A DNA stretch of 64,000 nucleotides from Planctomycetota bacterium (GCA_965223845.1 CBDCXR010000004.1:3200001-3264000), one strand, 5' to 3'. Positions 1 to 64,000 are shown, counted from the stretch's first letter. Numbers and translations: made by a program. Notes: generated by a model from the letters alone, not told the origin.

Positions 1-683
1 ACCATGACGTTCGACGGCTTGAGATCTCGGTGGACGACGCCTTCGCGGTGCGCGTGGTGAAGTCCGTCCGCAACCTCGGCGAACGCCTTCGCGACGCGGA
101 CGTAGTAGGACTGATCCTTCTCGAGGGGCGAGAACACCCCGCCGGCGACCGACGAATCCTTCGACCGTGTACCGGCGATGATCTCCGCGAGCGATTTTCC
201 CGCGATGAACTCCATCGCGTAGTACGGAGTATCGGACTCAACGCCGAGCGAATGGACGCCGACGATCGCTTCGTGACGGAGCCGACCGGCCGTCTGCGCT
301 TCGCGCATGAAGCGAAGGAACGCGGTTCGATCCGCCGCGACTCCGGTCGGAAGAATCTTCAGCGCGACCCGGCGATCCATCGACTCCTGGTGGGCCTCGT
401 ACACGACGCCCATGCCGCCGCGACCGAGCTCGCGCACGAGGCGAAAGTCCCCGAGGCGTCGAAGCTGCATCGGCTCCGGCCGGCCGAGACGGACGAAATT
501 CTCGAGCCGATCGACGACCTCGTGTCCGATCCCCGGATGTGCGGTCAGGACCGCGAGTGGATCGAGCTCTTCACCCGCGATCAGGCGATCGATCCATTCG
601 CCGACCGCGTCCTCGATCGCTCGCTCGGAAGCGTCGTCGTCGAGCTCTGAACGGACCGCGTCGCCGAAGTCACGATCCGCCAT
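1..683 (-). CDS. Hanks-type Ser/Thr protein kinase (N-terminal part; runs off window edge)
   Basis: Manual translation from ATG 683 (SD GGAGGAGG): MADRDFGD...LGDFRLVRELGRGGMGVVYEA...RRVALKIL...VVHRDLKPSNVM. Absent from the ORF track because it is truncated. Confidence 0.95.
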   Translation of the reverse strand, partial: MADRDFGDAVRSELDDDASERAIEDAVGEWIDRLIAGEELDPLAVLTAHPGIGHEVVDRLENFVRLGRPEPMQLRRLGDFRLVRELGRGGMGVVYEAHQESMDRRVALKILPTGVAADRTAFLRFMREAQTAGRLRHEAIVGVHSLGVESDTPYYAMEFIAGKSLAEIIAGTRSKDSSVAGGVFSPLEKDQSYYVRVAKAFAEVADGLHHAHREGVVHRDLKPSNVM

Positions 684-1296
684 CGCCACCTCCTCCGTGG
701 GGAAACGGCGAGACGAGTCGAAGGCTTCCGGTCGAGTCGCCGTAGTGGCGACGGAGCTCGCGAAGCGCCCGGGCGAGTAGCTTCTTCACCGCGTTCGGCG
801 TGCGGTTCATCCGCGCCGCGACCTCGGCGATGGGGAGGCCATCGATGCGCGTGAGCGTCGCAACCTCGCGGTGATCGCCGGAAAGATCCGCGAGCGCGCG
901 CTCGAGTCGCTTGCGCCGCTCCTTCCGCGCTGCGCGCGTCCCGGGTGTTGTGCGTCTGTCCGCGACGGGTTCGAGCACGAGCGTGACGCGCTTCTTCTGA
1001 CTCACCTTCCAGATCACGTGCTCGGCGATGCGGGCGAGCCACCGGAAGAATCGCTCCTCCCCCGACCAGACGAAGCTCTCGACGGCCGAACAAGCCTTGA
1101 GGAGGGTTTCCTGGACGACATCGTCACCCTCGATCGACTCGCGCACGCGCGGTCCGAGACGCCCTTCCACGTGACGCCGAAGGCGCGGAAGCTGCGTCTC
1201 GATGAGCGCCTCGAGCGCGCCGGGGTCTCCAGCGACGGCCCGCGCGGCGAGATCCTCGATGGGAGCTTGATCCACGGTGATCCGGTCCGTAGGCAC
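670..1296 (-). CDS. ECF sigma-70 factor, planctomycete kinase-associated type
   Basis: Sigma2 (DDVVQETLLKA...FFRWLARIAEH) and sigma4 (LSGDHREVATLTRIDGLPIAEVAARMNRTPNAVKKLLARAL). Start moved from ORF 1506 to GTG 1296 after GAAGGA. Overlaps the kinase start by 14 nt. Confidence 0.92.
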   Translation of the reverse strand: MPTDRITVDQAPIEDLAARAVAGDPGALEALIETQLPRLRRHVEGRLGPRVRESIEGDDVVQETLLKACSAVESFVWSGEERFFRWLARIAEHVIWKVSQKKRVTLVLEPVADRRTTPGTRAARKERRKRLERALADLSGDHREVATLTRIDGLPIAEVAARMNRTPNAVKKLLARALRELRRHYGDSTGSLRLVSPFPHGGGGDGGS

Positions 1297-1682
1297 GACA
1301 CCAATCCTTCGTCGCCCCGGGGGACGCCCAGCTCCGGGGATGTTCGACGATCGAAGCACCCGTTCCAAGATAGACATGGACGGCGCCTGCGGCCAGGGTG
1401 GTGCGGGCGTGACAAAAAAAAGTGAGGCGGAGCCGCCGCTGAATGACACGGGGCGGTCCGCCTCACACGTGAGGGTCAGTAGGAGGCGGAGCGGGCCCTG
1501 TCGCACTAGGGCGCCTGCTTCCGCGGACTAGAGTCGTCTCGACGCGCTGAGGTGCCGCGAAATCTTCGCGGATGGGTACCGAACGCGACGCGTACGGAAA
1601 ACGCGAGACCGACCGGCTCGTCCGCGGGAGCGATCACCTCCCGCATTGGGGTCGTCGAGTCGAAGAACCCCGAAAACCGAGC

Positions 1683-3248
1683 TCAGGGCCGAGTCCGTTC
1701 GGCCTTTTTGATCGCCTCGAGTCTCGCGAGGAGACTCTTGAGCCGATCCGGCTCATCTCGCGCGAGGTTCCGCGTCTCTCCGGGATCGTCCGCGAGGTTG
1801 TAGAGCTCGTGCTTGCCCGCGGCTTTTTCGTAGGTGAGCGCCTTGATCGGCTTCTCGTTCGCGTACGAGAGCACCTTCCAGTCGCCGACCCGGAGCGCGA
1901 GTGTCGGTCCACGATTCGGCTGCTGGACGAGATGATCGCGGCCCTTCGCGCCCGCCTTCCCGAGAAGGGCGCGCGAGAGGTCGAAGCTATCGGGGAACGC
2001 GGTCTTCGGGATCGATTCGCCCGCGAGAGCGGCGACCGTCGCGGGGAGGTCGACCGTGCATACGATTTCCTTCGAGACACCGGAGGCGATCGTCCCCGGC
2101 CAGCACGCGATGAAGGGCGTTCGCGTCCCGCCTTCGTAGATGCTGTACTTCCCTCCGCGGTAGAGTCCCGCGGGTCGGTGCGCACCGAGCTTCTCCTTCG
2201 CGCCGTCCTTGTAACCGTCGTCGAGGACGGGGCCGTTGTCGCTGCAGAAGACGATGAGCGTCTTCTTCGTGAGGCCGAGCCGCTCCACGGTCTTCACGAT
2301 CTCGCCGACGCACCAATCGAGCTGGGCAATCGCGTCGCCGCGGAAGCCGAGCTTCGTCGCGCCATGGAAGCGCTCGTGCGGCATCCGCGGGACGTGGAGG
2401 TCGTGCGACGAGAAGAAGAGAAAGAACGGCTTCTCGCGATTCGCCTCCATCCACTTCACCGACTGCTTCACCCATTCGTCGGCGAGGTCTTCGTCACGCC
2501 AGCGCGCGGACTTGCCGCCCGTGAAGAATCCGATGCGCCCGATCCCGTTGTGCACGGTCTGGTTGTGGCCGTGGCTCCAGTCCATTTTGAGCGTCTTCCG
2601 CACTTCCGGGTCTTTCCCCACCGGGTGGTCGGGTCCCGGGCGCTTCCGGCCGACCCAGAGCGGATCGGCGGGATCGAGCCCGCGTACGCGGTGATTCTCG
2701 ACGTAGACGCTCGGCACGCGGTCGTTCGTCGTCGGGAGAAGGAAGCAGTAGTCGAAGCCGATTTCGATCGGACCGGGCTTGAGCAGCCCGTTCCAATCGG
2801 GCGCCGGTTTCGCACCGAGGCCGAGGTGCCACTTGCCGACGACGGCCGTCGCGTATCCCGCTTTCTTGAGAATCGACGCGATCGTCTCCGTGCCGGGCTC
2901 GATGAGTAGCGTCGCGTTCGGCGGCGCGATCCCGGCGCCCTTTTGGCGAAACGCGTACTTTCCCGTGAGAAACGAGAAACGCGTAGGCGTGCACGTCGAC
3001 GCCGAGCAGTATCCCTGGGAAAAGCGGAGACCACGCTCGGCGAGCCCGTCGATGTGCGGCGTCTCGAGCTCGGTCGCGCCGTAGCAGCTCACGTCGCCGT
3101 AGCCGAGGTCGTCGGCCATGATCACGATGATGTTCGGGCGAGTTTCCGCGGTCGCCGCGAACGAAACGAAGAGCGAAACGAGGAGTGCGAAAGAGATCAG
3201 CGCGGCGGTCGAGCCGGGTCGCCGGACGGAAGAAGGGGACGTGTGCAT
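1683..3248 (-). CDS. arylsulfatase family protein (secreted)
   Basis: Signal peptide; RPNIIVIMADDLGYGD; CTPTR formylglycine motif; GKWHLG; SDNG; YEGGTRTP; LYNLADDPGE. Confidence 0.95.
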   Translation of the reverse strand: MHTSPSSVRRPGSTAALISFALLVSLFVSFAATAETRPNIIVIMADDLGYGDVSCYGATELETPHIDGLAERGLRFSQGYCSASTCTPTRFSFLTGKYAFRQKGAGIAPPNATLLIEPGTETIASILKKAGYATAVVGKWHLGLGAKPAPDWNGLLKPGPIEIGFDYCFLLPTTNDRVPSVYVENHRVRGLDPADPLWVGRKRPGPDHPVGKDPEVRKTLKMDWSHGHNQTVHNGIGRIGFFTGGKSARWRDEDLADEWVKQSVKWMEANREKPFFLFFSSHDLHVPRMPHERFHGATKLGFRGDAIAQLDWCVGEIVKTVERLGLTKKTLIVFCSDNGPVLDDGYKDGAKEKLGAHRPAGLYRGGKYSIYEGGTRTPFIACWPGTIASGVSKEIVCTVDLPATVAALAGESIPKTAFPDSFDLSRALLGKAGAKGRDHLVQQPNRGPTLALRVGDWKVLSYANEKPIKALTYEKAAGKHELYNLADDPGETRNLARDEPDRLKSLLARLEAIKKAERTRP

Positions 3249-3311
3249 GTTGGACTCCGAGCAGCGGAAAGAGAATCGCGATGGCTCGCGCGGTAAGCAC
3301 GGAGCTCGCGC

Positions 3312-3317
3312 ATTCTA
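3312..3317 (-). promoter_or_regulatory. candidate sigma70 -10 element (TAGAAT)
   Basis: TAGAAT ~65 nt upstream of the sulfatase ATG. The same hexamer lies upstream of genes starting at 8532 and 31255. Confidence 0.3.
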
Positions 3318-3349
3318 TCTCAGCTCGGACCGATCGCCATGAGTCGTCG

Positions 3350-6300
3350 TCATTCCTTTGGCACGGACAGAACGACCGCTTCTTCTTCGCCCGAACGCAC
3401 CACCAGGTCCCGCAAGAGATCCTCACGAACGCCGGGCAGCCGGTAGCGGAGTCGATAGGAACCCGGCGGGATGCCTCCGAAGCGAAACGTCCGGTCTTCG
3501 TTGACCGTGGCGGTGACACGGTGGAAGGCTTCCCCGGCCGTTTCGAGAATCACGCGTCGACCGGGCGTGAACGCGCCGGCGTCGATCGTTCCGCTCACTC
3601 GGCCGTGCTTCGTCGCGAGCGAGTTCAGATCGAGCTCGGCATCGACGGTCGCCCCCTCCGAAACATCCGCGAACACGATCCCCGCGGCCGATCGATCGAG
3701 TTCGAGCACGATGCGGAAGCGACCGGCCGGCAGGCCTTCGAATTCCATGGCGCCGGGCTGAGCGCTTCGCGACGCGCGGAACGGTACGCCGGAGCTTCCA
3801 AATCCGTCGAGCTGGAGGACGGAGATCGAACGTCGAGTGGAGACCGCGCCGTGATCGGCGACTCGAACCCGCAGGCGAGCTTCGTGACGAAGCGCGAGCT
3901 CGAGCCGCGCTCCGGACGTCACATCGCCGACGACGCGAGTGCCGAACTCGCTCCTCCACGCCGCGACACCGTACGACTCACCCGGTGTGAACGAGTCGAA
4001 GAGGAATCGACCGCCGGCGTCGGTCCGCACGAACCAGCTCGGCCCTTCGACGAGCGCCCGTTCCGAAAGGAGATGCGCTCCGAATCCGCCGCGAAAGAGA
4101 CGCACCGCAACATCCGCCAGCGGCTCTCCGGTCGCCGCGTCGGTGACGCGTCCCTCGATCGGTACCACCTTCTCCAGCCAGACGTTCACGCCCTCGATCC
4201 ACCCCTTCGATTCCACGTGAAGCCGATCGGTCCGCGCCGGTGCAAACCCCGGCGCTCGCACTTCGATCACGCACGCGCCGGGAGGGACCTCCCCAAACGA
4301 AAACTCACCGCTCTCGGAGTGCACCGGCTTCCATACGCCCGTCTCGCCCGCCGGAACGACGCGATACGAGACCGCGCGCAGTTCGAAACTAGCGACGGGA
4401 TCACCGCTCGCGGTGGCGACGACACGCCCGCGCACGCCACCGAAGCGCTCGAGGACGAAGTCGACTCCGGTCGCGTCGAGCTCGACGCCACGGAGATCGC
4501 CGCGCGCGAATCCCGGGCGGTCGGCGATGAGGTCGAACTTGGCTCCCTGACCGAGGTTCTGGAGCCGGTAGGTTCCGTCGGCGTTCGTGCGGGCTCGCTC
4601 GTGCACGCCCGACCCGTCCCTCGAAAAGGCGCGAACCTCCGCGCCCGCGATCGGCGCCCCGGAGGCGTCGACGACTCGACCCGAGAGTGAACCTTCCTGG
4701 AGACGGCGGAGGACAAACTCGAGTCCGATCGCGTCTCCCGAGACGGGAACGACGAACGATTGCTGCGTCGAAGTGTGGTATCGATTCGTACGCGGGTAGA
4801 CGACGAACGTTCCCGGTGCGAATCCGCTCACGCGAAAGGTGCCGTCCTCCGAGGTTTGTGCCTCGGGCATTCCGAAACGCGATGTCGTGCGAGCGAATCG
4901 GCGAGCGAACTGAAGGGGAAGCCCTCCGATCGCTCGACCGCGATCGTCGACGAATTTCCCCGCGACCTGGCGTCCAGGGGCGAGACGGACGTCCACTCGC
5001 GGTGTCGCAACGCCGCGACGAAGGGACCGAGCCTCGCTCGCTCCCGGCGCGTAGCCGGGAGCCGAGGCGATCGCGATGTAGGTCTCGCCGAAGCGGAGTC
5101 CACGGTACCGAAACTCGCCCGCAGCGTCGGTCGATTCCTCCCAAGTCTCGTACGACGACGACAGCGTGTCCGCCTCGCGGTCGTAGACGTAAGAAGAAGC
5201 GGACGCGACGACACGCACCGTCGCTCCGGGCACGCCGTTCCCGTCGGGATCCGACACCCGACCGGTGATCGTCCCACCGCGCTCGAGATCGATCTCGACG
5301 ATCTTCTCCGCTTCCCCATCCGCTACGCGCACGGGGTCGAGACGCGTCGTCCGAAAGTAGCCGGGCGCGACGTACGCCATGCCGCCGAGTGGAAACGCAA
5401 ACTCGTAGACGCCGGCGGGGAGGTCGATGAAGACGTACTCTTCGTCGCTCCGAATCGGTCGACGCACGAGGACGTCGAGTCCGACCAGCGCAAGTCTCTC
5501 GGCGATGCCGTCGTGGTCGAAGGCTCGACCCTCGAGGCGAAACTCAAGATCCGCGACCGGAGTCTGCGATTCTCCTTCTACGACTCGACAACGAAGACGC
5601 GCGAGCGGTCGAAGTCGAATCGTTACGGTGCTCCGTCCGGACTCGGAATCCGCTCGAATCTCCGCCGCGAGGCCGATCCCGAAGTCCCGGTGGTACGCGG
5701 TGACGGTCGAGTCGATCGTAAGGTTCTCCGGCCATGCGAATTCGCCAGTCGGTCCGGATCGCAACATTCGCCGAGTGTCTCCGAGCGAGAGAGCGACGAC
5801 TGCGTCGGGCACGGGACGACTGAGTTCATCCACGACACGCCCCGTGATCGTGTCGGCGGCGTTGTTCGGCGTCGCCGTTCGACTCTGGCCGCCCGAAGAG
5901 GCGCCTTCTACCGCACTCGTGTCTTCGATTTCCGTTCGTTCGGAAACGATCTCGTCGCCGCCCGGCGTCCACCGTTCAGCTCCCATCCAGATTCCGCCGA
6001 GCAGCGCGAGAACGAGAACGCCGAACCAGAGCTTCTTCATCGCAATCCATCCTCCGACAAGAACCGCTGGGGTCTCTACGACGGTGACTCCCGAGACGGC
6101 GAGCTTTCCGAGCGTCGCGTGGAGAGCAGGCGAAGCGGCCGCTCGCGCCTCGCCGGTGAGTGCCGCCCCGAGCGCGAGCGCGCTGATGACCACCCCGCGC
6201 TTCCGCAGGCCATCGCGAAGCCGATCGAGCCCACGCCCCACACGACGGTGGACAGCGGATCGAGTCAAGCCGATCGAATCCGCGATCGACTGCTGACTCT

Positions 6301-6718
6301 GTCCTTCGAGAAAGTGGCGGACGATGACGACCCGGAGATCCTCGGGGAGCGCCGCGATCTCCTCGTCGATCGAGCTTTCGATTTCCGCCCAACTGGCCGG
6401 CTCTCGGTCCGCGGCCATCTTGACGTACGTCCGCTCACGAATCCGCCGGCGCGATTCCGTACGGACGCGATCGAGCGCAGCGCGCGTCGCGACCGTATGG
6501 AGCCAAGCCGCGAGAGACCGCGGTTTCTCGAACTTGCGCCCGGCCAGCCTGAGAAAGCACTCCTGGGCGAGATCCTCCGCAAGCGCGGAATCACGGACGA
6601 TCCGGCGACACGTCGCGTACACCATGTCGGTGTGGCGCGCGAGGATCTCTCGAAACGCCTCGGCATCGCGACGGGCAAACCAGCGTTCGAGGAGGGTTGC
6701 GTCCGGAGGACTCGTCAT
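3350..6718 (-). CDS. membrane-tethered ECF sigma factor fused to carboxypeptidase-regulatory-like beta-sandwich repeats
   Basis: Sigma2 (LAEDLAQECFLRL...LAAWLHTVATR) and sigma4 (LPEDLRVVIVRHFLEGQS), Ala-rich linker, TM (KKLWFGVLVLALLGGIWM), repeated GRVxDxxGxPxxGAxV...GxF modules. SD TAAGGAG. Confidence 0.93.
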   Translation of the reverse strand: MTSPPDATLLERWFARRDAEAFREILARHTDMVYATCRRIVRDSALAEDLAQECFLRLAGRKFEKPRSLAAWLHTVATRAALDRVRTESRRRIRERTYVKMAADREPASWAEIESSIDEEIAALPEDLRVVIVRHFLEGQSQQSIADSIGLTRSAVHRRVGRGLDRLRDGLRKRGVVISALALGAALTGEARAAASPALHATLGKLAVSGVTVVETPAVLVGGWIAMKKLWFGVLVLALLGGIWMGAERWTPGGDEIVSERTEIEDTSAVEGASSGGQSRTATPNNAADTITGRVVDELSRPVPDAVVALSLGDTRRMLRSGPTGEFAWPENLTIDSTVTAYHRDFGIGLAAEIRADSESGRSTVTIRLRPLARLRCRVVEGESQTPVADLEFRLEGRAFDHDGIAERLALVGLDVLVRRPIRSDEEYVFIDLPAGVYEFAFPLGGMAYVAPGYFRTTRLDPVRVADGEAEKIVEIDLERGGTITGRVSDPDGNGVPGATVRVVASASSYVYDREADTLSSSYETWEESTDAAGEFRYRGLRFGETYIAIASAPGYAPGASEARSLRRGVATPRVDVRLAPGRQVAGKFVDDRGRAIGGLPLQFARRFARTTSRFGMPEAQTSEDGTFRVSGFAPGTFVVYPRTNRYHTSTQQSFVVPVSGDAIGLEFVLRRLQEGSLSGRVVDASGAPIAGAEVRAFSRDGSGVHERARTNADGTYRLQNLGQGAKFDLIADRPGFARGDLRGVELDATGVDFVLERFGGVRGRVVATASGDPVASFELRAVSYRVVPAGETGVWKPVHSESGEFSFGEVPPGACVIEVRAPGFAPARTDRLHVESKGWIEGVNVWLEKVVPIEGRVTDAATGEPLADVAVRLFRGGFGAHLLSERALVEGPSWFVRTDAGGRFLFDSFTPGESYGVAAWRSEFGTRVVGDVTSGARLELALRHEARLRVRVADHGAVSTRRSISVLQLDGFGSSGVPFRASRSAQPGAMEFEGLPAGRFRIVLELDRSAAGIVFADVSEGATVDAELDLNSLATKHGRVSGTIDAGAFTPGRRVILETAGEAFHRVTATVNEDRTFRFGGIPPGSYRLRYRLPGVREDLLRDLVVRSGEEEAVVLSVPKE
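6038..6055 (-). promoter_or_regulatory. internal in-frame ribosome-binding site and ATG within ECF fusion gene
   Basis: Minus strand GGAGGA-tggattgcg-ATGAAGAAG; ATG at 6040 is codon 227. Confidence 0.6.
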
Positions 6719-7128
6719 CGGACTCCTTAGCGATGGTCGAATCGGTGGGCGCCGATCCCCGAAGCCGCACGGAGCAGCCTCGCTTGTCTGCCCCTACTTT
6801 GGAAGACGCCGACCACCCGCCGATGTTGAGTCCGGTTTCGTCGAGAATGCTGGGGGAGGGTCGAAGGAGATTCGGGTGCAAGACCTTCTCGAAAGCTCTT
6901 TCTTCTCCTCGTGGTCGTCGGTACGGGCGTCATGCCCGCCGCCGGTGCCCGCGAATAGAATCGGCGCTGGGCTCGATTCGCGGAATTCGCGGCGCGTTGG
7001 CGCGAAGCTCTACAGGCGCTCGAAGCGCCGTAGCCTCAACCGGGAGCCGGACCTCGGCATACACTGCATCTATGCGATCTATGCGTCGGGCAGAGTTCGC
7101 GTGGTCTCGGGATCGGCTCCGTTAAGAG

Positions 7129-8532
7129 TTACCGAGGACTCGCCTCGAATCTCGCCCCCGCGAGCTTCCGCGCGAGTTTGAATCCCTTTTGCCACGGGCC
7201 ACGGAGCTCGGTCGCTCCGTAGTACTCGGCGTCTCCCAGCATCAGGAGCGGATCATCGGCGAGTCGCTTCTCCGAGTCGACGAACGCCTTGAGGAGATAC
7301 CGGCCGCGCGCGAGGGTCGACTCCTCCGGATCCCAGGTCTCCGCCTCTCCTGCCGCCGGCGAGCGGAGGAGGAAGAGCGCGCCCGCGACGCGGCGCCTCG
7401 GTGTCACCGTCCCCTGCGTGAACGCGATCGGCTCTTCGTGCCAGCGGTCCGCCGCCTCGCTCCAGCGATAGAGGAAAAACTGGACGCGCGTGAAGCTCTC
7501 CCACGCTTCCGGGGTGTCCCGGACGATCACGACGTGCTTCGACGGATACCAATTGTCCGCTGGGAGATCGTCGACGGACGCGTACTCGTCTCGGGCGACG
7601 CGCGCATAGTCGCGAAGCCACGCGACCCACGCTTTGTACGACTGGTCGTCGCCGTGCATCTTGATCCCTCCCATGTGGGAGACGGGCTCGAGGTACGACG
7701 GCGGATCCCTTCCGGTATCGGTCTTCTTCGGAAGGCGCGCCGTCGGCTTCAGGATGAGGAGACTCTTCAGCGGATCCTCGATGTTGATGAGCGGGAGCCG
7801 ACCGGGAGGCGTCGTTCGGCTGTCCTCGATCAGGTAGCGAAGGGTCTCCTCCGGAGTCTCGCGGAAGATCTTGAGGCGCGAGGCGACCGCTTCGCCGAAC
7901 TCCGCGGCGAACTCCTTTGCCCGCTCGATGGGACGCTGATGCTTCGGGTTCGAGGGGTCGAGCTCATGAGGCGTGTGGCAGGGAAAGCAGCGCATCCGCT
8001 GCGACCAAACGTTCCGGACGAAGGAGTCGACGACGCGACTCTTGCGCGCGTGACGGATCACGGCATCCGGGCGGTCGGGGCGCGCGAGGTCGGAGTCACC
8101 CGCAGCCGGCAGTTTGCGGAGCTTCGCGTCGGCGCAACACGCCTTGATCCACGCGGCGAAAGCCTCGTACTCCGCTTTTCGAGTCTTCTCGTGAATGAGC
8201 CGCACGCCCTCGTCCTTGTCCTTCTCGCCCATCTGGATGAGCGTGAGGATCTTCGAGCGCTCGGGGCGCTCGAGATCAACGAGCCCTTGATCGCGGAGCG
8301 ACGCGAACGTCTTCTCTTGGGACGGGAGGATGTAGTCCTTCAGATCGACGGATGCGAGGTGGCACTGAATGCAGCTCGACGGCTTCTCCGACTTGAAGAT
8401 CGGGAGGATCCTTTCCTCGAAGAGCTCGAGCGGCGTCGGCGCGGCGGCGTCGTCTCCCGCCTGGACCAGCCCGGAGATGAGCGGAGCGACGAGCGCGGCG
8501 ACGACGAGCGGTCTCGAAGCGACAGAAACCAT
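7129..8532 (-). CDS. secreted putative diheme c-type cytochrome of unknown function
   Basis: Signal peptide (...LVQA); two CxxCH motifs (CIQCH, CFPCH); FEERILPIF start resembles planctomycete cytochrome c domains; SD GAGGTG. Confidence 0.75.
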   Translation of the reverse strand: MVSVASRPLVVAALVAPLISGLVQAGDDAAAPTPLELFEERILPIFKSEKPSSCIQCHLASVDLKDYILPSQEKTFASLRDQGLVDLERPERSKILTLIQMGEKDKDEGVRLIHEKTRKAEYEAFAAWIKACCADAKLRKLPAAGDSDLARPDRPDAVIRHARKSRVVDSFVRNVWSQRMRCFPCHTPHELDPSNPKHQRPIERAKEFAAEFGEAVASRLKIFRETPEETLRYLIEDSRTTPPGRLPLINIEDPLKSLLILKPTARLPKKTDTGRDPPSYLEPVSHMGGIKMHGDDQSYKAWVAWLRDYARVARDEYASVDDLPADNWYPSKHVVIVRDTPEAWESFTRVQFFLYRWSEAADRWHEEPIAFTQGTVTPRRRVAGALFLLRSPAAGEAETWDPEESTLARGRYLLKAFVDSEKRLADDPLLMLGDAEYYGATELRGPWQKGFKLARKLAGARFEASPR

Positions 8533-8729
8533 TGGTTCACCTCGGTCCGGCGGCCTGGGGTCAGAGTCCCACGAATCGTATTCGGCGAACTGATTCTATC
8601 CCACGCGAGACGTTCGGCCGTGCGGGAAAGTCCTGCGGCCACCGCGAGATAGCACGCGGACGGTATCCCTGCGATCATCGAATGCTCTGAATCGTCGAGC
8701 GCATCTTCTCGGCGCAAGGATTGGAGATC

Positions 8730-9479
8730 ATGACGCGCGAATCGCCTCCCGCCCCTCATCGTGCCCGCACCGTCGTCCTCGCCCTGGGCGTCAGCTTGGC
8801 CGCGGTCGTCATTCTCGGAATCGTCTTCTCACCCGAGTTGCTGACGGCCTACTACCTGCGGAAGCTCCGCCGCGATGACGCGTTCCTCCTCGAGGCCGTC
8901 GTCGCCGAAGCGGATAGCCTACGCTTCGCGGCTGTCCGAAAGTTCGTTCGCGGCGACGCCGGAAAGCGCGCGGTGTATCAACATCTTCTCGGGGAAGTGG
9001 AGCGCGTGCTCAACGCGCAGCTCGGATCAGCGCGAACCGGCGGCGGGCGCGTACGCTACGTCGTCCGCCTCACGGACGCCGGCGGCTGGAACACTCAGCA
9101 GACGCGCGCGACCGTCGGTGTCGAGTGGTTCGCCCCCCGCGTCGTGCGCGGCCGAATCCTTGTCCGCCGGGACGACCGCGGTCTTCGACACGTCGGCGTT
9201 TCGGTGCGCGTCGAGGGTGAATGGGGAGACCGGGCGGAAGTTGCTCAGCTCGACGAGGCGTCGCCGCTCGCGGCGCTTTGTGGACTTCTCGGGGACGAAG
9301 CGTTTGCGGACGCGTCTTCCCTAGAACTTCCCGGTTGCGATGGGTTCGTATTCTCGACGCCTCCCGACACGCACGATCTGCCGAACATCTCGAGTCTTTC
9401 GCTCACCGTCGATCCGCGCTCGACGCGTGTGTTGACGTGGCTGCGGGAGAACGAAGCGCGGTCGAGTGACGGGAACTGA
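8730..9479 (+). CDS. hypothetical N-terminally membrane-anchored protein
   Basis: ATG 8730 after AAGGA/GGAG; hydrophobic helix VVLALGVSLAAVVILGIVFS; resembles the N-terminus of 45158-45985. Confidence 0.75.
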   Translation: MTRESPPAPHRARTVVLALGVSLAAVVILGIVFSPELLTAYYLRKLRRDDAFLLEAVVAEADSLRFAAVRKFVRGDAGKRAVYQHLLGEVERVLNAQLGSARTGGGRVRYVVRLTDAGGWNTQQTRATVGVEWFAPRVVRGRILVRRDDRGLRHVGVSVRVEGEWGDRAEVAQLDEASPLAALCGLLGDEAFADASSLELPGCDGFVFSTPPDTHDLPNISSLSLTVDPRSTRVLTWLRENEARSSDGN

Positions 9480-9612
9480 GGTCGCACGGTTGACGTCATG
9501 GACCGCGATCCGTTCCCGGACTCGTTCCCGTTCGGTCGATGACCGGATAGCGCTCGACGGTGAGCTTCCGGCCGGCGCGGAACGACTGCCGAACGAGAGG
9601 AGAAGAAGGAGA

Positions 9613-9647
9613 ATGAAGTTTGTCGGGAACGGGAACGGGAACGGGAA
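9613..9647 (+). repeat. dispersed intergenic element, copy 1, with (GGGAAC)3GGGAA
   Basis: ATGAAGTTTGTCGGGAACGGGAACGGGAACGGGAA in a purine-rich tract; near-identical cores at 16374 and 24023. Confidence 0.8.
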
Positions 9648-9672
9648 GAGAAAGAGGAAGAGGAAGAATGAC

Positions 9673-11553
9673 TCAGTTTCCTGCTTCGAGATCCCCGAGC
9701 GTTTTCTGAATCAACCGACTCACGTACCCGTTGTACCGTCCGTGCGGGGACCATCCTCCGGCTTTCGCGTCGGTCGGGAGCTTTCGGATGTCTTCGAGCA
9801 CGAAGGCCGCCTTCCCATCGAGCTTGTCGAGTGCATTGAGCGCCGCCATCGCCGCGAACACGTTCGCGCCATCCGCCCAGCGACTCAGTTCGACGAGCGG
9901 CCCGATCGCCCGGCGGTGGACGTCCGGTGCATCTGAATGCAGCGCGATCGCGTACGCGGCGATCACTCGCACGTACGGCGAGTCGTCCGCGAGCGCTGCC
10001 GCGAGCTCCTCGGCGGACGCCGTTACCGCTTCTGGGCCGCGATTCAGGATCCCCACCGCGCCCCAGTAACGAACGGCACTGTCGGAGTCGCGCAGATTCT
10101 TTTTCAGCGCCGGAAGCGCTCCTTCCGTCCGCCGCGTCGCGAGGTTGGCCGCGGCGAAGATCCGCTCGAACGGATACTTCTGGTCGTCGCGAGCCATCTC
10201 GTACGCCGTCGACCCTTTCGACCGGCTGTGGATCTCGCCTTCGGGGAGGAACCCGAGATCACGGATGCTCCGGCACCAGTCCTGCTGAGCCTTCCGGAGC
10301 TCGTCGAGCTTCGCCCGGTGCTCGGGTGACGACGCTAGGTTGTTCACCTCATCGGGATCGGCCGCGAGATCGTAGAGCTCTTCGGCCGGCTTTTGGTGCC
10401 AAAAGCGTGACTGCGCATCGTTCAGCTTTCCCGCTTCGTAGTCGCGCCTCCACGCCGCGGTCGACGGCGTCTGGAAGTTGTAGCGGACGTGCTGGCCGTA
10501 GATGAAATGCGGATTGTAGTTCCGGATGTAGTGGTAGCGACCGTCCGTGACGGTGCGGATGAAATCGTAGCGCTCGTCCATTCGCCCGCGGAAGCCGTAC
10601 ATGTACTTCGGCTTCGGAGCCTGAAACTCGCCGGCGAACGCGTGTCCGTGCATGGTCGCGGGCGGCTTGGTCCCGGCGATGCTGAGCACGGTGGGAGCGA
10701 GGTCGACGAAGTTGACGAGTCGATCGCTCGCCGCCCCCGCTTTGTACTCCTTCGGCGCGAGGCGCTCCCACTTCTTAGGGAAGTAGACGACCATCGGAAC
10801 CGAAAGCCCGGAGTTGTACGTCCAGCGCTTGCTCCGCGACATGCCCGAGCCGTGGTCGCCGTAGTAAAAGACGATCGTACTGTCCGTGAGCCCGGCGGCG
10901 GCGAGCTCAGCGAGTCGTTCACCCGCTATCGCGTCAGCGCGCGAGACGACGTCGTAGTACTGCGCCCAGTCCTGTCGCGTCTCCTTGTTGTCGGGGTGGT
11001 ACGCCGGAACGCGCACCTTCGCCGGATCGTGGATCGCTTGGTGCGGTCTCTTGCGGACGCGGCTCTCGTGACTCACGGTCGAGTTGAAGATCGCGAAGAA
11101 CGGCTGGCCGTCCTCTCGGTTCTTGTAGTGTGCCTTCCGCGACGACTCGTGCCAGCCCTTCTCTTTCGCGCTCGCGTTGTAGTCTTCCTTTGAATTGTTC
11201 GTACAGTAGTAGCCGGCTTCGCGGAGGTACGACGGATAGAAGCGCATCCCATCCGGAAGCGAAACCATGCTCCGCATGTGCTGCGCGCCGAAGGACGGCG
11301 GATACATACCGGTGATGATCGTCGTCCGCGCCGGGGCACAGACCGGAGCGCAGGACCACGCGAGCCCGAACCGCATCCCCTTCTTCGCGAGGCCGTCGAC
11401 GCTCGGGGTCGTCGCGAACTCGTCACCGTAGCAACCCATCTCCGGGCCGTGATCCTCGCTCGTGATCCAGAGGATGTTCGGCCGTTCGGCGGCGAGTGTG
11501 CCACCGGTGGCGAGGGCGAGCCAGAGCGACGATGTCATCCAAATGCGAGACAT
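9673..11553 (-). CDS. sulfatase with C-terminal HEAT-like repeats
   Basis: Signal peptide; RPNILWITSED; CAPAR motif; GDHG; ELYDLAADPDE; C-terminal LRDSDSAVRYWG and LADDSPYVRVIAA HEAT-like motifs. Confidence 0.95.
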   Translation of the reverse strand: MSRIWMTSSLWLALATGGTLAAERPNILWITSEDHGPEMGCYGDEFATTPSVDGLAKKGMRFGLAWSCAPVCAPARTTIITGMYPPSFGAQHMRSMVSLPDGMRFYPSYLREAGYYCTNNSKEDYNASAKEKGWHESSRKAHYKNREDGQPFFAIFNSTVSHESRVRKRPHQAIHDPAKVRVPAYHPDNKETRQDWAQYYDVVSRADAIAGERLAELAAAGLTDSTIVFYYGDHGSGMSRSKRWTYNSGLSVPMVVYFPKKWERLAPKEYKAGAASDRLVNFVDLAPTVLSIAGTKPPATMHGHAFAGEFQAPKPKYMYGFRGRMDERYDFIRTVTDGRYHYIRNYNPHFIYGQHVRYNFQTPSTAAWRRDYEAGKLNDAQSRFWHQKPAEELYDLAADPDEVNNLASSPEHRAKLDELRKAQQDWCRSIRDLGFLPEGEIHSRSKGSTAYEMARDDQKYPFERIFAAANLATRRTEGALPALKKNLRDSDSAVRYWGAVGILNRGPEAVTASAEELAAALADDSPYVRVIAAYAIALHSDAPDVHRRAIGPLVELSRWADGANVFAAMAALNALDKLDGKAAFVLEDIRKLPTDAKAGGWSPHGRYNGYVSRLIQKTLGDLEAGN

Positions 11554-11672
11554 ATCCTGCTTCCTTCTGCTGAATGACCGTTCGGGGAACTCCGCCCTAT
11601 CGTAGCGAGTCGGCCGTCTCGCCGAGCCCGTTTTTGCGCAATTCGATCAGCGGATTCGATTTCACCCAGCGG

Positions 11673-11681
11673 TGATACAAT
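11673..11681 (+). promoter_or_regulatory. candidate extended -10 promoter (TGaTACAAT)
   Basis: TG-n-TACAAT ends 6 nt before ATG 11688, in the divergent intergenic region. Confidence 0.4.
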
Positions 11682-11687
11682 GCGGGC

Positions 11688-14600
11688 ATGGGCATCAAGA
11701 TCGAGATTCCGTCCTCCGCCGGCGGGGAGAACTTTCCGCCGTGTGCAGCCCGACGCGTGTCGTTCGCGGCTTCGAAGTCTGTTTCACTCCGGCGTGTGAT
11801 GACGAGAATCGTCCTCGTCTTCTTGATCGCGACGACCGGGCGAGCCGACGTCGTCATTCACGAATTCGTCGCGACGAACTCCGATTCTCTCCGCGACGAG
11901 GACGGCGAGTCGTCGGATTGGATCGAGCTCCGCAACTGCGAGCGTGTCCCGGTCGACGTGGGCGGCTGGTTCCTCACGGACGACGCCGACGAGCTCACGC
12001 GCTGGTCGTTTCCCGCGGTCGTTCTCGATCCGGGGGCCTACCTGGTCGTCTTCGCATCGGGCAAGGACCGGCGCGACGCGTCGGGCGAGCTCCACACGAG
12101 CTTTCGGCTCGACGGTGACGGCGAGTACCTCGCGCTCGTCCGCCCGGACGGAAGAACGATCGCGCACGAGTTCGCGCCCGCCTATCCCGAGCAGCGCCGA
12201 GACGTCGGCTTCGGAACGGGCGAGGAGGTCGTCGAGCCGCGTCTCGTCGCGCTCGGCGACGACGTGCGCATCTTCGTACCCGCGAACGACCCAGCCGGCG
12301 CCGCGGCCATTGGAAATGCATGGACGGGCGGCGCCGAGCCGTTCGACGACTCGCTCGCGGCCGGCTGGACGAACGCGACGACCGGCATCGGATACGACGT
12401 CGCGTCCGAAGCCGCGCCTCAAGACGACCGGCGGCGCCTCATCGGATACTGGAGCTTCGACGACCTGGCCGACCGCGAGCTCACGGTGGATTCTAGCGGC
12501 AACGATCACCACGGAACGATCACGAGCCGCTTCGCGCTCACCGGCGAAGGCGGAACAGCGAATCCCGTCTACACCACCGATGGCAGCGGACACACAGGAC
12601 TTCCCGGGGACCGCTCGCTCGACTTCGGTGTGACGGGAAACGGTGCTCTGGTCGACATACCGGCGGCCGCGACCGGAGCGTTCGACCGGGCGCGCGAGAA
12701 CGACGCGATCAGCATCAGTCTCTGGATCTTCGGCGGGACGGACCAACCAGCGCGAGGCAGCATCTTCTGGGGATCGGGGAACGAGCTCGGCACGGGGGTC
12801 CGCTCGCTGAACGCTCACGCCCCGTGGAGCGACCGCACGATCTACTGGGATACGGCCGGCTGCTGCGACGAAACCACCCGAATTTCGAAACCAGAGCCGA
12901 GCTCGATTCGCTGGCAAGGCGAGTGGAACCACTACGTCTTCATCAAGAACGGTGATCGGAAGGAGATCTGGCAGAACGGAGTCCTCTTCCACGAGGGAAA
13001 CAATCCGTCCCCGCTCACCCCGATACGGAACTTCACGATCGGTGGAGCGAAAGCCAACGGCCCGCTCGGCTACGGCGGACGCATCGACGATGTGGCCGTT
13101 TGGGACGGAGCACTCGAACGGAAAGAGATCGAGAATCTGTCGGCCGGCGCGTCGCCGCTCGACCTCTCGGAGTTTCGCGGGTTCATCGCGAGTGATGTCG
13201 AGGACGCACTTCGAGGTCGAGGCTCGTCGCTCTACGTCCGCGCCCCGTTCGAGCTCCGCGAGGAGCCGACGCCCGACACGGCGCTCGTCCTTCGTGTCCG
13301 CTACGACGACGGGTTCGCCGCGTACCTGAACGGCGTCGAAGTCGCGCGCCGAAACGCGCTGGCGGAGCTCACCTTCGACGCCCGCGCTGAGTCCGATCGG
13401 CCGCGGGGGGATGCCACGACCAAGCTCGAGGAGATCGATCTCAGCGAATACCTCGGGTCGCTCAACCTCGGCCGAAACGTCTTCGCGATCCACGCGCTCA
13501 ATGATCGCGCGGACAGCCCGGACTTTCTCATCGCGCCGGAGCTCGTCCTCGTTCGGCGAACGGCGGATCGATATCTCTCACCGTCTACGCCGGGCGAGGC
13601 GAACAGCCCTGGCCTCGACGGATTTGTCGACGACACGCGCTTCAGCGTCGATCGCGGCTTCTTCGATGCGCCGATCGATGTCGAGATTTCGTCAGAGACC
13701 GAAGACGCAGAGATCTACTACTCGATGGACGGCAGCGAGCCGGGACCGGATGCTGAAGCAGCGACACGCTATTCCGGTCCGATTCGCGTCGACGAGACGA
13801 CCACTCTTCGCGCGCGCGCGTTCAAGGCGAATCACCTACCGACGAACGTCGACACGCAGACGTATCTCTTTATCGCAAGCACTGCGAGTCAGCCGCGCCG
13901 CCCGGAGGGATTCCCGGCGAGTTGGAGCGAAGGGGTATCGGCGGACTACGCCGTCGACCCGGACGTGGTCGAGTCGACGCTTCCGGGCTTCGGCTTCGAG
14001 GAGGCTCTCCGCGCGATCCCCTCGATGAGCATCGTAATGCCGCCCGAAGATCTGTTCGGCTCGAGCCGGGGAATCTACTACCACTCGCGGCAAAAGACGG
14101 AGCGCGGCGGCTCGATCGAGTACATCGACCCGGACGGTGAACGAGAGTTCCAGTCCGACGCCGGCGTCCGTATCCACGGCCTCACGAGCGCATGGCACTC
14201 GTTCACGAAGAAACACTCGTTTCGCGTCGTGTTCAAGAGCCGCTTCGGGCCGACGAAGCTCGATTTCCCCCTCTTCGATGGATCGCCCGTCGAAAAGTTC
14301 GATCAGTTCGTCCTCAAGGGACTCTCGACCGACACCTGGCCGGTCGAGGACGGCTGGCACCTCAGCAGTGCGCCGCCCGGGACGCGCCGATGGCATCGCG
14401 AAGACGCCCTCTACATGCGCGAACAGTGGATGAAGGACAGCCTGCGCGAGATGGGACAGACGTCGACCTTCGGCCGCTACGTTCACCTCTACCTGAACGG
14501 TCTCTACTGGGGCCTCTACAACTTGACCGAGCGTCCGACGGACTCTTTCAACGCCGAGCACCGCGGCGGAGAGAAGGAAGAGTACGACGTCATCCGCGAC

Positions 14601-16322
14601 TTCGCCGAGCTGCAATCCGGATCGCGAGCCGCGTGGAACGAGATGATGACGCTCGCATCGAACGGTCTCGAGACGGAGGCCGCCTACCAGCGCATCCAGG
14701 GCAACCATCCCGACGGCACGCGCAATCTCGACTACCCCGTCTACGTCGACGTCGACAGTCTGATCGACTACATGATCCTCCACATCTACGCAGGTGCTGA
14801 CGACTGGCCGAACCACAATTGGTGGGCGGCTCGTCGTCGCGGGCCGGATAGCGATGGCTTCAAGTTCTACGCGTGGGATCAAGAGATCAGCAACAACTCG
14901 AACAATCGCTTCGGCTTCTCGGCGTGGGGCGTCCGCTTCGAGCTCGCGAGCGCCGCGGGTACGCCGTCCTTTCTTTACGACCGAATGCGCGGAAACCGCA
15001 GCTTCCAGATTCGCTTTGCCGATCGCGTGGCGCGGCATTTTGCCCCCGGGGGAGCGCTGTCGCGAGAAGGAGCAGAAGCTCGGTGGGAGTCGCGCGCGAT
15101 CGAGATCGACCGGGCGATCGTCGGCGAGTCGGCTCGGTGGGGAGATGCACGCCGGACCGCGCCCTACAAACGCGAGGTCGAGTGGCTCGCAGCGCGCGAC
15201 TGGATCACCGGCGAGTACCTCGACGGCGTCGTTCCGCAGGCGTTCGCGCGCTTTCGTCGAGTCGACCTCTATCCCGCTCTCGACGTTCCCATCTTTCGCC
15301 AACACGGCGGACGTGTGCCGATGAGTTGGGAACTCACCATGGCCGCCGCGGAGGGAACGACGTATTTCACCGTCGACGGCAGCGACCCGCGGGCGCGGAA
15401 CGGAACGGTGTCGCCGACGGCGTCCGTTGGCGAGGGCTCGTCGGTGACGATCACCGGTCCGGTGACGGTGAAAGCACGAGCACGCTCCGGCGGTGAATGG
15501 AGCGCGCTCAGCGAGGCGTTCTTCTACGTCGAGGAGCCGCTTCGCATCACGGAGATCATGTACCATCCTCCGGCGAGCGATCCGGGCGACGAGTTTTCGC
15601 GCGTCGACTACGAGTTCGTGGAGTTTCAGAACATTGCATCGACGCCGCTCCGTCTCGAGGGATTTCGCGTGCGCGGCGGCGTCGAGGCCGAGTTCGCCGC
15701 GGGCGACGCTCTCGCACCCGGCGAGATCGTGGTGCTCGTAAAAAACACGGACGCGTTTCGTGCGCGGTACGGAGACGACCCGAGAGTCGCGGGTGAGTTC
15801 TCGGGTCAGCTCCGAAACTCCGGCGAACGGCTCGAGATCCGCGGTCCGCTCGACGGGTTACTGCTCGCGGCGGACTACAGCGACGAGTGGCATCCGTCGA
15901 CCGACGGTGAGGGCCGCTCCCTCGCGATCGTCGACGCGCGGGCGCCCGCTGAGAGCTGGAGCGCCGCGGGAAGTTGGCGACCGAGTGTGCGGCGGCTCGG
16001 CACGCCGGGATTCATTCCTTCGGTCGACACCGGCGCGCAGCGACAGGGGGATTACAACCAAGATGGGGACGTCAACATCGCGGATGGAATCAACGCTCTC
16101 CTCGTGCTTTTCGCGGACGGCGAGTTGAGACTTCCGTGCGGAGGTGAGATCGACGACGAAGCGAATCGCCGGCTCTTCGACCTGAACGGCGACGCGTCAT
16201 TCGATCTCTCCGACCCGATCTATCTCTTCGAGTACCTGTTCCAGGACGGGCGGCCACCGGTGCTCGGAGTGGAGTGTCTACCGACCGAAGGCTGCGCGGT
16301 CGTGTGTGGGGCCGGGGAGTAG
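11688..16322 (+). CDS. large secreted protein: lamin-tail, LamG, Fn3-associated, CotH-kinase-like, lamin-tail and dockerin-like domains
   Basis: VVIHEFVATN...DWIELRN (lamin tail); GYWSFD...WNHYVF...IDDVAVWD (LamG); IYYSMDGSEP (Fn3-associated); YVHLYLNGLYWGLYNLTER...DDWPNHNW...WDQE (CotH); LRITEIMYHP; GDYNQDGDVNIAD...DLNGDASFDLSD. True start may be ATG 11799. Confidence 0.9.
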   Translation: MGIKIEIPSSAGGENFPPCAARRVSFAASKSVSLRRVMTRIVLVFLIATTGRADVVIHEFVATNSDSLRDEDGESSDWIELRNCERVPVDVGGWFLTDDADELTRWSFPAVVLDPGAYLVVFASGKDRRDASGELHTSFRLDGDGEYLALVRPDGRTIAHEFAPAYPEQRRDVGFGTGEEVVEPRLVALGDDVRIFVPANDPAGAAAIGNAWTGGAEPFDDSLAAGWTNATTGIGYDVASEAAPQDDRRRLIGYWSFDDLADRELTVDSSGNDHHGTITSRFALTGEGGTANPVYTTDGSGHTGLPGDRSLDFGVTGNGALVDIPAAATGAFDRARENDAISISLWIFGGTDQPARGSIFWGSGNELGTGVRSLNAHAPWSDRTIYWDTAGCCDETTRISKPEPSSIRWQGEWNHYVFIKNGDRKEIWQNGVLFHEGNNPSPLTPIRNFTIGGAKANGPLGYGGRIDDVAVWDGALERKEIENLSAGASPLDLSEFRGFIASDVEDALRGRGSSLYVRAPFELREEPTPDTALVLRVRYDDGFAAYLNGVEVARRNALAELTFDARAESDRPRGDATTKLEEIDLSEYLGSLNLGRNVFAIHALNDRADSPDFLIAPELVLVRRTADRYLSPSTPGEANSPGLDGFVDDTRFSVDRGFFDAPIDVEISSETEDAEIYYSMDGSEPGPDAEAATRYSGPIRVDETTTLRARAFKANHLPTNVDTQTYLFIASTASQPRRPEGFPASWSEGVSADYAVDPDVVESTLPGFGFEEALRAIPSMSIVMPPEDLFGSSRGIYYHSRQKTERGGSIEYIDPDGEREFQSDAGVRIHGLTSAWHSFTKKHSFRVVFKSRFGPTKLDFPLFDGSPVEKFDQFVLKGLSTDTWPVEDGWHLSSAPPGTRRWHREDALYMREQWMKDSLREMGQTSTFGRYVHLYLNGLYWGLYNLTERPTDSFNAEHRGGEKEEYDVIRDFAELQSGSRAAWNEMMTLASNGLETEAAYQRIQGNHPDGTRNLDYPVYVDVDSLIDYMILHIYAGADDWPNHNWWAARRRGPDSDGFKFYAWDQEISNNSNNRFGFSAWGVRFELASAAGTPSFLYDRMRGNRSFQIRFADRVARHFAPGGALSREGAEARWESRAIEIDRAIVGESARWGDARRTAPYKREVEWLAARDWITGEYLDGVVPQAFARFRRVDLYPALDVPIFRQHGGRVPMSWELTMAAAEGTTYFTVDGSDPRARNGTVSPTASVGEGSSVTITGPVTVKARARSGGEWSALSEAFFYVEEPLRITEIMYHPPASDPGDEFSRVDYEFVEFQNIASTPLRLEGFRVRGGVEAEFAAGDALAPGEIVVLVKNTDAFRARYGDDPRVAGEFSGQLRNSGERLEIRGPLDGLLLAADYSDEWHPSTDGEGRSLAIVDARAPAESWSAAGSWRPSVRRLGTPGFIPSVDTGAQRQGDYNQDGDVNIADGINALLVLFADGELRLPCGGEIDDEANRRLFDLNGDASFDLSDPIYLFEYLFQDGRPPVLGVECLPTEGCAVVCGAGE

Positions 16323-16344
16323 GAGACGCGGCGGGCGGGGAGGG

Positions 16345-16406
16345 GAAGAGAAGAGAAGAGAAGAGAAGAGAAGATGAAGTTGGTCGAGAACGGGAACGGG
16401 AGCGGG
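16345..16406 (+). repeat. (GAAGA)6 microsatellite fused to dispersed element copy 2
   Basis: GAAGA x6 at 16345-16374, continuing as ATGAAGTTGGTCGAGAACGGGAACGGGAGCGGG. Confidence 0.8.
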
Positions 16407-16444
16407 TACCGGCGGAGACTTGCTGCGATGTCGACATCGATGCG

Positions 16445-17392
16445 CTAGTGCATCTCCGCCTCGCAGATTCCGATTCCCGGCCGGTAGAAGCTGAATCGCA
16501 CCTCTTCGTGCTCCGCGAGGAGCGACATCGGCACCGCGGTGTCGACGATTCTCTTCGAGATCATCAGCGTCGTCAGTCGCATCCCGAACGGGTTGTCGTG
16601 GACGCCCGCCTGCCAGATCGAAACGCTTTTCGACTTCCAGGTTTCTACGGGGCCTACCGTCGCGGCTTGGGTCGGGACGAGCGCGACTTGTCCCCCACCG
16701 CTCGTTCGTGCGTTCTGAATGATCGTCATCGGGTGGAGATCGGTGACGCGGGTTGCAAGCTGGCGGTACTCCGCCGGCGAGGGCGGCGCGTCCACGTGCT
16801 CGCCCTCACGGCGTGGCGGGTCGTTGAACGCCCAGTGCTTGACTTCGCCTTGCCCGCCTTGCATGACGAGGCAGTCGACCTCGTCGAAGCTTCGCGAGTA
16901 CGCGTCGAGATCGCCCGTCGGAAAATGGAGGTGGGCGTCCGGCATACGAAGCTCGGGACGGATCCGGTTGAAGCAGAGCTCGAGGTCGGCACGCGCGAAG
17001 CTGAGGGGGTGATCCATCGGCACCGGGATCCCGTTTTCGTCGACCCACTCATCCATGCCCCAGAAATGGGCCGAGCGAATGTCGATGTCGAGCGCGTTCA
17101 CAATGCGTGCGACGAGCGGGAGCTGTTCGGTCGGACCGATCGGGCCGCAGATTCCGGTAGGTCGATCGGGCGTCGAACGTTTCCACGCGTCGATGTACTC
17201 CAGCGCCTCGGCGAGGTAGAACTCCTCCAGCGTGTCGTAGAACCGCACGGAAAAACCCGGGCGGGAAAGCCCGAGGAGATCACCCGCGGACAGCTTCGCC
17301 GCATCCGCGAGCAATTCGTCGTCGAGAGTCGTGTAGTCCCACCACTCCGGTGCGACTTTGCTGGTGGGTCGGGGGCGGATCGATCGGGGCAT
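16445..17392 (-). CDS. glucosamine-6-phosphate isomerase/deaminase-like (NagB-fold) protein
   Basis: [33 protein letters not shown] resemble NagB motifs (FxMDEY, GxxGHxxFNEP); SD GAGGA. Confidence 0.8.
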
Positions 17393-17640
17393 CTCGTCCT
17401 CGCGCGAATCGAGCTCCGTCGGGGAATCGCAGCGAGCTATCGTGCCAGCCGCGGAAGGTCGAAGTATTCTACTAATGCGGAAGACGCGCCATCGACCTTC
17501 GCCCGTCGAGAAGCGGCGTCTACAGGAACTCGCCCGTTGGGTTTCTCGTCGACTATCGTGGAGAGTCGTGATTCGACGAAGACGCTGGGATGGCTTTCGC
17601 GTTTAAGACGGCCCATGCATCGGAGAGGACTTGAGGACGT

Positions 17641-18084
17641 ATGGACCACCCTGAACTCGAATTCTTCAACGATTTGTCCGGCGAGCTCGAAATCGAGTTG
17701 AGCACTCCCGCGCAGCCGATCGCGGAGGGGTTGCGGAACTTGGCAGCGCCGACGGACTCGAAAGTCGTCAGCTTGCGACTCCGGCCCGAAGTCTATGTGG
17801 AAGAAGAAGACGACTTCCGCAGTCTTACCGAGGACGAGCTGAGCGGGATCGCCTATCGAGGAGCTAGAATTACGCTCCGAGGTGAGAGCGGCGACGCGGT
17901 AACGCATGCCGCGCCAAACGGCGAGGCTTTCACCGTCCAGGAGCTCCTGGACGCGGTAGCAGAGACCGAACTTCGAACGCGCGACGCATCCGAGTGGCTC
18001 GGCGGCGTCGACGTGCATCATGTATTCTTCGAAGGTCTCGAGCCGGAATCCGACGGAGTTTGGGCGATCGTTTGGGGTTCGTAG
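17641..18084 (+). CDS. small acidic hypothetical protein
   Basis: 147 aa; SD GAGGA; conserved-looking C-terminus WLGGVDVHHVFFEGL...WAIVWGS. Confidence 0.75.
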   Translation: MDHPELEFFNDLSGELEIELSTPAQPIAEGLRNLAAPTDSKVVSLRLRPEVYVEEEDDFRSLTEDELSGIAYRGARITLRGESGDAVTHAAPNGEAFTVQELLDAVAETELRTRDASEWLGGVDVHHVFFEGLEPESDGVWAIVWGS

Positions 18085-18253
18085 AACATCGCCCGAGAAT
18101 CGACTCCGATGGCGCCGTTCTCAGGTTGCATCAGTACTCGGCGTCGATAGGCTGAAGCTGACGTTACGCTTCCGCACGCCCCCCTCAGCGAACCTCGCCC
18201 GCCGCGATGTTCGTTCCGAGGTGGCTCTCCCTCGACTCGCGAGTGACGCCGAA

Positions 18254-20956
18254 ATGATTCGTACGACCCGTACTCGTGTCTCCGCGCCCCTTCTCGGTGC
18301 TCTGCTAGGCGTCGCGATGCTGCCGTCTGCGAACGGTGAGACCGAGGCTCGATCGACAGGAGACGTAGCACGCGTGCACCGAGGTCTCCTCGCGCATTAC
18401 GACTTCGGCTCCGCCGAAGGCGATCTCGTGCGCGACCGATCGCCCTCGCGGACTCCCGTCGATCTCCGCATCGCCAACCCGAAGGCGGTTCGCCGCGCCG
18501 CCGGCTCGCTCGAAGTAACCGGTGAGACGATCATCCGCGCGGCGCGTGAGTCGAGGCGCCTCGTTGCGGCGCTCAAGCGCTCGCGCGAGGTAACGATCGA
18601 GGCGTGGGTCGAGCCCGCAAACATCACTCAGAGCGGGCCGGCGCGCATCGTCACGCTGTCGAAAAACTCGTCCGAGCGAAACTTCACCCTCGGACAGGAC
18701 GGAGACAAGTTCGAGGTTCGCCTCCGCACCTCGAGAACGAACCCGAACGGACACCCGTCACTGAGCACGAAACCCGGCAGCCTCGGCACGAAGCTCTCTC
18801 ACATCGTCTACACCCGTGACCGGGGTGGGCGAAGAGCGATCTACATCGACGGAAAGACGGCGGCGGAGAGCAAGATCGCCGGTGACTTTCGCAACTGGGG
18901 AGAGCAGTTCTCGCTCGCCCTTGCGAACGAGCACGGCGGCGGGCGCGCGTGGCGAGGGACGTACCATCTGGTCGCTCTCTATCGTCGGAGTCTCGCGCCC
19001 GCGGAAGTCGAGCAGAACTTTCGCGCGGGTCCGAACGCACCCGCTCACCGCGGAGACGAACTCGCGACCGCGGTCGACCGCGATGCCCACCGTTTCGAGA
19101 CGGAAGTCGCGCCGATCCTCTCGCGTCACTGTCTCGAGTGTCACGATTCAAGCACGCGCAAGGGCAAGCTCGATCTATCGCGGAAGGACAAGGCTCTCGC
19201 CGGCGGTCGCGACGGGCCGCCCATCGTGCCGGGGAAATCGGCGGAGAGCCTTCTCTGGGAACTCGTCGAATCGGACGACATGCCGGACGAGCGCCCGCCG
19301 CTCACGGCCGAGGAGAAGGAGACGCTCAAGAAGTGGATCGATGACGGTGCGACGTGGTCCCTCGATCGAATCGATCCCGCCGTTTACGTCCACGGTGCTC
19401 ACGGCGGCGACGAGATTCTCCGTCGGCTCACGGTCTCCGAGTACATCGACACCGTCCGCGCCGCAATCGGCGTCGACATCGCGTCGGAAGCGCGGGAGCT
19501 CCTCCCGCCGGACCTGCGCGCCGATGGGTTTCGGAATACCGCCTACAATCTAAACGTCGACCTGAAACACGTCCGCTCGTACGCCGAGCTCGCCGGAATC
19601 ATCGCGACGCGCTTCGACGCCCTCCCCTTTGCCGCTCGCTTCTCGAAGAGCCGCCGCTTCACTGACGACGACATGGGGAAACTCATCTCGGGAATGGGAA
19701 AGCACATTCTCCGCGGCTCGCTCGACGAGCACGAGATCATCGCTTACCGCGGCCTCACAACGGCGGTCGCGAGCGCCGGCGGAAGCTTCGAGGATGCGGT
19801 GCGTCTCATCATCGAGGCGATGCTTCAGTCGCCGCGCTTTCTCTACCGGGTCGAAGACCAGCGGGGATCGGGGTCGCTCGTTCCGGTGACGGACGACGAG
19901 CTCGCTGCTCGCATCAGCTACATCGTGTGGGGAGCGCCTCCCGACGACGAGCTGTGGCAAGCCGCCGAAGCCGGGGAGCTCGACTCCGAAGGGGTCGAGC
20001 GCCAAGTGAAACGCATGCTCGAAGACCCGCGCGCGATCGTGCAGTCGGAGCGCTTTCTTTCCGATTGGCTCCACCTCTCCCGTCTCGAGAACCTGAAACC
20101 CGGCGAGGAAAAGTTTCCCGGCTGGGATCCGAGACTCGCCGACGATATGCGTGCGGAAACCACCGCGTTCTTCCGGGAGATTGTATGGGAGAAAAAGCGA
20201 CCGCTCAGGGAGCTCTTCAACGCGCAAGTGACGTTCCTCACTCCGCGACTCGCGCGGCACTACGGGCTCGACGCACCGGGAGAAGAGATTTCTGCAGACG
20301 ATGCGCCGGCCCGGTATGATCTCTCCGAACAGCCGAGTCGCGGCGGTCTCCTCACGCATGCGAGTGTGCTCACGATCGGGGGTGATGAGGCGTCGATGGT
20401 GACGCGGGGTCTCTTCGTCTTTCACGAGCTCCTCCGCGGAGTCGTCAAGGATCCCCCGCCCTGCGTCGACACGAGCCCGAAGCCGACGAAGCCGGGGCTC
20501 ACGCAGCGCGGAATCGCGCTCGAACGAGTGAAGAGCAAGAGCTGCGGCGGCTGCCACGCCAAGTTCGAGCCGCTCGCGTTCGGCCTCGAGCGTTTCGACG
20601 GCATCGGCACGTACCGCGAAGAGGACGAGCACGGAAACGAGCTCCGCTCGGACGGAGAGATTCTCTTTCCGGGCGAGGCCGAGTCGCGTGCGTTCGAATC
20701 GTCAGCCGAGCTGATGGATCTCCTCGCGAACAGCGAGCGCGTCGCCGAGTCGATCACGTGGAAGCTCACGCAATTCGCGGTCGGCCGACCGCTCGTCGCG
20801 AGTGATGCGGCGACCGTGAGCGCAATTCACAAGTCGGCGACGGAGAACGGCGGTACCTACGCGAGCATGATCACCGCGATCGCGACGAGCGACCTCGTGC
20901 GGCTGATTCGCACGGAGAGCGACGAGGACAAACCCGCTGAGCAGCGGAGCTTTTGA
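18254..20956 (+). CDS. DUF1592/DUF1588-family protein with LamG and planctomycete cytochrome c domains
   Basis: Signal peptide from ATG 18254; LamG (VTIEAWV...ARIVTLS); CLECH; LRRLTVSEY; MLQSPRFLYRVE; RGGLLTHA; CGGCHAKFEPLAFGLERFDGIG. Confidence 0.9.
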   Translation: MIRTTRTRVSAPLLGALLGVAMLPSANGETEARSTGDVARVHRGLLAHYDFGSAEGDLVRDRSPSRTPVDLRIANPKAVRRAAGSLEVTGETIIRAARESRRLVAALKRSREVTIEAWVEPANITQSGPARIVTLSKNSSERNFTLGQDGDKFEVRLRTSRTNPNGHPSLSTKPGSLGTKLSHIVYTRDRGGRRAIYIDGKTAAESKIAGDFRNWGEQFSLALANEHGGGRAWRGTYHLVALYRRSLAPAEVEQNFRAGPNAPAHRGDELATAVDRDAHRFETEVAPILSRHCLECHDSSTRKGKLDLSRKDKALAGGRDGPPIVPGKSAESLLWELVESDDMPDERPPLTAEEKETLKKWIDDGATWSLDRIDPAVYVHGAHGGDEILRRLTVSEYIDTVRAAIGVDIASEARELLPPDLRADGFRNTAYNLNVDLKHVRSYAELAGIIATRFDALPFAARFSKSRRFTDDDMGKLISGMGKHILRGSLDEHEIIAYRGLTTAVASAGGSFEDAVRLIIEAMLQSPRFLYRVEDQRGSGSLVPVTDDELAARISYIVWGAPPDDELWQAAEAGELDSEGVERQVKRMLEDPRAIVQSERFLSDWLHLSRLENLKPGEEKFPGWDPRLADDMRAETTAFFREIVWEKKRPLRELFNAQVTFLTPRLARHYGLDAPGEEISADDAPARYDLSEQPSRGGLLTHASVLTIGGDEASMVTRGLFVFHELLRGVVKDPPPCVDTSPKPTKPGLTQRGIALERVKSKSCGGCHAKFEPLAFGLERFDGIGTYREEDEHGNELRSDGEILFPGEAESRAFESSAELMDLLANSERVAESITWKLTQFAVGRPLVASDAATVSAIHKSATENGGTYASMITAIATSDLVRLIRTESDEDKPAEQRSF

Positions 20957-21236
20957 CGGTCGGAATCTCTCGGCTCTGCGCAACGAGTTCGACTAGCCAT
21001 TGCGATTTGATTCGAACCATCAACGCGCTCGCACGGCGCGTCCGCCGAGCCGGGGCGAATCAACACCGCGCCATCGGCAGGAATCACGGCGTGATCCTGC
21101 GGGCGACAGCGATCCAGACCGCGCGCTTCGACGTGGACAGGACCCGAGAATCCGCGCAGAATGGGAGCGATCGTGGACCGAGCGATCTCGCCCGCGATGA
21201 TCCGAACCGAGGGCATACTTTCGGAGAGCTGACGGG

Positions 21237-22676
21237 ATGAGCGAACGAGTACTCAGCCGAAGAACCGTTCTCAAGGGCTTGGGCGCCGCGACCATCGGGC
21301 TTCCCCTCCTCGAGGAGATGCTCGTCTCGACGGCGTCGGCCGCCTCTCCGGCGGGGCCGCTCGCCGGCGGAGACGTTCCCGTTCGTGCGTTCAACGTGTT
21401 CTTCGGGCTCGGCATCCCCGCGCCGCTTCAAACCGAAGGATTCGAGGGAGTCCTCGAGCCGCTGAAGCCGCTCGGCGACAAGCTCCTCCTCCTTCGCGGC
21501 GTCGATCAGACTCGCTGCGACGAATCGGGCATCAACGCGCACTTCGACGGCGCGTCCGGCGCGTTTACGGCGGAGCCGCCCCAGGGGGAAGCGAAATCGG
21601 GCGGGCCCTCGATCGATCAGGTGATTCGAAAGGCCCACTATCCGAACGGGATGCCTCCCGGAATGGTGCCGACTCTCGTCGCCGGAACCTTCTTCCGGCG
21701 GAGTCGCGTCTCTCGGTACGTTCACAGCTACAACGAGGACGGAACGGTCGCCGCCGCGATGCAGGAGCGACCGCGCGACGTGTTCGAGCGCGTGTTCGGC
21801 CGTCTCACCGTTGCGGATTCCGGTGGCGATCCGCGGCAGTCCCGGTGGAAGCGAAGCATTCTCGACGCGATGGTCGATCAGTATCGCTACTTCACCGGGC
21901 CGGCGTCTCCCCTCGGAAAACGCTCGCGCGCGCGCGTCGCCGACCACCTCGATCGCATCCGCGAGTTCGAGCAGCGAGCGTATCAGATGAAGCACAACGC
22001 GAAGGGAGCGCCTCCGCCGCCCGCGCGCTCGAAACTCGCGCACGGCGGGTCCGCGGACCCAGGTGGCCAAGGGATCGATATGGTCCTCGACGATCTCGTC
22101 GAAGAGTGGCGGCTCCTCGCCGACCTCTACGCGCTCGCGATCGAGACGGACCGCGTCCGCTTCGGGTCGATCACCTTCCTCGCGGCGGGGGAGCGCCTCC
22201 GGATCACCGGGGACTACAAGTACGACGGTCGCCTCATCTACTCGTTCAATGACGCGAAGGACCTGAACGCATCCGGCGACAAGGGCTGCAGCCACGAGTG
22301 GTGGCACAAGTTCAGCGAGAAAAAGAAGAACGAGCAACTCCGCGCGCACGCACACATGAAGATGCGTGAAGTCGCGTACTTCCTCGGTCGCCTCGACAGT
22401 GTGAAGGAGGCGAACGGGCGCTCGATCCTCGAGAATTCGCTCATCACCGTGTCGACGGAGTCCGGTGACGGCCGCCACTCCGATCCGAAGCGCGAACTCT
22501 CGGGAGTGTTTCACGCGATCACCGGAGCGAACGGACGCTTCAAGACGGGCGCGATCCTCGACGTCGGACACGAGGGCGTCGATGTCTACAATTCGATGCT
22601 CGCTGGCATGGGCGTCAGCGGGCGCCTCGGGCCATCGGATCGCGAAGCGCGCGCGGTCGACACGATCCGGGCGTGA
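21237..22676 (+). CDS. DUF1552 domain protein
   Basis: Tat-like LSRRTVLKGLG...GLPLLEEM; SIDQVI; RSILD; HLDRIREFE; SILENSLI; downstream of its usual DUF1592 partner. Confidence 0.9.
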   Translation: MSERVLSRRTVLKGLGAATIGLPLLEEMLVSTASAASPAGPLAGGDVPVRAFNVFFGLGIPAPLQTEGFEGVLEPLKPLGDKLLLLRGVDQTRCDESGINAHFDGASGAFTAEPPQGEAKSGGPSIDQVIRKAHYPNGMPPGMVPTLVAGTFFRRSRVSRYVHSYNEDGTVAAAMQERPRDVFERVFGRLTVADSGGDPRQSRWKRSILDAMVDQYRYFTGPASPLGKRSRARVADHLDRIREFEQRAYQMKHNAKGAPPPPARSKLAHGGSADPGGQGIDMVLDDLVEEWRLLADLYALAIETDRVRFGSITFLAAGERLRITGDYKYDGRLIYSFNDAKDLNASGDKGCSHEWWHKFSEKKKNEQLRAHAHMKMREVAYFLGRLDSVKEANGRSILENSLITVSTESGDGRHSDPKRELSGVFHAITGANGRFKTGAILDVGHEGVDVYNSMLAGMGVSGRLGPSDREARAVDTIRA

Positions 22677-22834
22677 GTCCCATTCGGTCGGGCCTGCACC
22701 GCGAACACTCGGTGTCCCTAACGGTCGCGTCCCGATCGTTCACGAAGCAGCCGCAGATCGTTCGCACGGTCCGTCCCGACACGGTGATCGAAGCGGCTGC
22801 GTTCTCCTATCCTCTTGCTACCGTACTTTTTCTC

Positions 22835-22908
22835 CTTCGTCTCCCTTCGCGGTCCTTCGCGCACTTCGTGTGCAGCCCTTTCTTCGTGCGTCGGAGCTCG
22901 TAGCTCCG
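22835..22908 (+). repeat. periodic CTTCG repeat followed by hairpin
   Basis: CTTCG at 22835, 22845, 22855, 22864, 22882; CGGAGCT-cgt-AGCTCCG at 22892-22908. Confidence 0.6.
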
Positions 22909-22938
22909 CCCACTGATTGCTGACACGGCACGAGAACG

Positions 22939-23967
22939 ATGCCACCCCGCTTTCGCGTCGGCCTGACGCACGATTTTCTAAAGCCCGACGGAACGCTCGG
23001 GTTCGGTGACATCGGGCTCAGCCTCCTCGACGCGGCACCCGACGTCGAGTACGAGTTCTTGCCGTCGTGCGGGGACGAGATTCCGCCGGGACTTGCGAAC
23101 GACTACGATGCGCTCCTCGTTCTCGCACCGCGCGTGACCGAAGAAACCGTCGCCCAAACGGAGCGGCTCCTCGTCGTCGCTCGCTTTGGCGTCGGATACG
23201 ACAACGTCGACGTCGACGCGTGCACGCGCTGCGACGTCGCGCTCACGATCACGCCGGACGGCGTTCGGCGACCTGTCGCGACGGCGGCGATCACGCTTCT
23301 CCTGGCACTCGCGCACAAGATTCTGATCAAAGATCGACTCACCCGCGCAGGGCGTTGGGACGAGAAGATGGACTACATGGGGACGGGAGTCACCGGAAAG
23401 ACTCTCGGCATCATCGGCCTCGGGAACATCGGACGCGAAATCATCGGTCTCGCCGCGCCGTTCGACCTCCAGTTGATCGCGTTCGATCCGTACCTCGCGG
23501 CGAGTGACGCTCCGGTCGAGCTGGTCGATCTCGATGAGCTTCTCTCGCGCGCGGATTTCGTCTGTGTGACCTGCGCGCTTACGCCGGAGACCCACCACCT
23601 CCTCGACGCGCGACGGCTCGGACTCATGCGGCAGACGGCCTACCTCATCAACGTCGCGCGGGGTCCGATCGTCGATGGTCGCGCGCTCGCCGAGGCGCTG
23701 AGATCGAATGCGATCGCGGGCGCGGGACTGGACGTCTTCGAAACGGAGCCGGTCGATCCGAATGACCCGCTCCTCGAGCTCGAGAACGTGATCGTTTCGC
23801 CGCACGCGCTCTGCTGGACGGACGAGCTCTTTCGAGGGAATGGGGAGGCTGCGTGCCGGAGCATTCTCGAGCTTGCCGGCGGAAGGGTTCCGCGCGACGT
23901 CGTGAATCGGGAGGTGCTCGATCGCGAGTCGTTCCGGGCGAAGCTGGCGCGGTACGGGGCGGAATGA
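22939..23967 (+). CDS. D-isomer-specific 2-hydroxyacid dehydrogenase
   Basis: GVGYDNVD; GIIGLGNIG; INVARGPIVD; GAGLDVFETEP; SPH. Confidence 0.95.
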   Translation: MPPRFRVGLTHDFLKPDGTLGFGDIGLSLLDAAPDVEYEFLPSCGDEIPPGLANDYDALLVLAPRVTEETVAQTERLLVVARFGVGYDNVDVDACTRCDVALTITPDGVRRPVATAAITLLLALAHKILIKDRLTRAGRWDEKMDYMGTGVTGKTLGIIGLGNIGREIIGLAAPFDLQLIAFDPYLAASDAPVELVDLDELLSRADFVCVTCALTPETHHLLDARRLGLMRQTAYLINVARGPIVDGRALAEALRSNAIAGAGLDVFETEPVDPNDPLLELENVIVSPHALCWTDELFRGNGEAACRSILELAGGRVPRDVVNREVLDRESFRAKLARYGAE

Positions 23968-24022
23968 GGATGGAAGCATGGACTCGTCTCGGTGGCGGTC
24001 GACCGGGGAGGAGGGGAATGAG

Positions 24023-24054
24023 ATGAAGTTTGTCGGGAGCGGGAACGGAAACGG
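24023..24054 (+). repeat. dispersed intergenic element, copy 3
   Basis: ATGAAGTTTGTCGGGAGCGGGAACGGAAACGG after the purine-rich tract GGGGAGGAGGGGAATGAG. Confidence 0.8.
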
Positions 24055-24093
24055 ACACCGTCACGGACACTTGTACGAAGAGGACCCCGGAGC

Positions 24094-24897
24094 ATGAGAT
24101 CCAACCCCGTCAAACGACGGATCGCGGACGGTGGCGTATCGATCGGCACCTTCGTCTTCGAATTCGACTCGACCGGGATCGGCCGACTCGCCGCCGGGGC
24201 GGGTGCGGAGTTCGTCGTCTTCGACATGGAGCACACGGGATGGAGCGTCGAGACGATTCGCTCACTCGTCGCGACGACGCGATCCACCGATATGATGCCC
24301 TTCGTGCGGATTCCCGCGACCGAGTACCACTTTGTCGCGCGCGTGCTCGACATGGGGGCGACCGGGATCATGGTGCCGATGGTGGAGAGCCGCGAGCAGG
24401 CAGAGCGCATCGTAGAGTTCGGCAAGTACCCGCCCGTCGGCCGCCGGGGCGCCGCCTTCGGTGTCTCGCACGACGACTACACGGGCGGCGACGTCGCGGC
24501 GAAGGTCTCGAGCGCGAACACCGAGACGCTTCTCATCGCGCAGATCGAATCAGCGGCGGGGCTCGAGAACGTCGACGCGATCGCTTCCGTCGGCGGAATC
24601 GACGTCCTCTGGATCGGCCACTTCGACCTCACGAACTCACTCGGGATTCCGGGCGAATTCGACCATCCGCGATTCAAGGACGCCGTCCGGACGATCGTCG
24701 ACACCGCTGAACGTCACGGGAAGTCGACCGGATTCATGGCGGGGAGCGAAGCGGAGGGCCGCCAGCGACTCGACGAAGGCTTCCGCATCCTCGCCTACGG
24801 CGGCGATCTCTGGCTCTACCAAGGTGCGCTTCGCGCGGGGATCGACGCGATGAACGAGCATGTCCGCAGCGCCTCACCCTCGGCTCGTTCGCGCTGA
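24094..24897 (+). CDS. HpcH/HpaI class II aldolase
   Basis: FDMEH; VRIP; LDMGATGIMVPMVES; KYPPVGRRG; AQIES; WIGHFDL. Confidence 0.95.
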   Translation: MRSNPVKRRIADGGVSIGTFVFEFDSTGIGRLAAGAGAEFVVFDMEHTGWSVETIRSLVATTRSTDMMPFVRIPATEYHFVARVLDMGATGIMVPMVESREQAERIVEFGKYPPVGRRGAAFGVSHDDYTGGDVAAKVSSANTETLLIAQIESAAGLENVDAIASVGGIDVLWIGHFDLTNSLGIPGEFDHPRFKDAVRTIVDTAERHGKSTGFMAGSEAEGRQRLDEGFRILAYGGDLWLYQGALRAGIDAMNEHVRSASPSARSR

Positions 24898-24909
24898 GCT
24901 ACGAGCGCA

Positions 24910-26436
24910 TCAGCCGCCGAGGCCGACGCCGGCGTAGCGGATGCCGGCGAGTTCCGCGAGCTCTTTCTTCCACGAAGTGATGTCGTCGCGCACGAACTGA
25001 TTGAGGTGCGCATGTCCGCACGCGCGCGCCATCACCTGCATGAGCTCGGTCGATGCCCGCAGGAAGTTGGTGAGCTGCGCGGCGGACTGCTCGACGTTCA
25101 GTCGCGCGCGGAGATCTTCCTTCTGCGTCGCGACTCCGGCCGGACAGAGATTCGTATTGCAGATGCGTGCCGCGACGCAACCGATTGCGTGCATCGCGGA
25201 ATTCGCGATCGCGACTCCGTCGGCGCCCAGGCAGAGCGCCTTGATGAAGTCAGCGGGCGTTCGAAGCCCCCCGGTGATGATAAGCGTGATGTCCGACCGC
25301 CCCACCGAGTCGAGGTAGCGCCGCGCCCGGGCCAGAGCGGGAATCGTCGGGACCGAGATGTTGTTTCTAAAAATGAGCGGAGCCGCGCCCGTTCCGCCGC
25401 CGCGGCCGTCGAGAATGATGTAGTCGACTCCCGCCGCGAGCGAGAACTCGATATCTCGCTCGATGTGGTTCGCCGACATCTTCATTCCGACCGGGATTCC
25501 TCCGCTCAGCTCGCGCACGCGATCTCCGAACCGGCGGAAATCCTCCGGCGTCGTGAGATCGGTGAATGTCGCCGGCGACACCGCGGCCTTCCCTTCTTCG
25601 AGACCGCGCACGGCGGCGATCTTCCCTTTCACCTTGTTGCCGGGAAGATGTCCTCCGGTTCCCGTTTTCGCCGCCTGTCCGCCCTTGAAGTGAAACGCCT
25701 GCACCTTCGAGAGGAGCTCCTCGCTGAATCCGAACTTCGCCGAAGCGAGCTCGTAGAAATACCGCGAGTTCGCCTGCTGCTCCTCGGGCAGCATCCCGCC
25801 CTCGCCGGAACAGATGCCCGTTCCCGCACCTTCGGCCCCGCGCGCCAGCGCGGTCTTCGCCTCTTCCGAGAGCGCGCCGAAGCTCATGTCGGAGACGAAG
25901 AGGGGGATCTCGAGTCGGAGCGGCTTCGCCGCGTTCGGCCCGATGACGATTTCCGTACCGACGTCGGCTTCATCGAGGAGCGGCTTCGTCGCGAGCTGCG
26001 CCGTGAGGATCTGTAGATCGTCCCACTGGGGAAGCGACGGACGCGGCACGCCCATCGCGCCCATCTCGCCGTGGTGCCCCGTCTTCGCGAGTCCGTCACG
26101 CGCGAGCGCCTTCACGTAGGCGAGGGTCGGTTCCTCCGGCGTGCTTTCCGCGTCTCCACCCGCCGAAGGAGCGCTCGCCCCGGGTTCAGCGTCGTCGCTC
26201 TTCAGTTTCGCGTGCGTCCCGTCGCAGTACGGCGGATTCTTCGTCCGCTTGCACATGCAGAGGTACGCCTCCTCCGCGGCGTCGACGGTGAACGCTTTCG
26301 GCGCGAACGGTGTCGTGCGGTGAGAGCCGTCGCAGAGGGGCTGGGACCTCGACTCGCCGCACGCGCACCAATAGTGCTCACCCGCTTCGAGCTGGACCTG
26401 TATCGGCTTCGTGTCGGCGATCTTCGGCTTCGTCAT
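24910..26436 (-). CDS. FMN-binding glutamate-synthase-family protein with two N-terminal CDGSH [2Fe-2S] motifs
   Basis: WCACGES...LCDGSH and LCMCKRT...YCDGTH; MSFGALS; SGEGG; GQAAKTGTGGHLP; DGRGGGTGAAP; CVAARICNTNLCPAGVATQ. Confidence 0.93.
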   Translation of the reverse strand: MTKPKIADTKPIQVQLEAGEHYWCACGESRSQPLCDGSHRTTPFAPKAFTVDAAEEAYLCMCKRTKNPPYCDGTHAKLKSDDAEPGASAPSAGGDAESTPEEPTLAYVKALARDGLAKTGHHGEMGAMGVPRPSLPQWDDLQILTAQLATKPLLDEADVGTEIVIGPNAAKPLRLEIPLFVSDMSFGALSEEAKTALARGAEGAGTGICSGEGGMLPEEQQANSRYFYELASAKFGFSEELLSKVQAFHFKGGQAAKTGTGGHLPGNKVKGKIAAVRGLEEGKAAVSPATFTDLTTPEDFRRFGDRVRELSGGIPVGMKMSANHIERDIEFSLAAGVDYIILDGRGGGTGAAPLIFRNNISVPTIPALARARRYLDSVGRSDITLIITGGLRTPADFIKALCLGADGVAIANSAMHAIGCVAARICNTNLCPAGVATQKEDLRARLNVEQSAAQLTNFLRASTELMQVMARACGHAHLNQFVRDDITSWKKELAELAGIRYAGVGLGG

Positions 26437-26605
26437 TGCGATTGAGGAACTCGTTGAAAAAGTGCTGCGAGTCGAGAACCGGCTAGTTTGCGTTCAGTTG
26501 CTCCGCGGCAAACGCAGGCAGTCTCGGTGGATTTCGAGGATCGACGCGGCCGAGCTGCGCCTGAACGTGTGGAGCTCTCGGCCGAGTGAATGGTTCGATG
26601 GGCCG

Positions 26606-27880
26606 TCAGAACAGCTCCGCGATCGGCTGCGCGTGCGCATCGACGAGCGGCACGGGACGATTTCCCGGCGCCATGTACTCCTTCGCGTAGTCGATCCCCA
26701 TCGCGTGGCAGATCGTCGCGAAGAACTCGGGCGTCCCCACCGGTCGATCGACGACCGTACCCCCGGGACGCCTCCCGTTTTCATCGGTCTTCCCGATCAC
26801 TTGGCCGGTCTTGAGTCCGCCCCCGGCGAGAAGCGTCGTCCACGCGCGCGGGTAGTGATCTTTACCGTCGACGGGACCGCGGCCGAACTCGCCCATCCAG
26901 ACGACGAGCGTCTCGTCGAGCATGCCGCGCTGCTTGAGGTCGGTGATCAACATCGCCATCGCCGGGTCCATCCACTCGCAGCGCGTCCGGATACGCTTTG
27001 CTGCGCCCTCGTGATCGTCCCAGCCGCGGTGGAAAATCTCGACGAAGGAGACGCCGGTCTCGATGAGACGCCGCGCCATGAGGCATGCCTTCCCGAATTT
27101 GTGCTCGCCGTAGGCAGCACGGATGTTCGCGGGCTCCTCGTCGAGCTCGAACGCCCTCGCCTGCGGGGATCGCATGAGCGAAACCGCGCGATCGAATGCC
27201 GCCTGCTTCGCGGCAACGAGGGGATCCGTGCGGCCGACAGTGAATCGGCGCTCGCTCTTTCGCAGGAGCGCGAGACGGCGATCGAGCTCGGACTCGGGAA
27301 CGGAGTTCGCGAGGTTCTCGAGGCCCTTCGCCGGATCGCGCACCGCAAGCGGTGCGTGCTGGACGCCGAGGTACGCAGGTACGGAGCGATAGAGACGTCC
27401 GCCGTTCCCCTTGTCGAATCCCGCGTCGATCGTGACAAACGACGGGAGCGGCGCGCGCGGGTTTCCGATCTCGTGCGAAGCGATACTCCCGATCGACGGG
27501 TGCTCGAAGCCGCCGAGACGCGCGTAGCCGGTATGGAGGAGATACTTCGCGCGGTAGTGGCCACCTTCGCCCGTGCTCATTCCGCGAAGGAGAGCGACAT
27601 CGCTCATCACCTTAGCCATCTTCGGCAGGCAGTCGGTCACGTGGACGCCCGGAAGCGTCGTCGGAATCGTCGCGTACTCGCCGCCCGGCTTCGGATCGAA
27701 GGTGTGAGCCTGGCTCGGTCCACCGTCCATCCAAAGAAGAATGCACGCTTTCGCCCCACCTCGTCTCGGCGGTGCGCTCGCCGCGAGGGTCTCGAACCAC
27801 GGCACGGTGACGCCGGAAAGCAGTCCGGCCGCCGACAGCTTCATCCAGTCGCGACGGCTGATGTCTCTCGGAGGATTCAC
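26606..27880 (-). CDS. DUF1501 domain protein
   Basis: GTG 27880 after AGGAGA; SRRDWMK; WMDGGPSQ; GWDDH; GEFGR. Confidence 0.92.
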   Translation of the reverse strand: MNPPRDISRRDWMKLSAAGLLSGVTVPWFETLAASAPPRRGGAKACILLWMDGGPSQAHTFDPKPGGEYATIPTTLPGVHVTDCLPKMAKVMSDVALLRGMSTGEGGHYRAKYLLHTGYARLGGFEHPSIGSIASHEIGNPRAPLPSFVTIDAGFDKGNGGRLYRSVPAYLGVQHAPLAVRDPAKGLENLANSVPESELDRRLALLRKSERRFTVGRTDPLVAAKQAAFDRAVSLMRSPQARAFELDEEPANIRAAYGEHKFGKACLMARRLIETGVSFVEIFHRGWDDHEGAAKRIRTRCEWMDPAMAMLITDLKQRGMLDETLVVWMGEFGRGPVDGKDHYPRAWTTLLAGGGLKTGQVIGKTDENGRRPGGTVVDRPVGTPEFFATICHAMGIDYAKEYMAPGNRPVPLVDAHAQPIAELF

Positions 27881-27926
27881 GAGGTTCTCTCCTGATCGAT
27901 CGTCTTCGTAGTTCACAGGTGGATCG

Positions 27927-29603
27927 CTACCGAACGAGGATGAACTCGCTCCGGTTGAGGAGCATCCAGAGCACACCGGCATACGCCTCGGTGCGGTCTT
28001 CAGACGCTTCCACGTAGCGAACGGCTTCGGCGATCTCTTCCTCGCGCGGCCACCGGGAAAGCGTGCCCAAGTAGAGCTGCTCAACCGCGGCGACCGGGGC
28101 GACGTTTTCCTTCACGAGCTTCTCGACAACCTTTCCCCCGGTGCTCACGTGCGGGTGATTGACGAGCGCGAGAAACTGCGGGATGCCGTGGGTGAACGTG
28201 CTCGCGTCGTTCTCGTCCGTCTCGAAGAGACGGCAAAACTCCATGTACGGATCGCCGACGGGCGAGCTCTCGCCGAACTTCTTCGCTTTCTCGGCATCGT
28301 AGGTTCGGAGATCCAGTCCGGGATCGGCGAGCGCCGCTCGGAGAGCGTCGTAGAGCTGATCGGCCGAGAGAAGCTTCGTTCGCCGGCGCCCGAAATTATC
28401 GACCGCCGCCTCCTCGGCCTCCGTGAGCGCAGCACTCGTTCGCTGGTAGGCCTTCGTGTTCGTGAGACATCGAACGAGGTACTTCACGTCGAATCCCGAC
28501 GCGACGAATTCGCGCGTCAAGAGATCGATCACCTCGGGATGGGACGGTTTGTTTTCGGGCCGCATGTCGTCGATCGGCTCGACGAGACCCCGCCCGAAGA
28601 AGTACGACCACGTGCGGTTGACGAACGCCCGCGCGAAGAAGGGATTCGACGGCGACGTCAGCCAATCGGAAAAGAGCGGACGGAGCGGCTGCGTCGCCTG
28701 GACCTCCATCTCGCTCGCGCTCGCGTCGAAAAGGAAGCGAGCCGGTACGACGTCGCCCGCGTTTTCGAACGAGCTCTTCGGAATCGTGATCGAGCCGTTC
28801 GGCGATGCGTCGCCGCGATTCGTTTTCTTCGCCCCCTTCTCGAGCTTCTTGCCGAACGACTCCTTGATGCTCGCGAAGTACCGGCCGTCGAACTTCGCCT
28901 GCATGTTCCGAAAGTAGGCCGCGGTGCCCCAAAAGTCGGTCTGCTTCCACTCGCGGTAGGGATCGTCGTGACACTGCGCGCACTGAAGGTCGACGCCGAG
29001 GAAGAGCGTCGAGACCGCGCGCGTCGCGCCCGCCGGCTCGGGGATGCCCGTGTCCGTTCCGACCAGCGAAAAGAAGATCGCCTGCGGCTTCTCCTTCAGG
29101 TTTCCGTCGACGTTGACGATCGACTCGACGATCTGATTCCACGGTCGATTCGCGTTGAACTGCTGCGCGAACCAGCCGCCGAGATTTCGCGTTGCCGCGA
29201 TCGGCTGATTGCCGCCGTTCCCCTCGGACGGGAGCTCCGCCGGCGCGACCCAGTCGCGCCAGACGCGGCCGAGCTGCACGCCGAAGCGCTCGCTCGCAAG
29301 GAGACGATCGACGAGCTGCGCCCGCCGTTCGACAGATCCGCCCGCGAGGAAGCTCTTAGCCTCTTCGGCCGTCGGCAGCGTTCCCGCGATGTCGAGATGC
29401 ACACGCCGAAGAAACTCGACGTCTCCGGCGACGCGCGTCGGCAAGACGCCCTTCGATTCGAGCTGCGTCTCGATCGCGGCGTCGACGCGTCGAGCGACCT
29501 CCGCGGCCGGGAGCGGCTCGGTCGCCCGCAAGGATCCGAACGCGACGGCAACACTGAGCGCTGCGGCGCTCCAACTCGCGACCCGGTGAACTCGGTTCAG
29601 CAT
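27927..29603 (-). CDS. DUF1549/DUF1553 domain protein
   Basis: EFLRRVHLDIAGTLP; FLGVDLQCAQCHDDP; FARAFVNRTW...GRGLVEPIDD; start taken at ATG 29603. Confidence 0.92.
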   Translation of the reverse strand: MLNRVHRVASWSAAALSVAVAFGSLRATEPLPAAEVARRVDAAIETQLESKGVLPTRVAGDVEFLRRVHLDIAGTLPTAEEAKSFLAGGSVERRAQLVDRLLASERFGVQLGRVWRDWVAPAELPSEGNGGNQPIAATRNLGGWFAQQFNANRPWNQIVESIVNVDGNLKEKPQAIFFSLVGTDTGIPEPAGATRAVSTLFLGVDLQCAQCHDDPYREWKQTDFWGTAAYFRNMQAKFDGRYFASIKESFGKKLEKGAKKTNRGDASPNGSITIPKSSFENAGDVVPARFLFDASASEMEVQATQPLRPLFSDWLTSPSNPFFARAFVNRTWSYFFGRGLVEPIDDMRPENKPSHPEVIDLLTREFVASGFDVKYLVRCLTNTKAYQRTSAALTEAEEAAVDNFGRRRTKLLSADQLYDALRAALADPGLDLRTYDAEKAKKFGESSPVGDPYMEFCRLFETDENDASTFTHGIPQFLALVNHPHVSTGGKVVEKLVKENVAPVAAVEQLYLGTLSRWPREEEIAEAVRYVEASEDRTEAYAGVLWMLLNRSEFILVR

Positions 29604-29664
29604 GGTCCGTGACCCGTGTGTCTCCTGGTTTGGATTCCCATTCCTGAGTGCGTGCCGCGCGTGC

Positions 29665-31095
29665 TCAAACGAGCTCGCGAATCGGCGTCCGACCCGCATC
29701 GACGAGGTAATGCGGCCGGCCGTTCAGATCGCGGACGGTTGCGCTCGCGACGTCGATACCGAGGTTGCGGTAGAGCGTGGCGAAGATCTCCTGCACGTGC
29801 ACCGGCCGCTCGGTCGCCTGACCTCCGTGCGCGTCCGTCGTGCCGAGCACCTGGCCTGCACGCATTCCCCCGCCCGCGAGAATCGCCGGGGCGACGCGAC
29901 TCCAGTGATCGCGTCCTCCCTTTGCGTTGATCTTCGGCGTGCGGCCGAACTCGCCCCAGACGACGACCGAAACATCATCGAGAAGGCCGCGCTGGTCGAG
30001 ATCTTCGATGAGCGTCGCGAGGGCGTGGTCGAACTGCGGCAGGTCTTCGCGACCGAGCTTTTCGACCGGGCCGCCCCGGTTGCCGTGCCAGTCCCACGCG
30101 CCGAACGACACCGTGACACAGCGCGCACCCGCCTCGACGAGACGTCGCGCGAGGAGCAACCTCTGCGGATCCTTCGGCGCGCCGCCGAAGCTCGCCGTCG
30201 TCGGCTCGCTCGCACCGTAGCGTTCGCGGACGCGCGGATCTTCGCGTTCGAGATCCAGCGCCTCGGCGACGTGGCTCGACGTGAGGATCTCGAGCGCGCG
30301 TCGCCGAAATTGGTCGAGACTTTCGACCACGCCGCCGGCTGCGCGAGCGCGCTCGTCGACACCGCGGCGAAAACGATCGAGCGACGCGAGCAGCGTGCGA
30401 CGCTCGCTCAGTCGCTCGCCGGCGATTCCGTGGAGGACGAGATCGTCCTTCCCTTCACCCTCGAGGGCGAACGGCGTGTGGTGATACCCGAGGAATCCGG
30501 GCCACGAGCGCACCGGGCTCGCGTCGTGGAGGCCGGTGTTGTTGTAGGGGCCGTAGCCCATCTTCGGACCGGCGTCGATCGAGGGAGGCATCCCACCGCG
30601 GCCGCTTCCGAGGAGGCGCGAAACGACGGAGCCGAACGTGGGCCAACCACCGGCCGGCTCGCCGTCCTGCGGTCGACCGCCCGGACGTCCCGTGTGGCAC
30701 TGAAAGGACTCGTGACGATTCTCGAAGCCGACGACGGAGCGAATCGGGATGATCTTGTCGCTCAAACGAGCTAGGCGCGGGAGATGCTCGGAGAAGTGAA
30801 CGCCGGGCGTCCGCGTCGCCACCGTCCCGAACGGTCCGCGGATCTCACGCGGCGCGTCTGGCTTCGGGTCGATCGTCTCGTGCTGCGTCGGTCCACCCGG
30901 GAGGTAGACCATGATCACCGCCTTGTGGCGGGAGGACGATTTCGAAGCCGATTCGGCCCGAAGAAGCCTCGGCAGCGAGAGCCCGCCGAGAGCGGCGCCC
31001 CCGAACGACAGGCTGCCCACCGAGACGAACGCTCGGCGAGAGATTCCGTCGCAGAATCGAGTCGATCGATTCCCCGGACCGAGAAAGGTCAACAT
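29665..31095 (-). CDS. DUF1501 domain protein
   Basis: SRRAFVSVG; YLPGGPTQHET; WDWH; WGEFGRTPKIN; GRDHW. Confidence 0.93.
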   Translation of the reverse strand: MLTFLGPGNRSTRFCDGISRRAFVSVGSLSFGGAALGGLSLPRLLRAESASKSSSRHKAVIMVYLPGGPTQHETIDPKPDAPREIRGPFGTVATRTPGVHFSEHLPRLARLSDKIIPIRSVVGFENRHESFQCHTGRPGGRPQDGEPAGGWPTFGSVVSRLLGSGRGGMPPSIDAGPKMGYGPYNNTGLHDASPVRSWPGFLGYHHTPFALEGEGKDDLVLHGIAGERLSERRTLLASLDRFRRGVDERARAAGGVVESLDQFRRRALEILTSSHVAEALDLEREDPRVRERYGASEPTTASFGGAPKDPQRLLLARRLVEAGARCVTVSFGAWDWHGNRGGPVEKLGREDLPQFDHALATLIEDLDQRGLLDDVSVVVWGEFGRTPKINAKGGRDHWSRVAPAILAGGGMRAGQVLGTTDAHGGQATERPVHVQEIFATLYRNLGIDVASATVRDLNGRPHYLVDAGRTPIRELV

Positions 31096-31254
31096 CGGCG
31101 CGCCTCCGACGATCTCCGCCGCGGATCAAGCGCGGAGATGTGCGCTCAGTTTCGCCCGCCCGGGCGACGCACGTCAAGGCAAGATCGCTCCCGTAAGCCG
31201 CGTATCTGCCGTAGAATGCGTTCTTCAGCCCCCACGACTCGGAAGGGACTCACC

Positions 31255-32559
31255 ATGCCTCGAGCTACCACGCGGCGTCAGTTTCTCGCGCGGTCGACAG
31301 CCGCGCTCTCGGCCCCCCTCTTCGTTCCTGCCTCAGTTCTCGGTCGCGTTCCCGGTCAGCCTGCTCCGAGCGAACGGATCACGATGGGCTGCATCGGCGT
31401 CGGCGGCCGCGGCTCGAGCAATCTCGGCATCTTCAAGTCGAAGAAGGAGGCGCAGATCGTCGCCGCATGCGATGTCGACGCGGGTCATCTCGCCAGAGCG
31501 CTTCGAAGCGCCGGTCTCGACGCGAAGTCCGGATACCGCGACTTCCGTGAAGTCCTCGCGCGCGAAGACGTCGATAGCGTGATGGTCGGAACCCCCGATC
31601 ACTGGCACGCGCTCATCGCGAGCGCGGCGGTGAAGGCCGGGAAAGACGTCTACTGCGAGAAGCCGCTCGCGGCGTCGATCGCCGAAGGGCAATCCCTCGT
31701 CCGCACCGTGAAGGAGAGCGACCGCATCCTTCAGTGCGGAACTCAGCGGCGATCGATGGCCGGGTGCCGGATCGCGTGCGAGCTCGTGCGCAATGGCCGG
31801 ATCGGAAAGGTGACGCGAGTCGAGGTTGGCGTTCCCGGCACCTTCGCGATCCGCGGCGGGTTCACGGGCGAAGAATCGCCGGAAGAGATCCCCTCAGGTT
31901 TCGACTACGAGCGCTGGCTCGGCCCCTGCTCCGACGCGCCTTACACGCGGGCGCGCTGCCACTTCAACTTTCGCTGGGTCGCGGAGTACGCGCCCGGCTA
32001 CATCACCGACTGGGGTGCCCACTATCTCGACATCGCGCAGTGGGGTCTCGGTACGGATCGCTCGGGCCCGGTCGAGGTCGATGCGCAAAACGTCCGCGTC
32101 CGCGAGAAGGGAATCTACGATGCACCGGAGAGCTTTCGCATCGTCTACACGTACGCGAGCGGAGCGCAGGCGATCCTCGTCTCGACGGACGACCGAAGCC
32201 GCTGGGGAATGAAGTTTTTCGGCGAGAAGGGGACGGTCTACGTCGAGTCGAAAAACGTCGACGTGAAACCGGGGACGGTCGACGCGGGACCGATCCGCGA
32301 GGATGAGATCCATCTCTACGACGCGAAGAACGATCACCACGGAAACTTCCTCGACTGCGTGCGGTCGCGGAAGGAACCGTCGGCTCCGGTCGAGATCGCG
32401 CATCGATCCGCGTCGATTTGTCAGATCGGCGCGATTTCGGCCGCGCTCGGACGAAAGCTCAAGTGGAACCCCGACACCGAGCGGTTCGTCGGTGACGACG
32501 AAGCGAACTCGAAGCTCGCGCGACCGATGCGAAAGCCGTGGACGCTGGCGAGCGTTTAG
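31255..32559 (+). CDS. Tat-exported Gfo/Idh/MocA oxidoreductase
   Basis: TRRQFL; IGVGGRG; TPDHWH; YCEKP; DWGAH; ATG 31255 after GAAGGGA. Confidence 0.95.
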   Translation: MPRATTRRQFLARSTAALSAPLFVPASVLGRVPGQPAPSERITMGCIGVGGRGSSNLGIFKSKKEAQIVAACDVDAGHLARALRSAGLDAKSGYRDFREVLAREDVDSVMVGTPDHWHALIASAAVKAGKDVYCEKPLAASIAEGQSLVRTVKESDRILQCGTQRRSMAGCRIACELVRNGRIGKVTRVEVGVPGTFAIRGGFTGEESPEEIPSGFDYERWLGPCSDAPYTRARCHFNFRWVAEYAPGYITDWGAHYLDIAQWGLGTDRSGPVEVDAQNVRVREKGIYDAPESFRIVYTYASGAQAILVSTDDRSRWGMKFFGEKGTVYVESKNVDVKPGTVDAGPIREDEIHLYDAKNDHHGNFLDCVRSRKEPSAPVEIAHRSASICQIGAISAALGRKLKWNPDTERFVGDDEANSKLARPMRKPWTLASV

Positions 32560-32602
32560 CCGAATGCGGACGCCGCTAGCGGCGCGTAAAGGAGCCTTCG
32601 TC

Positions 32603-34564
32603 ATGCCGTCCGATGCATTCGCTGTCTTTCGCCGCTTCGCCTCCGCTCGCTCGATCGCCGCGCTCGTAGCGATCGTCGCTGCACTGCGCGGCGAAACGAC
32701 TCGGACCTCGTTCGCGGCAGACCTTGGCGGCGATTCGCCCACTTCCCAGGCGGCGCTCCCGATCGCCGGCGAGTGGCGCGGGATCTACTACGTCTATCCG
32801 AGCGCGATGGCGCTCAAGGCCGAGCTTTCTGCAGACGCGAACGGCAGGGTGTCCGGGTCGATCGAGTTCCAACCTCTAGTGAAAACGCGCTCGGTCGTCG
32901 GCAACTTCGCCGGCAAGTACGGGGTCCAAGGGACGTACCACCGGAGCACGAAAACGATTCGCCTGAACCCGATGCGCTGGATCGAGCGGCCGCGACGACC
33001 CGTCGTTCTCGTAGGTTTCGACGGCGTGTTCGATCCGGCGGGACCTGCGATTGCGGGACGACTGACTCGGCCGATCCAGCGGGGAGCCGCGCATCTCTAC
33101 TTCGCTCTCCGGCGACCGCAAAACGCGGGTTCCCTCACCGAACCGATGACCAGCGCGCTCGAGGTCGGAAAGTTCGTCCGTCGGCCACCGGGCGCGCCGG
33201 ACAACCAGACGCTTCTTCGCTGGTGCGAGAAGCTGACAACCGAATACCCCGGTCTCGATCCGTACCGCACAGAACTGAGCGCGCTCTATTCGAGGGCGTA
33301 CAACCTCTTCGAAGACGAGCACTTCAAGGCGTGCTTCGGGAAGCGCTTCGACGAGATGAGTTCCACTGAGCGACGGAACATCCGTTTCCTCGGACCCCTT
33401 CGGAACAAGTCGCCGAAGTTGCGGGATTTCTCCGGGCTCAGCCGGGCATTCTCGGCGACGGGCACACAAGGCACGCCGGAAGTGATGCACGTCGTGCTCG
33501 CCCAGAGAACGATCCGCGCGTGGCGGGGCCGACATCTCGAGCAACTCGAGCGGTTCCCGGTCGACCTCGCGTCCTTCACGTCGATCGATGCGATCGAAGC
33601 GGCCGCCCGCGTCCAACTCGCGACGCTGTGGCCGAGCGAGCGAAAGGAGTTCGACGCGACCGTGCTCTCCACTCGCCGAAGGATTGCGCGTCCGCTGAGT
33701 GAGAAGCTCGCGAGCGGGATCATCCGGGATGCGAAAGGTCACGCCGGCGCCCGCGCGCTGTCACTGTGGACCGCGCGGCAGCAGAAACTCCTCCGCTGGC
33801 TCGAAGACTCCGAGCGAGCGATGCTCGAGAAACGCGTCCTCGCGAGACTCGACGAAGTCATCGCACCACTGATCGAGATCGAGGTGCGCCGGCTCGAGCC
33901 CGTCGACGAGGGGGTAGCGGGACTCCAGCGAACCAACGACTGGTTCCGTCGATTCCGCTTGAAGTACGGATTCGCGTCCCGTCGCCCGGCGTATCACGGT
34001 GCGATCAGAAAACTGCGCGCCGCCCGAGACAAGCAGATCGCGAGCATTCGAGACGACGCCATCGCGGTGATCGGGAGAATGGGCGTCGAGCCAGAGATCA
34101 ACGGACTCGTGCGAGACCTCCTTCCCGTTCCCGGGGATCGTGAAGCGGCGCCCGGTCGAGCCATTCTCGCTGCGGCCAATCGTCAGATTCAGCGGATCCG
34201 CGAGCTGAAGCGGCGGCAGGCGGCAGGCAATCTGATGGCGTTCGGTGCGGCGCTGCTTCAAGTTTTGAAACTCGACGCCGAGAAGGAGAAGGATCGCGCG
34301 GGCGCGGCGATCGCGACCGTCCTCCGCAACCATCTTATCGACGGCGCTGTTCTCAAGTACAAGCCGAAGGCAACGCCGGAAGAGGTCCTCAGCTATCGCG
34401 CGATCGTGACGTTTCTCCTCGACGGGGAAGCTCTCGACATCGACAAGGAGCTCGATCGGAAAGAACTCCTCGAGAAGCTCAAGGCGCGCTATCCAAAACG
34501 GAACTTCGAGCTCGGCGCTCTCGATTTCGGTATCCAGGTGTTCAACGAGCTGCGGAAGAAATAG
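32603..34564 (+). CDS. hypothetical protein, probably secreted (beta-rich N-terminal domain plus long helical region)
   Basis: ATG 32603 after AAAGGAG; hydrophobic N-terminus; 653 aa with host-like codon usage. Confidence 0.7.
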   Translation: MPSDAFAVFRRFASARSIAALVAIVAALRGETTRTSFAADLGGDSPTSQAALPIAGEWRGIYYVYPSAMALKAELSADANGRVSGSIEFQPLVKTRSVVGNFAGKYGVQGTYHRSTKTIRLNPMRWIERPRRPVVLVGFDGVFDPAGPAIAGRLTRPIQRGAAHLYFALRRPQNAGSLTEPMTSALEVGKFVRRPPGAPDNQTLLRWCEKLTTEYPGLDPYRTELSALYSRAYNLFEDEHFKACFGKRFDEMSSTERRNIRFLGPLRNKSPKLRDFSGLSRAFSATGTQGTPEVMHVVLAQRTIRAWRGRHLEQLERFPVDLASFTSIDAIEAAARVQLATLWPSERKEFDATVLSTRRRIARPLSEKLASGIIRDAKGHAGARALSLWTARQQKLLRWLEDSERAMLEKRVLARLDEVIAPLIEIEVRRLEPVDEGVAGLQRTNDWFRRFRLKYGFASRRPAYHGAIRKLRAARDKQIASIRDDAIAVIGRMGVEPEINGLVRDLLPVPGDREAAPGRAILAAANRQIQRIRELKRRQAAGNLMAFGAALLQVLKLDAEKEKDRAGAAIATVLRNHLIDGAVLKYKPKATPEEVLSYRAIVTFLLDGEALDIDKELDRKELLEKLKARYPKRNFELGALDFGIQVFNELRKK

Positions 34565-34933
34565 TCCCGGCGCGGAGTCACCCGAAGGCAGCGTGCGCCG
34601 CCCGGCGAGACGACTCTCTCGTCGATCCGACACGAACCTCGACCGGACTCCCGATCCGATTTCGGCGATCGTCTCGGCGTTCCAGCCGCAGCGGCCCCGA
34701 AGCGTTCGACTACCGTACGGGTACTCTCCCTTGATTCGGAATCGAAGCGCTCCGCCGTCGGACGATCCCTGCGCACGCGTCACTCGACGCCGTTCCGATA
34801 AGCGCCGCTGACGCGATGCGCGCGTCGACTCCCGCCGACCGCTCTGGCAGAATGAGGGAATGCAGCGGGCCCTCGCCCTGAAGCGCATCGGATCAAACGA
34901 GCTCAACGTCGCGAGACCAACGGAGAGATCGAA

Positions 34934-35806
34934 ATGAATCGCTGGCTGGTCGCGCTCAGCCTGAGTCTTTCGCTAGCGGCGATCGGCGTTGCGGGCTTTT
35001 CGTTCTTGGAGCCGCGACGCCATCAGCTCGATGCACTCTCGTCCTCGCAGGACGCGGAACGCCACATGGCCGGGATGGTCGAAGCTCTCGAAGCTCGCCT
35101 CGCAGATCTCGAGTCGAGCCGCTCTTCGAGGCCCGTGCGAGTCTCGGATCACGCGCTCGCTCGGGCCGCGGCGCGATCCGGATCGACGACGGCAGAGCTG
35201 CACGGAAAGGTCGCCGCGCTCGCCGCTCGCCTCTCCGCGCTGGAAGATGATGAAACCATCGCCGAGCTTGCCGCGAGGGGCCATGAGCAGATCGTCGTGC
35301 GAGACGTTCGAAGCGCCATCGACGTCGCCCGCGACCGGGAAGCGCCACCGGCCGATCGACTCCGCGCGCTGCGAACGATTCGCGGTGCGGCTAAGAAGAA
35401 TCGAAAGCTGACCGCGGCCGCCCTCAAAGGCGAGGGGATGTCGGAGCTCGATCTTCTTTCACCGATGCTCGAAATCGCAAAGGACACCTCGCTCGACGGC
35501 GAACTTCGCGCGGAAGTCGTCCACGGTCTCCGCTCGAAGCACCGAGAAGTTCGAGCCCCGCTCCTCGAGCTCCTCACGAGCGACCCCGTACCGGAAGTAC
35601 GCACCGGTGCCGTGAAAGCGCTCCTCTGGCACCTTGAGGACGCGGACGTTCGTGCGGCGATCATCGAGGCAAGCGGGTCGGACACGGACGAGCAAGTTCG
35701 CCATACCGCCGAGAGAGTGATGCCGAAGGTCCGCCACTTCGAACGCGAAACGCCGACGGCGGCAGAGAAGTCGCGGGGAGGGAAGGATCAAAGCGACTCG
35801 GAGTAG
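34934..35806 (+). CDS. membrane-anchored coiled-coil/HEAT-repeat protein
   Basis: SD GGAGA; N-terminal TM/signal; LEARLADLE coiled coil; SDPVPEVRTGAVKAL and SDTDEQVRHTA HEAT-like motifs. Confidence 0.75.
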   Translation: MNRWLVALSLSLSLAAIGVAGFSFLEPRRHQLDALSSSQDAERHMAGMVEALEARLADLESSRSSRPVRVSDHALARAAARSGSTTAELHGKVAALAARLSALEDDETIAELAARGHEQIVVRDVRSAIDVARDREAPPADRLRALRTIRGAAKKNRKLTAAALKGEGMSELDLLSPMLEIAKDTSLDGELRAEVVHGLRSKHREVRAPLLELLTSDPVPEVRTGAVKALLWHLEDADVRAAIIEASGSDTDEQVRHTAERVMPKVRHFERETPTAAEKSRGGKDQSDSE

Positions 35807-35854
35807 CGACGCGTCCCCTCGGTTCGTCTCCTTCCCGACCGAGCTCGACGCGCC

Positions 35855-37468
35855 ATGATCGGAGCCATCGATTCCGTGCTCACGACGACGCAGCTCGCCC
35901 GTCCCCCGCGTGTGCGCCTCGAGCGGCCGCACGGCGCGCGATGGATCCGCCGAGTCGGTTTCGGTGTCCTCGCGAGCACCCTCCTGGCGGGCTGCGGAGT
36001 CCCGGCGCCGGAGCGCGCGGGCGGACTCGACCTCGACATCCCCGCGACCTGGACCAGCGGAGCGCCCGACAATGATGGCGCCGTCGCGGCGGGTTGGCTC
36101 CGCGAGTTCGGCGACCCGGAACTCGAGCGTCTCGTCGCCCGCGCGCTCGTCCACAACCGCGACCTGCAAGTCGCGGCAGCACGCCTCAAGGTCGCGGAGG
36201 AAGGTGCGATCATCGGACGATCGGCGCGGCTCCCTTCTCTCTCGGCGTCGACTTCGGGTTCGTACTCCGAAGCGCGCGTCGAGGATGCCAGCGGCGACTT
36301 GCGGCCGTTCGCCCATTTCAAAGACGCCCGTCTCGCGTTCAGCGCGTCTTGGGAGGTCGACCTCTGGGGCCGCCTCGCCAATCTTCACCGCGCATCCCTC
36401 GAAGACCTCGAAGCGCAAAGCGCCGATTACCACGGAGCCCGACTCTCTCTCGCGGCGAGTACCGTGAGCGCTTGGTTCGACCTCATCGCCGCCGAAGAAC
36501 AGTTCGAGCTCGCTCGGACAACTCGTGACAGCTTCGTGAGAAACTATCGCATCACCGAGCGCAATTACGTCGCGGGTGATCCGACGGCCAGCTCGCTCGA
36601 CGTCAACTTCGGACGCAACCAGGTCGCTGCCGCCGAGCGCTCTCTGATTTCGCGTCGACTCGCTCGCAACGAGGCGCGGCGGACGCTCGAGCTTTTGTTA
36701 GGGACTTATCCGGCCGCTGCGGTCGCGAGCGGCGCTCAACTGCCCGAGCTCGAGAGCGCGGTTCCCGCCGGTCTGCCTTCCGCCCTCCTCATGAGACGCC
36801 CCGATCTCGTCGCCGCCGCGGCCGATCTCCGCGCGTCGGCCGAGCGTGCCGACGCGGCTCGGAAGGCGTTGCTCCCGTCGATCACGTTGAGCGCCGGTGG
36901 ATCGACGACGGTACCGAGCCTGGAGCTCCTCGATCTGATCCGAGATCCCGCCTCCGTCGCGTGGAACGTCGCCGCCTCGATTTCGCAACCTCTCTACCGC
37001 GGCGGTGCGCTCCGCGCCCAGGCCCGCCAAGCCGCAGCCCTCAACGACGCCGCGGTCGCCGCGTTCTCTAGCGTCGCCCTGCGTGCGTTTCGCGAAGTGG
37101 AATCGGCGCTCTCCGCGGCACGGTCTCTCGCGGAGCAGGAAGAGTTTCTCCAGATTGAGCTCGAGCAAGCCAATCTCGCCGAAGCGCAGGCTTACCGCGA
37201 TTACGCGCAGGGCATCGTGGGAATCTTGTCCGTCCTCGAGGGACAACGGCGAGCGGTGAACGCGCGCAGCTCCATGATCTCGCTTCGGAACGCTCGTCTT
37301 CAGAATCGGATCGACCTACACTTGGCTTTGGGCGGGGATTTCGAAGAATCCGCGGCACCCTCGGTCGCGGCGTATACTGATACTGGTGAGACCTCTCCGC
37401 TCGGGCCTCGACCCCCAAGATTCCCCGTACGCGGCGTCCCTTCCTCGAACGATACCCAGACCGACTGA
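35855..37468 (+). CDS. efflux outer-membrane factor lipoprotein (NodT/OprM/TolC family)
   Basis: Lipobox LLAGC; WLREFGDPEL; ASWEVDLWGR; PAGLPSALLMRRPDL; LHLALGG. Start uncertain. Confidence 0.93.
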   Translation: MIGAIDSVLTTTQLARPPRVRLERPHGARWIRRVGFGVLASTLLAGCGVPAPERAGGLDLDIPATWTSGAPDNDGAVAAGWLREFGDPELERLVARALVHNRDLQVAAARLKVAEEGAIIGRSARLPSLSASTSGSYSEARVEDASGDLRPFAHFKDARLAFSASWEVDLWGRLANLHRASLEDLEAQSADYHGARLSLAASTVSAWFDLIAAEEQFELARTTRDSFVRNYRITERNYVAGDPTASSLDVNFGRNQVAAAERSLISRRLARNEARRTLELLLGTYPAAAVASGAQLPELESAVPAGLPSALLMRRPDLVAAAADLRASAERADAARKALLPSITLSAGGSTTVPSLELLDLIRDPASVAWNVAASISQPLYRGGALRAQARQAAALNDAAVAAFSSVALRAFREVESALSAARSLAEQEEFLQIELEQANLAEAQAYRDYAQGIVGILSVLEGQRRAVNARSSMISLRNARLQNRIDLHLALGGDFEESAAPSVAAYTDTGETSPLGPRPPRFPVRGVPSSNDTQTD

Positions 37469-38730
37469 TGCAAGACTCCGAACTCGAGCTTTCGTCGCGT
37501 CCGCGCCGGCCGTCGGGAGTCGCGTCGGTCGCCGCCCGAGCTCTCATCCCCATCGCCGTCCTCGTCGTCGGTGCGCTCGGCTTCGTGCTGCTTTCGCGCG
37601 TTCCCGAATCGACACCGCGTGCGAAGGAGAAGCCTCGGGTCATCAAGACTCGAGCGATCGAGCTCCGCGCCCAAGAGTTTCAGACGGAGTTCCCGACCCG
37701 GGGCGTTGTTCGTCCCCACAATGAGGTGACGCTCACGCCAGAGGTGTCCGGCCGGATCGTTCGGGTCGCCGCGGAGTTCGAGGACGGTGCGTTCTTCTCT
37801 GCGGGCGACGTCCTCATCGAGCTCGACAAGCGGGACTATGAAGCGGCGGTCGTCGTGGCGCAAGCTCAGCTCGCGCGGGCTCAGTCGGCTCACGCGCAAG
37901 AGAAGACTCGCGCCGAACAGGCGCGACTCAACTGGGATGATCTCGGCTACGACGAGGAGCCCAACGAGCTCGTCCTTCGCAAGCCGCAGCTCCGCGAAGC
38001 AAAGGCGAACGTCGACTCGGCTCAGGCGCAGCTCGATCAGGCGAACCGGAATCTCGACCGCACGAAGGTGCGCGCCTCGTTCGACGGCCGCGTCCGCCAC
38101 CGCAACGTCGGCGTCGGACAGTCGGTAGGAACCGGCACTCCGCTCGGCAGTGTCTTCTCGATCGACTACGCCGAGATCCGCCTTCCGATCGATAGCCGGG
38201 ACATGAGGTATCTCTCCCTCCCGGAGGACCCCGACGATCCTCCTCTCGCCGTGGAGCTGCGGGACGCCCTCGATCCGAGCAGCACGACGGTGTGGACGGG
38301 AAAGATCGTCCGCACCGAAGGCGCGCTCGACGAAAACTCGCTCGAGTTGTTCGGCGTCGCCCGCGTCTTCGATCCGTTCGGACGGGATTCGGGACTCCCG
38401 CCTCTCCGCATCGGACAGCCGGTGATCGGGACGATCCGCGGCACCGTCCTCGAGGACGTCCTCGTCGTTCCGCGCGCGGCAGTCCACAAGCTCGACCGGA
38501 TCTATCTCATCGACCCGGACAAGATGACGCTCCGTTCGCACACGATCGTTCCGATCTGGTCGAACAAGGAACGCGTCGTCGTCCGCGACCCGAACGTTCT
38601 GGACGGTACGCTTCTCGCGACGACCCATCTCAGCTACGCGCCCGAGGATTCCGCCGTCGAGGTGCTTCCCGACGTCGGCGCGGAAGCGGCGGACATCGCG
38701 GACGCCGACGCCGCGAAGAGCGACGATTGA
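37468..38730 (+). CDS. RND-type efflux periplasmic adaptor (membrane fusion protein)
   Basis: N-terminal TM; EVSGRIV...[12 protein letters not shown]; helical hairpin; [11 protein letters not shown]; TGATG overlap with the OMF gene. Confidence 0.93.
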
Positions 38731-40301
38731 ACGCGAGCGCGCGGAGGGTGGTTCCGCACACTGTGCCCGAGTCTCGCCTCTTTCGACGACGACGAGCCGG
38801 AGGAGTCCGCGCGGTACAGGCTTGGACCTTTGTCGTCCTCGCCGCGATCGCGATCGCGTCTCGTCCGTCGCTCGCGACGTCTGAGGAGCGACGCCGGGAG
38901 CGCCCGAACGTGCTCTTCATCGCCGTCGACGACCTCCGGGTCGAGCTCGGCTGCTACGGCGGCACGATCGTCCGCTCGCCGAATATCGACGCGCTCGCCG
39001 AACGCGGAACGCTCTTCACGCGCGCCTACTGCCAGCAGGCGGTGTGCAATCCTTCACGTGCGTCGCTCCTCACCGGTCTCCGTCCGGCCACGCTCGGAAT
39101 CTGGGATCTCCCGACTCACTTTCGCCAGTCGCACCCGAGCGTCGTCACGCTTCCCGAGCTCTTCAAGGGAGCGGGATACTTCACCCAAAACACCGGGAAG
39201 ATTTATCACAACTGGCGACAGGACGAATTCAAGGGAGACGCGCAGTCGTGGTCTGTCCCGGCGGTGATGCACTACAACTCTCACGGTGCCGACAAGCCGC
39301 AGCTAACGAGCGAGATCAGTCCCGATGAGGCGAGCTTGCCGCGCTGCGAAATGCGCGACGTCCCCGACGAAGCCTACTTCGACGGCCGCATCGCGAACCT
39401 CGCCGTTTCTGCACTCCAGGATCTGGCGGCGAAGGAACAACCCTTCTTCCTCGCGGTCGGCTTCTGGAAGCCGCACGCTCCGTTCAACGCGCCGAAGCGC
39501 TACTGGGATCTCTACGCACCTCGCGAAATCCCCGCCGCGGCCACCGCGAGTGCGCCTCGTGCGGTTCCGGAGATCGCCCTTCACGACAGCCGCGAAATCC
39601 TTCGCGGTTTCAGAGATCGCCCGACCGGGAAGCCGACGCCGGAGGAGGCGCTCCAACTTCGCCACGGATACTACGCGGCAACGAGCTACGTCGACGCGCA
39701 GGTGGGAAAGGTCGTCGCCGAGCTCGATCGACTCGCGCTCGCCTCATCGACGATCATCGTCTTTTGGTCGGATCACGGATTCCACCTCGGCGAGCACGCC
39801 CTGTGGGCGAAGACATCGAACTTCGAGCTCGACGCGCGCGTCCCGCTCATCATCGCCACGCCCGATCACCCTCGCGGTCAGCGCACGCACGCGATCGTGG
39901 AGCTCCTCGATCTCTATCCTACGCTGGCCGACCTCTGCGGACTCGCCGCGCCGGCGGAGCTCGAAGGCACGAGCTTGCGTCCGCTACTCGAGAATCCGAG
40001 CGGCGCCGTCAAGAAGGCAGCGTTCACATGGCACCCGCGTCCGGCCTACCCTCCCCGCGACAGTTTGCCGCAGGCGATGGGGTACTCGATGCGCACACCC
40101 GACTTCCGCTACACCGAATGGCGCGAATGCGCTACCGGACGCGTTCTCGCGCGCGAGCTGTACGACCACCGCGTCGACCCGGACGAGACCGTGAACGTCG
40201 CGGGCGATCCGATCCGCGCCGCCGAGGTCGATGTTCTGTCCAAACATCTCGGGGAAATTCACCCGCGTGTTGCGCTTGAGCGGCGACACCCTGCAAGATG
40301 A
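38727..40301 (+). CDS. sulfatase (iduronate-2-sulfatase/choline-sulfatase-like)
   Basis: [13 protein letters not shown]; CNPSRAS; GKIYH; KPHAPF; [10 protein letters not shown]. Start uncertain (TTG 38727 overlapping the MFP stop, or a nearby GTG). Confidence 0.93.
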
Positions 40302-40428
40302 GGGACGAACCGGATCCGGGAGAGTCCGGGCGGCGGAGTCCGACCGAGCCGCGCGGAGCGATCTCCCCACAGTGAAGGCGCAGCGAGCGTCCTTCTCGAA
40401 CCGTTTTCATCGTCGCGGATGAGTCGAC

Positions 40429-43400
40429 ATGCGCAGAGCATCACGCAGCTTCCGTTCCCGTCGAACACCGAGGACCCTCTCCGCGGGCGCAGTGCTCGCG
40501 GCGCTGATCGTCGCGCCGTCGTCGCGCGCGGCCGACGACATCGAGTTTAGTCGCGACATTCGACCACTCCTCTCGGACAAGTGTTTTCACTGTCACGGTC
40601 CCGACGCGACGACGCGCGAGGGGAATCTTCGTCTCGATGTCGAAGAGGGCGTGTTTCAGCGTCGCGGACGCAGGCGTGTTCCGGTGGTCGCCGGCCAGCC
40701 CTCCCGGAGCGCGGTCTTCCGGAGAATCACCGCCGACGATCCGGACGACCGGATGCCCCCGCCCGATTCGGGCAAATCGCTGAGCGAGAGTGAGATCGAG
40801 CTGATCCGGCGCTGGATCGAGCAGGGCGCCGAATGGCAGGGGCACTGGTCGCTCATCTCGCCGACGCGCCCACCCGTCCCGGAGGTCACCGACACCGCGT
40901 GGCCGCGGACGACTCTCGATCGCTTCGTCCTCGCTCGTCTCGAGACGGAGATGCTCCGACCTTCACCCGAGGCCGACCGGCGCACGTGGATCCGACGCGT
41001 CACACTCGACCTTACGGGATTGCCGCCGACAATCGATGAGGTCGAACGCTTCGTCGCCGACACTTCGGCCGACGCGTACGAAAAGGTCGTCGACCGCCTC
41101 CTCGGTTCGCCGGCCTACGGTGAACACCAGGCGCGATTCTGGCTCGACGCCGCCCGCTACGGCGACACCCACGGCCTCCACCTCGACAACTACCGCGAAA
41201 TCTGGCCGTACCGGGACTGGGTCATCCGCGCGTTCAACGCCAACCTCGGGTGGGACGAGTTCACCGTCAAGAATCTCGCCGGAGATCTGCTCCCTGGCGC
41301 CACGCTCGACGATCTCGTCGCGAGCGGATTCAACCGCTGTCATATCACGACGAGCGAGGGAGGATCGATCGCGGAGGAAGTGTACGTCCGCAACGTCGTC
41401 GATCGCGTCTCCACCGTCGGAACGGTGTTTCTCGGGCTCACGACGGGTTGCGCGGTCTGCCACGATCACAAGTTCGATCCGTTCACGATGCGCGACTTCT
41501 ATTCGATGTTCGCGTTCTTCAACAATCTCGACGCAAACCCGCTCGACGGAAACGCGAAAGCTCACGCGCCGGTGACGAAGGTCCCGACGGAGACGGACCG
41601 CGTCCGGAGCGAGGAGTACGCGGCGAAGATCCGCGGAATCGAGACCCGGCTCGCCGGCCCCTGGCCGGGCCTCGACGCGCGGCAAGCCGAGTGGGAGAAG
41701 AAGTGGACAGGGAAATTCACGGATCTCTGGACGGCTCCCCCACCGGCGTCAGCCTCATCCTCCGGCGGAGCGACCCTCTCGATCCAAGACGATCGCTCCG
41801 TTCTTGCGACCGGCGCGAACCCGCCGAAGGACGTGTACACCGTGGAGCTCCACGTGCCGACGGGAAAGGTCTCGGCCGTTCGCCTCGAGGCGCTCACGCA
41901 TTCTTCCTACGGCGGCAAAAACGGTCGCGCTTCGAACGGAAACGCGGTGCTGAGCGAGTTCGAGCTCGAGGCGATCCCTCTCGCTACGCCGGGCGCCGAT
42001 CCGACTCGCGTCCGATGGGCGTCGGCTTCGGCGGACCACTCGCAGAAAGACTATCCGATCGCAAACGCGATCGATGGCAAGGTCGACGACAAGAACGGCT
42101 GGGCTACGGAGGGCTACTCGCGCGCGGAAGCGCGAAACGCGACGTTCGTGCCGACGGAGCCGTTCGGTTTCGATGGCGGTACGCTCGTTCGCTGTCGCCT
42201 TCGCTTCGAGACTCAGTTCGCTCAGCACGCGTTCGGCCGTGTGCGGGTGTCGATCAGCACGCGAGACGACTTCGCGGAAGTCACGGGCGCTGTTCCCCCC
42301 GAGGGCCTCGCGGCAGCACTCGCCGTCCCCGCGGCGGACCGAGACGAAGCGCAGGCGAAGCTCGTCCGCGCGCACTATCGTGAATCTACGTCGTCCGAAT
42401 GGAAGTCTCTTTCGTCAGAGCTCGCCGAGCTAAACAAGGCGGCAACTCAGCTCGAAGCGTCGTTCCCGACGACGCTCATCATGAAGGAGCGAGCGTCACC
42501 TAGGCCGGCGTATCTTCTTCGCCGCGGCCAGTACGACCTCCCCGATAAGGAGCTCGGTGAGCTGCCGAGAGCAGTGCCGAGCGCGTTTCCTCCGCTGCCG
42601 GAGAACGCTCCCGTCAATCGACTCGGTTTCGCGCAGTGGCTCATCGCGTCGGAGCACCCGCTTCTTGCGCGCGTGACCGTCAATCGTTTCTGGCAGCAGT
42701 TCTTCGGCCGCGGGATCGTCGAGACCGCCGAGGATTTCGGATCGCAGGGCGCCTGGCCGACCCACCCGCGACTTCTCGATTGGCTCGCGGTCGAGTTTCG
42801 CGAATCGGGCTGGGACGTGAAGCAACTCTTCCGCACGATCGCGCTCTCGGCGACGTACCGCCAGAGCTCACGCGCGCCGGCGGAACTTTGGCAGCGCGAC
42901 CCGCAGAACCGCCTGCTCGCTCGCGGCCCGAGGTTCCGTCTCGACGCGGAGTCGCTTCGCGATCAGGCTCTCTCGGTGAGCGGCCTCCTCGTCGAGCGAG
43001 TCGGCGGTCCGCCGGTGAAGCCGCCGCAGCCCGACGGGCTCTGGAAGGCCGTCGCGTACGTCGGCTCGAACACAATGAAGTTCACGGCGGACAAGGGCCC
43101 CGAGAAAGTCCACCGCCGCAGCCTCTACACGTTTTGGAAGCGCACGGCGCCGGCTCCGCAGATGACGACGTTCGACGCGCCGTCGCGTGAGAGCTGTACG
43201 GTGCGCCGAGAACGCACGAACACGCCGCTACAGGCGCTCCTCCTCCTCAACGATCCGCAGTACGTGGAAGCCGCGCGCCATCTCGCTCTGCGAGCGCTCC
43301 GCGAATGCAGCGGTTCGCCGTCCGAACGCGCGGGGCACCTCCTCCGCCTCGCCACGCTCAGGCCGGCGACCGACGGCGAAGTCGAAGAGCTGGTCGCGGT

Positions 43401-43569
43401 CTACGAGGACCGTCTCGCGTTCTATCGTTCGCATCCTGACGAGGCGAAAGCGATCCTCGCCATCGGTGAACCGACGAGTGGCGACCGGCCCGGAACCGCC
43501 GAGCTTGCCGCGTGGACGCTCGTCGGAAATGTCGTACTCAACCTCGACGAAGTGCTGACCAAGGAGTGA
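40429..43569 (+). CDS. planctomycete cytochrome c + DUF1549 + DUF1553 protein
   Basis: [20 protein letters not shown]; [12 protein letters not shown]; [10 protein letters not shown]; [11 protein letters not shown]; inserted beta-sandwich (IANAIDG...GWA); [14 protein letters not shown]. Confidence 0.95.
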
Positions 43570-43573
43570 ATCC

Positions 43574-45127
43574 ATGAGCTCCGACCCGCTGAGCCCGATC
43601 GAATCCGATCTCGCGCGCTACGCGAGAGCCATGACGCGGCGGCACTTCTTTCGGAGTGGCGCGCTCGGCCTCGGGTCCGCCGCTCTCGCGTCGCTCCTCG
43701 AGCCGACGCGAGCACTCGCCGGCGGCGCGCCTCCGCAATCATTCTCGGCGACGGGCGGACTCCCCGGCCTCCCGCATTTCGCGCCGAAGGCGAAGAGCGC
43801 GATCTACCTCTTCATGGCGGGCGCGCCGTGCCAGATGGACCTCCTCGACTACAAGCCGAAGCTCGGCGACAAGTTTCGCGCGGATCTGAGAAAAGAAGTC
43901 TACGAAGACGGCTCCCCGGTGCTTCGAACCCGCGTCACCACGATGACGTCCGGGCAAGCCACGTTTCCGATTGCGCCGTCGAAGTACTCGTTCTCCCAGC
44001 ACGGCCAGAGCGGCGCTTGGGTGAGCGAGCTCCTTCCCTACACCGCGCGCATGGTCGACGATATCGCGATCGTGCGTTCGGTTTGGACCGAAGCGATCAA
44101 CCACGATCCGGCGATTACTTACATTCAGACCGGAAACCAGATTCCGGGGCGTCCGAGTCTCGGCGCGTGGCTCAGCTACGGGCTCGGCACGGAGAACTCG
44201 AACCTTCCGACCTTCGTCGTGATGACGCCGTATTGGACGGGACGAAAGGACGCACAGGCGCTCTACAATCGGCTGTGGGGATCAGGGTTTCTTCCGAGCA
44301 AGCACCAGGGAGTTTCACTCCGATCGAGCGGCGATCCGGTGCTCTTTCTGTCGAATCCCCCCGGGGTCGACGGAATCGGACGCCGGCGCGTCATCGACGC
44401 CGTCAGCCGTCTCAATCGTGCTCGCGCCGGGATCGTCGGCGATCCGGAAATCGAGGCGCGCATCTCCCAGTACGAGATGGCGTATCGGATGCAGTCCTCC
44501 GTTCCAGATCTGACCGACATCGCCGGCGAATCGGACGCCGTGCGCAACCTCTACGGTCCGGACGTCACGAAACCGGGATCCTTCGCTGCGAGCTGCCTCC
44601 TCGCGCGCCGGATGGTCGAGCGGGGCGTGCGCTTCGTGCAGATCTTCCACCGCGGGTGGGACCAGCACGGGAACGTCGCCGGAGATCTTCCGAAGCAGTG
44701 CCAGGACATCGATCAGCCGAGCTGGGCGCTCGTCCAGGATCTCAAGGCGCGCGGTCTTCTCGACGACACTCTCGTCGTCTGGGGCGGCGAGTTCGGCCGC
44801 ACGATCTACTGTCAGGGAAAGCTCACGCGAGAGAACTACGGTCGCGACCATCATCCGGGGTGCTTCACGATCTGGATGGCGGGCGGCGGGATCCGAGGTG
44901 GAGTCGTCCACGGCCAAACGGATGACTACGGCTGCAACATCGTCGACGCGAGCGGTCAGCCGACGACGGACTTCGCCGACGGCGCGGTCCACATCCGCGA
45001 TCTCAACGCGACGATCCTCCATCAGCTCGGAATCGACCACGAACGATTGAGCGTCAAGTTTCGCGGGCTGGACCTCCGACTCACCGGCGTCGAGGAGTCG
45101 CACGTCGTCTCGAACATCCTCACTTGA
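43574..45127 (+). CDS. DUF1501 domain protein
   Basis: TRRHFF; [15 protein letters not shown]; GWDQH; GGEFGRT; GRDHHP; SD AAGGAG. Confidence 0.95.
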
Positions 45128-45157
45128 GTCCGGGATCAGGCCGCCGAAGCGGAGGAT

Positions 45158-45985
45158 TCAGTGCTTCGCTTTCGCCGCCCGGATCGCCCGCAGAGCCGCC
45201 AGCGCCTCCGCCCGCACATCGGCGTTCTCGCTCCGGGCGAGGCGCTCGAGTGCCGATTCGCTTTCGGCGACGTTCGCCTCGCCGAGCCGAAACGCGGCGT
45301 AAATCTGCAAGTGACGATGCGACGCGCCCTCGAGCCATCCGAGCAGGACCTTGATCTGCTCCTCGGCGAGCGGCCGCACGGAGCGAATCTCGATCGCGTG
45401 GCCGGCGTCATCGCTCGAGATCGTCGGCGCCTTCTCGGGATCCACGCATTTGCTGATTCGGAGAAGCGCTTCGAAGAGAGGAGTGACGGAAACGACGAAT
45501 CCCGGTGCGCCGGGCATCTCCATCTCCTCGATGTTCAACTCTTCGACGCACTTCCACCATGCGCTCAAGCCCTTATCGAGCGGCTCGGATCGCATGCCAC
45601 TTCGGTGCTTGTCGAGTCCACGGATGATGTCGCGCTTCGTGAGCTCGCCCTCGCGCCAAATCGTGGCTCGGTAGAGGTCCGTTTGCAGCGCATCGAAGGT
45701 GACGTCGATCCCGAAGACGTCGGGAGTCTCGAGGAGAAGCGCTACGAATCGCTCGAGAGCGCGCCGACGTCCGCGCTCCGATCGCAGGAACTCCTCTGCC
45801 GCTCGTCGCTCCGGGGACTCCGGAGGGAACTCCGAGTACGCGAGGACGAGATCTGGTTCTGAGTCGAGCCCCCGAACGAGTCGGCGAACGCGAATCTCGT
45901 CCACGAAAAAGAGCGAGCCTACCCCGACCGCGATCACGATCGCGCCGAGCCCGAACACGGTCGCCCGGCTGAGTCTTCTTGGCAT
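45158..45985 (-). CDS. membrane-anchored hypothetical protein with C-terminal HEAT repeat
   Basis: ATG 45985; TM VFGLGAIVIAVGVGSLFF; C-terminal AAFRLGE...SENADVRAEALAAL. Confidence 0.75.
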   Translation of the reverse strand: MPRRLSRATVFGLGAIVIAVGVGSLFFVDEIRVRRLVRGLDSEPDLVLAYSEFPPESPERRAAEEFLRSERGRRRALERFVALLLETPDVFGIDVTFDALQTDLYRATIWREGELTKRDIIRGLDKHRSGMRSEPLDKGLSAWWKCVEELNIEEMEMPGAPGFVVSVTPLFEALLRISKCVDPEKAPTISSDDAGHAIEIRSVRPLAEEQIKVLLGWLEGASHRHLQIYAAFRLGEANVAESESALERLARSENADVRAEALAALRAIRAAKAKH

Positions 45986-46176
45986 CGACGTGCTGTCGCC
46001 TCTCTCGTTCGCCGCCCCCTCGCCCCGAATCCAACGCAGTTCGGGACGTTCCGCGAGAGTCAGAGTATCAAGGATTCCACGAATTCGCAGAAAGTCAGAG
46101 ACCGATCGCGAGTCTATCGATCTACAGGGTCGGTGGTGCGGCATTCCGACCCGAGCCGAGGATCGATCGAGACCTC

Positions 46177-49032
46177 ATGAAAACGCAGCCCAGTTCCTCT
46201 CGTGTGGACTCCGCGATCGTCAAATCGATCCGCGCCGGACGCACCGAGGATTTCGAGAAGCTCGTTCTCCGCTGGCAGAAGCCTGCATTCGCAGTCGCGG
46301 TTGCGGTCGGAGTTCCCCCAGATCACGCTGCGGACGCACTGCAGGAAGCGTTCGTCCGAGCGCTTCGCGAGATCGAATCCCTCCGAGATCCCGGTTCGTT
46401 CGGTCCGTGGTTTCTCGCGATCGTCCGCAACGTCGCGCGGCGCCAGCTCGCGGATGCTCGCCGGATGGTGCTTTCACCGAACGTCGAGCTCAGCGCGGAG
46501 TCGTACTCCGATTCATTCGAAAAGCGAGAGTTCAATCGCTATGTCTGGTCGAAGGTCGACGCGCTTCCGGAGGCTCTACGCGAGGCGCTCGTCCTCTACT
46601 ACTGGGAGGGTGAGTCCGTGCGCAGCGTGGCGCGCGCGCTCGGGACCACGGCGGCGGCGGTCAAAAACCGTCTCCACAAGGGACGCGAAATCCTGAGGGA
46701 GAGACTGTGGCGCGAAATCGGAACCTCGATTCGCGACATGCTCCCTTCTGCGCGCGAGTGGAAACGCGGTGCGCGCCGCGTCTCCCTCATCGCAATCGCG
46801 AGTCTCCCCGCCGCTTGGACTCCGGTAGCGGCGGCCGGAGTGCACTCCGCCGCGACGACCGCCGTCTCGTCCGTGGCGGCCGAATCCACGGTGTCAGGAG
46901 GTCTCCTACTTATGAGCGGCAAAGTCGCACCGTCGATCGCGATCGGCTCGGTTCTTCTCTTTCTGACGGGGTTCTTCGCGGGCTACTCCATGGAGGAGCC
47001 GCGCCCCGAGAACAACTCGAAGGCTCCTACCGTAGTCGCGACCGAAACTCCCGCGCGCGCGGCGGCGCCGCAGACGGCGAACGATCTCGGGAGCCGGAGC
47101 GGAAACAGAGTAGACGACGCGCCGGCCGAGGTCGCCGTTGTTCGAGCTCCGCCGGACGAAGAGGTCACGACCGGAGCCTTGCGCGTCTCAGCGGTGTGGG
47201 CGCAGACGAACGAACCCGCCGCGGGGGTCCGCATCGAAGTCGAGCCTCGCGGTACGACCTTCCCACGCTACGCCGATCTCGCCGGCACAACGGACGATCG
47301 AGGCGTCGCCGTCATCGCGGCCGTTCCGGCCGGAATCGCGACCGTGCGAGCCGATCGCGCGTGGCCGCGGGGGCACGTGCGCGCTAGTCGCGCGGAGATT
47401 GCCGCCGGCGAGACGACCGAGTTTTTTCTTCGCCTCGAAGATCAGATCACCGTGGCGGGTCGCGTCGTCGACGCCGACGGTAGGCGCGTCCCCGACGCCG
47501 AGATCTGGCTCACTCGGAGCACCTTCGATCCGCATCAATCCGCGCGCATCTCAGCCTCGGACGAGAACGGCGAATTCTCTCTCCGCGGGGTCGAGAGCGG
47601 GCGCTACGTGTTTGCGCGGAAAGACGGTTTCGAGCCGTCGAAGATTCACGCCGCTAGAGGCGAGAGCGGCGACACGATGGTGCTCGAGCTTCAGCTCCCC
47701 GGTCGCGGGGGTGCGGTCGCCGGTCGCGTCTTCGCTCCCGATCGCAGCCCGGTGGCCGGAGCGCTCGTCGTGCTCGGGGATCGCCCCGGGATGAGCGGAG
47801 CGTACATCGCCCCGCCCGCTCCAATCGCGCTTCGCTCGGACCCCGACGGAGCCTTCGCTCTCGCGGGCCTTCAGCCCGGCCGCGTTCCCTTGCTCGTTCG
47901 GGCACCTGGACTCGCGCCGAGAGATACGTTCGTCGACGTGCAAGCGGGCGTTGAGGTCGAAGTCGACATCGAGCTCGAGCCGGGTGCAAGCCTCGCCGGA
48001 CGCGTCACCGACGCAAGCGGCTCACCCATCGAGCGCGCGCGGGTCGAGGTCGCGGTGGTTGAGGATCCTCTGCGTACGAATCCCGTGAATACCCACACGT
48101 GGACGGATGCTCGCGGCGATTTCGTCATCGAAGGACTCGCCGCAGGTCCGACTCCGGTCGCCATCAGCGCTCGCGGACGGCAGTCGTACCGAGAATCCGT
48201 CGAGCTCGCGCTCGGAGAGACCATCGAGATCGACGTCGAGCTTCGCGGGACCGTCACCCTCCGTGGCCGCGTCGTGTTCGAGGACGGAAACCCGATGACG
48301 AACGGGATCGTCATCGTTGCGGGCGTCTGGGAAAAGCTCGACCGTGAAGGGCGCTTTTCGGTGGAGAACGTCGAAGAGCGCGACTACTCCCTCTCGGTGA
48401 GAGAGCGTGAGCAACGGTTCGACTGCTTCCGCGCGGACGTCCGACCGTCGGAGGAGGAGATCACGATCGTCGTCCCGGAAGAAAACCGTGCGACCGCGTT
48501 CGTCGCGGGGAAGATACTCGACGCCGACGGAAGCGCGGTTTGGAAGGCAGAAGTTCTCTGCCTGAAGAAGGATCCCTGGCACGAGAGCAGCGTGCGATCC
48601 GGGTTTTTCGGCGGATTTCGGGTCGGACCGCTTCCTCCGGGTGACTACCGTGTGGCCGCGAAAACGAGCGCCGGCGCGAGGACGTGGCTCACGCGAACCA
48701 TCCGCGTCGAAGCAGGCGAATCGGTCGATGTCGGTGAGTTCAAGCTCGCCGCGGGCGGAGCATTGCGCACCGAGTTCGCACCCGGAGCGCGACAAGAGGG
48801 TCTCTGGCTCCTCGTGCTCGACAGCGACGATCTCCCCGTCGTCGCGGACCACGTAACGGCTGAGCGTTCACGGACGGATCCGGTCGTCGCGGGAAGGTAT
48901 CGCGTCACTCTTCGTCGTGGCGGGAAGGTCGCGTTTGAGCAATCCGTCGAGATCGAAGCGGACGCCGAGACGGTTCTTCGCGTCGGTGCGGACGACATCG
49001 CGGACGACACCACAGACGAGGAAGCTCCATGA
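46177..49032 (+). CDS. membrane-tethered ECF sigma factor fused to carboxypeptidase-regulatory-like repeats
   Basis: Sigma2 (HAADALQEAFVRA...FGPWFLAIVRN) and sigma4 (LPEALREALVLYYWEGES...VKNRLHKGR), Ala-rich linker, TM (IAIGSVLLFLTGFFAGY), repeated GRVxDxxGxP modules. Start moved to ATG 46177. Confidence 0.93.
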   Translation: MKTQPSSSRVDSAIVKSIRAGRTEDFEKLVLRWQKPAFAVAVAVGVPPDHAADALQEAFVRALREIESLRDPGSFGPWFLAIVRNVARRQLADARRMVLSPNVELSAESYSDSFEKREFNRYVWSKVDALPEALREALVLYYWEGESVRSVARALGTTAAAVKNRLHKGREILRERLWREIGTSIRDMLPSAREWKRGARRVSLIAIASLPAAWTPVAAAGVHSAATTAVSSVAAESTVSGGLLLMSGKVAPSIAIGSVLLFLTGFFAGYSMEEPRPENNSKAPTVVATETPARAAAPQTANDLGSRSGNRVDDAPAEVAVVRAPPDEEVTTGALRVSAVWAQTNEPAAGVRIEVEPRGTTFPRYADLAGTTDDRGVAVIAAVPAGIATVRADRAWPRGHVRASRAEIAAGETTEFFLRLEDQITVAGRVVDADGRRVPDAEIWLTRSTFDPHQSARISASDENGEFSLRGVESGRYVFARKDGFEPSKIHAARGESGDTMVLELQLPGRGGAVAGRVFAPDRSPVAGALVVLGDRPGMSGAYIAPPAPIALRSDPDGAFALAGLQPGRVPLLVRAPGLAPRDTFVDVQAGVEVEVDIELEPGASLAGRVTDASGSPIERARVEVAVVEDPLRTNPVNTHTWTDARGDFVIEGLAAGPTPVAISARGRQSYRESVELALGETIEIDVELRGTVTLRGRVVFEDGNPMTNGIVIVAGVWEKLDREGRFSVENVEERDYSLSVREREQRFDCFRADVRPSEEEITIVVPEENRATAFVAGKILDADGSAVWKAEVLCLKKDPWHESSVRSGFFGGFRVGPLPPGDYRVAAKTSAGARTWLTRTIRVEAGESVDVGEFKLAAGGALRTEFAPGARQEGLWLLVLDSDDLPVVADHVTAERSRTDPVVAGRYRVTLRRGGKVAFEQSVEIEADAETVLRVGADDIADDTTDEEAP
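46896..46914 (+). promoter_or_regulatory. internal in-frame ribosome-binding site and ATG within ECF fusion gene
   Basis: AGGAGGT-ctcctactt-ATG; ATG at 46912 is in frame. Confidence 0.6.
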
Positions 49033-50078
49033 ACGCAGGGCGATGGATCGGAGTAGCGGTAGGAGCGGCGGTCATCATCGCAGTGGGGTTCTTCGCCGGC
49101 CGCGCGATGCGGGGCGTCGGCGAGCATCCCTCCGGCGCGGAAGGATCGTCGCGAGACGCGCCGAACGACACAGAAACGCCGGAGGAGACTTTGGGGCCGA
49201 TCGCATCGCCCATCTCCCCTGCCGCACCGACCGAGACCGTTCGTCCGAGCGAAGACGGGTCCGCGTCGCCCGCGCGCCGTGGACTCGCCGAGCTTTCGGC
49301 AGACGACTGGAAGGTCATCCGAGCCGTCCTCGAGATCGAAATGCCGTCGTCGCTCGAAAACCTTCGCCGCCTCTCCTCAGACCGGGCGTTCGCAAATGCG
49401 CGAGAGACCGTCCGCGGGAAGTTTCCGACCGTGGAGCCGGACGGACGGGGCGAGCTCACGCACCCCGCCGTGGTGACTGCGCTCATCGAAGCGCTGCTTG
49501 AGAACGCGGGAGTCCCGCTCGACGAAGAACAGTGGAAAGCCGCGGAGGAGCTCGTCGCTGACTACACGGATGCCCTCGCCGACGTCCAGAACCTTCACGG
49601 CGCCAATACGCCGAAGTTCGAGAAGGTCATCGACGAGGTCGGGCTCAAGCAAGACTTCCTCGACGCTCTGTCGGAGGGCCTCTCGGAGCCGCAGCGAACT
49701 GCACTCCGGAATGTCTCGCCCGCGGGAGAGGACTTTCCCGCGATCGCGTCTCCGCTTGTGATGGCCGACTTCGAAATCCACGAGGTACCGACCGACTCCC
49801 TCGACGAGCTTCGCGCCGGCTTCGCGAGCGAGCTCGCCGACGATTTCGAAATCTCCCTCGAATCCGCCGCGGTCCTCAATGAGCGCTATTTCGCGGCGAT
49901 CGCCCCCCTCCTCCGGAACGGTGGAGAGAGCTGGTCCACCATCGACCGCGCTCTCCTCGCGGGTCGGGCGCAGATCGAACTCTTCCGGCCGATCCTCGAG
50001 CTTCCCGATCTCGACGATCGCGCCCGGCGCAAGATCGTCGAGCGACTGCGCTGGCTGGTGATGGTTCCGGCCGAGTGA
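49029..50078 (+). CDS. membrane-anchored helical protein, sigma-less homolog of the C-terminal part of 50512-52239
   Basis: ATGA overlap with the upstream ECF gene; N-terminal TM; shares DWK, EAxL..G..LDxEQ and ERY/ERF blocks with 50512-52239. Confidence 0.8.
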   Translation: MNAGRWIGVAVGAAVIIAVGFFAGRAMRGVGEHPSGAEGSSRDAPNDTETPEETLGPIASPISPAAPTETVRPSEDGSASPARRGLAELSADDWKVIRAVLEIEMPSSLENLRRLSSDRAFANARETVRGKFPTVEPDGRGELTHPAVVTALIEALLENAGVPLDEEQWKAAEELVADYTDALADVQNLHGANTPKFEKVIDEVGLKQDFLDALSEGLSEPQRTALRNVSPAGEDFPAIASPLVMADFEIHEVPTDSLDELRAGFASELADDFEISLESAAVLNERYFAAIAPLLRNGGESWSTIDRALLAGRAQIELFRPILELPDLDDRARRKIVERLRWLVMVPAE

Positions 50079-50141
50079 GATTCTCACCTCGGCACGACGA
50101 CAACATCCCGCACTCGAGCGCACCCGATCGACGCGGCCCTT

Positions 50142-50159
50142 GAGCGGGAGCACCCGCTC
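50142..50159. other. GC-rich hairpin downstream of 49029-50078
   Basis: GAGCGGG-agca-CCCGCTC; no U-tract, so not a classical intrinsic terminator. Confidence 0.3.
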
Positions 50160-50511
50160 CGAGAGAGATCTCGAGCGCGGCGCCGTTTCCCGCGTCGGCC
50201 GCACCGGGAAGGCGTTGAAGCGCCCGCGGAGCGTAGAGCTCAGAGGAGAGCGCTCGGATGGTGTCGACGCGGTCACCACGGTCTCCGCGGTCCGGGAGTG
50301 ACCGTCGGAAACGCGCTTCGCCTTCGGGCGAGGTCCATCATAAGCTTGGGCCCAGACGCGCTTTCGGAGCTTTCGTTCCCGTTTTGGGTCGCTCTGCTTC
50401 GAGTTGTGATCTCCCCGCCACGCCGATCGCGGCGCCCAGCCGTCCCGCTCCGCTACGCCCGAGAGAAAACCCGCATCACCGCGCCTCCGCTCGGGCTCTA
50501 TCTCATAGACC

Positions 50512-52239
50512 ATGAACGAACCTCCCGCCCCTTTCCTCGATCCCGACGCGCTCCTTGAAAACGGAGCGTGGATCCGCGAGTTGGCGCAGCGTCTCGTCGC
50601 GGATTCTTCCCGGGCGGACGACGTCGCACAGGACGCCTGGCTGTGCGCGGCCACTCGCACACTCGACGCGCCGCGGCGACCGCGTTCGTGGTTGTTCACC
50701 GTCGTCCGCAACCTCGTCGCCCGGTCGTATCGCGCCGATGCTCGCCGAGCCGCACGCGAACGATCCGTCGCCCGACCCGAGCGTGTGGACTCGAGCGCCG
50801 AGGCGATCCTCGAGCGCGCGGAACTCCAGCGTCAGGTCACGTCGGTCGTGCTCGAGTTGCGAGAGCCTTACCGCTCGACCGTGCTTCTTCGCTACTTCGA
50901 GGGTCTCACTCCAGAGTCGATCGCTCGACGCGAGGGAGTCGCTCCGGCGACGGTGAGATCTCGTCTCGGGCGCGCGCTCGGCGAGCTGCGCACACGTCTC
51001 GACCGGGAACATCGCGCGTGGACGATCCTCGCGTCTCCCCTCCTCGGATCTCCGACAACGACGGCCGGTTCGGGTTCGGTCGGATTCGCCACTGCAGGAG
51101 CGATCGCCATGAGCGAAAAAACTTTCTGGGCCGTCGCGGGCTGCGCCCTTCTCGGAACGGCGGTGGGCTGGGGCGTGCACACCGCGCTCTCTCCCGCCGA
51201 TGTCTCCGGTCGCCTCAATACGGCACTCGCTGCGGCTAAGGCACTCGAGGCCGAAGTCGAGCGCCTGCGCGACGAGCTCGACGAAACGAGTGACCGAGCG
51301 GGTCGACTCAAGGACGAGAACGAGGCTTTGCTCGCTCGCGTCGAAGACCTGACTCGTCGCTCGGTCGAGACGCAAGCGCCGTCCGTACCCGCCTCGTCCG
51401 CTGCCGCGGTTGGCGCTACCGACACGCTGGACTGGAAGAGCCTCGCCCAATTGGTCCGAGCGAACGCGGAGCTCTTGAGAAAACGGCAGGACACCCTGAG
51501 TTCAGCGGAGGAAGCGGCGCTCGCGTCGCTTCGCGGTAGAATTCTCGCCCTGGGCGCGGCGGCTAAGAGCGAATACGAGCGCCCGCTGCTCGTCCCCGGG
51601 TTTCTCAGCGATTTCGCCGAGGCGATTCTCGGCTCGGGCCTCGGCCTCGACGACGAGCAGCGCGAACTTCTGCGCGAACTCACCGAAGAGATCGAATCGA
51701 ATCTTCCCGCTCCCGACGCAGAGCTCTCACCGACCGAGCGTTACGCCATGCGCCGAGATCTCGTCGATTCTCTTCACGAGGAGCTCGAGACTCTGCTCGA
51801 TGAAGAACAGCTCGAGGCTTGGCCGCAACTCCAGGAGTACTCGCGCGGCCTCCTCCGGTACGGCGACCAGATGAGAATCGGGATCGATACTCCGCCAGAG
51901 AATTTCGTACGGCTCTGGGCGTCGAACACACTCCGGGCCGGAGAAACGGCCATCGACTTCGACTCGCTGGCACCGAGCGTCGAGCGCTTCTACGAAGACG
52001 TGCGCTCGGTGCTCGATCAGCACGGCGCGACGGATCCCGAGCGGTACGACAATCTAACACCCGAAAGTCGTCGACAGCTCCGAAACGAGCTTCTTCGCCT
52101 GCAGGGGACATTCGACCGCGAGGCGCTTCCGCTCGTCCCCGAGGACATTCGCGCGCGGTATCTCGATCGACCTCCGATGATCCTGGAGTTTCGGCCGGGG
52201 ACGAGCGTCGGAGTGACCGTGCGGGGAACGGTGTTCTGA
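50512..52239 (+). CDS. membrane-tethered ECF sigma factor fused to a coiled-coil/helical extracytoplasmic domain
   Basis: Sigma2 (RADDVAQDAWL...RSWLFTVVRN) and sigma4 (LREPYRSTVLLRYFEGLT...VRSRLGRAL), TM (TFWAVAGCALLGTAVGWGV), coiled coil (LEAEVERLRDELDE). Confidence 0.92.
   Translation: MNEPPAPFLDPDALLENGAWIRELAQRLVADSSRADDVAQDAWLCAATRTLDAPRRPRSWLFTVVRNLVARSYRADARRAARERSVARPERVDSSAEAILERAELQRQVTSVVLELREPYRSTVLLRYFEGLTPESIARREGVAPATVRSRLGRALGELRTRLDREHRAWTILASPLLGSPTTTAGSGSVGFATAGAIAMSEKTFWAVAGCALLGTAVGWGVHTALSPADVSGRLNTALAAAKALEAEVERLRDELDETSDRAGRLKDENEALLARVEDLTRRSVETQAPSVPASSAAAVGATDTLDWKSLAQLVRANAELLRKRQDTLSSAEEAALASLRGRILALGAAAKSEYERPLLVPGFLSDFAEAILGSGLGLDDEQRELLRELTEEIESNLPAPDAELSPTERYAMRRDLVDSLHEELETLLDEEQLEAWPQLQEYSRGLLRYGDQMRIGIDTPPENFVRLWASNTLRAGETAIDFDSLAPSVERFYEDVRSVLDQHGATDPERYDNLTPESRRQLRNELLRLQGTFDREALPLVPEDIRARYLDRPPMILEFRPGTSVGVTVRGTVF
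51096..51111 (+). promoter_or_regulatory. internal in-frame ribosome-binding site and ATG within ECF fusion gene
   Basis: AGGAG-cgatcgcc-ATGAGCGAAAAA; ATG at 51109 is codon 200. Confidence 0.55.
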
Positions 52240-52263
52240 CGATCGGCGGCGCGGATCTCGCGC

Positions 52264-54057
52264 TCACTCGGAGTCGGTCGCGCTCGCGCGAGATTCGACT
52301 CCAAACCGCTTGCGAATCCACGCGTAGACGAGGTCCCGGTGCTCGTCGCCCACGCGATGCCGCTCGTGGGGATAAACGCGGAAGCTCTTCTCGGCGCGGA
52401 CGCGATTGTACGCCGCGAACACCGTCGCCGCGGGACACACGTCGTCCTGGAGACCGACGCCCATGAAGACGGGGCAGTCGATCCACGGGGCCAAGTTCAT
52501 CGCATCGAAATAGCTCAACGTCGCGAGCGTGGTCGCCCAGGTGCGTTCGCTCCGCGCAGCGATCCAATCGTTCATCTCCGGCCACTCGGTGAGCTCGAAG
52601 TAGTTCACCCAATCGCAGAGAAACGGGATGTCCGGGGCACAAAGTGCGATGCGCGAGTCGAGCGCCGCTGTCGCGAAGCTCAGGCCACCGCCTTGGCTGG
52701 CCCCGATGATCGCGATGCGCTCGGGGTCGACCTCGGATCTCGAGACGAGATAATCGACCGCCCGAACACAGTCGAGAAACGCGCCGCGGTAGAAATAGTC
52801 ATTCTTGTCATCGAGACCACGGATCCAGTAGTCGACCGGTTCGCCGCTGACATCCTCTTGGCTGTTTCCGTGAGCTCGCACATTGAACGAAAAGACGACC
52901 ATGTCGTCGAAGCGGCGAACGGGACGCATCTCCTCCCCGTATCCGGGGACTCGAAGAACGGCGGGATAGCGACCGGGCGCGAGTGGTGTCTCGTACCAAC
53001 CACGCACTCGCACACCACCGAGACTCCGCATCTCGACCTCGTACAGTTTCCGCGTCGTGGTGTCTTTGGAATCACGCTCCGTGACGCGAAACTCGGGGGC
53101 GACAGCTCGGAGTTCCTCCATGGATCGAGTCCAGAACGAACGCAGATCGGAACGCGCGGTGGGCGGGACGACGATCTGTTCCGGCGCGAATCCGAAGAGC
53201 ATCGAGTGAGACAGCTCGCCGTCCCCACCGTCGAATCGGCAGCGAACCCGATAGAAGCCCGGCGCCGGCGGTGGGCAGCGAAAGACGAAGCTAGCGCTCC
53301 CGGGCTCGAGCGTCCGAGCCGACGAATCCTCCGCGACGAGAACGCCCGCATCGGTCTCGACCGTCCAGTGGACACGCCCGCGAACGTTGGTCCGCGACGC
53401 GCATTCGACCGCGGCCGCAAACGCCATCGGTGACCCGGCGGGAAAGATCCCGTCCTCGACGGACCCGCGGATCCGAAGCGAGGTCAGGTCGGTCCACGAA
53501 CAAACGCCGAGCGTATACGGTCCGCGGTAGAGTCCACCACCGCGGACGAGATCGAAGACGCGGATCGCGAGGACGTTTTCCCTTCCCCATCGGATGTGAC
53601 CGGGATCGACGAGGTACCGGCGTTCCTCCTCCCAGCGAGTCACCGGGGCGGGCGGAAAGGATCCCGTCGAACCGATCCGCTTTCCATTGAGCCACGTCTC
53701 GTCCACGTCGTCGATCGCTCCCAGCCGAAAGACGAGCTTTCGCTGTCGCGCGAGGCGAGGATCCGTCTCCCACGCAGCGGGAACGCGAAATCGGACGCGA
53801 TACCAAGCGAATCCGTCGTAATCGCGATGACCGGCAGCTTCCCAGGTGCGACCGACCTCGATCGCCTCCCACGCGGAATCGTCGTACGACGGTATCGCCC
53901 AGCGGACGTCGTCACCCCGCGCGAACTTCCACCCTCGCGAGAGATCGAGTTCGAGACGGCCGTCGGGGAGTGCACCCGTCGGCGATTCGGTTTCGACTGC
54001 GAGTGCGGCACTCGCGATCGTGCAAACAAGGATTTCAGCGAGTACGCTTCTCAGCAT
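52264..54057 (-). CDS. acetylxylan esterase (CE7/AXE1-like) with N-terminal GH2-type sugar-binding domain
   Basis: Signal peptide; WKFARGD...YDGFAWYR...LGAIDDVDETWLNG; RGHGNS; GASQGG nucleophile elbow; GLQDDVCP; catalytic His region YPHERH. Confidence 0.9.
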   Translation of the reverse strand: MLRSVLAEILVCTIASAALAVETESPTGALPDGRLELDLSRGWKFARGDDVRWAIPSYDDSAWEAIEVGRTWEAAGHRDYDGFAWYRVRFRVPAAWETDPRLARQRKLVFRLGAIDDVDETWLNGKRIGSTGSFPPAPVTRWEEERRYLVDPGHIRWGRENVLAIRVFDLVRGGGLYRGPYTLGVCSWTDLTSLRIRGSVEDGIFPAGSPMAFAAAVECASRTNVRGRVHWTVETDAGVLVAEDSSARTLEPGSASFVFRCPPPAPGFYRVRCRFDGGDGELSHSMLFGFAPEQIVVPPTARSDLRSFWTRSMEELRAVAPEFRVTERDSKDTTTRKLYEVEMRSLGGVRVRGWYETPLAPGRYPAVLRVPGYGEEMRPVRRFDDMVVFSFNVRAHGNSQEDVSGEPVDYWIRGLDDKNDYFYRGAFLDCVRAVDYLVSRSEVDPERIAIIGASQGGGLSFATAALDSRIALCAPDIPFLCDWVNYFELTEWPEMNDWIAARSERTWATTLATLSYFDAMNLAPWIDCPVFMGVGLQDDVCPAATVFAAYNRVRAEKSFRVYPHERHRVGDEHRDLVYAWIRKRFGVESRASATDSE

Positions 54058-54128
54058 CGTTCGGTGACCGTCGTCGGAGCGCGTGAACCCCCCTTGCCGA
54101 AGATACGAACCACGAAGAAGGAGCGGCA

Positions 54129-56093
54129 GTGAATTCCTCCGCCGCCAAGATCCGATTGTCCGGAACGCGCGGGTTCGTGGTAGCGCTCAGACTCGGATTC
54201 GCCCTTTGGTTGCTCGCTCGAGCGGCCACGGAGGCGCGTTCCGACGAGAGCGACGTAAGCAGGATTTCGACCGTTGCGACTCCCCCGGCGTGGGCCGCGG
54301 ATGCGATCTGGTACCAGATCTTCGTCGAGCGATTTCGGAACGGCGATCCAAAGAACGATCCCCGTCCGAAGGATATCCGCGGAGCGTGGCCGCATCTCGC
54401 TCCGGCCGGGTGGCGGACCACACCTTGGGGGCAGGATTGGTACCACCGCGCGGAGTGGGAAGACAGCACTGGACAAGACTTCTACACGACCGTCGCCGCC
54501 CGTCGATACGGCGGAGATCTCCAGGGCGTCCTCGACCGACTCGATGACCTGGTCGATCTCGGCATCAATGCGATCTACTTGAATCCGATCAACGACAGTC
54601 CGTCGCTTCACAAGTACGACTGCCGCTCGTGGCGCCATATCGATCGCAACTTCGGCCCCGATCCCGACGGCGACCAACGCGTGGCGGAGACGGAATCTCC
54701 CGACGACCCCACCACCTGGAAGTGGACCGCCGCCGACCGGCTCTTTCTCGCTCTCATCGGCGAGGCGCACGCGCGCGGAATCCGCATCATCATGGACTAC
54801 AGCTTCAATCACACCGGTGCGTCGTTCTGGGCGTGGCGCGACGTCGTTTCCCGCCAGCGAGAATCAGCATACGCCTCTTGGTATGCTGTCGAGCAGTTCG
54901 ATCATCCCGATACGCCAGAGAACGAATTCCGCTACCGCGGATGGGCCGGCGTACGAGAGCTCCCCGAGCTACGGAAAATCGGTCCCACGGCGGAGGAACG
55001 AGGGGAACCTCGGGAAGGAGATCTCGATCCCGCGGTGAAGCGGCACGTGTTCGCCGTCGTACGCCGCTGGCTCGACCCCAACGGCGACGGCGATCCGTCG
55101 GACGGTGTCGACGGGTTTCGACTCGATGTCGCCGAGCTCGTGCCGATCGGATTCTGGAGAGACTTTCGTGCTCACGTCAAGTCAATCCAACCCGATGCCT
55201 ACCTCGTCGCGGAGCTGTGGTGGGAAGAGTGGCCCGACCGTCTTCTCGACCCTTCGCCTTGGCTCCGCGGCGACGTTTTCGACGCCGCGATGAACTACCG
55301 GTGGTACGTACCCGTGCGGAGTTTTGTCGCGCGGGCACCGCCGGAACTCCATTCGCGCGAGCTCGCGCAGCAGTTGTTAGCCGTCACGGACGTCGGATCA
55401 CGAGCGTTCGCTGGCGCTATGATGAACGTCGCGGCGACTCACGACACCCCGCGACTCGCGACGTCTCTCTTCAACTCTGGAAAGTACAAGTTCCGAGTGA
55501 GTCCGAAGACGAATCCCGACTACCGCTTCGGTCGACCCGACGCAAAGACGCGCGCTCTTCAGCGACTCGTACTCGTGGTTCAGTTCACCTGGCTCGGTGC
55601 GCCGCACATTTGGTACGGAGACGAAGTCGGGATGTGGGGAGCGGATGACCCAGACTGCCGAAAGCCGATGGTTTGGGAAGACCTCGTCTACGAGGATGAA
55701 TCACGAGGACCGAACGGCGGGACTCGACCGGCCGAGTCCGTCGCCGCGGACCGAGAGCTGCGTGCGCACTACCGAACTCTCGCCCGGATTCGGCGAACAC
55801 ACGCTTCGCTCTTTCGCAGTGGAGCTATCGAGATCCGTGAGGAGGAAACTCGGGACGACGACGTCTTCGTTTTCCACCGGAGGTCGACAAAGGAACATGC
55901 CGTCATCGCCATCAACCGCGGCTCGAGTCCGAAGACGGTGGCGCTGCGCTTCGAGCGCGGCCACGACTATGCGGACGCTTTGGATCCCGAGTTTGAACGC
56001 CGATCTGCGGGTCCGAATTCGGCGGTGCGAATCGAGCCACTGGGGGCTCGGATCCTCCTGCGACGACCGAGCGCGGCATCGATCGGGGAATAG
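54129..56093 (+). CDS. GH13 alpha-amylase/cyclomaltodextrinase family protein
   Basis: WYQIFVERFRNGD; GGDLQG; DYSFNH; DGFRLDVA; AELW; THDTPR; WYGDEVGM; SD GAAGGAG before GTG. Confidence 0.95.
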   Translation: MNSSAAKIRLSGTRGFVVALRLGFALWLLARAATEARSDESDVSRISTVATPPAWAADAIWYQIFVERFRNGDPKNDPRPKDIRGAWPHLAPAGWRTTPWGQDWYHRAEWEDSTGQDFYTTVAARRYGGDLQGVLDRLDDLVDLGINAIYLNPINDSPSLHKYDCRSWRHIDRNFGPDPDGDQRVAETESPDDPTTWKWTAADRLFLALIGEAHARGIRIIMDYSFNHTGASFWAWRDVVSRQRESAYASWYAVEQFDHPDTPENEFRYRGWAGVRELPELRKIGPTAEERGEPREGDLDPAVKRHVFAVVRRWLDPNGDGDPSDGVDGFRLDVAELVPIGFWRDFRAHVKSIQPDAYLVAELWWEEWPDRLLDPSPWLRGDVFDAAMNYRWYVPVRSFVARAPPELHSRELAQQLLAVTDVGSRAFAGAMMNVAATHDTPRLATSLFNSGKYKFRVSPKTNPDYRFGRPDAKTRALQRLVLVVQFTWLGAPHIWYGDEVGMWGADDPDCRKPMVWEDLVYEDESRGPNGGTRPAESVAADRELRAHYRTLARIRRTHASLFRSGAIEIREEETRDDDVFVFHRRSTKEHAVIAINRGSSPKTVALRFERGHDYADALDPEFERRSAGPNSAVRIEPLGARILLRRPSAASIGE

Positions 56094-56096
56094 AAA

Positions 56097-58568
56097 CTAC
56101 GTGGAGGTCTCGGTTTCCATCGAACGTGCGTCTTCAAACGTGTTGCCCCCGCCTTCTCGACCACACTCGATGCCGACCGCGGCGGTGAGGTGCGACGCCA
56201 CGGCCGAGAGCAGTTTTTCGGAGTCCAGCGGCTTCTCGACGTGGGCGTTCATTCCGGCTTCGAGGCAGCGCCGACGATCTCCCTCGAAAGCATTCGCGGT
56301 CAGCGCGATCACCGGGATTGGCGCGCCGGATCGAGAATAGCCCCCGTCGAGTTTCTCGAGCCGGCGGATCTCGCGCGTCGCATCGCCTCCTTCCATGACG
56401 GGCATCATCCAGTCCATGAGGACGAGGTCGAACCTTCGCGTCCGTACGGCCTCGACCGCCTCCGCCCCGTTCTCCACCGTTTCGAAATCGAATCCGTGCG
56501 CAGCGAGGAGCTCGGTCGCGACAAACCGATTGATCTCGTTGTCTTCTGCGATGAGGATTCGGTGCTCGTGCGGAGAGATCGAGCCCGCGCTGTCGTGGTC
56601 GCGGGTCGGCGCATCCGAATCGGATCCCTCGCACGCGTCGGGAGATAGAGCTCGCTTCAGCACGGCGATCAGCTCCGACTCTCGCACGGGTTTCATCAGA
56701 CCTAGAGAGCCGTCGTCGGAATCCTGAGTCGTCACGCCTCTGTCTGCGATCGAATGCTGGACAACAAGGGTGACCTTTGAGTCGGCGGTAAGAGTTCGAA
56801 GATCTGTGTAAGAAGGCGGGCTCAGGTGGTCAACATCGGCGAGGACAACGTCGTAGAGATCGTTGGCCTGAGACGCCGCGACGATCCGTTCTCGGGCATC
56901 CGCATTCGAATCCGCCACGTCGGCCTCGAGTCCCAGGTACTTTAGACGCCGGCAAAGGACGGCTCGCCTCTTGCCGGGGCCATCGACGATCAATGCGCGT
57001 GCGCCCAGGATTTCGCTCGGGATTCGACGCCGAATTGACTTGGCTGGAAGAGTGGTGGGAACGGAAAACCAAAACTCAGTACCTTTTCCGAGCTCGCTTT
57101 CGACTCCGATGCGTCCGCCCATGAGGTTGACTAGACGCGAGCAGATCGCGAGGCCGAGTCCGGTGCCGCCGAACTGTCGCGTGGTCGAAGCGTCGACCTG
57201 AGAGAACGACTCGAAGACCTCGTTGAGTCGATTCGGCGGGATTCCGATGCCCGAGTCTACGACCGCGACTTGGATCAATTGGCGAGAAGCGCGGACACGG
57301 ATCAACACGAACCCTTCAGCAGTGAACTTGATCGCGTTGTTGAGAAGATTCGAGACGATCTGGCCAAATCGTTGCGGATCGCCGCGCAACTCGTAAGGGA
57401 CTCTCGCCCCGACGTCACACAGTAGATCGAGGTTCTTTCGCGCCGCGAGAGGCGCGAATCGCGCGAGGACGTCTTCGATGATGACGCGAGGCTCGAAATC
57501 GATGGATTCCAGATCCAGCTTGCCCGCTTCGATCTTCGAGAAGTCGAGAATATCGTTGAGAACCGTGAGCAGCGCTTCCGCCGACGATCGAATGACATCC
57601 GCGTAGCGCCGCTGGAGAGGGCTCAGACTCGTGCGGAGCAACAAATCGTTCGTTCCCGTCACACCATTCAGAGGAGTGCGGATCTCGTGACTCATGTTCG
57701 CGAGAAACTCGCTCTTCGCCTGGCTCGCGGCTTCGAGCTGAGCGCTGGTCTCGCGCAGCTCCTCGAGGAGTTCGTCCTTGTGAGCGTTGGTGTTGGCGAG
57801 GGATTCTGCCATTTCGTTGAACGTCGAAGCGAGCGCGCCGATTTCATCGGCCGTCGTCGGTGTCATACGCCCGTCGAACTCTCCGCGCGCGATCTTGCGG
57901 GCTCCCGACGTCAGCTCGCGAATCGGTCGCGCCAGATTCCGCGAAACCAAAAGAATCACGGCTGCGGAAGCCACGAACGCGGCCAAGCCGAGCCCGATCC
58001 AGATGCGCATGAGGAACTCCCGCTGCGCGATCCATCTCTCGGTGGAGAGCGCGATGAAAACTTCGCCGATGACTTCCGCCTCTTTCGTCGGCCGCTCCCA
58101 GTTGAGCGCCGCTGCGAATTCGTCCTCCGATGAATCCTCGAGCACTGACACGACGGGAGCGCTAAACGAATGCACCCCAGAGTCGATTCCTCGTGAGGCG
58201 CCGTCGTCGACATCCCGACGAGCGAGCTCGACGATCTCACCGTCCTGAAGGAGAATTCGTCCCGAGCGATCCGAGATGCGGACGAACTTCACGTCGCGAT
58301 CGCGAAACGCGCCGAGCGTCGCCGCCTCGAGTAGCTCCGTGTTCTCAGAGAACACGGCGAGCTCCGACTCCTTCGCGACGTGCTGAACGAGGTTGTTGCC
58401 GCGGTGGATAAACTCGTACTCGAGTTGTGCGTCCTGGTACTCGATGCTCACGAGCGCCACTCCGATGATCGCGCCGAGAAATACCGGCGTCGTCGCCCAG
58501 AACACTCGTCCGGCGAACGAGGATCGAGGATCGAGGAGTCGAAGATGGCGAAGCGCAATTCCAAGCAT
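56097..58568 (-). CDS. hybrid sensor histidine kinase (2 TM, HAMP, HisKA, HATPase, two receiver domains)
   Basis: FLANMSHEIRTPLNG; NLLNNAIKFT; DSGIGI; GGTGLGL; degenerate first REC; canonical second REC (AEDNEIN...LMDWMMP...KP). Confidence 0.95.
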   Translation of the reverse strand: MLGIALRHLRLLDPRSSFAGRVFWATTPVFLGAIIGVALVSIEYQDAQLEYEFIHRGNNLVQHVAKESELAVFSENTELLEAATLGAFRDRDVKFVRISDRSGRILLQDGEIVELARRDVDDGASRGIDSGVHSFSAPVVSVLEDSSEDEFAAALNWERPTKEAEVIGEVFIALSTERWIAQREFLMRIWIGLGLAAFVASAAVILLVSRNLARPIRELTSGARKIARGEFDGRMTPTTADEIGALASTFNEMAESLANTNAHKDELLEELRETSAQLEAASQAKSEFLANMSHEIRTPLNGVTGTNDLLLRTSLSPLQRRYADVIRSSAEALLTVLNDILDFSKIEAGKLDLESIDFEPRVIIEDVLARFAPLAARKNLDLLCDVGARVPYELRGDPQRFGQIVSNLLNNAIKFTAEGFVLIRVRASRQLIQVAVVDSGIGIPPNRLNEVFESFSQVDASTTRQFGGTGLGLAICSRLVNLMGGRIGVESELGKGTEFWFSVPTTLPAKSIRRRIPSEILGARALIVDGPGKRRAVLCRRLKYLGLEADVADSNADARERIVAASQANDLYDVVLADVDHLSPPSYTDLRTLTADSKVTLVVQHSIADRGVTTQDSDDGSLGLMKPVRESELIAVLKRALSPDACEGSDSDAPTRDHDSAGSISPHEHRILIAEDNEINRFVATELLAAHGFDFETVENGAEAVEAVRTRRFDLVLMDWMMPVMEGGDATREIRRLEKLDGGYSRSGAPIPVIALTANAFEGDRRRCLEAGMNAHVEKPLDSEKLLSAVASHLTAAVGIECGREGGGNTFEDARSMETETST

Positions 58569-58609
58569 GCGAATTCAGTCGTCGGATATCCGTATCTGCG
58601 ATCGAACCG

Positions 58610-59857
58610 TCAGAACGCGAGCTCGACTCCTCCGCTCAGGATGAAATCGGGAAGCAGGCCGTCGTCGCGGAGGAGCGGAACGACTCCGCTGATGTTGAGG
58701 AGGACTCGCTCGGCGACTGCGAACCTCGCGCCGATCGCTCCGTCGAGGTGATCGTCTCCAACATGGTCACCGCTGTGCTCCCACCGCCCCAAGACGCCCG
58801 CGCTCACGGTCACTCGGGGGTGGAGCCAGACATCGAATCCGGCGACGTAGCGGAGGTTGCTCCGCTCGAAATCGGTCGGGGACCATTCGTACCCCACGTT
58901 GAGATGAGGTGTGAATCGCCCAAAGCTCTTCGACGCGAGGAAGACCGCTTGGAGAAACAGCTCATCCGTCCCCAAGAGGTCGTCCGCGTCCCCCACCGGA
59001 AGCGTGATCTGCCCACCGACCGCGAGATCGGGAAGAGTCTCACTCATCCGTAGGAGACTGTATTTGGAGCGGAGGAGGACATCTCCGATCCCGGTTGCGT
59101 GGCGTCGCTTGGTCGATACGGGGCTCTCCGTCGACGGATCGAAGAAATGCGGTGACGGCGTGGCCGGCGTCGGATCCACAATCGTGGCCACCGATCGCGC
59201 TCTCGCTTCGACGTGAATGACCGGCACGATGATCCCGACGTCCCAATCGTCGGTCAGACCGTAGTTCGCAAAGAGGGCGAAAATGTCCTGACTGAGCTCG
59301 AGATCGACGTTGAGATGCACTTCGTCCAGCTCGAAATCGAGGAGGGGTCCGCCGGGAAACGGAACGAAGGGGGCGAGTTGGCCATCTCCGTTCGCATCCG
59401 GATGACTGAGAACCACCGACAGATCATCGAGGTCGTCTCCTTCGAACCTCTTGTAGTCGATCCGCGAATAGGAAAAGCCGATCGTCAACGTATTCGAACC
59501 GAGTGTCCGCGCGATATTGCCTAGCAGCGGACCGAGACTTTCCGTAGTTCGAACCGGAAGCCCCGTCTCGAGATCGATCGTGAACGCCGGCGAGACGGCG
59601 TTGAAGGCGAACAGACCGGTGTCGGAACCGATCGCGGCACCGAGGTCGTCGAGTCCTTGAAGCGAACGCGCGGTGAAGTGAGCGTCGTGACCGAATCCGC
59701 TCGCTTGGCTGAGGGTGATTCCGTCACCTCCGTAGAGATCGCGGATGATGTCGGCGACATCGCCAGCGTCGCCGCGATTCGGAAGCAGCATGCCGATCGC
59801 GACGACCCCGCAGACGCAGAGCATCACTCGATATCCCCCCGGAGGTACTGCAAGCAT
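58610..59857 (-). CDS. putative outer-membrane beta-barrel ('transporter'/MetA-pathway-like family)
   Basis: Signal peptide; YGLTDDWDVGIIVP; GIGDVLLRSKY; alternating beta strands; C-terminal Phe (GGVELAF). Confidence 0.75.
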   Translation of the reverse strand: MLAVPPGGYRVMLCVCGVVAIGMLLPNRGDAGDVADIIRDLYGGDGITLSQASGFGHDAHFTARSLQGLDDLGAAIGSDTGLFAFNAVSPAFTIDLETGLPVRTTESLGPLLGNIARTLGSNTLTIGFSYSRIDYKRFEGDDLDDLSVVLSHPDANGDGQLAPFVPFPGGPLLDFELDEVHLNVDLELSQDIFALFANYGLTDDWDVGIIVPVIHVEARARSVATIVDPTPATPSPHFFDPSTESPVSTKRRHATGIGDVLLRSKYSLLRMSETLPDLAVGGQITLPVGDADDLLGTDELFLQAVFLASKSFGRFTPHLNVGYEWSPTDFERSNLRYVAGFDVWLHPRVTVSAGVLGRWEHSGDHVGDDHLDGAIGARFAVAERVLLNISGVVPLLRDDGLLPDFILSGGVELAF

Positions 59858-59871
59858 GAATCACTCCGAGT

Positions 59872-60966
59872 TCATTCGATCCTTCGAAACACTTTCGAGC
59901 GGAATTCCCGCGACACCGAGAGCCCCAGCTTTCTCGCGGATTTCAAATTGAGAATGATCTTGGTCTTGCGCGCGAACGACGAGCATTCCGAATCGATCGA
60001 TTCGCCTTCGAGCACCGAGTTCGCGATCTCGCCGGCGTGCGACCCGAGATCGCCCACGTCGGCAAACGACACCGCTAGCGTGGCTCCCATCTCTGCATGA
60101 GCATCGGAGAGTCCGACGACGGGCACCTTGGCCCGGAACGCGACTAGGAGGATCTGCCTCACGATTCGCTTTTCGAGCACGTGGGGATCCGGCGCGACCC
60201 AGAACGCGTCCATCCGATCGCTCCGAAGAGCGTTCAAGGCTCTCAAGACGTCCTTGCGCCCGGAAATTCGCCGAGCGATGAGTTCGATTCCGAGCTCATT
60301 CGCGACGCCCTTCGCTTTCGCGATGAGGTGCGCGGTGTGTTCCGTCGAGTAGAAGGTCACGATCCTTCTCACCGACGGATCGACCTCGCGAAGCGCGCGA
60401 AACGTGTCGCCGGGAGCGACGTTCATGCTCGTCCCGCAGAAGGGAACGCCCGCTTTCGAGCGGGGCCCGCTCGCAGGATTGACCACCATCGTGTAAACGA
60501 CGGGAATTCGCGACTGGCGTTCGACCGCGACGTCGAGAGCCCACGGTCCAACCGCGAGGATGAGATCCGGCTTGTCGTCGTCGACGATCCTCTGAATCAG
60601 GCGTCGACCGCGATCGAGGTCCCCGCGCATGTCGTGCACGCTCTTCACTCGGTGACGGCAGGTGCGCTTGAATGCGTCGACGGCGAGGCGGTAGGACGGC
60701 GCCGGCGCGCTCAGCAGCACAGAGACCTCGGCGGCCGCTGCGGTCCGAGCGAGCACCAGCGGCAGACACAGCACGGCGAGCGCTTTAAGCCGACGCCGGC
60801 GGCCTCCTCGCCGATGGACTCGATTCCTCGCGACGGCACTTCGTTCCGAAGAATCTCCCTCTAGTACCGGAACGCCGCCTCCCACGGGAAGCGGTCGCTC
60901 CCCGAGGCAGAGGACAGAGCGAGCTCGTGCGAGCGGCGGCCGGCAGATCGGCGCGAGGGATACCAT
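59872..60966 (-). CDS. ABC-type substrate-binding protein (ABC_sub_bind-like)
   Basis: KPDLILAVG; IPVVYTMV; DAFWVAPD; GATLAV; IILNLKSARKLGL; signal-like LAVLCLPLVLARTAAAA. Start uncertain. Confidence 0.8.
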   Translation of the reverse strand: MVSLAPICRPPLARARSVLCLGERPLPVGGGVPVLEGDSSERSAVARNRVHRRGGRRRRLKALAVLCLPLVLARTAAAAEVSVLLSAPAPSYRLAVDAFKRTCRHRVKSVHDMRGDLDRGRRLIQRIVDDDKPDLILAVGPWALDVAVERQSRIPVVYTMVVNPASGPRSKAGVPFCGTSMNVAPGDTFRALREVDPSVRRIVTFYSTEHTAHLIAKAKGVANELGIELIARRISGRKDVLRALNALRSDRMDAFWVAPDPHVLEKRIVRQILLVAFRAKVPVVGLSDAHAEMGATLAVSFADVGDLGSHAGEIANSVLEGESIDSECSSFARKTKIILNLKSARKLGLSVSREFRSKVFRRIE

Positions 60967-61650
60967 CGAAAGCGATTCTCGCCATGCTTCTCCCCCCGCG
61001 TAGAACCTGGTGCGACTCAACGATACGTCGTCCCTCCATCGAGCGGAACTGTAGCGGGGTTCGTCCCCATTTGTGGAAACGCTTCGGCGGGCAGCGGGCG
61101 TTTGTTCCGAGGTGATCGCGCGCACGATTTCCGAGGGAGGCCGCCGCGTTCAAGTACCGAGAACTCGAATCAGTAAGGGTCGTTCAGCTTCCGAGCGGCG
61201 AAGCGTGCGGAGCGATCGCGGCGTCCGGCTCGAGCGTCGCTCGAGGACGAAGTCGACCAGCCCTCGGGATACGAGTACGGACGGTGAGGACGGCACACGC
61301 GTTGGGCGCCGTCTCAACCGTTGGTCAGGTGATCGCGGGGGACGAGCGCCGCGGAGAAAACCGATCGACACGACTTTCGAATCGAGCGGGTCGAGGAGAG
61401 TTCGGTGGGCCCTTTCTGGAACGTCGCCGCTCTCGGGTGATTTCCCGATCACAAGGAGTTTCTCGGCCCACGGTCCGTGTCGGATCGGAACTCCGTCCCA
61501 GCGTCTCGACCGCGCGCGTCGCAGGACTAAGGGGAGACCTCGCGTGAGATCACCGGCGCTCGAGGACCATTTGTTTTCGCTCTCGGTGCGGATATCCTGA
61601 CGCACTGACTGCTCGATCCTCCGCCGTCGTTCTCGAGAGACACCTTCACC

Positions 61651-62790
61651 ATGGGCCGAGAAGATTTCCGCGATCCCCGCCGCGAGTTTTCGCGCCCGTT
61701 CGAGCGCCGAACGCGACCGAGGCCCTCGATCTCCACGATCGTTCGCGCGGGCGCGGCGATCGTGTTCGCGGCTTTGCTCGTCGCGGGCTCCGTGACGAGC
61801 TTCTACACCGTCGATGCCGACGAGGTCGCTGTCGTCCTCCGATTCGGCAAGTACCTCGAGACGACCGAGCCGGGGCTTCATTTCAAGATCCCGTTCGGAG
61901 TCGACACGATCACCTCGGTCAAGGTGAATCGCATTCACAAGGAGGAGTTCGGCTTTCGTACCGTTTCAGCCGGTCAGCGCACGCGATACTCGCAGCAGGA
62001 GTTCGACGACGAGTCGTTGATGCTCACCGCCGATCTGAGCATCGCCGACGTGGAGTGGATCGTTCAGTACAAGATCAGCGATCCGTACAAGTACCTCTTC
62101 CGCGTCAAGAACCTCACCGCAGACGGGAATTCATCGACGCTTCGGGACGTCACCGAGTCTGCGATGCGCCTCGCGGTCGGCGACCACAGCATCGACGAGG
62201 TGATCGCGCTCAAGCGCCCGGAGATCGCCGCGGAGGTCCGCCGGAGAATCCAAGAAAACCTCGACCTCTACGACGCGGGACTCGAAGTCGTCACCGTCGA
62301 ACTCCAAGACATCAATCCTCCGCTCCAAGTGCGGGACTCGTTCAACGAGGTCAACCGCGCCATTCAGGAGAAGCAGACGAGCATCAACGAAGCTCGCCGC
62401 GATTGGAACAAGGAGATTCCGGCCGCTACAGGAGAAGCGATGCAGATGATCGAAGCCGCGGAGGGATACAAGACGCGCCGAGTGAACGAATCGCGCGGTG
62501 ATGTCGCGCGCTTCAGCCTGCTTCTCACCGAGTACGAGAAAGCGAAGGATGTGACTCGGGCACGACTCTATCTCGAGACGCTCGAGGACGTGCTTCCGTT
62601 GATCTCGCAGGTCTACGTCGTAGACGACGAGCAGTCCGGCCCGCTCCAGGTCCTCGACCTCAAGGCGGCGGCGGCGAGGCGCGCCGGAGCGAGTACTCCG
62701 CCTCGGACGCCGCAACCAACGCCGAGGGCGAGCACAACGCGTCGCCCTAACCCGGTGCGGCCGGCGGCTCGAACGCAGGGGGGGAGATAG
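61651..62790 (+). CDS. hflK: FtsH protease modulator HflK
   Basis: VVLRFGKY...PGLHFKIPFG; MLTAD...VEWIVQYKI; PPLQVRDSFNEV; EGYK...VNESRGD; RLYLET. Confidence 0.95.
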   Translation: MGREDFRDPRREFSRPFERRTRPRPSISTIVRAGAAIVFAALLVAGSVTSFYTVDADEVAVVLRFGKYLETTEPGLHFKIPFGVDTITSVKVNRIHKEEFGFRTVSAGQRTRYSQQEFDDESLMLTADLSIADVEWIVQYKISDPYKYLFRVKNLTADGNSSTLRDVTESAMRLAVGDHSIDEVIALKRPEIAAEVRRRIQENLDLYDAGLEVVTVELQDINPPLQVRDSFNEVNRAIQEKQTSINEARRDWNKEIPAATGEAMQMIEAAEGYKTRRVNESRGDVARFSLLLTEYEKAKDVTRARLYLETLEDVLPLISQVYVVDDEQSGPLQVLDLKAAAARRAGASTPPRTPQPTPRASTTRRPNPVRPAARTQGGR

Positions 62791-62792
62791 TC

Positions 62793-63809
62793 ATGGCGCG
62801 GCTCGGAATTCTCGTCGGAGGGCTCGCCATCGCCGCTGCGATCGTCATCGCTGCGAGCGCGTTCGTCGTGCGCGAAACGGAACAGATCATCGTCACCGAG
62901 TTCGGCGAGCCCGTGGGGGAAGCGATTACCGAAGCGGGACTTCACTGGAAAGTTCCGTTCATTCAGAAGGTCAATCGCTTCGAGAAGCGCCTCCTCGCGT
63001 TCGACGGCGCCCCGGAGCAGATCCCGACAAAAGACAAGAAATACATCTTCATCGATACGTTTGCGCGCTGGCGCATCGCCGATCCACTCGAGTTCTTTCG
63101 CGCGGTGCGGGACGAGCGCGGCGCTCAGGCTCGTCTCGATGACATTCTCGACGCCGCGGCGCGAAACGCGATCTCGGGGAATCCACTCATCGAGGCGGTC
63201 CGAAACACCGACCGCGAACTCGAAATGGAGGAGCTCCCCCACGGAGACCTCGACCCGGACGCACCTGCCGTCGCGCCGACTGCGCCCGCGCTCGCACGAG
63301 GCGTCGAAAGCGAGGCGCCGGTAGTCCGTGGCCGCATCGCCATCACGCGGGAGATCTTCGACAAAGCCCGCGAGAAGGTCGCGACCTACGGGATCGAGCT
63401 CGTCGACGTTCGCATCAAACGCATCAACTACGTGAAGGAAGTCCGTGACCGGGTGTACACGCGAATGATCTCGGAGCGCGAGCAGATCGCCGAGAAGTAT
63501 CGTTCCGAAGGGAAGCAGTTTCTCCTCGGGTTCACCGGCAAGATCGGTCGCGAAAAGGATCGACTCCTCTCCGAGGCCTACGCGAAGGCCGAGCGCATCA
63601 AGGCCGAAGGCGATGCGGAGGCGGCGCGCATCTACGCCGAGACATACAATCGGGACTCCGAGTTCTTCCTCTTCTGGCGCACCCTCCAGTTCTATCGGGA
63701 GAACCTGGGCAACAACACAACGCTCGTCCTCGGCACCGACACGGATCTCTTCCGCTATCTAGTGAACGCGAATCTCCTGTCGGAGCCACCCGCAGTCGGC
63801 GGGAAGTAG
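62793..63809 (+). CDS. hflC: FtsH protease modulator HflC
   Basis: GLHWKVPFIQ; TKDKK...WRIADP; DVRIKR; RMISER; GDAEAARIYA; follows hflK. Confidence 0.95.
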   Translation: MARLGILVGGLAIAAAIVIAASAFVVRETEQIIVTEFGEPVGEAITEAGLHWKVPFIQKVNRFEKRLLAFDGAPEQIPTKDKKYIFIDTFARWRIADPLEFFRAVRDERGAQARLDDILDAAARNAISGNPLIEAVRNTDRELEMEELPHGDLDPDAPAVAPTAPALARGVESEAPVVRGRIAITREIFDKAREKVATYGIELVDVRIKRINYVKEVRDRVYTRMISEREQIAEKYRSEGKQFLLGFTGKIGREKDRLLSEAYAKAERIKAEGDAEAARIYAETYNRDSEFFLFWRTLQFYRENLGNNTTLVLGTDTDLFRYLVNANLLSEPPAVGGK

Positions 63810-63847
63810 GGAATGCCCGACGGGCTCGCGGAGTCTCCGCTCGGTAG

Positions 63848-64000
63848 TCAGATCAGTTCCGCGATGGGCTGCCCCTCGGGGACGATCGGATGCGGTCGCC
63901 CCCGGGTGTCCGTGTAAGTGGCGTCGAGCGGAACGCCGAAATGGTGGTAGATCGTCGCGGCGAGGTCTCCCGGGGTGACCGGCCGCTCCTTGATGTGACC
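63848..64000 (-). CDS. DUF1501 domain protein, C-terminal fragment (runs off window edge)
   Basis: Manual translation GHIKERPVTPGDLAATIYHHFGVPLD...GRPHPIVPEGQPIAELI*, matching the ends of the other DUF1501 proteins here (PIAELF, PIRELV). Confidence 0.85.
   Translation of the reverse strand, partial: GHIKERPVTPGDLAATIYHHFGVPLDATYTDTRGRPHPIVPEGQPIAELI

Follow-up and report, generated by a model that had tools for sequence, protein, structure and literature searches.

A candidate conserved internal translation start in genes for membrane-tethered ECF sigma factors of a planctomycete

The window, a stretch of 64,000 nucleotides of planctomycetal DNA, contains three genes that each encode Sigma70_r2 and Sigma70_r4_2 domains followed by a hydrophobic helix (Table 1). 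In all three, the sigma factor, the transmembrane (TM) segment and the extracytoplasmic domain lie in one open reading frame, with stop-free frames of 575-1122 aa. The ECF sigma factor of gene 2 is followed by a linker, the TM helix and an array of CarboxypepD_reg beta-sandwich domains; its Pfam matches are Sigma70_r2, Sigma70_r4_2 and four stretches of CarboxypepD_reg. Gene 3 has the same order as far as the TM helix, beyond which a helix-rich stretch resembling a coiled coil leads into an orphan domain.

Table 1. Features of the three sigma factor fusion genes, with positions counted from the first nucleotide of the window. SD, Shine-Dalgarno sequence.
Gene	Feature	Position	Strand	Details
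1	Full-length ORF	3350..6718	-	1122 aa; ECF sigma, linker, TM, CarboxypepD_reg array
1	Internal SD, GGAGGA	6050..6055	-	on codons GGA GGA; 9 nt spacer
1	Internal in-frame ATG	6038..6040	-	nested product opens M-K-K + TM
1	Nested sigma-less ORF (candidate isoform)	3350..6040	-	896 aa
2	Full-length ORF	46177..49032	+	951 aa from ATG 46177
2	Sigma region 2	46261..46464	+	PF04542 match G000:C4:3246261-3246464 (whole-genome search); residues 29-96
2	Sigma region 4	46546..46689	+	Pfam Sigma70_r4_2; residues 124-171
2	Internal SD, AGGAGGT	46896..46902	+	on codons TCA GGA GGT; 9 nt spacer
2	Internal in-frame ATG (Met246)	46912..46914	+	nested product opens M-S-G-K + TM
2	TM helix	46927..46986	+	residues 251-270; AlphaFold2 helix H251-270 and hydrophobic stretch
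2	Nested sigma-less ORF (candidate isoform)	46912..49032	+	706 aa
3	Full-length ORF	50512..52239	+	575 aa
3	Sigma region 2	50560..50745	+	whole-genome match G000:C4:3250560-3250745 and Pfam
3	Sigma region 4	50833..50982	+	Pfam; residues 108-157
3	Internal SD, AGGAG	51096..51100	+	on codons GCA GGA GCG; 8 nt spacer
3	Internal in-frame ATG (Met200)	51109..51111	+	nested product opens M-S-E-K + TM
3	Nested sigma-less ORF (candidate isoform)	51109..52239	+	376 aa

PF04542, which has 82 matches in the genome, is found in genes 1-3 with E values of 1e-10 to 1e-14, and PF08281 and PF04545 also match. Neither Sigma70_r3 nor r1 occurs among the Pfam matches of these genes at E <= 0.01. All three score above the cut-off of TIGR02937 (sigma70-ECF), and none passes the cut-off of a narrower NCBIfam model. 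With region 2 and region 4 both present, the three proteins are ECF (group 4) sigma-70 factors. Between sigma4 and the TM helix, Pfam finds no anti-sigma domain (zf-HC2, RskA or FecR) in any of them at E <= 0.01.

Directly ahead of the TM helix, each gene contains an SD sequence followed by an in-frame ATG. The first-pass annotation had pointed out these sites, and their sequences, positions and spacers are exactly as it described, as are the in-frame GGA glycine codon on which each SD is built and the lengths of the three nested products. The 3' end of the genome's 16S rRNA is ...GGATCACCTCCTTTCT; the anti-SD is therefore canonical, and the internal SDs are complementary to the organism's own 16S tail and lie at a working distance from their start codons. 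Duplex energies with this anti-SD are -9.5, -11.0 and -6.6 kcal/mol for genes 1, 2 and 3, respectively, and the value for gene 2 falls in the lowest 0.3% of in-frame start-capable codons in fusion ORFs. The primary starts of genes 2 and 3 had been called weak, and indeed neither the ATG at 46177 nor that at 50512 has an SD by the criteria used. The nested products had also been called exported, for which 'membrane-anchored' is the better term: on reading their sequences by eye, no clear signal-peptidase site was seen, and the short form looks like a signal anchor that stays uncleaved.

The AlphaFold2 model of gene 2 has pLDDT >90 over the sigma domains and two helices of moderate confidence (192-229) beyond sigma4. 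Between helix 212-229 and the TM helix, residues 231-250 form a coil of low confidence (pLDDT <50), and Met246 falls within it. The C-terminal 376 aa of gene 3 have no paralogue in the genome, where they match only themselves, and self-match was also the only result of a search of 5.8 billion proteins (lengths 206-658 aa). The ORF at 49029-50078 aligns with this C-terminal part at 23% identity over 133 aa, which is not significant (E 0.099). When two copies of the short gene 3 isoform were modelled as a complex, the prediction scored 0.29, against a mark of 0.32.

The genome of ~7.9 Mb provided a survey set of 21 long ECF sigma/TM fusions. Eighteen of these carry an in-frame SD and an ATG, GTG or TTG (13, 3 and 2 cases, respectively) three to five codons ahead of a Lys-flanked TM helix. 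The first-pass annotation had ascribed such a site to every tethered ECF fusion, which is true of the window (3/3) but not of the genome, where three to four fusions lack it: 1853901, 4938259, 6218105 and, when shorter proteins are included (18/22), the TM fusion 4839029. A 5-mer SD at a spacing of 7-10 precedes 16 of the 18 pre-TM starts. Counting 5-mer SDs 4-12 nt ahead of all in-frame ATG, GTG and TTG codons of the 21 fusion ORFs gave 30 among 791, of which 16 are the pre-TM sites; the background is thus 14 of 773 other start-capable codons. For internal ATGs of the whole genome (20393), the frequency of a 5-mer SD is 1.8%. The pre-TM pattern of SD and start codon is far beyond chance.

The 18 fusions are only 18-40% identical to one another. 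Their extensions contain CarboxypepD_reg in 13 cases, and the rest have HEAT, TPR, LRR or nothing recognisable. At their primary starts, a 5-mer SD is present in two, a 4-mer in five and none in 11. The 220-nt regions preceding the 18 primary starts revealed no common promoter motif; a generic ECF-type pattern (-35 GAAC / -10 CGT), tried alongside 6-mer counts, matched only 3/18 of these upstream regions. Other long ORFs were scanned for an internal 5-mer SD and start followed by Lys/Arg and a TM segment. Two filter sets gave 8 and 10 matches, among which the non-sigma candidates (2 and 6) were mostly unconvincing; because the composition filters also discarded the majority of the known sigma sites, all that can be concluded is that non-sigma candidates are few.

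Codon choice at the site was compared with that elsewhere in the same genes. In the glycine column at position -4 relative to the start, GGA is used by 16/17 genes, compared with 12/56 in five further Gly-rich columns of the alignment. Across the fusion genes, GGA accounts for 25.7% of Gly codons, TTG for 6.4% of Leu and GTG for 27.5% of Val. A set of 61 sites was assembled from the genome, its relatives and metagenome-assembled genomes (MAGs). GGAG is in frame in 58/58 of these, and in 43 its first G lies 12 nt ahead of the start codon. Gly occupies position -4 in 52 sites, and Lys occupies position +3 in 43; at -3, 54 sites have Gly, Ala or Val, residues whose codons all begin with G.

Sites were also selected by a rule based on the protein motif only. 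Together with TM-anchored windows, this rule replaced a short HMM of the pre-TM motif, the scores of which were too weak outside the genome itself. It selects 74/146 sequences and shifts several of them by one residue. Position 0 under this rule is ATG in 39, GTG in 10 and TTG in four, as against single cases of GTC and CTC. Where the residue is not Met, Val is encoded by GTG in 10/11 and Leu by TTG in 4/5. Gly(-4) is GGA in 46/53 sequences that have a start codon at position 0 and in 8/21 of those that do not. The p-values for the GGA excess at -4 (Fisher, p = 8e-8), for its coupling to a start codon (p = 6e-5) and for the anti-SD duplex energies (mean -9.2 vs background -3.2 kcal/mol; Mann-Whitney, p = 4e-12) overstate the case since kin are not independent.

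The surroundings of the site are also distinctive. Folding of the mRNA is weaker than the ORF mean at 18/18 sites (mean z +1.27) and GC content drops to 0.43-0.60 from -36 to +18, both in part because of the Lys codons. At the starts of exported proteins in this genome, the distance from GGAG to ATG peaks at 10-12 nt, and the spacing of the internal sites matches this. A 5-mer SD is found at only 109/468 of these ordinary starts, whereas the internal sites have one in 16/18. Taken together, the codon-level tests suggest that the RNA, and not the protein alone, is under selection, and judged by them the SD and start codon are conserved beyond what the protein sequence requires. The first-pass annotation had proposed examining SD enrichment at the pre-TM Met, conservation of that Met, glycine codon choice and anti-SD pairing energy among homologues. 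The SD proves to be enriched, the Met (or a GTG or TTG codon in its place) is conserved, GGA is favoured over GGC and pairing is strong. An SD at background frequency or a poorly conserved Met, either of which it had taken as evidence against a second start, was not observed.

Loci from related genomes were collected with a seven-sequence sub-alignment of the paralogues, and sites were placed by TM-anchored windows. Twenty relatives within the order contributed 42 TM fusions, of which 22 have the SD and start. Both are also present in 21/54 TM fusions from named Planctomycetota and other MAGs, and in 12 of the 25 best loci drawn from a phylum-wide set of 29 further genomes with GC contents of 33-78%. 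In a tree of the sigma domains, two well-supported clades keep the site across three families: 11/12 rows of clade one have it, and in clade two the start codon is kept in 8/8 and the SD in 7/8. Branches of this tree measure 0.3-1 changes per site. Mapping the site onto 124 rows requires at least 32 changes, in part because the TM and window calls, made automatically, are noisy. Among homologous fusions beyond this genome, about half lack the site; fusions can therefore exist without it. These comprise 31 with a pre-TM ATG but no SD by the criteria used and 47 with neither an SD-led start nor an ATG. The feature is confined to particular clades of fusions and is not common to all membrane-tethered ECFs.

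We consider it probable, on this sequence evidence, that these genes contain a conserved internal initiation site giving a sigma-less, membrane-anchored isoform, one ORF thus having two translation starts. The primary start, usually with a weak SD or none, would give the full-length protein: a cytoplasmic ECF sigma factor (sigma2-sigma4), a linker of 40-70 residues, a single TM helix and an extensive extracytoplasmic portion, which is most often a CarboxypepD_reg beta-sandwich array. The candidate second start, apparently kept by selection, lies three to five codons ahead of the Lys-flanked TM helix and consists of GGAGG or AGGAG on a GGA glycine codon, with the first G of GGAG at 12 nt, and an ATG, GTG or TTG. 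Ribosomes loading there would produce an N-in single-pass membrane protein minus the sigma factor and linker. We infer that the internal site initiates in vivo. Of the two products, the short form is probably made in larger amounts, given how far the internal SD exceeds the primary SD in strength. The long form might then be a less abundant version of this membrane protein that carries the sigma factor as a tag. If IutY-type fusions are a guide, proteolysis could free that sigma factor, whose activity might report on the untagged population. The data lend partial support to the earlier proposal that each gene encodes two products, the shorter of which might, in that proposal, be a decoy, an oligomer partner or the output of the autoregulated sigma factor.

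Improbable in our view, but the strongest competitor, is that the internal SD is a fossil ribosome-binding site, left behind when a duplicated sigma2-sigma4 module was inserted in frame upstream of a gene for a membrane-anchored protein, the old start now being unused. Duplication and insertion of this kind is what Pinto and da Fonseca (2020) propose for Planctomycetes. Such a history would fit their argument that planctomycetal C-terminal extensions are sequestered downstream genes (PMC7671368), and it would fit the varied content of the extensions, including the orphan in gene 3. Paralogue 1853901 keeps GGAGGTGG without a start codon, which resembles decay, and the absence of the site from about half of the homologues is also in keeping with disuse. 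Nevertheless, at paralogue identities of 18-40% and with the branch lengths given above, an unused signal of 8-10 nt should have decayed, yet it is retained in nearly all members of the two clades and across three families. The internal SDs far exceed those of ordinary exported-protein starts of this genome in quality, and random captures would not be expected to share a uniform design, with GGA at -4 and a 12 nt spacing. Switches among ATG, GTG and TTG moreover preserve the capacity to start.

A slightly lower probability attaches to a signal acting at the level of the protein or of elongation, either a G-G-x-x-M-x-x-K-K juxtamembrane peptide motif (serving, for example, in insertion or protease recognition) or an SD-like ribosome pause before the TM segment. 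G238 and K246 are nearly invariant in the alignment, sixteen homologues have the pre-TM Met but no SD by the criteria used, and membrane topology would lead one to expect positive residues ahead of a TM helix. A peptide motif leaves unexplained the choice of GGA (16/17 vs 21%), its coupling to a start codon, the limitation of residue -3 to codons starting with G, and the use of GTG for Val and TTG for Leu at position 0; the site also falls in the low-confidence coil of the AlphaFold2 model, outside any folded domain. A pause, for its part, would precede synthesis of the TM helix and would not need a start codon. Extremely unlikely is a programmed frameshift of the dnaX type, in which an SD-like stimulator and a slippery Lys run would lead to an early stop and a soluble, untethered sigma factor. 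Paralogue 3095390 does have an in-frame A AAA AAG beyond the site, but an X XXY YYZ heptamer is present at only 2/18 sites. Off-frame stops occur 0 to 259 codons away, similar to the ORF medians and not consistently near, and the distance from SD to Lys run is larger than the 10-14 nt of the dnaX type. Frameshifting also leaves the conserved start codon unexplained.

The preferred reading, internal initiation, has precedents in other bacterial systems. The E. coli sensor gene arcB gives an N-terminally truncated proteoform, ArcB-C, by in-frame internal initiation, and infB, clpB and mrcB are also named in the text of the same study (Meydan et al. 2019, 10.1101/520783). As described there, ArcB resembles the sigma fusions in having an SD-like sequence and an in-frame start (GUG in arcB) exactly where domains of a membrane-bound signalling protein meet, in the conservation of the site among orthologues, and in two products with a common C-terminus. 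The short product of ArcB is a soluble cytoplasmic output domain, whereas that of the sigma fusions would be the anchor and outside domain with the sigma factor lost; further, the sigma-fusion design recurs in ~18 paralogues per genome and across the phylum and is known from sequence alone. In type III secretion, full-length SctQ, YscQ or SpaO is reported to co-assemble with internally initiated C-terminal products (PMC4295842, PMC13059759). Here too one gene gives two in-frame products, the short being a C-terminal copy of the long, and defined product ratios are thought to matter for assembly. SctQ-type proteins, unlike the sigma fusions, are cytosolic and have neither a sigma factor nor a membrane anchor.

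ECF sigma factors with a membrane-spanning extension include IutY of Pseudomonas putida and the ECF52 protein SCO4117 of Streptomyces coelicolor (PMC8999054). Like genes 1-3, these combine sigma2-sigma4, a TM segment and an extracytoplasmic domain in a single ORF, and regulated proteolysis is the expected route of sigma release (PMC8999054). Their extensions hold recognisable anti-sigma modules (FecR-like or zinc finger), whereas Pfam finds none in the linkers of genes 1-3. The passages of PMC8999054 on these proteins make no mention of an internal start. Planctomycetes have dozens of ECFs with very large C-terminal extensions, the function of which has been questioned, and Pinto and da Fonseca (2020) discuss planctomycetal ECF duplications with such 'sequestered' extensions (PMC7671368). 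The proteins in that account resemble the present ones in being many, paralogous and furnished with long, dissimilar extensions of up to about ten times the size of the sigma factor. The account differs in regarding the extension as belonging to the sigma protein, and it asks how such a sigma factor could work; the term 'start codon' has 0 occurrences in its main text. A literature search that stopped short of the group-by-group supplements of PMC7826278 and PMC7671368 found nothing linking ECF or sigma fusions to internal initiation. The conserved internal SD and start codon suggest that the 'extension' is produced as a separate protein as well.

A conserved internal start would recast the question asked of these proteins: the extension would count as an independent protein, and the fusion as its tagged, less frequent form. 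Use of the site would mean that ~18 proteins are missing from the annotation of this genome, with comparable numbers missing in related genomes, and that membrane-tethered sigma factors join the short list of signalling proteins with nested proteoforms. A broader proposal, which we regard as possible but doubtful, is that one-component tethered ECFs across the Planctomycetota form a class of two-product genes and that they act as sentinels. The cell would make an abundant sigma-less surface or periplasmic protein together with rare, upstream-initiated copies bearing the sigma factor as a cytoplasmic tag, and through these tagged copies it would monitor the fate of the protein population (damage, ligand capture or proteolysis). 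Cleavage of tagged copies would release the sigma factor and renew synthesis from the same ORF. If this is true, a single reading frame contains regulator, sensor and target. It is also possible that sigma factor, linker, SD, start codon and anchor form a duplicating unit that captures new downstream sequence, in which case each captured sequence would gain a membrane anchor and a ribosome-binding site of its own.

The studied interval holds two long ORFs, genes 2 and 3, and a third, gene 1, lies on the minus strand of the window. All three encode an N-terminal ECF sigma factor (Pfam Sigma70_r2 and Sigma70_r4_2), for which the superfamily model TIGR02937 is the only NCBIfam model above cut-off. 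Downstream of the sigma domains each frame runs stop-free through a 40-70 residue linker, a hydrophobic helix and a large C-terminal portion. For genes 1 and 2 this portion consists of arrayed CarboxypepD_reg beta-sandwich domains; that of gene 3 opens with a helix-rich stretch resembling a coiled coil and continues into an orphan domain. The first-pass annotation reported an SD and an in-frame ATG directly before the TM helix of each gene, and on re-reading the DNA the SDs, spacers and ATGs match exactly. The 16S rRNA of the same genome ends in ...GGATCACCTCCTTTCT, so the anti-SD is canonical.

Fusion genes, internal sites and neighbouring features (window positions), with three loci elsewhere in the genome (genome positions); the internal sites of genes 1-3 were read directly from the DNA
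Feature	Position	Strand	SD	Spacer	Start codon
Gene 1	3350-6718	minus
Gene 1, internal site	6040	minus	GGAGGA	9 nt	ATG
Gene 2	46177-49032	plus
Gene 2, internal site	46912	plus	AGGAGGT	9 nt	ATG
Gene 3	50512-52239	plus
Gene 3, internal site	51109	plus	AGGAG	8 nt	ATG
Charged helix after TM, gene 3	51200-51400	plus
349-aa ORF after gene 2	49029-50078	plus
Short untethered ECF	670-1506	minus
Kinase-like ORF	3-689	minus
Fusion without internal start codon, outside window	1853901	minus
Heptamer of paralog 3095390, outside window	near 3096002	plus
Candidate non-sigma nested ATG, outside window	~6708025	plus	AGGAG	7 nt	ATG

The assembly holding the window comprises 7.93 Mb at 65% GC, and a whole-genome PF04542 search returns 82 sigma region-2 matches, 21 of them long fusions with at least 300 residues beyond region 2. 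In 18 of the 21 the pre-TM residues read G-[G/A/V]-h-h-(h)-M-x-x-K(K), encoded by GGA-GNN, 2-4 codons and then a start codon (13 ATG, 3 GTG, 2 TTG). An SD 5-mer (GGAGG or AGGAG) lies at 7-10 nt in 16 of these paralogs and a 4-mer in the remaining two. Pairwise identity among the 18 from sigma to TM is only 18-40%; few columns of their alignment are nearly invariant, and these include the Gly and Lys of the motif. The weakness of the primary starts, from which the full-length proteins are read, was claimed for genes 2 and 3 and extends to the 18 fusions of the genome, with a 5-mer SD at just two of the 18, a 4-mer at five and none at 11. The motif is absent from the long fusions 6218105 and 4938259, and also from 4839029, a shorter TM fusion. 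Fusion 1853901 keeps an in-frame GGA GGT GG (GGAGGTGG) before its TM helix, with no ATG, GTG or TTG after it, suggesting that its internal start has decayed.

A 5-mer SD precedes 30 of the 791 in-frame ATG, GTG and TTG codons of the fusion ORFs, and 16 of these 30 are the pre-TM site. The genome-wide backgrounds use crude gene starts, namely the initial ATG of each long ORF whose GC pattern looks coding. On that basis a 5-mer SD precedes 1.8% of 20393 internal ATGs, about 10.5% of the initial ATGs and 23% of 468 ordinary signal-like N-terminal starts. Anti-SD pairing, proposed as a check by the first-pass annotation, is stronger at the site: the mean energy of the duplex with the genome's own anti-SD is -9.2 kcal/mol for the 18 sites, compared with -3.2 for the remaining 773 in-frame start-capable codons (p = 4e-12; this and the following p-values are indicative only, as relatives are not independent). 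The spacing equals the optimum of the genome's ordinary starts, at which the first G of GGAG lies 10-12 nt before the start codon. GC content around the sites falls to 0.43-0.60 from -36 to +18, and folding of the 60-nt window is weaker than the own-ORF mean at all 18 (mean z +1.27), an effect for which Lys codons account in part.

GGA makes up 25.7% of Gly codons in the fusion genes. The motif Gly is GGA in 16/17 cases, whereas five further Gly-rich columns of that alignment have it in 12/56 (Fisher p = 8e-8), in favour of the GGA-over-GGC choice proposed as a check; the second motif codon is GGC in 0/12. Pooling the own genome with relatives and MAGs gives 61 sites. GGAG keeps to the reading frame in 58/58, with its first G 12 nt upstream of the start in 43, and in 54/61 position -3 holds Gly, Ala or Val, every codon of which is G-initial. 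A rule drawn only from the protein sequence, requiring Gly at -4 and either Lys or Arg at +2 or +3 in a stretch adjoining the TM helix, selected 74 of 146 sequences. Position 0 is then ATG in 39, GTG in 10 and TTG in four, against one GTC and one CTC, and the 21 "other" cases are mostly one-residue register slips beside a Met. In this set Gly(-4) is GGA in 46/53 with a start codon at position 0 and in 8/21 without (p = 6e-5).

The nearest named relatives are Planctomycetota MAGs. Homologues were scored for an SD of at least a 4-mer and a start inside a 13-codon pre-TM window, with heuristic start-site and TM calls. Both elements occur in 22/42 TM fusions from 20 same-order relatives, in 21/54 from 80 loci of a named genome collection, and in 12/25 among the best loci of an even phylum sample, where four more have the ATG and no SD. 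Fusions are present in 34 of the 61 genomes of that sample at E <= 1e-35, own genome counted; a TM helix was called in 25 of the 29 best loci examined from other genomes, and genomes with 33%, 41% and 78% GC are among those with positive loci. The SD enrichment proposed as a check is seen in both larger sets: pre-TM ATGs carry an SD in 18/22 (same-order) and 15/26 (collection) cases, against 37/261 and 54/400 other in-frame ATGs. Two loci from MAGs labelled "delta proteobacterium" or Myxococcota, L124 (SD GGAGG) and L136 (only AGGA), have an SD and ATG before the TM helix; they may represent the design beyond Planctomycetota, or mis-binned contigs.

In a quick FastTree phylogeny of the sigma domain (124 rows, many weak branches), two well-supported clades retain the site across three families, one in 11/12 rows and the other with the start codon in 8/8 and the SD in seven. 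Terminal branches measure 0.3-1 changes per site. Outside these clades the site is patchy, requiring at least 32 changes on the 124 rows, partly from noisy automatic calls. Judged by this distribution, the internal site is old and retained in particular clades, and is not universal among TM-fused ECFs. The earlier claim that every membrane-tethered ECF gene carries it holds for the three in the window, but not for all long fusions of the genome or for the homologues.

The pre-TM site is most likely a conserved internal translation initiation site, because translation initiation is the only common function for which an SD, a start-capable codon and open RNA are all needed. The codon-level results contradict the alternatives of a peptide motif, which cannot account for the synonymous and first-base preferences, and of an elongation pause, which moreover does not need a start codon. 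The site's origin may well lie in the fossil ribosome-binding site of a captured gene, in keeping with the proposal of Pinto and da Fonseca (2020; PMC7671368) that planctomycetal extensions are sequestered downstream genes. Its retention is another matter: a fossil leaves unexplained the 8-10 nt kept over such divergences, the uniform architecture and an SD quality far above that of ordinary starts. A dnaX-like frameshift was also considered and rejected, with a slippery heptamer at only 2/18 sites and inconsistent off-frame stops. Paralog 3095390 has GCA AAA AAG after its internal GTG, an in-frame A AAA AAG; as just two of the 18 sites have any such heptamer, it is treated as a by-product of the Lys-Lys motif.

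Internal initiation would yield the entire outside domain and the TM helix behind a short stub in the cytoplasm (M-S/K/T-x-K-K), a product predicted to be an N-in signal-anchor protein. Inspection of the short forms by eye revealed no clear signal-peptidase site. CarboxypepD_reg arrays are present in 13 of the 18 predicted short products; the other five have HEAT, TPR or LRR repeats, or nothing recognisable. An AlphaFold2 model of gene 2 residues 1-291 (64-sequence alignment, mean pLDDT 80.7) has confident sigma domains and places the motif in a low-confidence coil (231-250) that links a preceding helix to the TM helix (251-270), which fits an RNA-level signal. Given the poor SDs of the primary starts, the short form may be the major product.

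Activation of known membrane-anchored sigma fusions, such as IutY and ECF52, is thought to proceed via regulated proteolysis (PMC8999054). If this applies here, the long form would be a sigma-tagged copy of an otherwise untagged membrane protein. Without the tag, the protein could act as a buffer or as a competitor for the protease or the ligand, and it could also assemble with the sigma-tagged form. Gene 3-type fusions have a charged, heptad-like, coiled-coil-like helix directly after the TM helix, and the same stretch follows in homologues L020, L050, L054, L056, L058 and L074; the two forms could pair via this putative coiled coil, if one exists. No shared promoter was found upstream of the 18 genes.

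Truncated proteoforms from in-frame internal starts are established for ArcB-C, infB, clpB and mrcB (bioRxiv 10.1101/520783), and SctQ-type proteins provide further examples. In the available text of a 2026 review on N-terminal proteoforms (PMC13515050), sigma S is mentioned but no ECF or membrane-anchored sigma is, and "start codon" is absent from the main text of PMC7671368. A full-text search of main articles found no paper that connects ECF or sigma fusions with internal initiation. The most convincing non-sigma match in a genome scan for nested starts is the ATG at ~6708025, located 493 codons inside a long open frame and followed by a signal-peptide-like sequence. This ATG may be a further nested start, or else an ordinary gene start that happens to be preceded by an open frame.

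The ORF after gene 2 overlaps that gene's stop codon at ATGA, has GAGGAA just upstream and looks translationally coupled to it. Its product consists of an N-terminal TM anchor and a domain without a family in Pfam or NCBIfam; the resemblance of the ORF to the C-terminal part of gene 3 falls short of significance (23% over 133 aa, E 0.099). The fourth sigma gene of the window encodes a short ECF without a membrane tether. Overlapping and immediately downstream of it, an ORF that leaves the window end encodes a protein-kinase-like glycine loop, and the two together resemble an ECF and Ser/Thr kinase pair.
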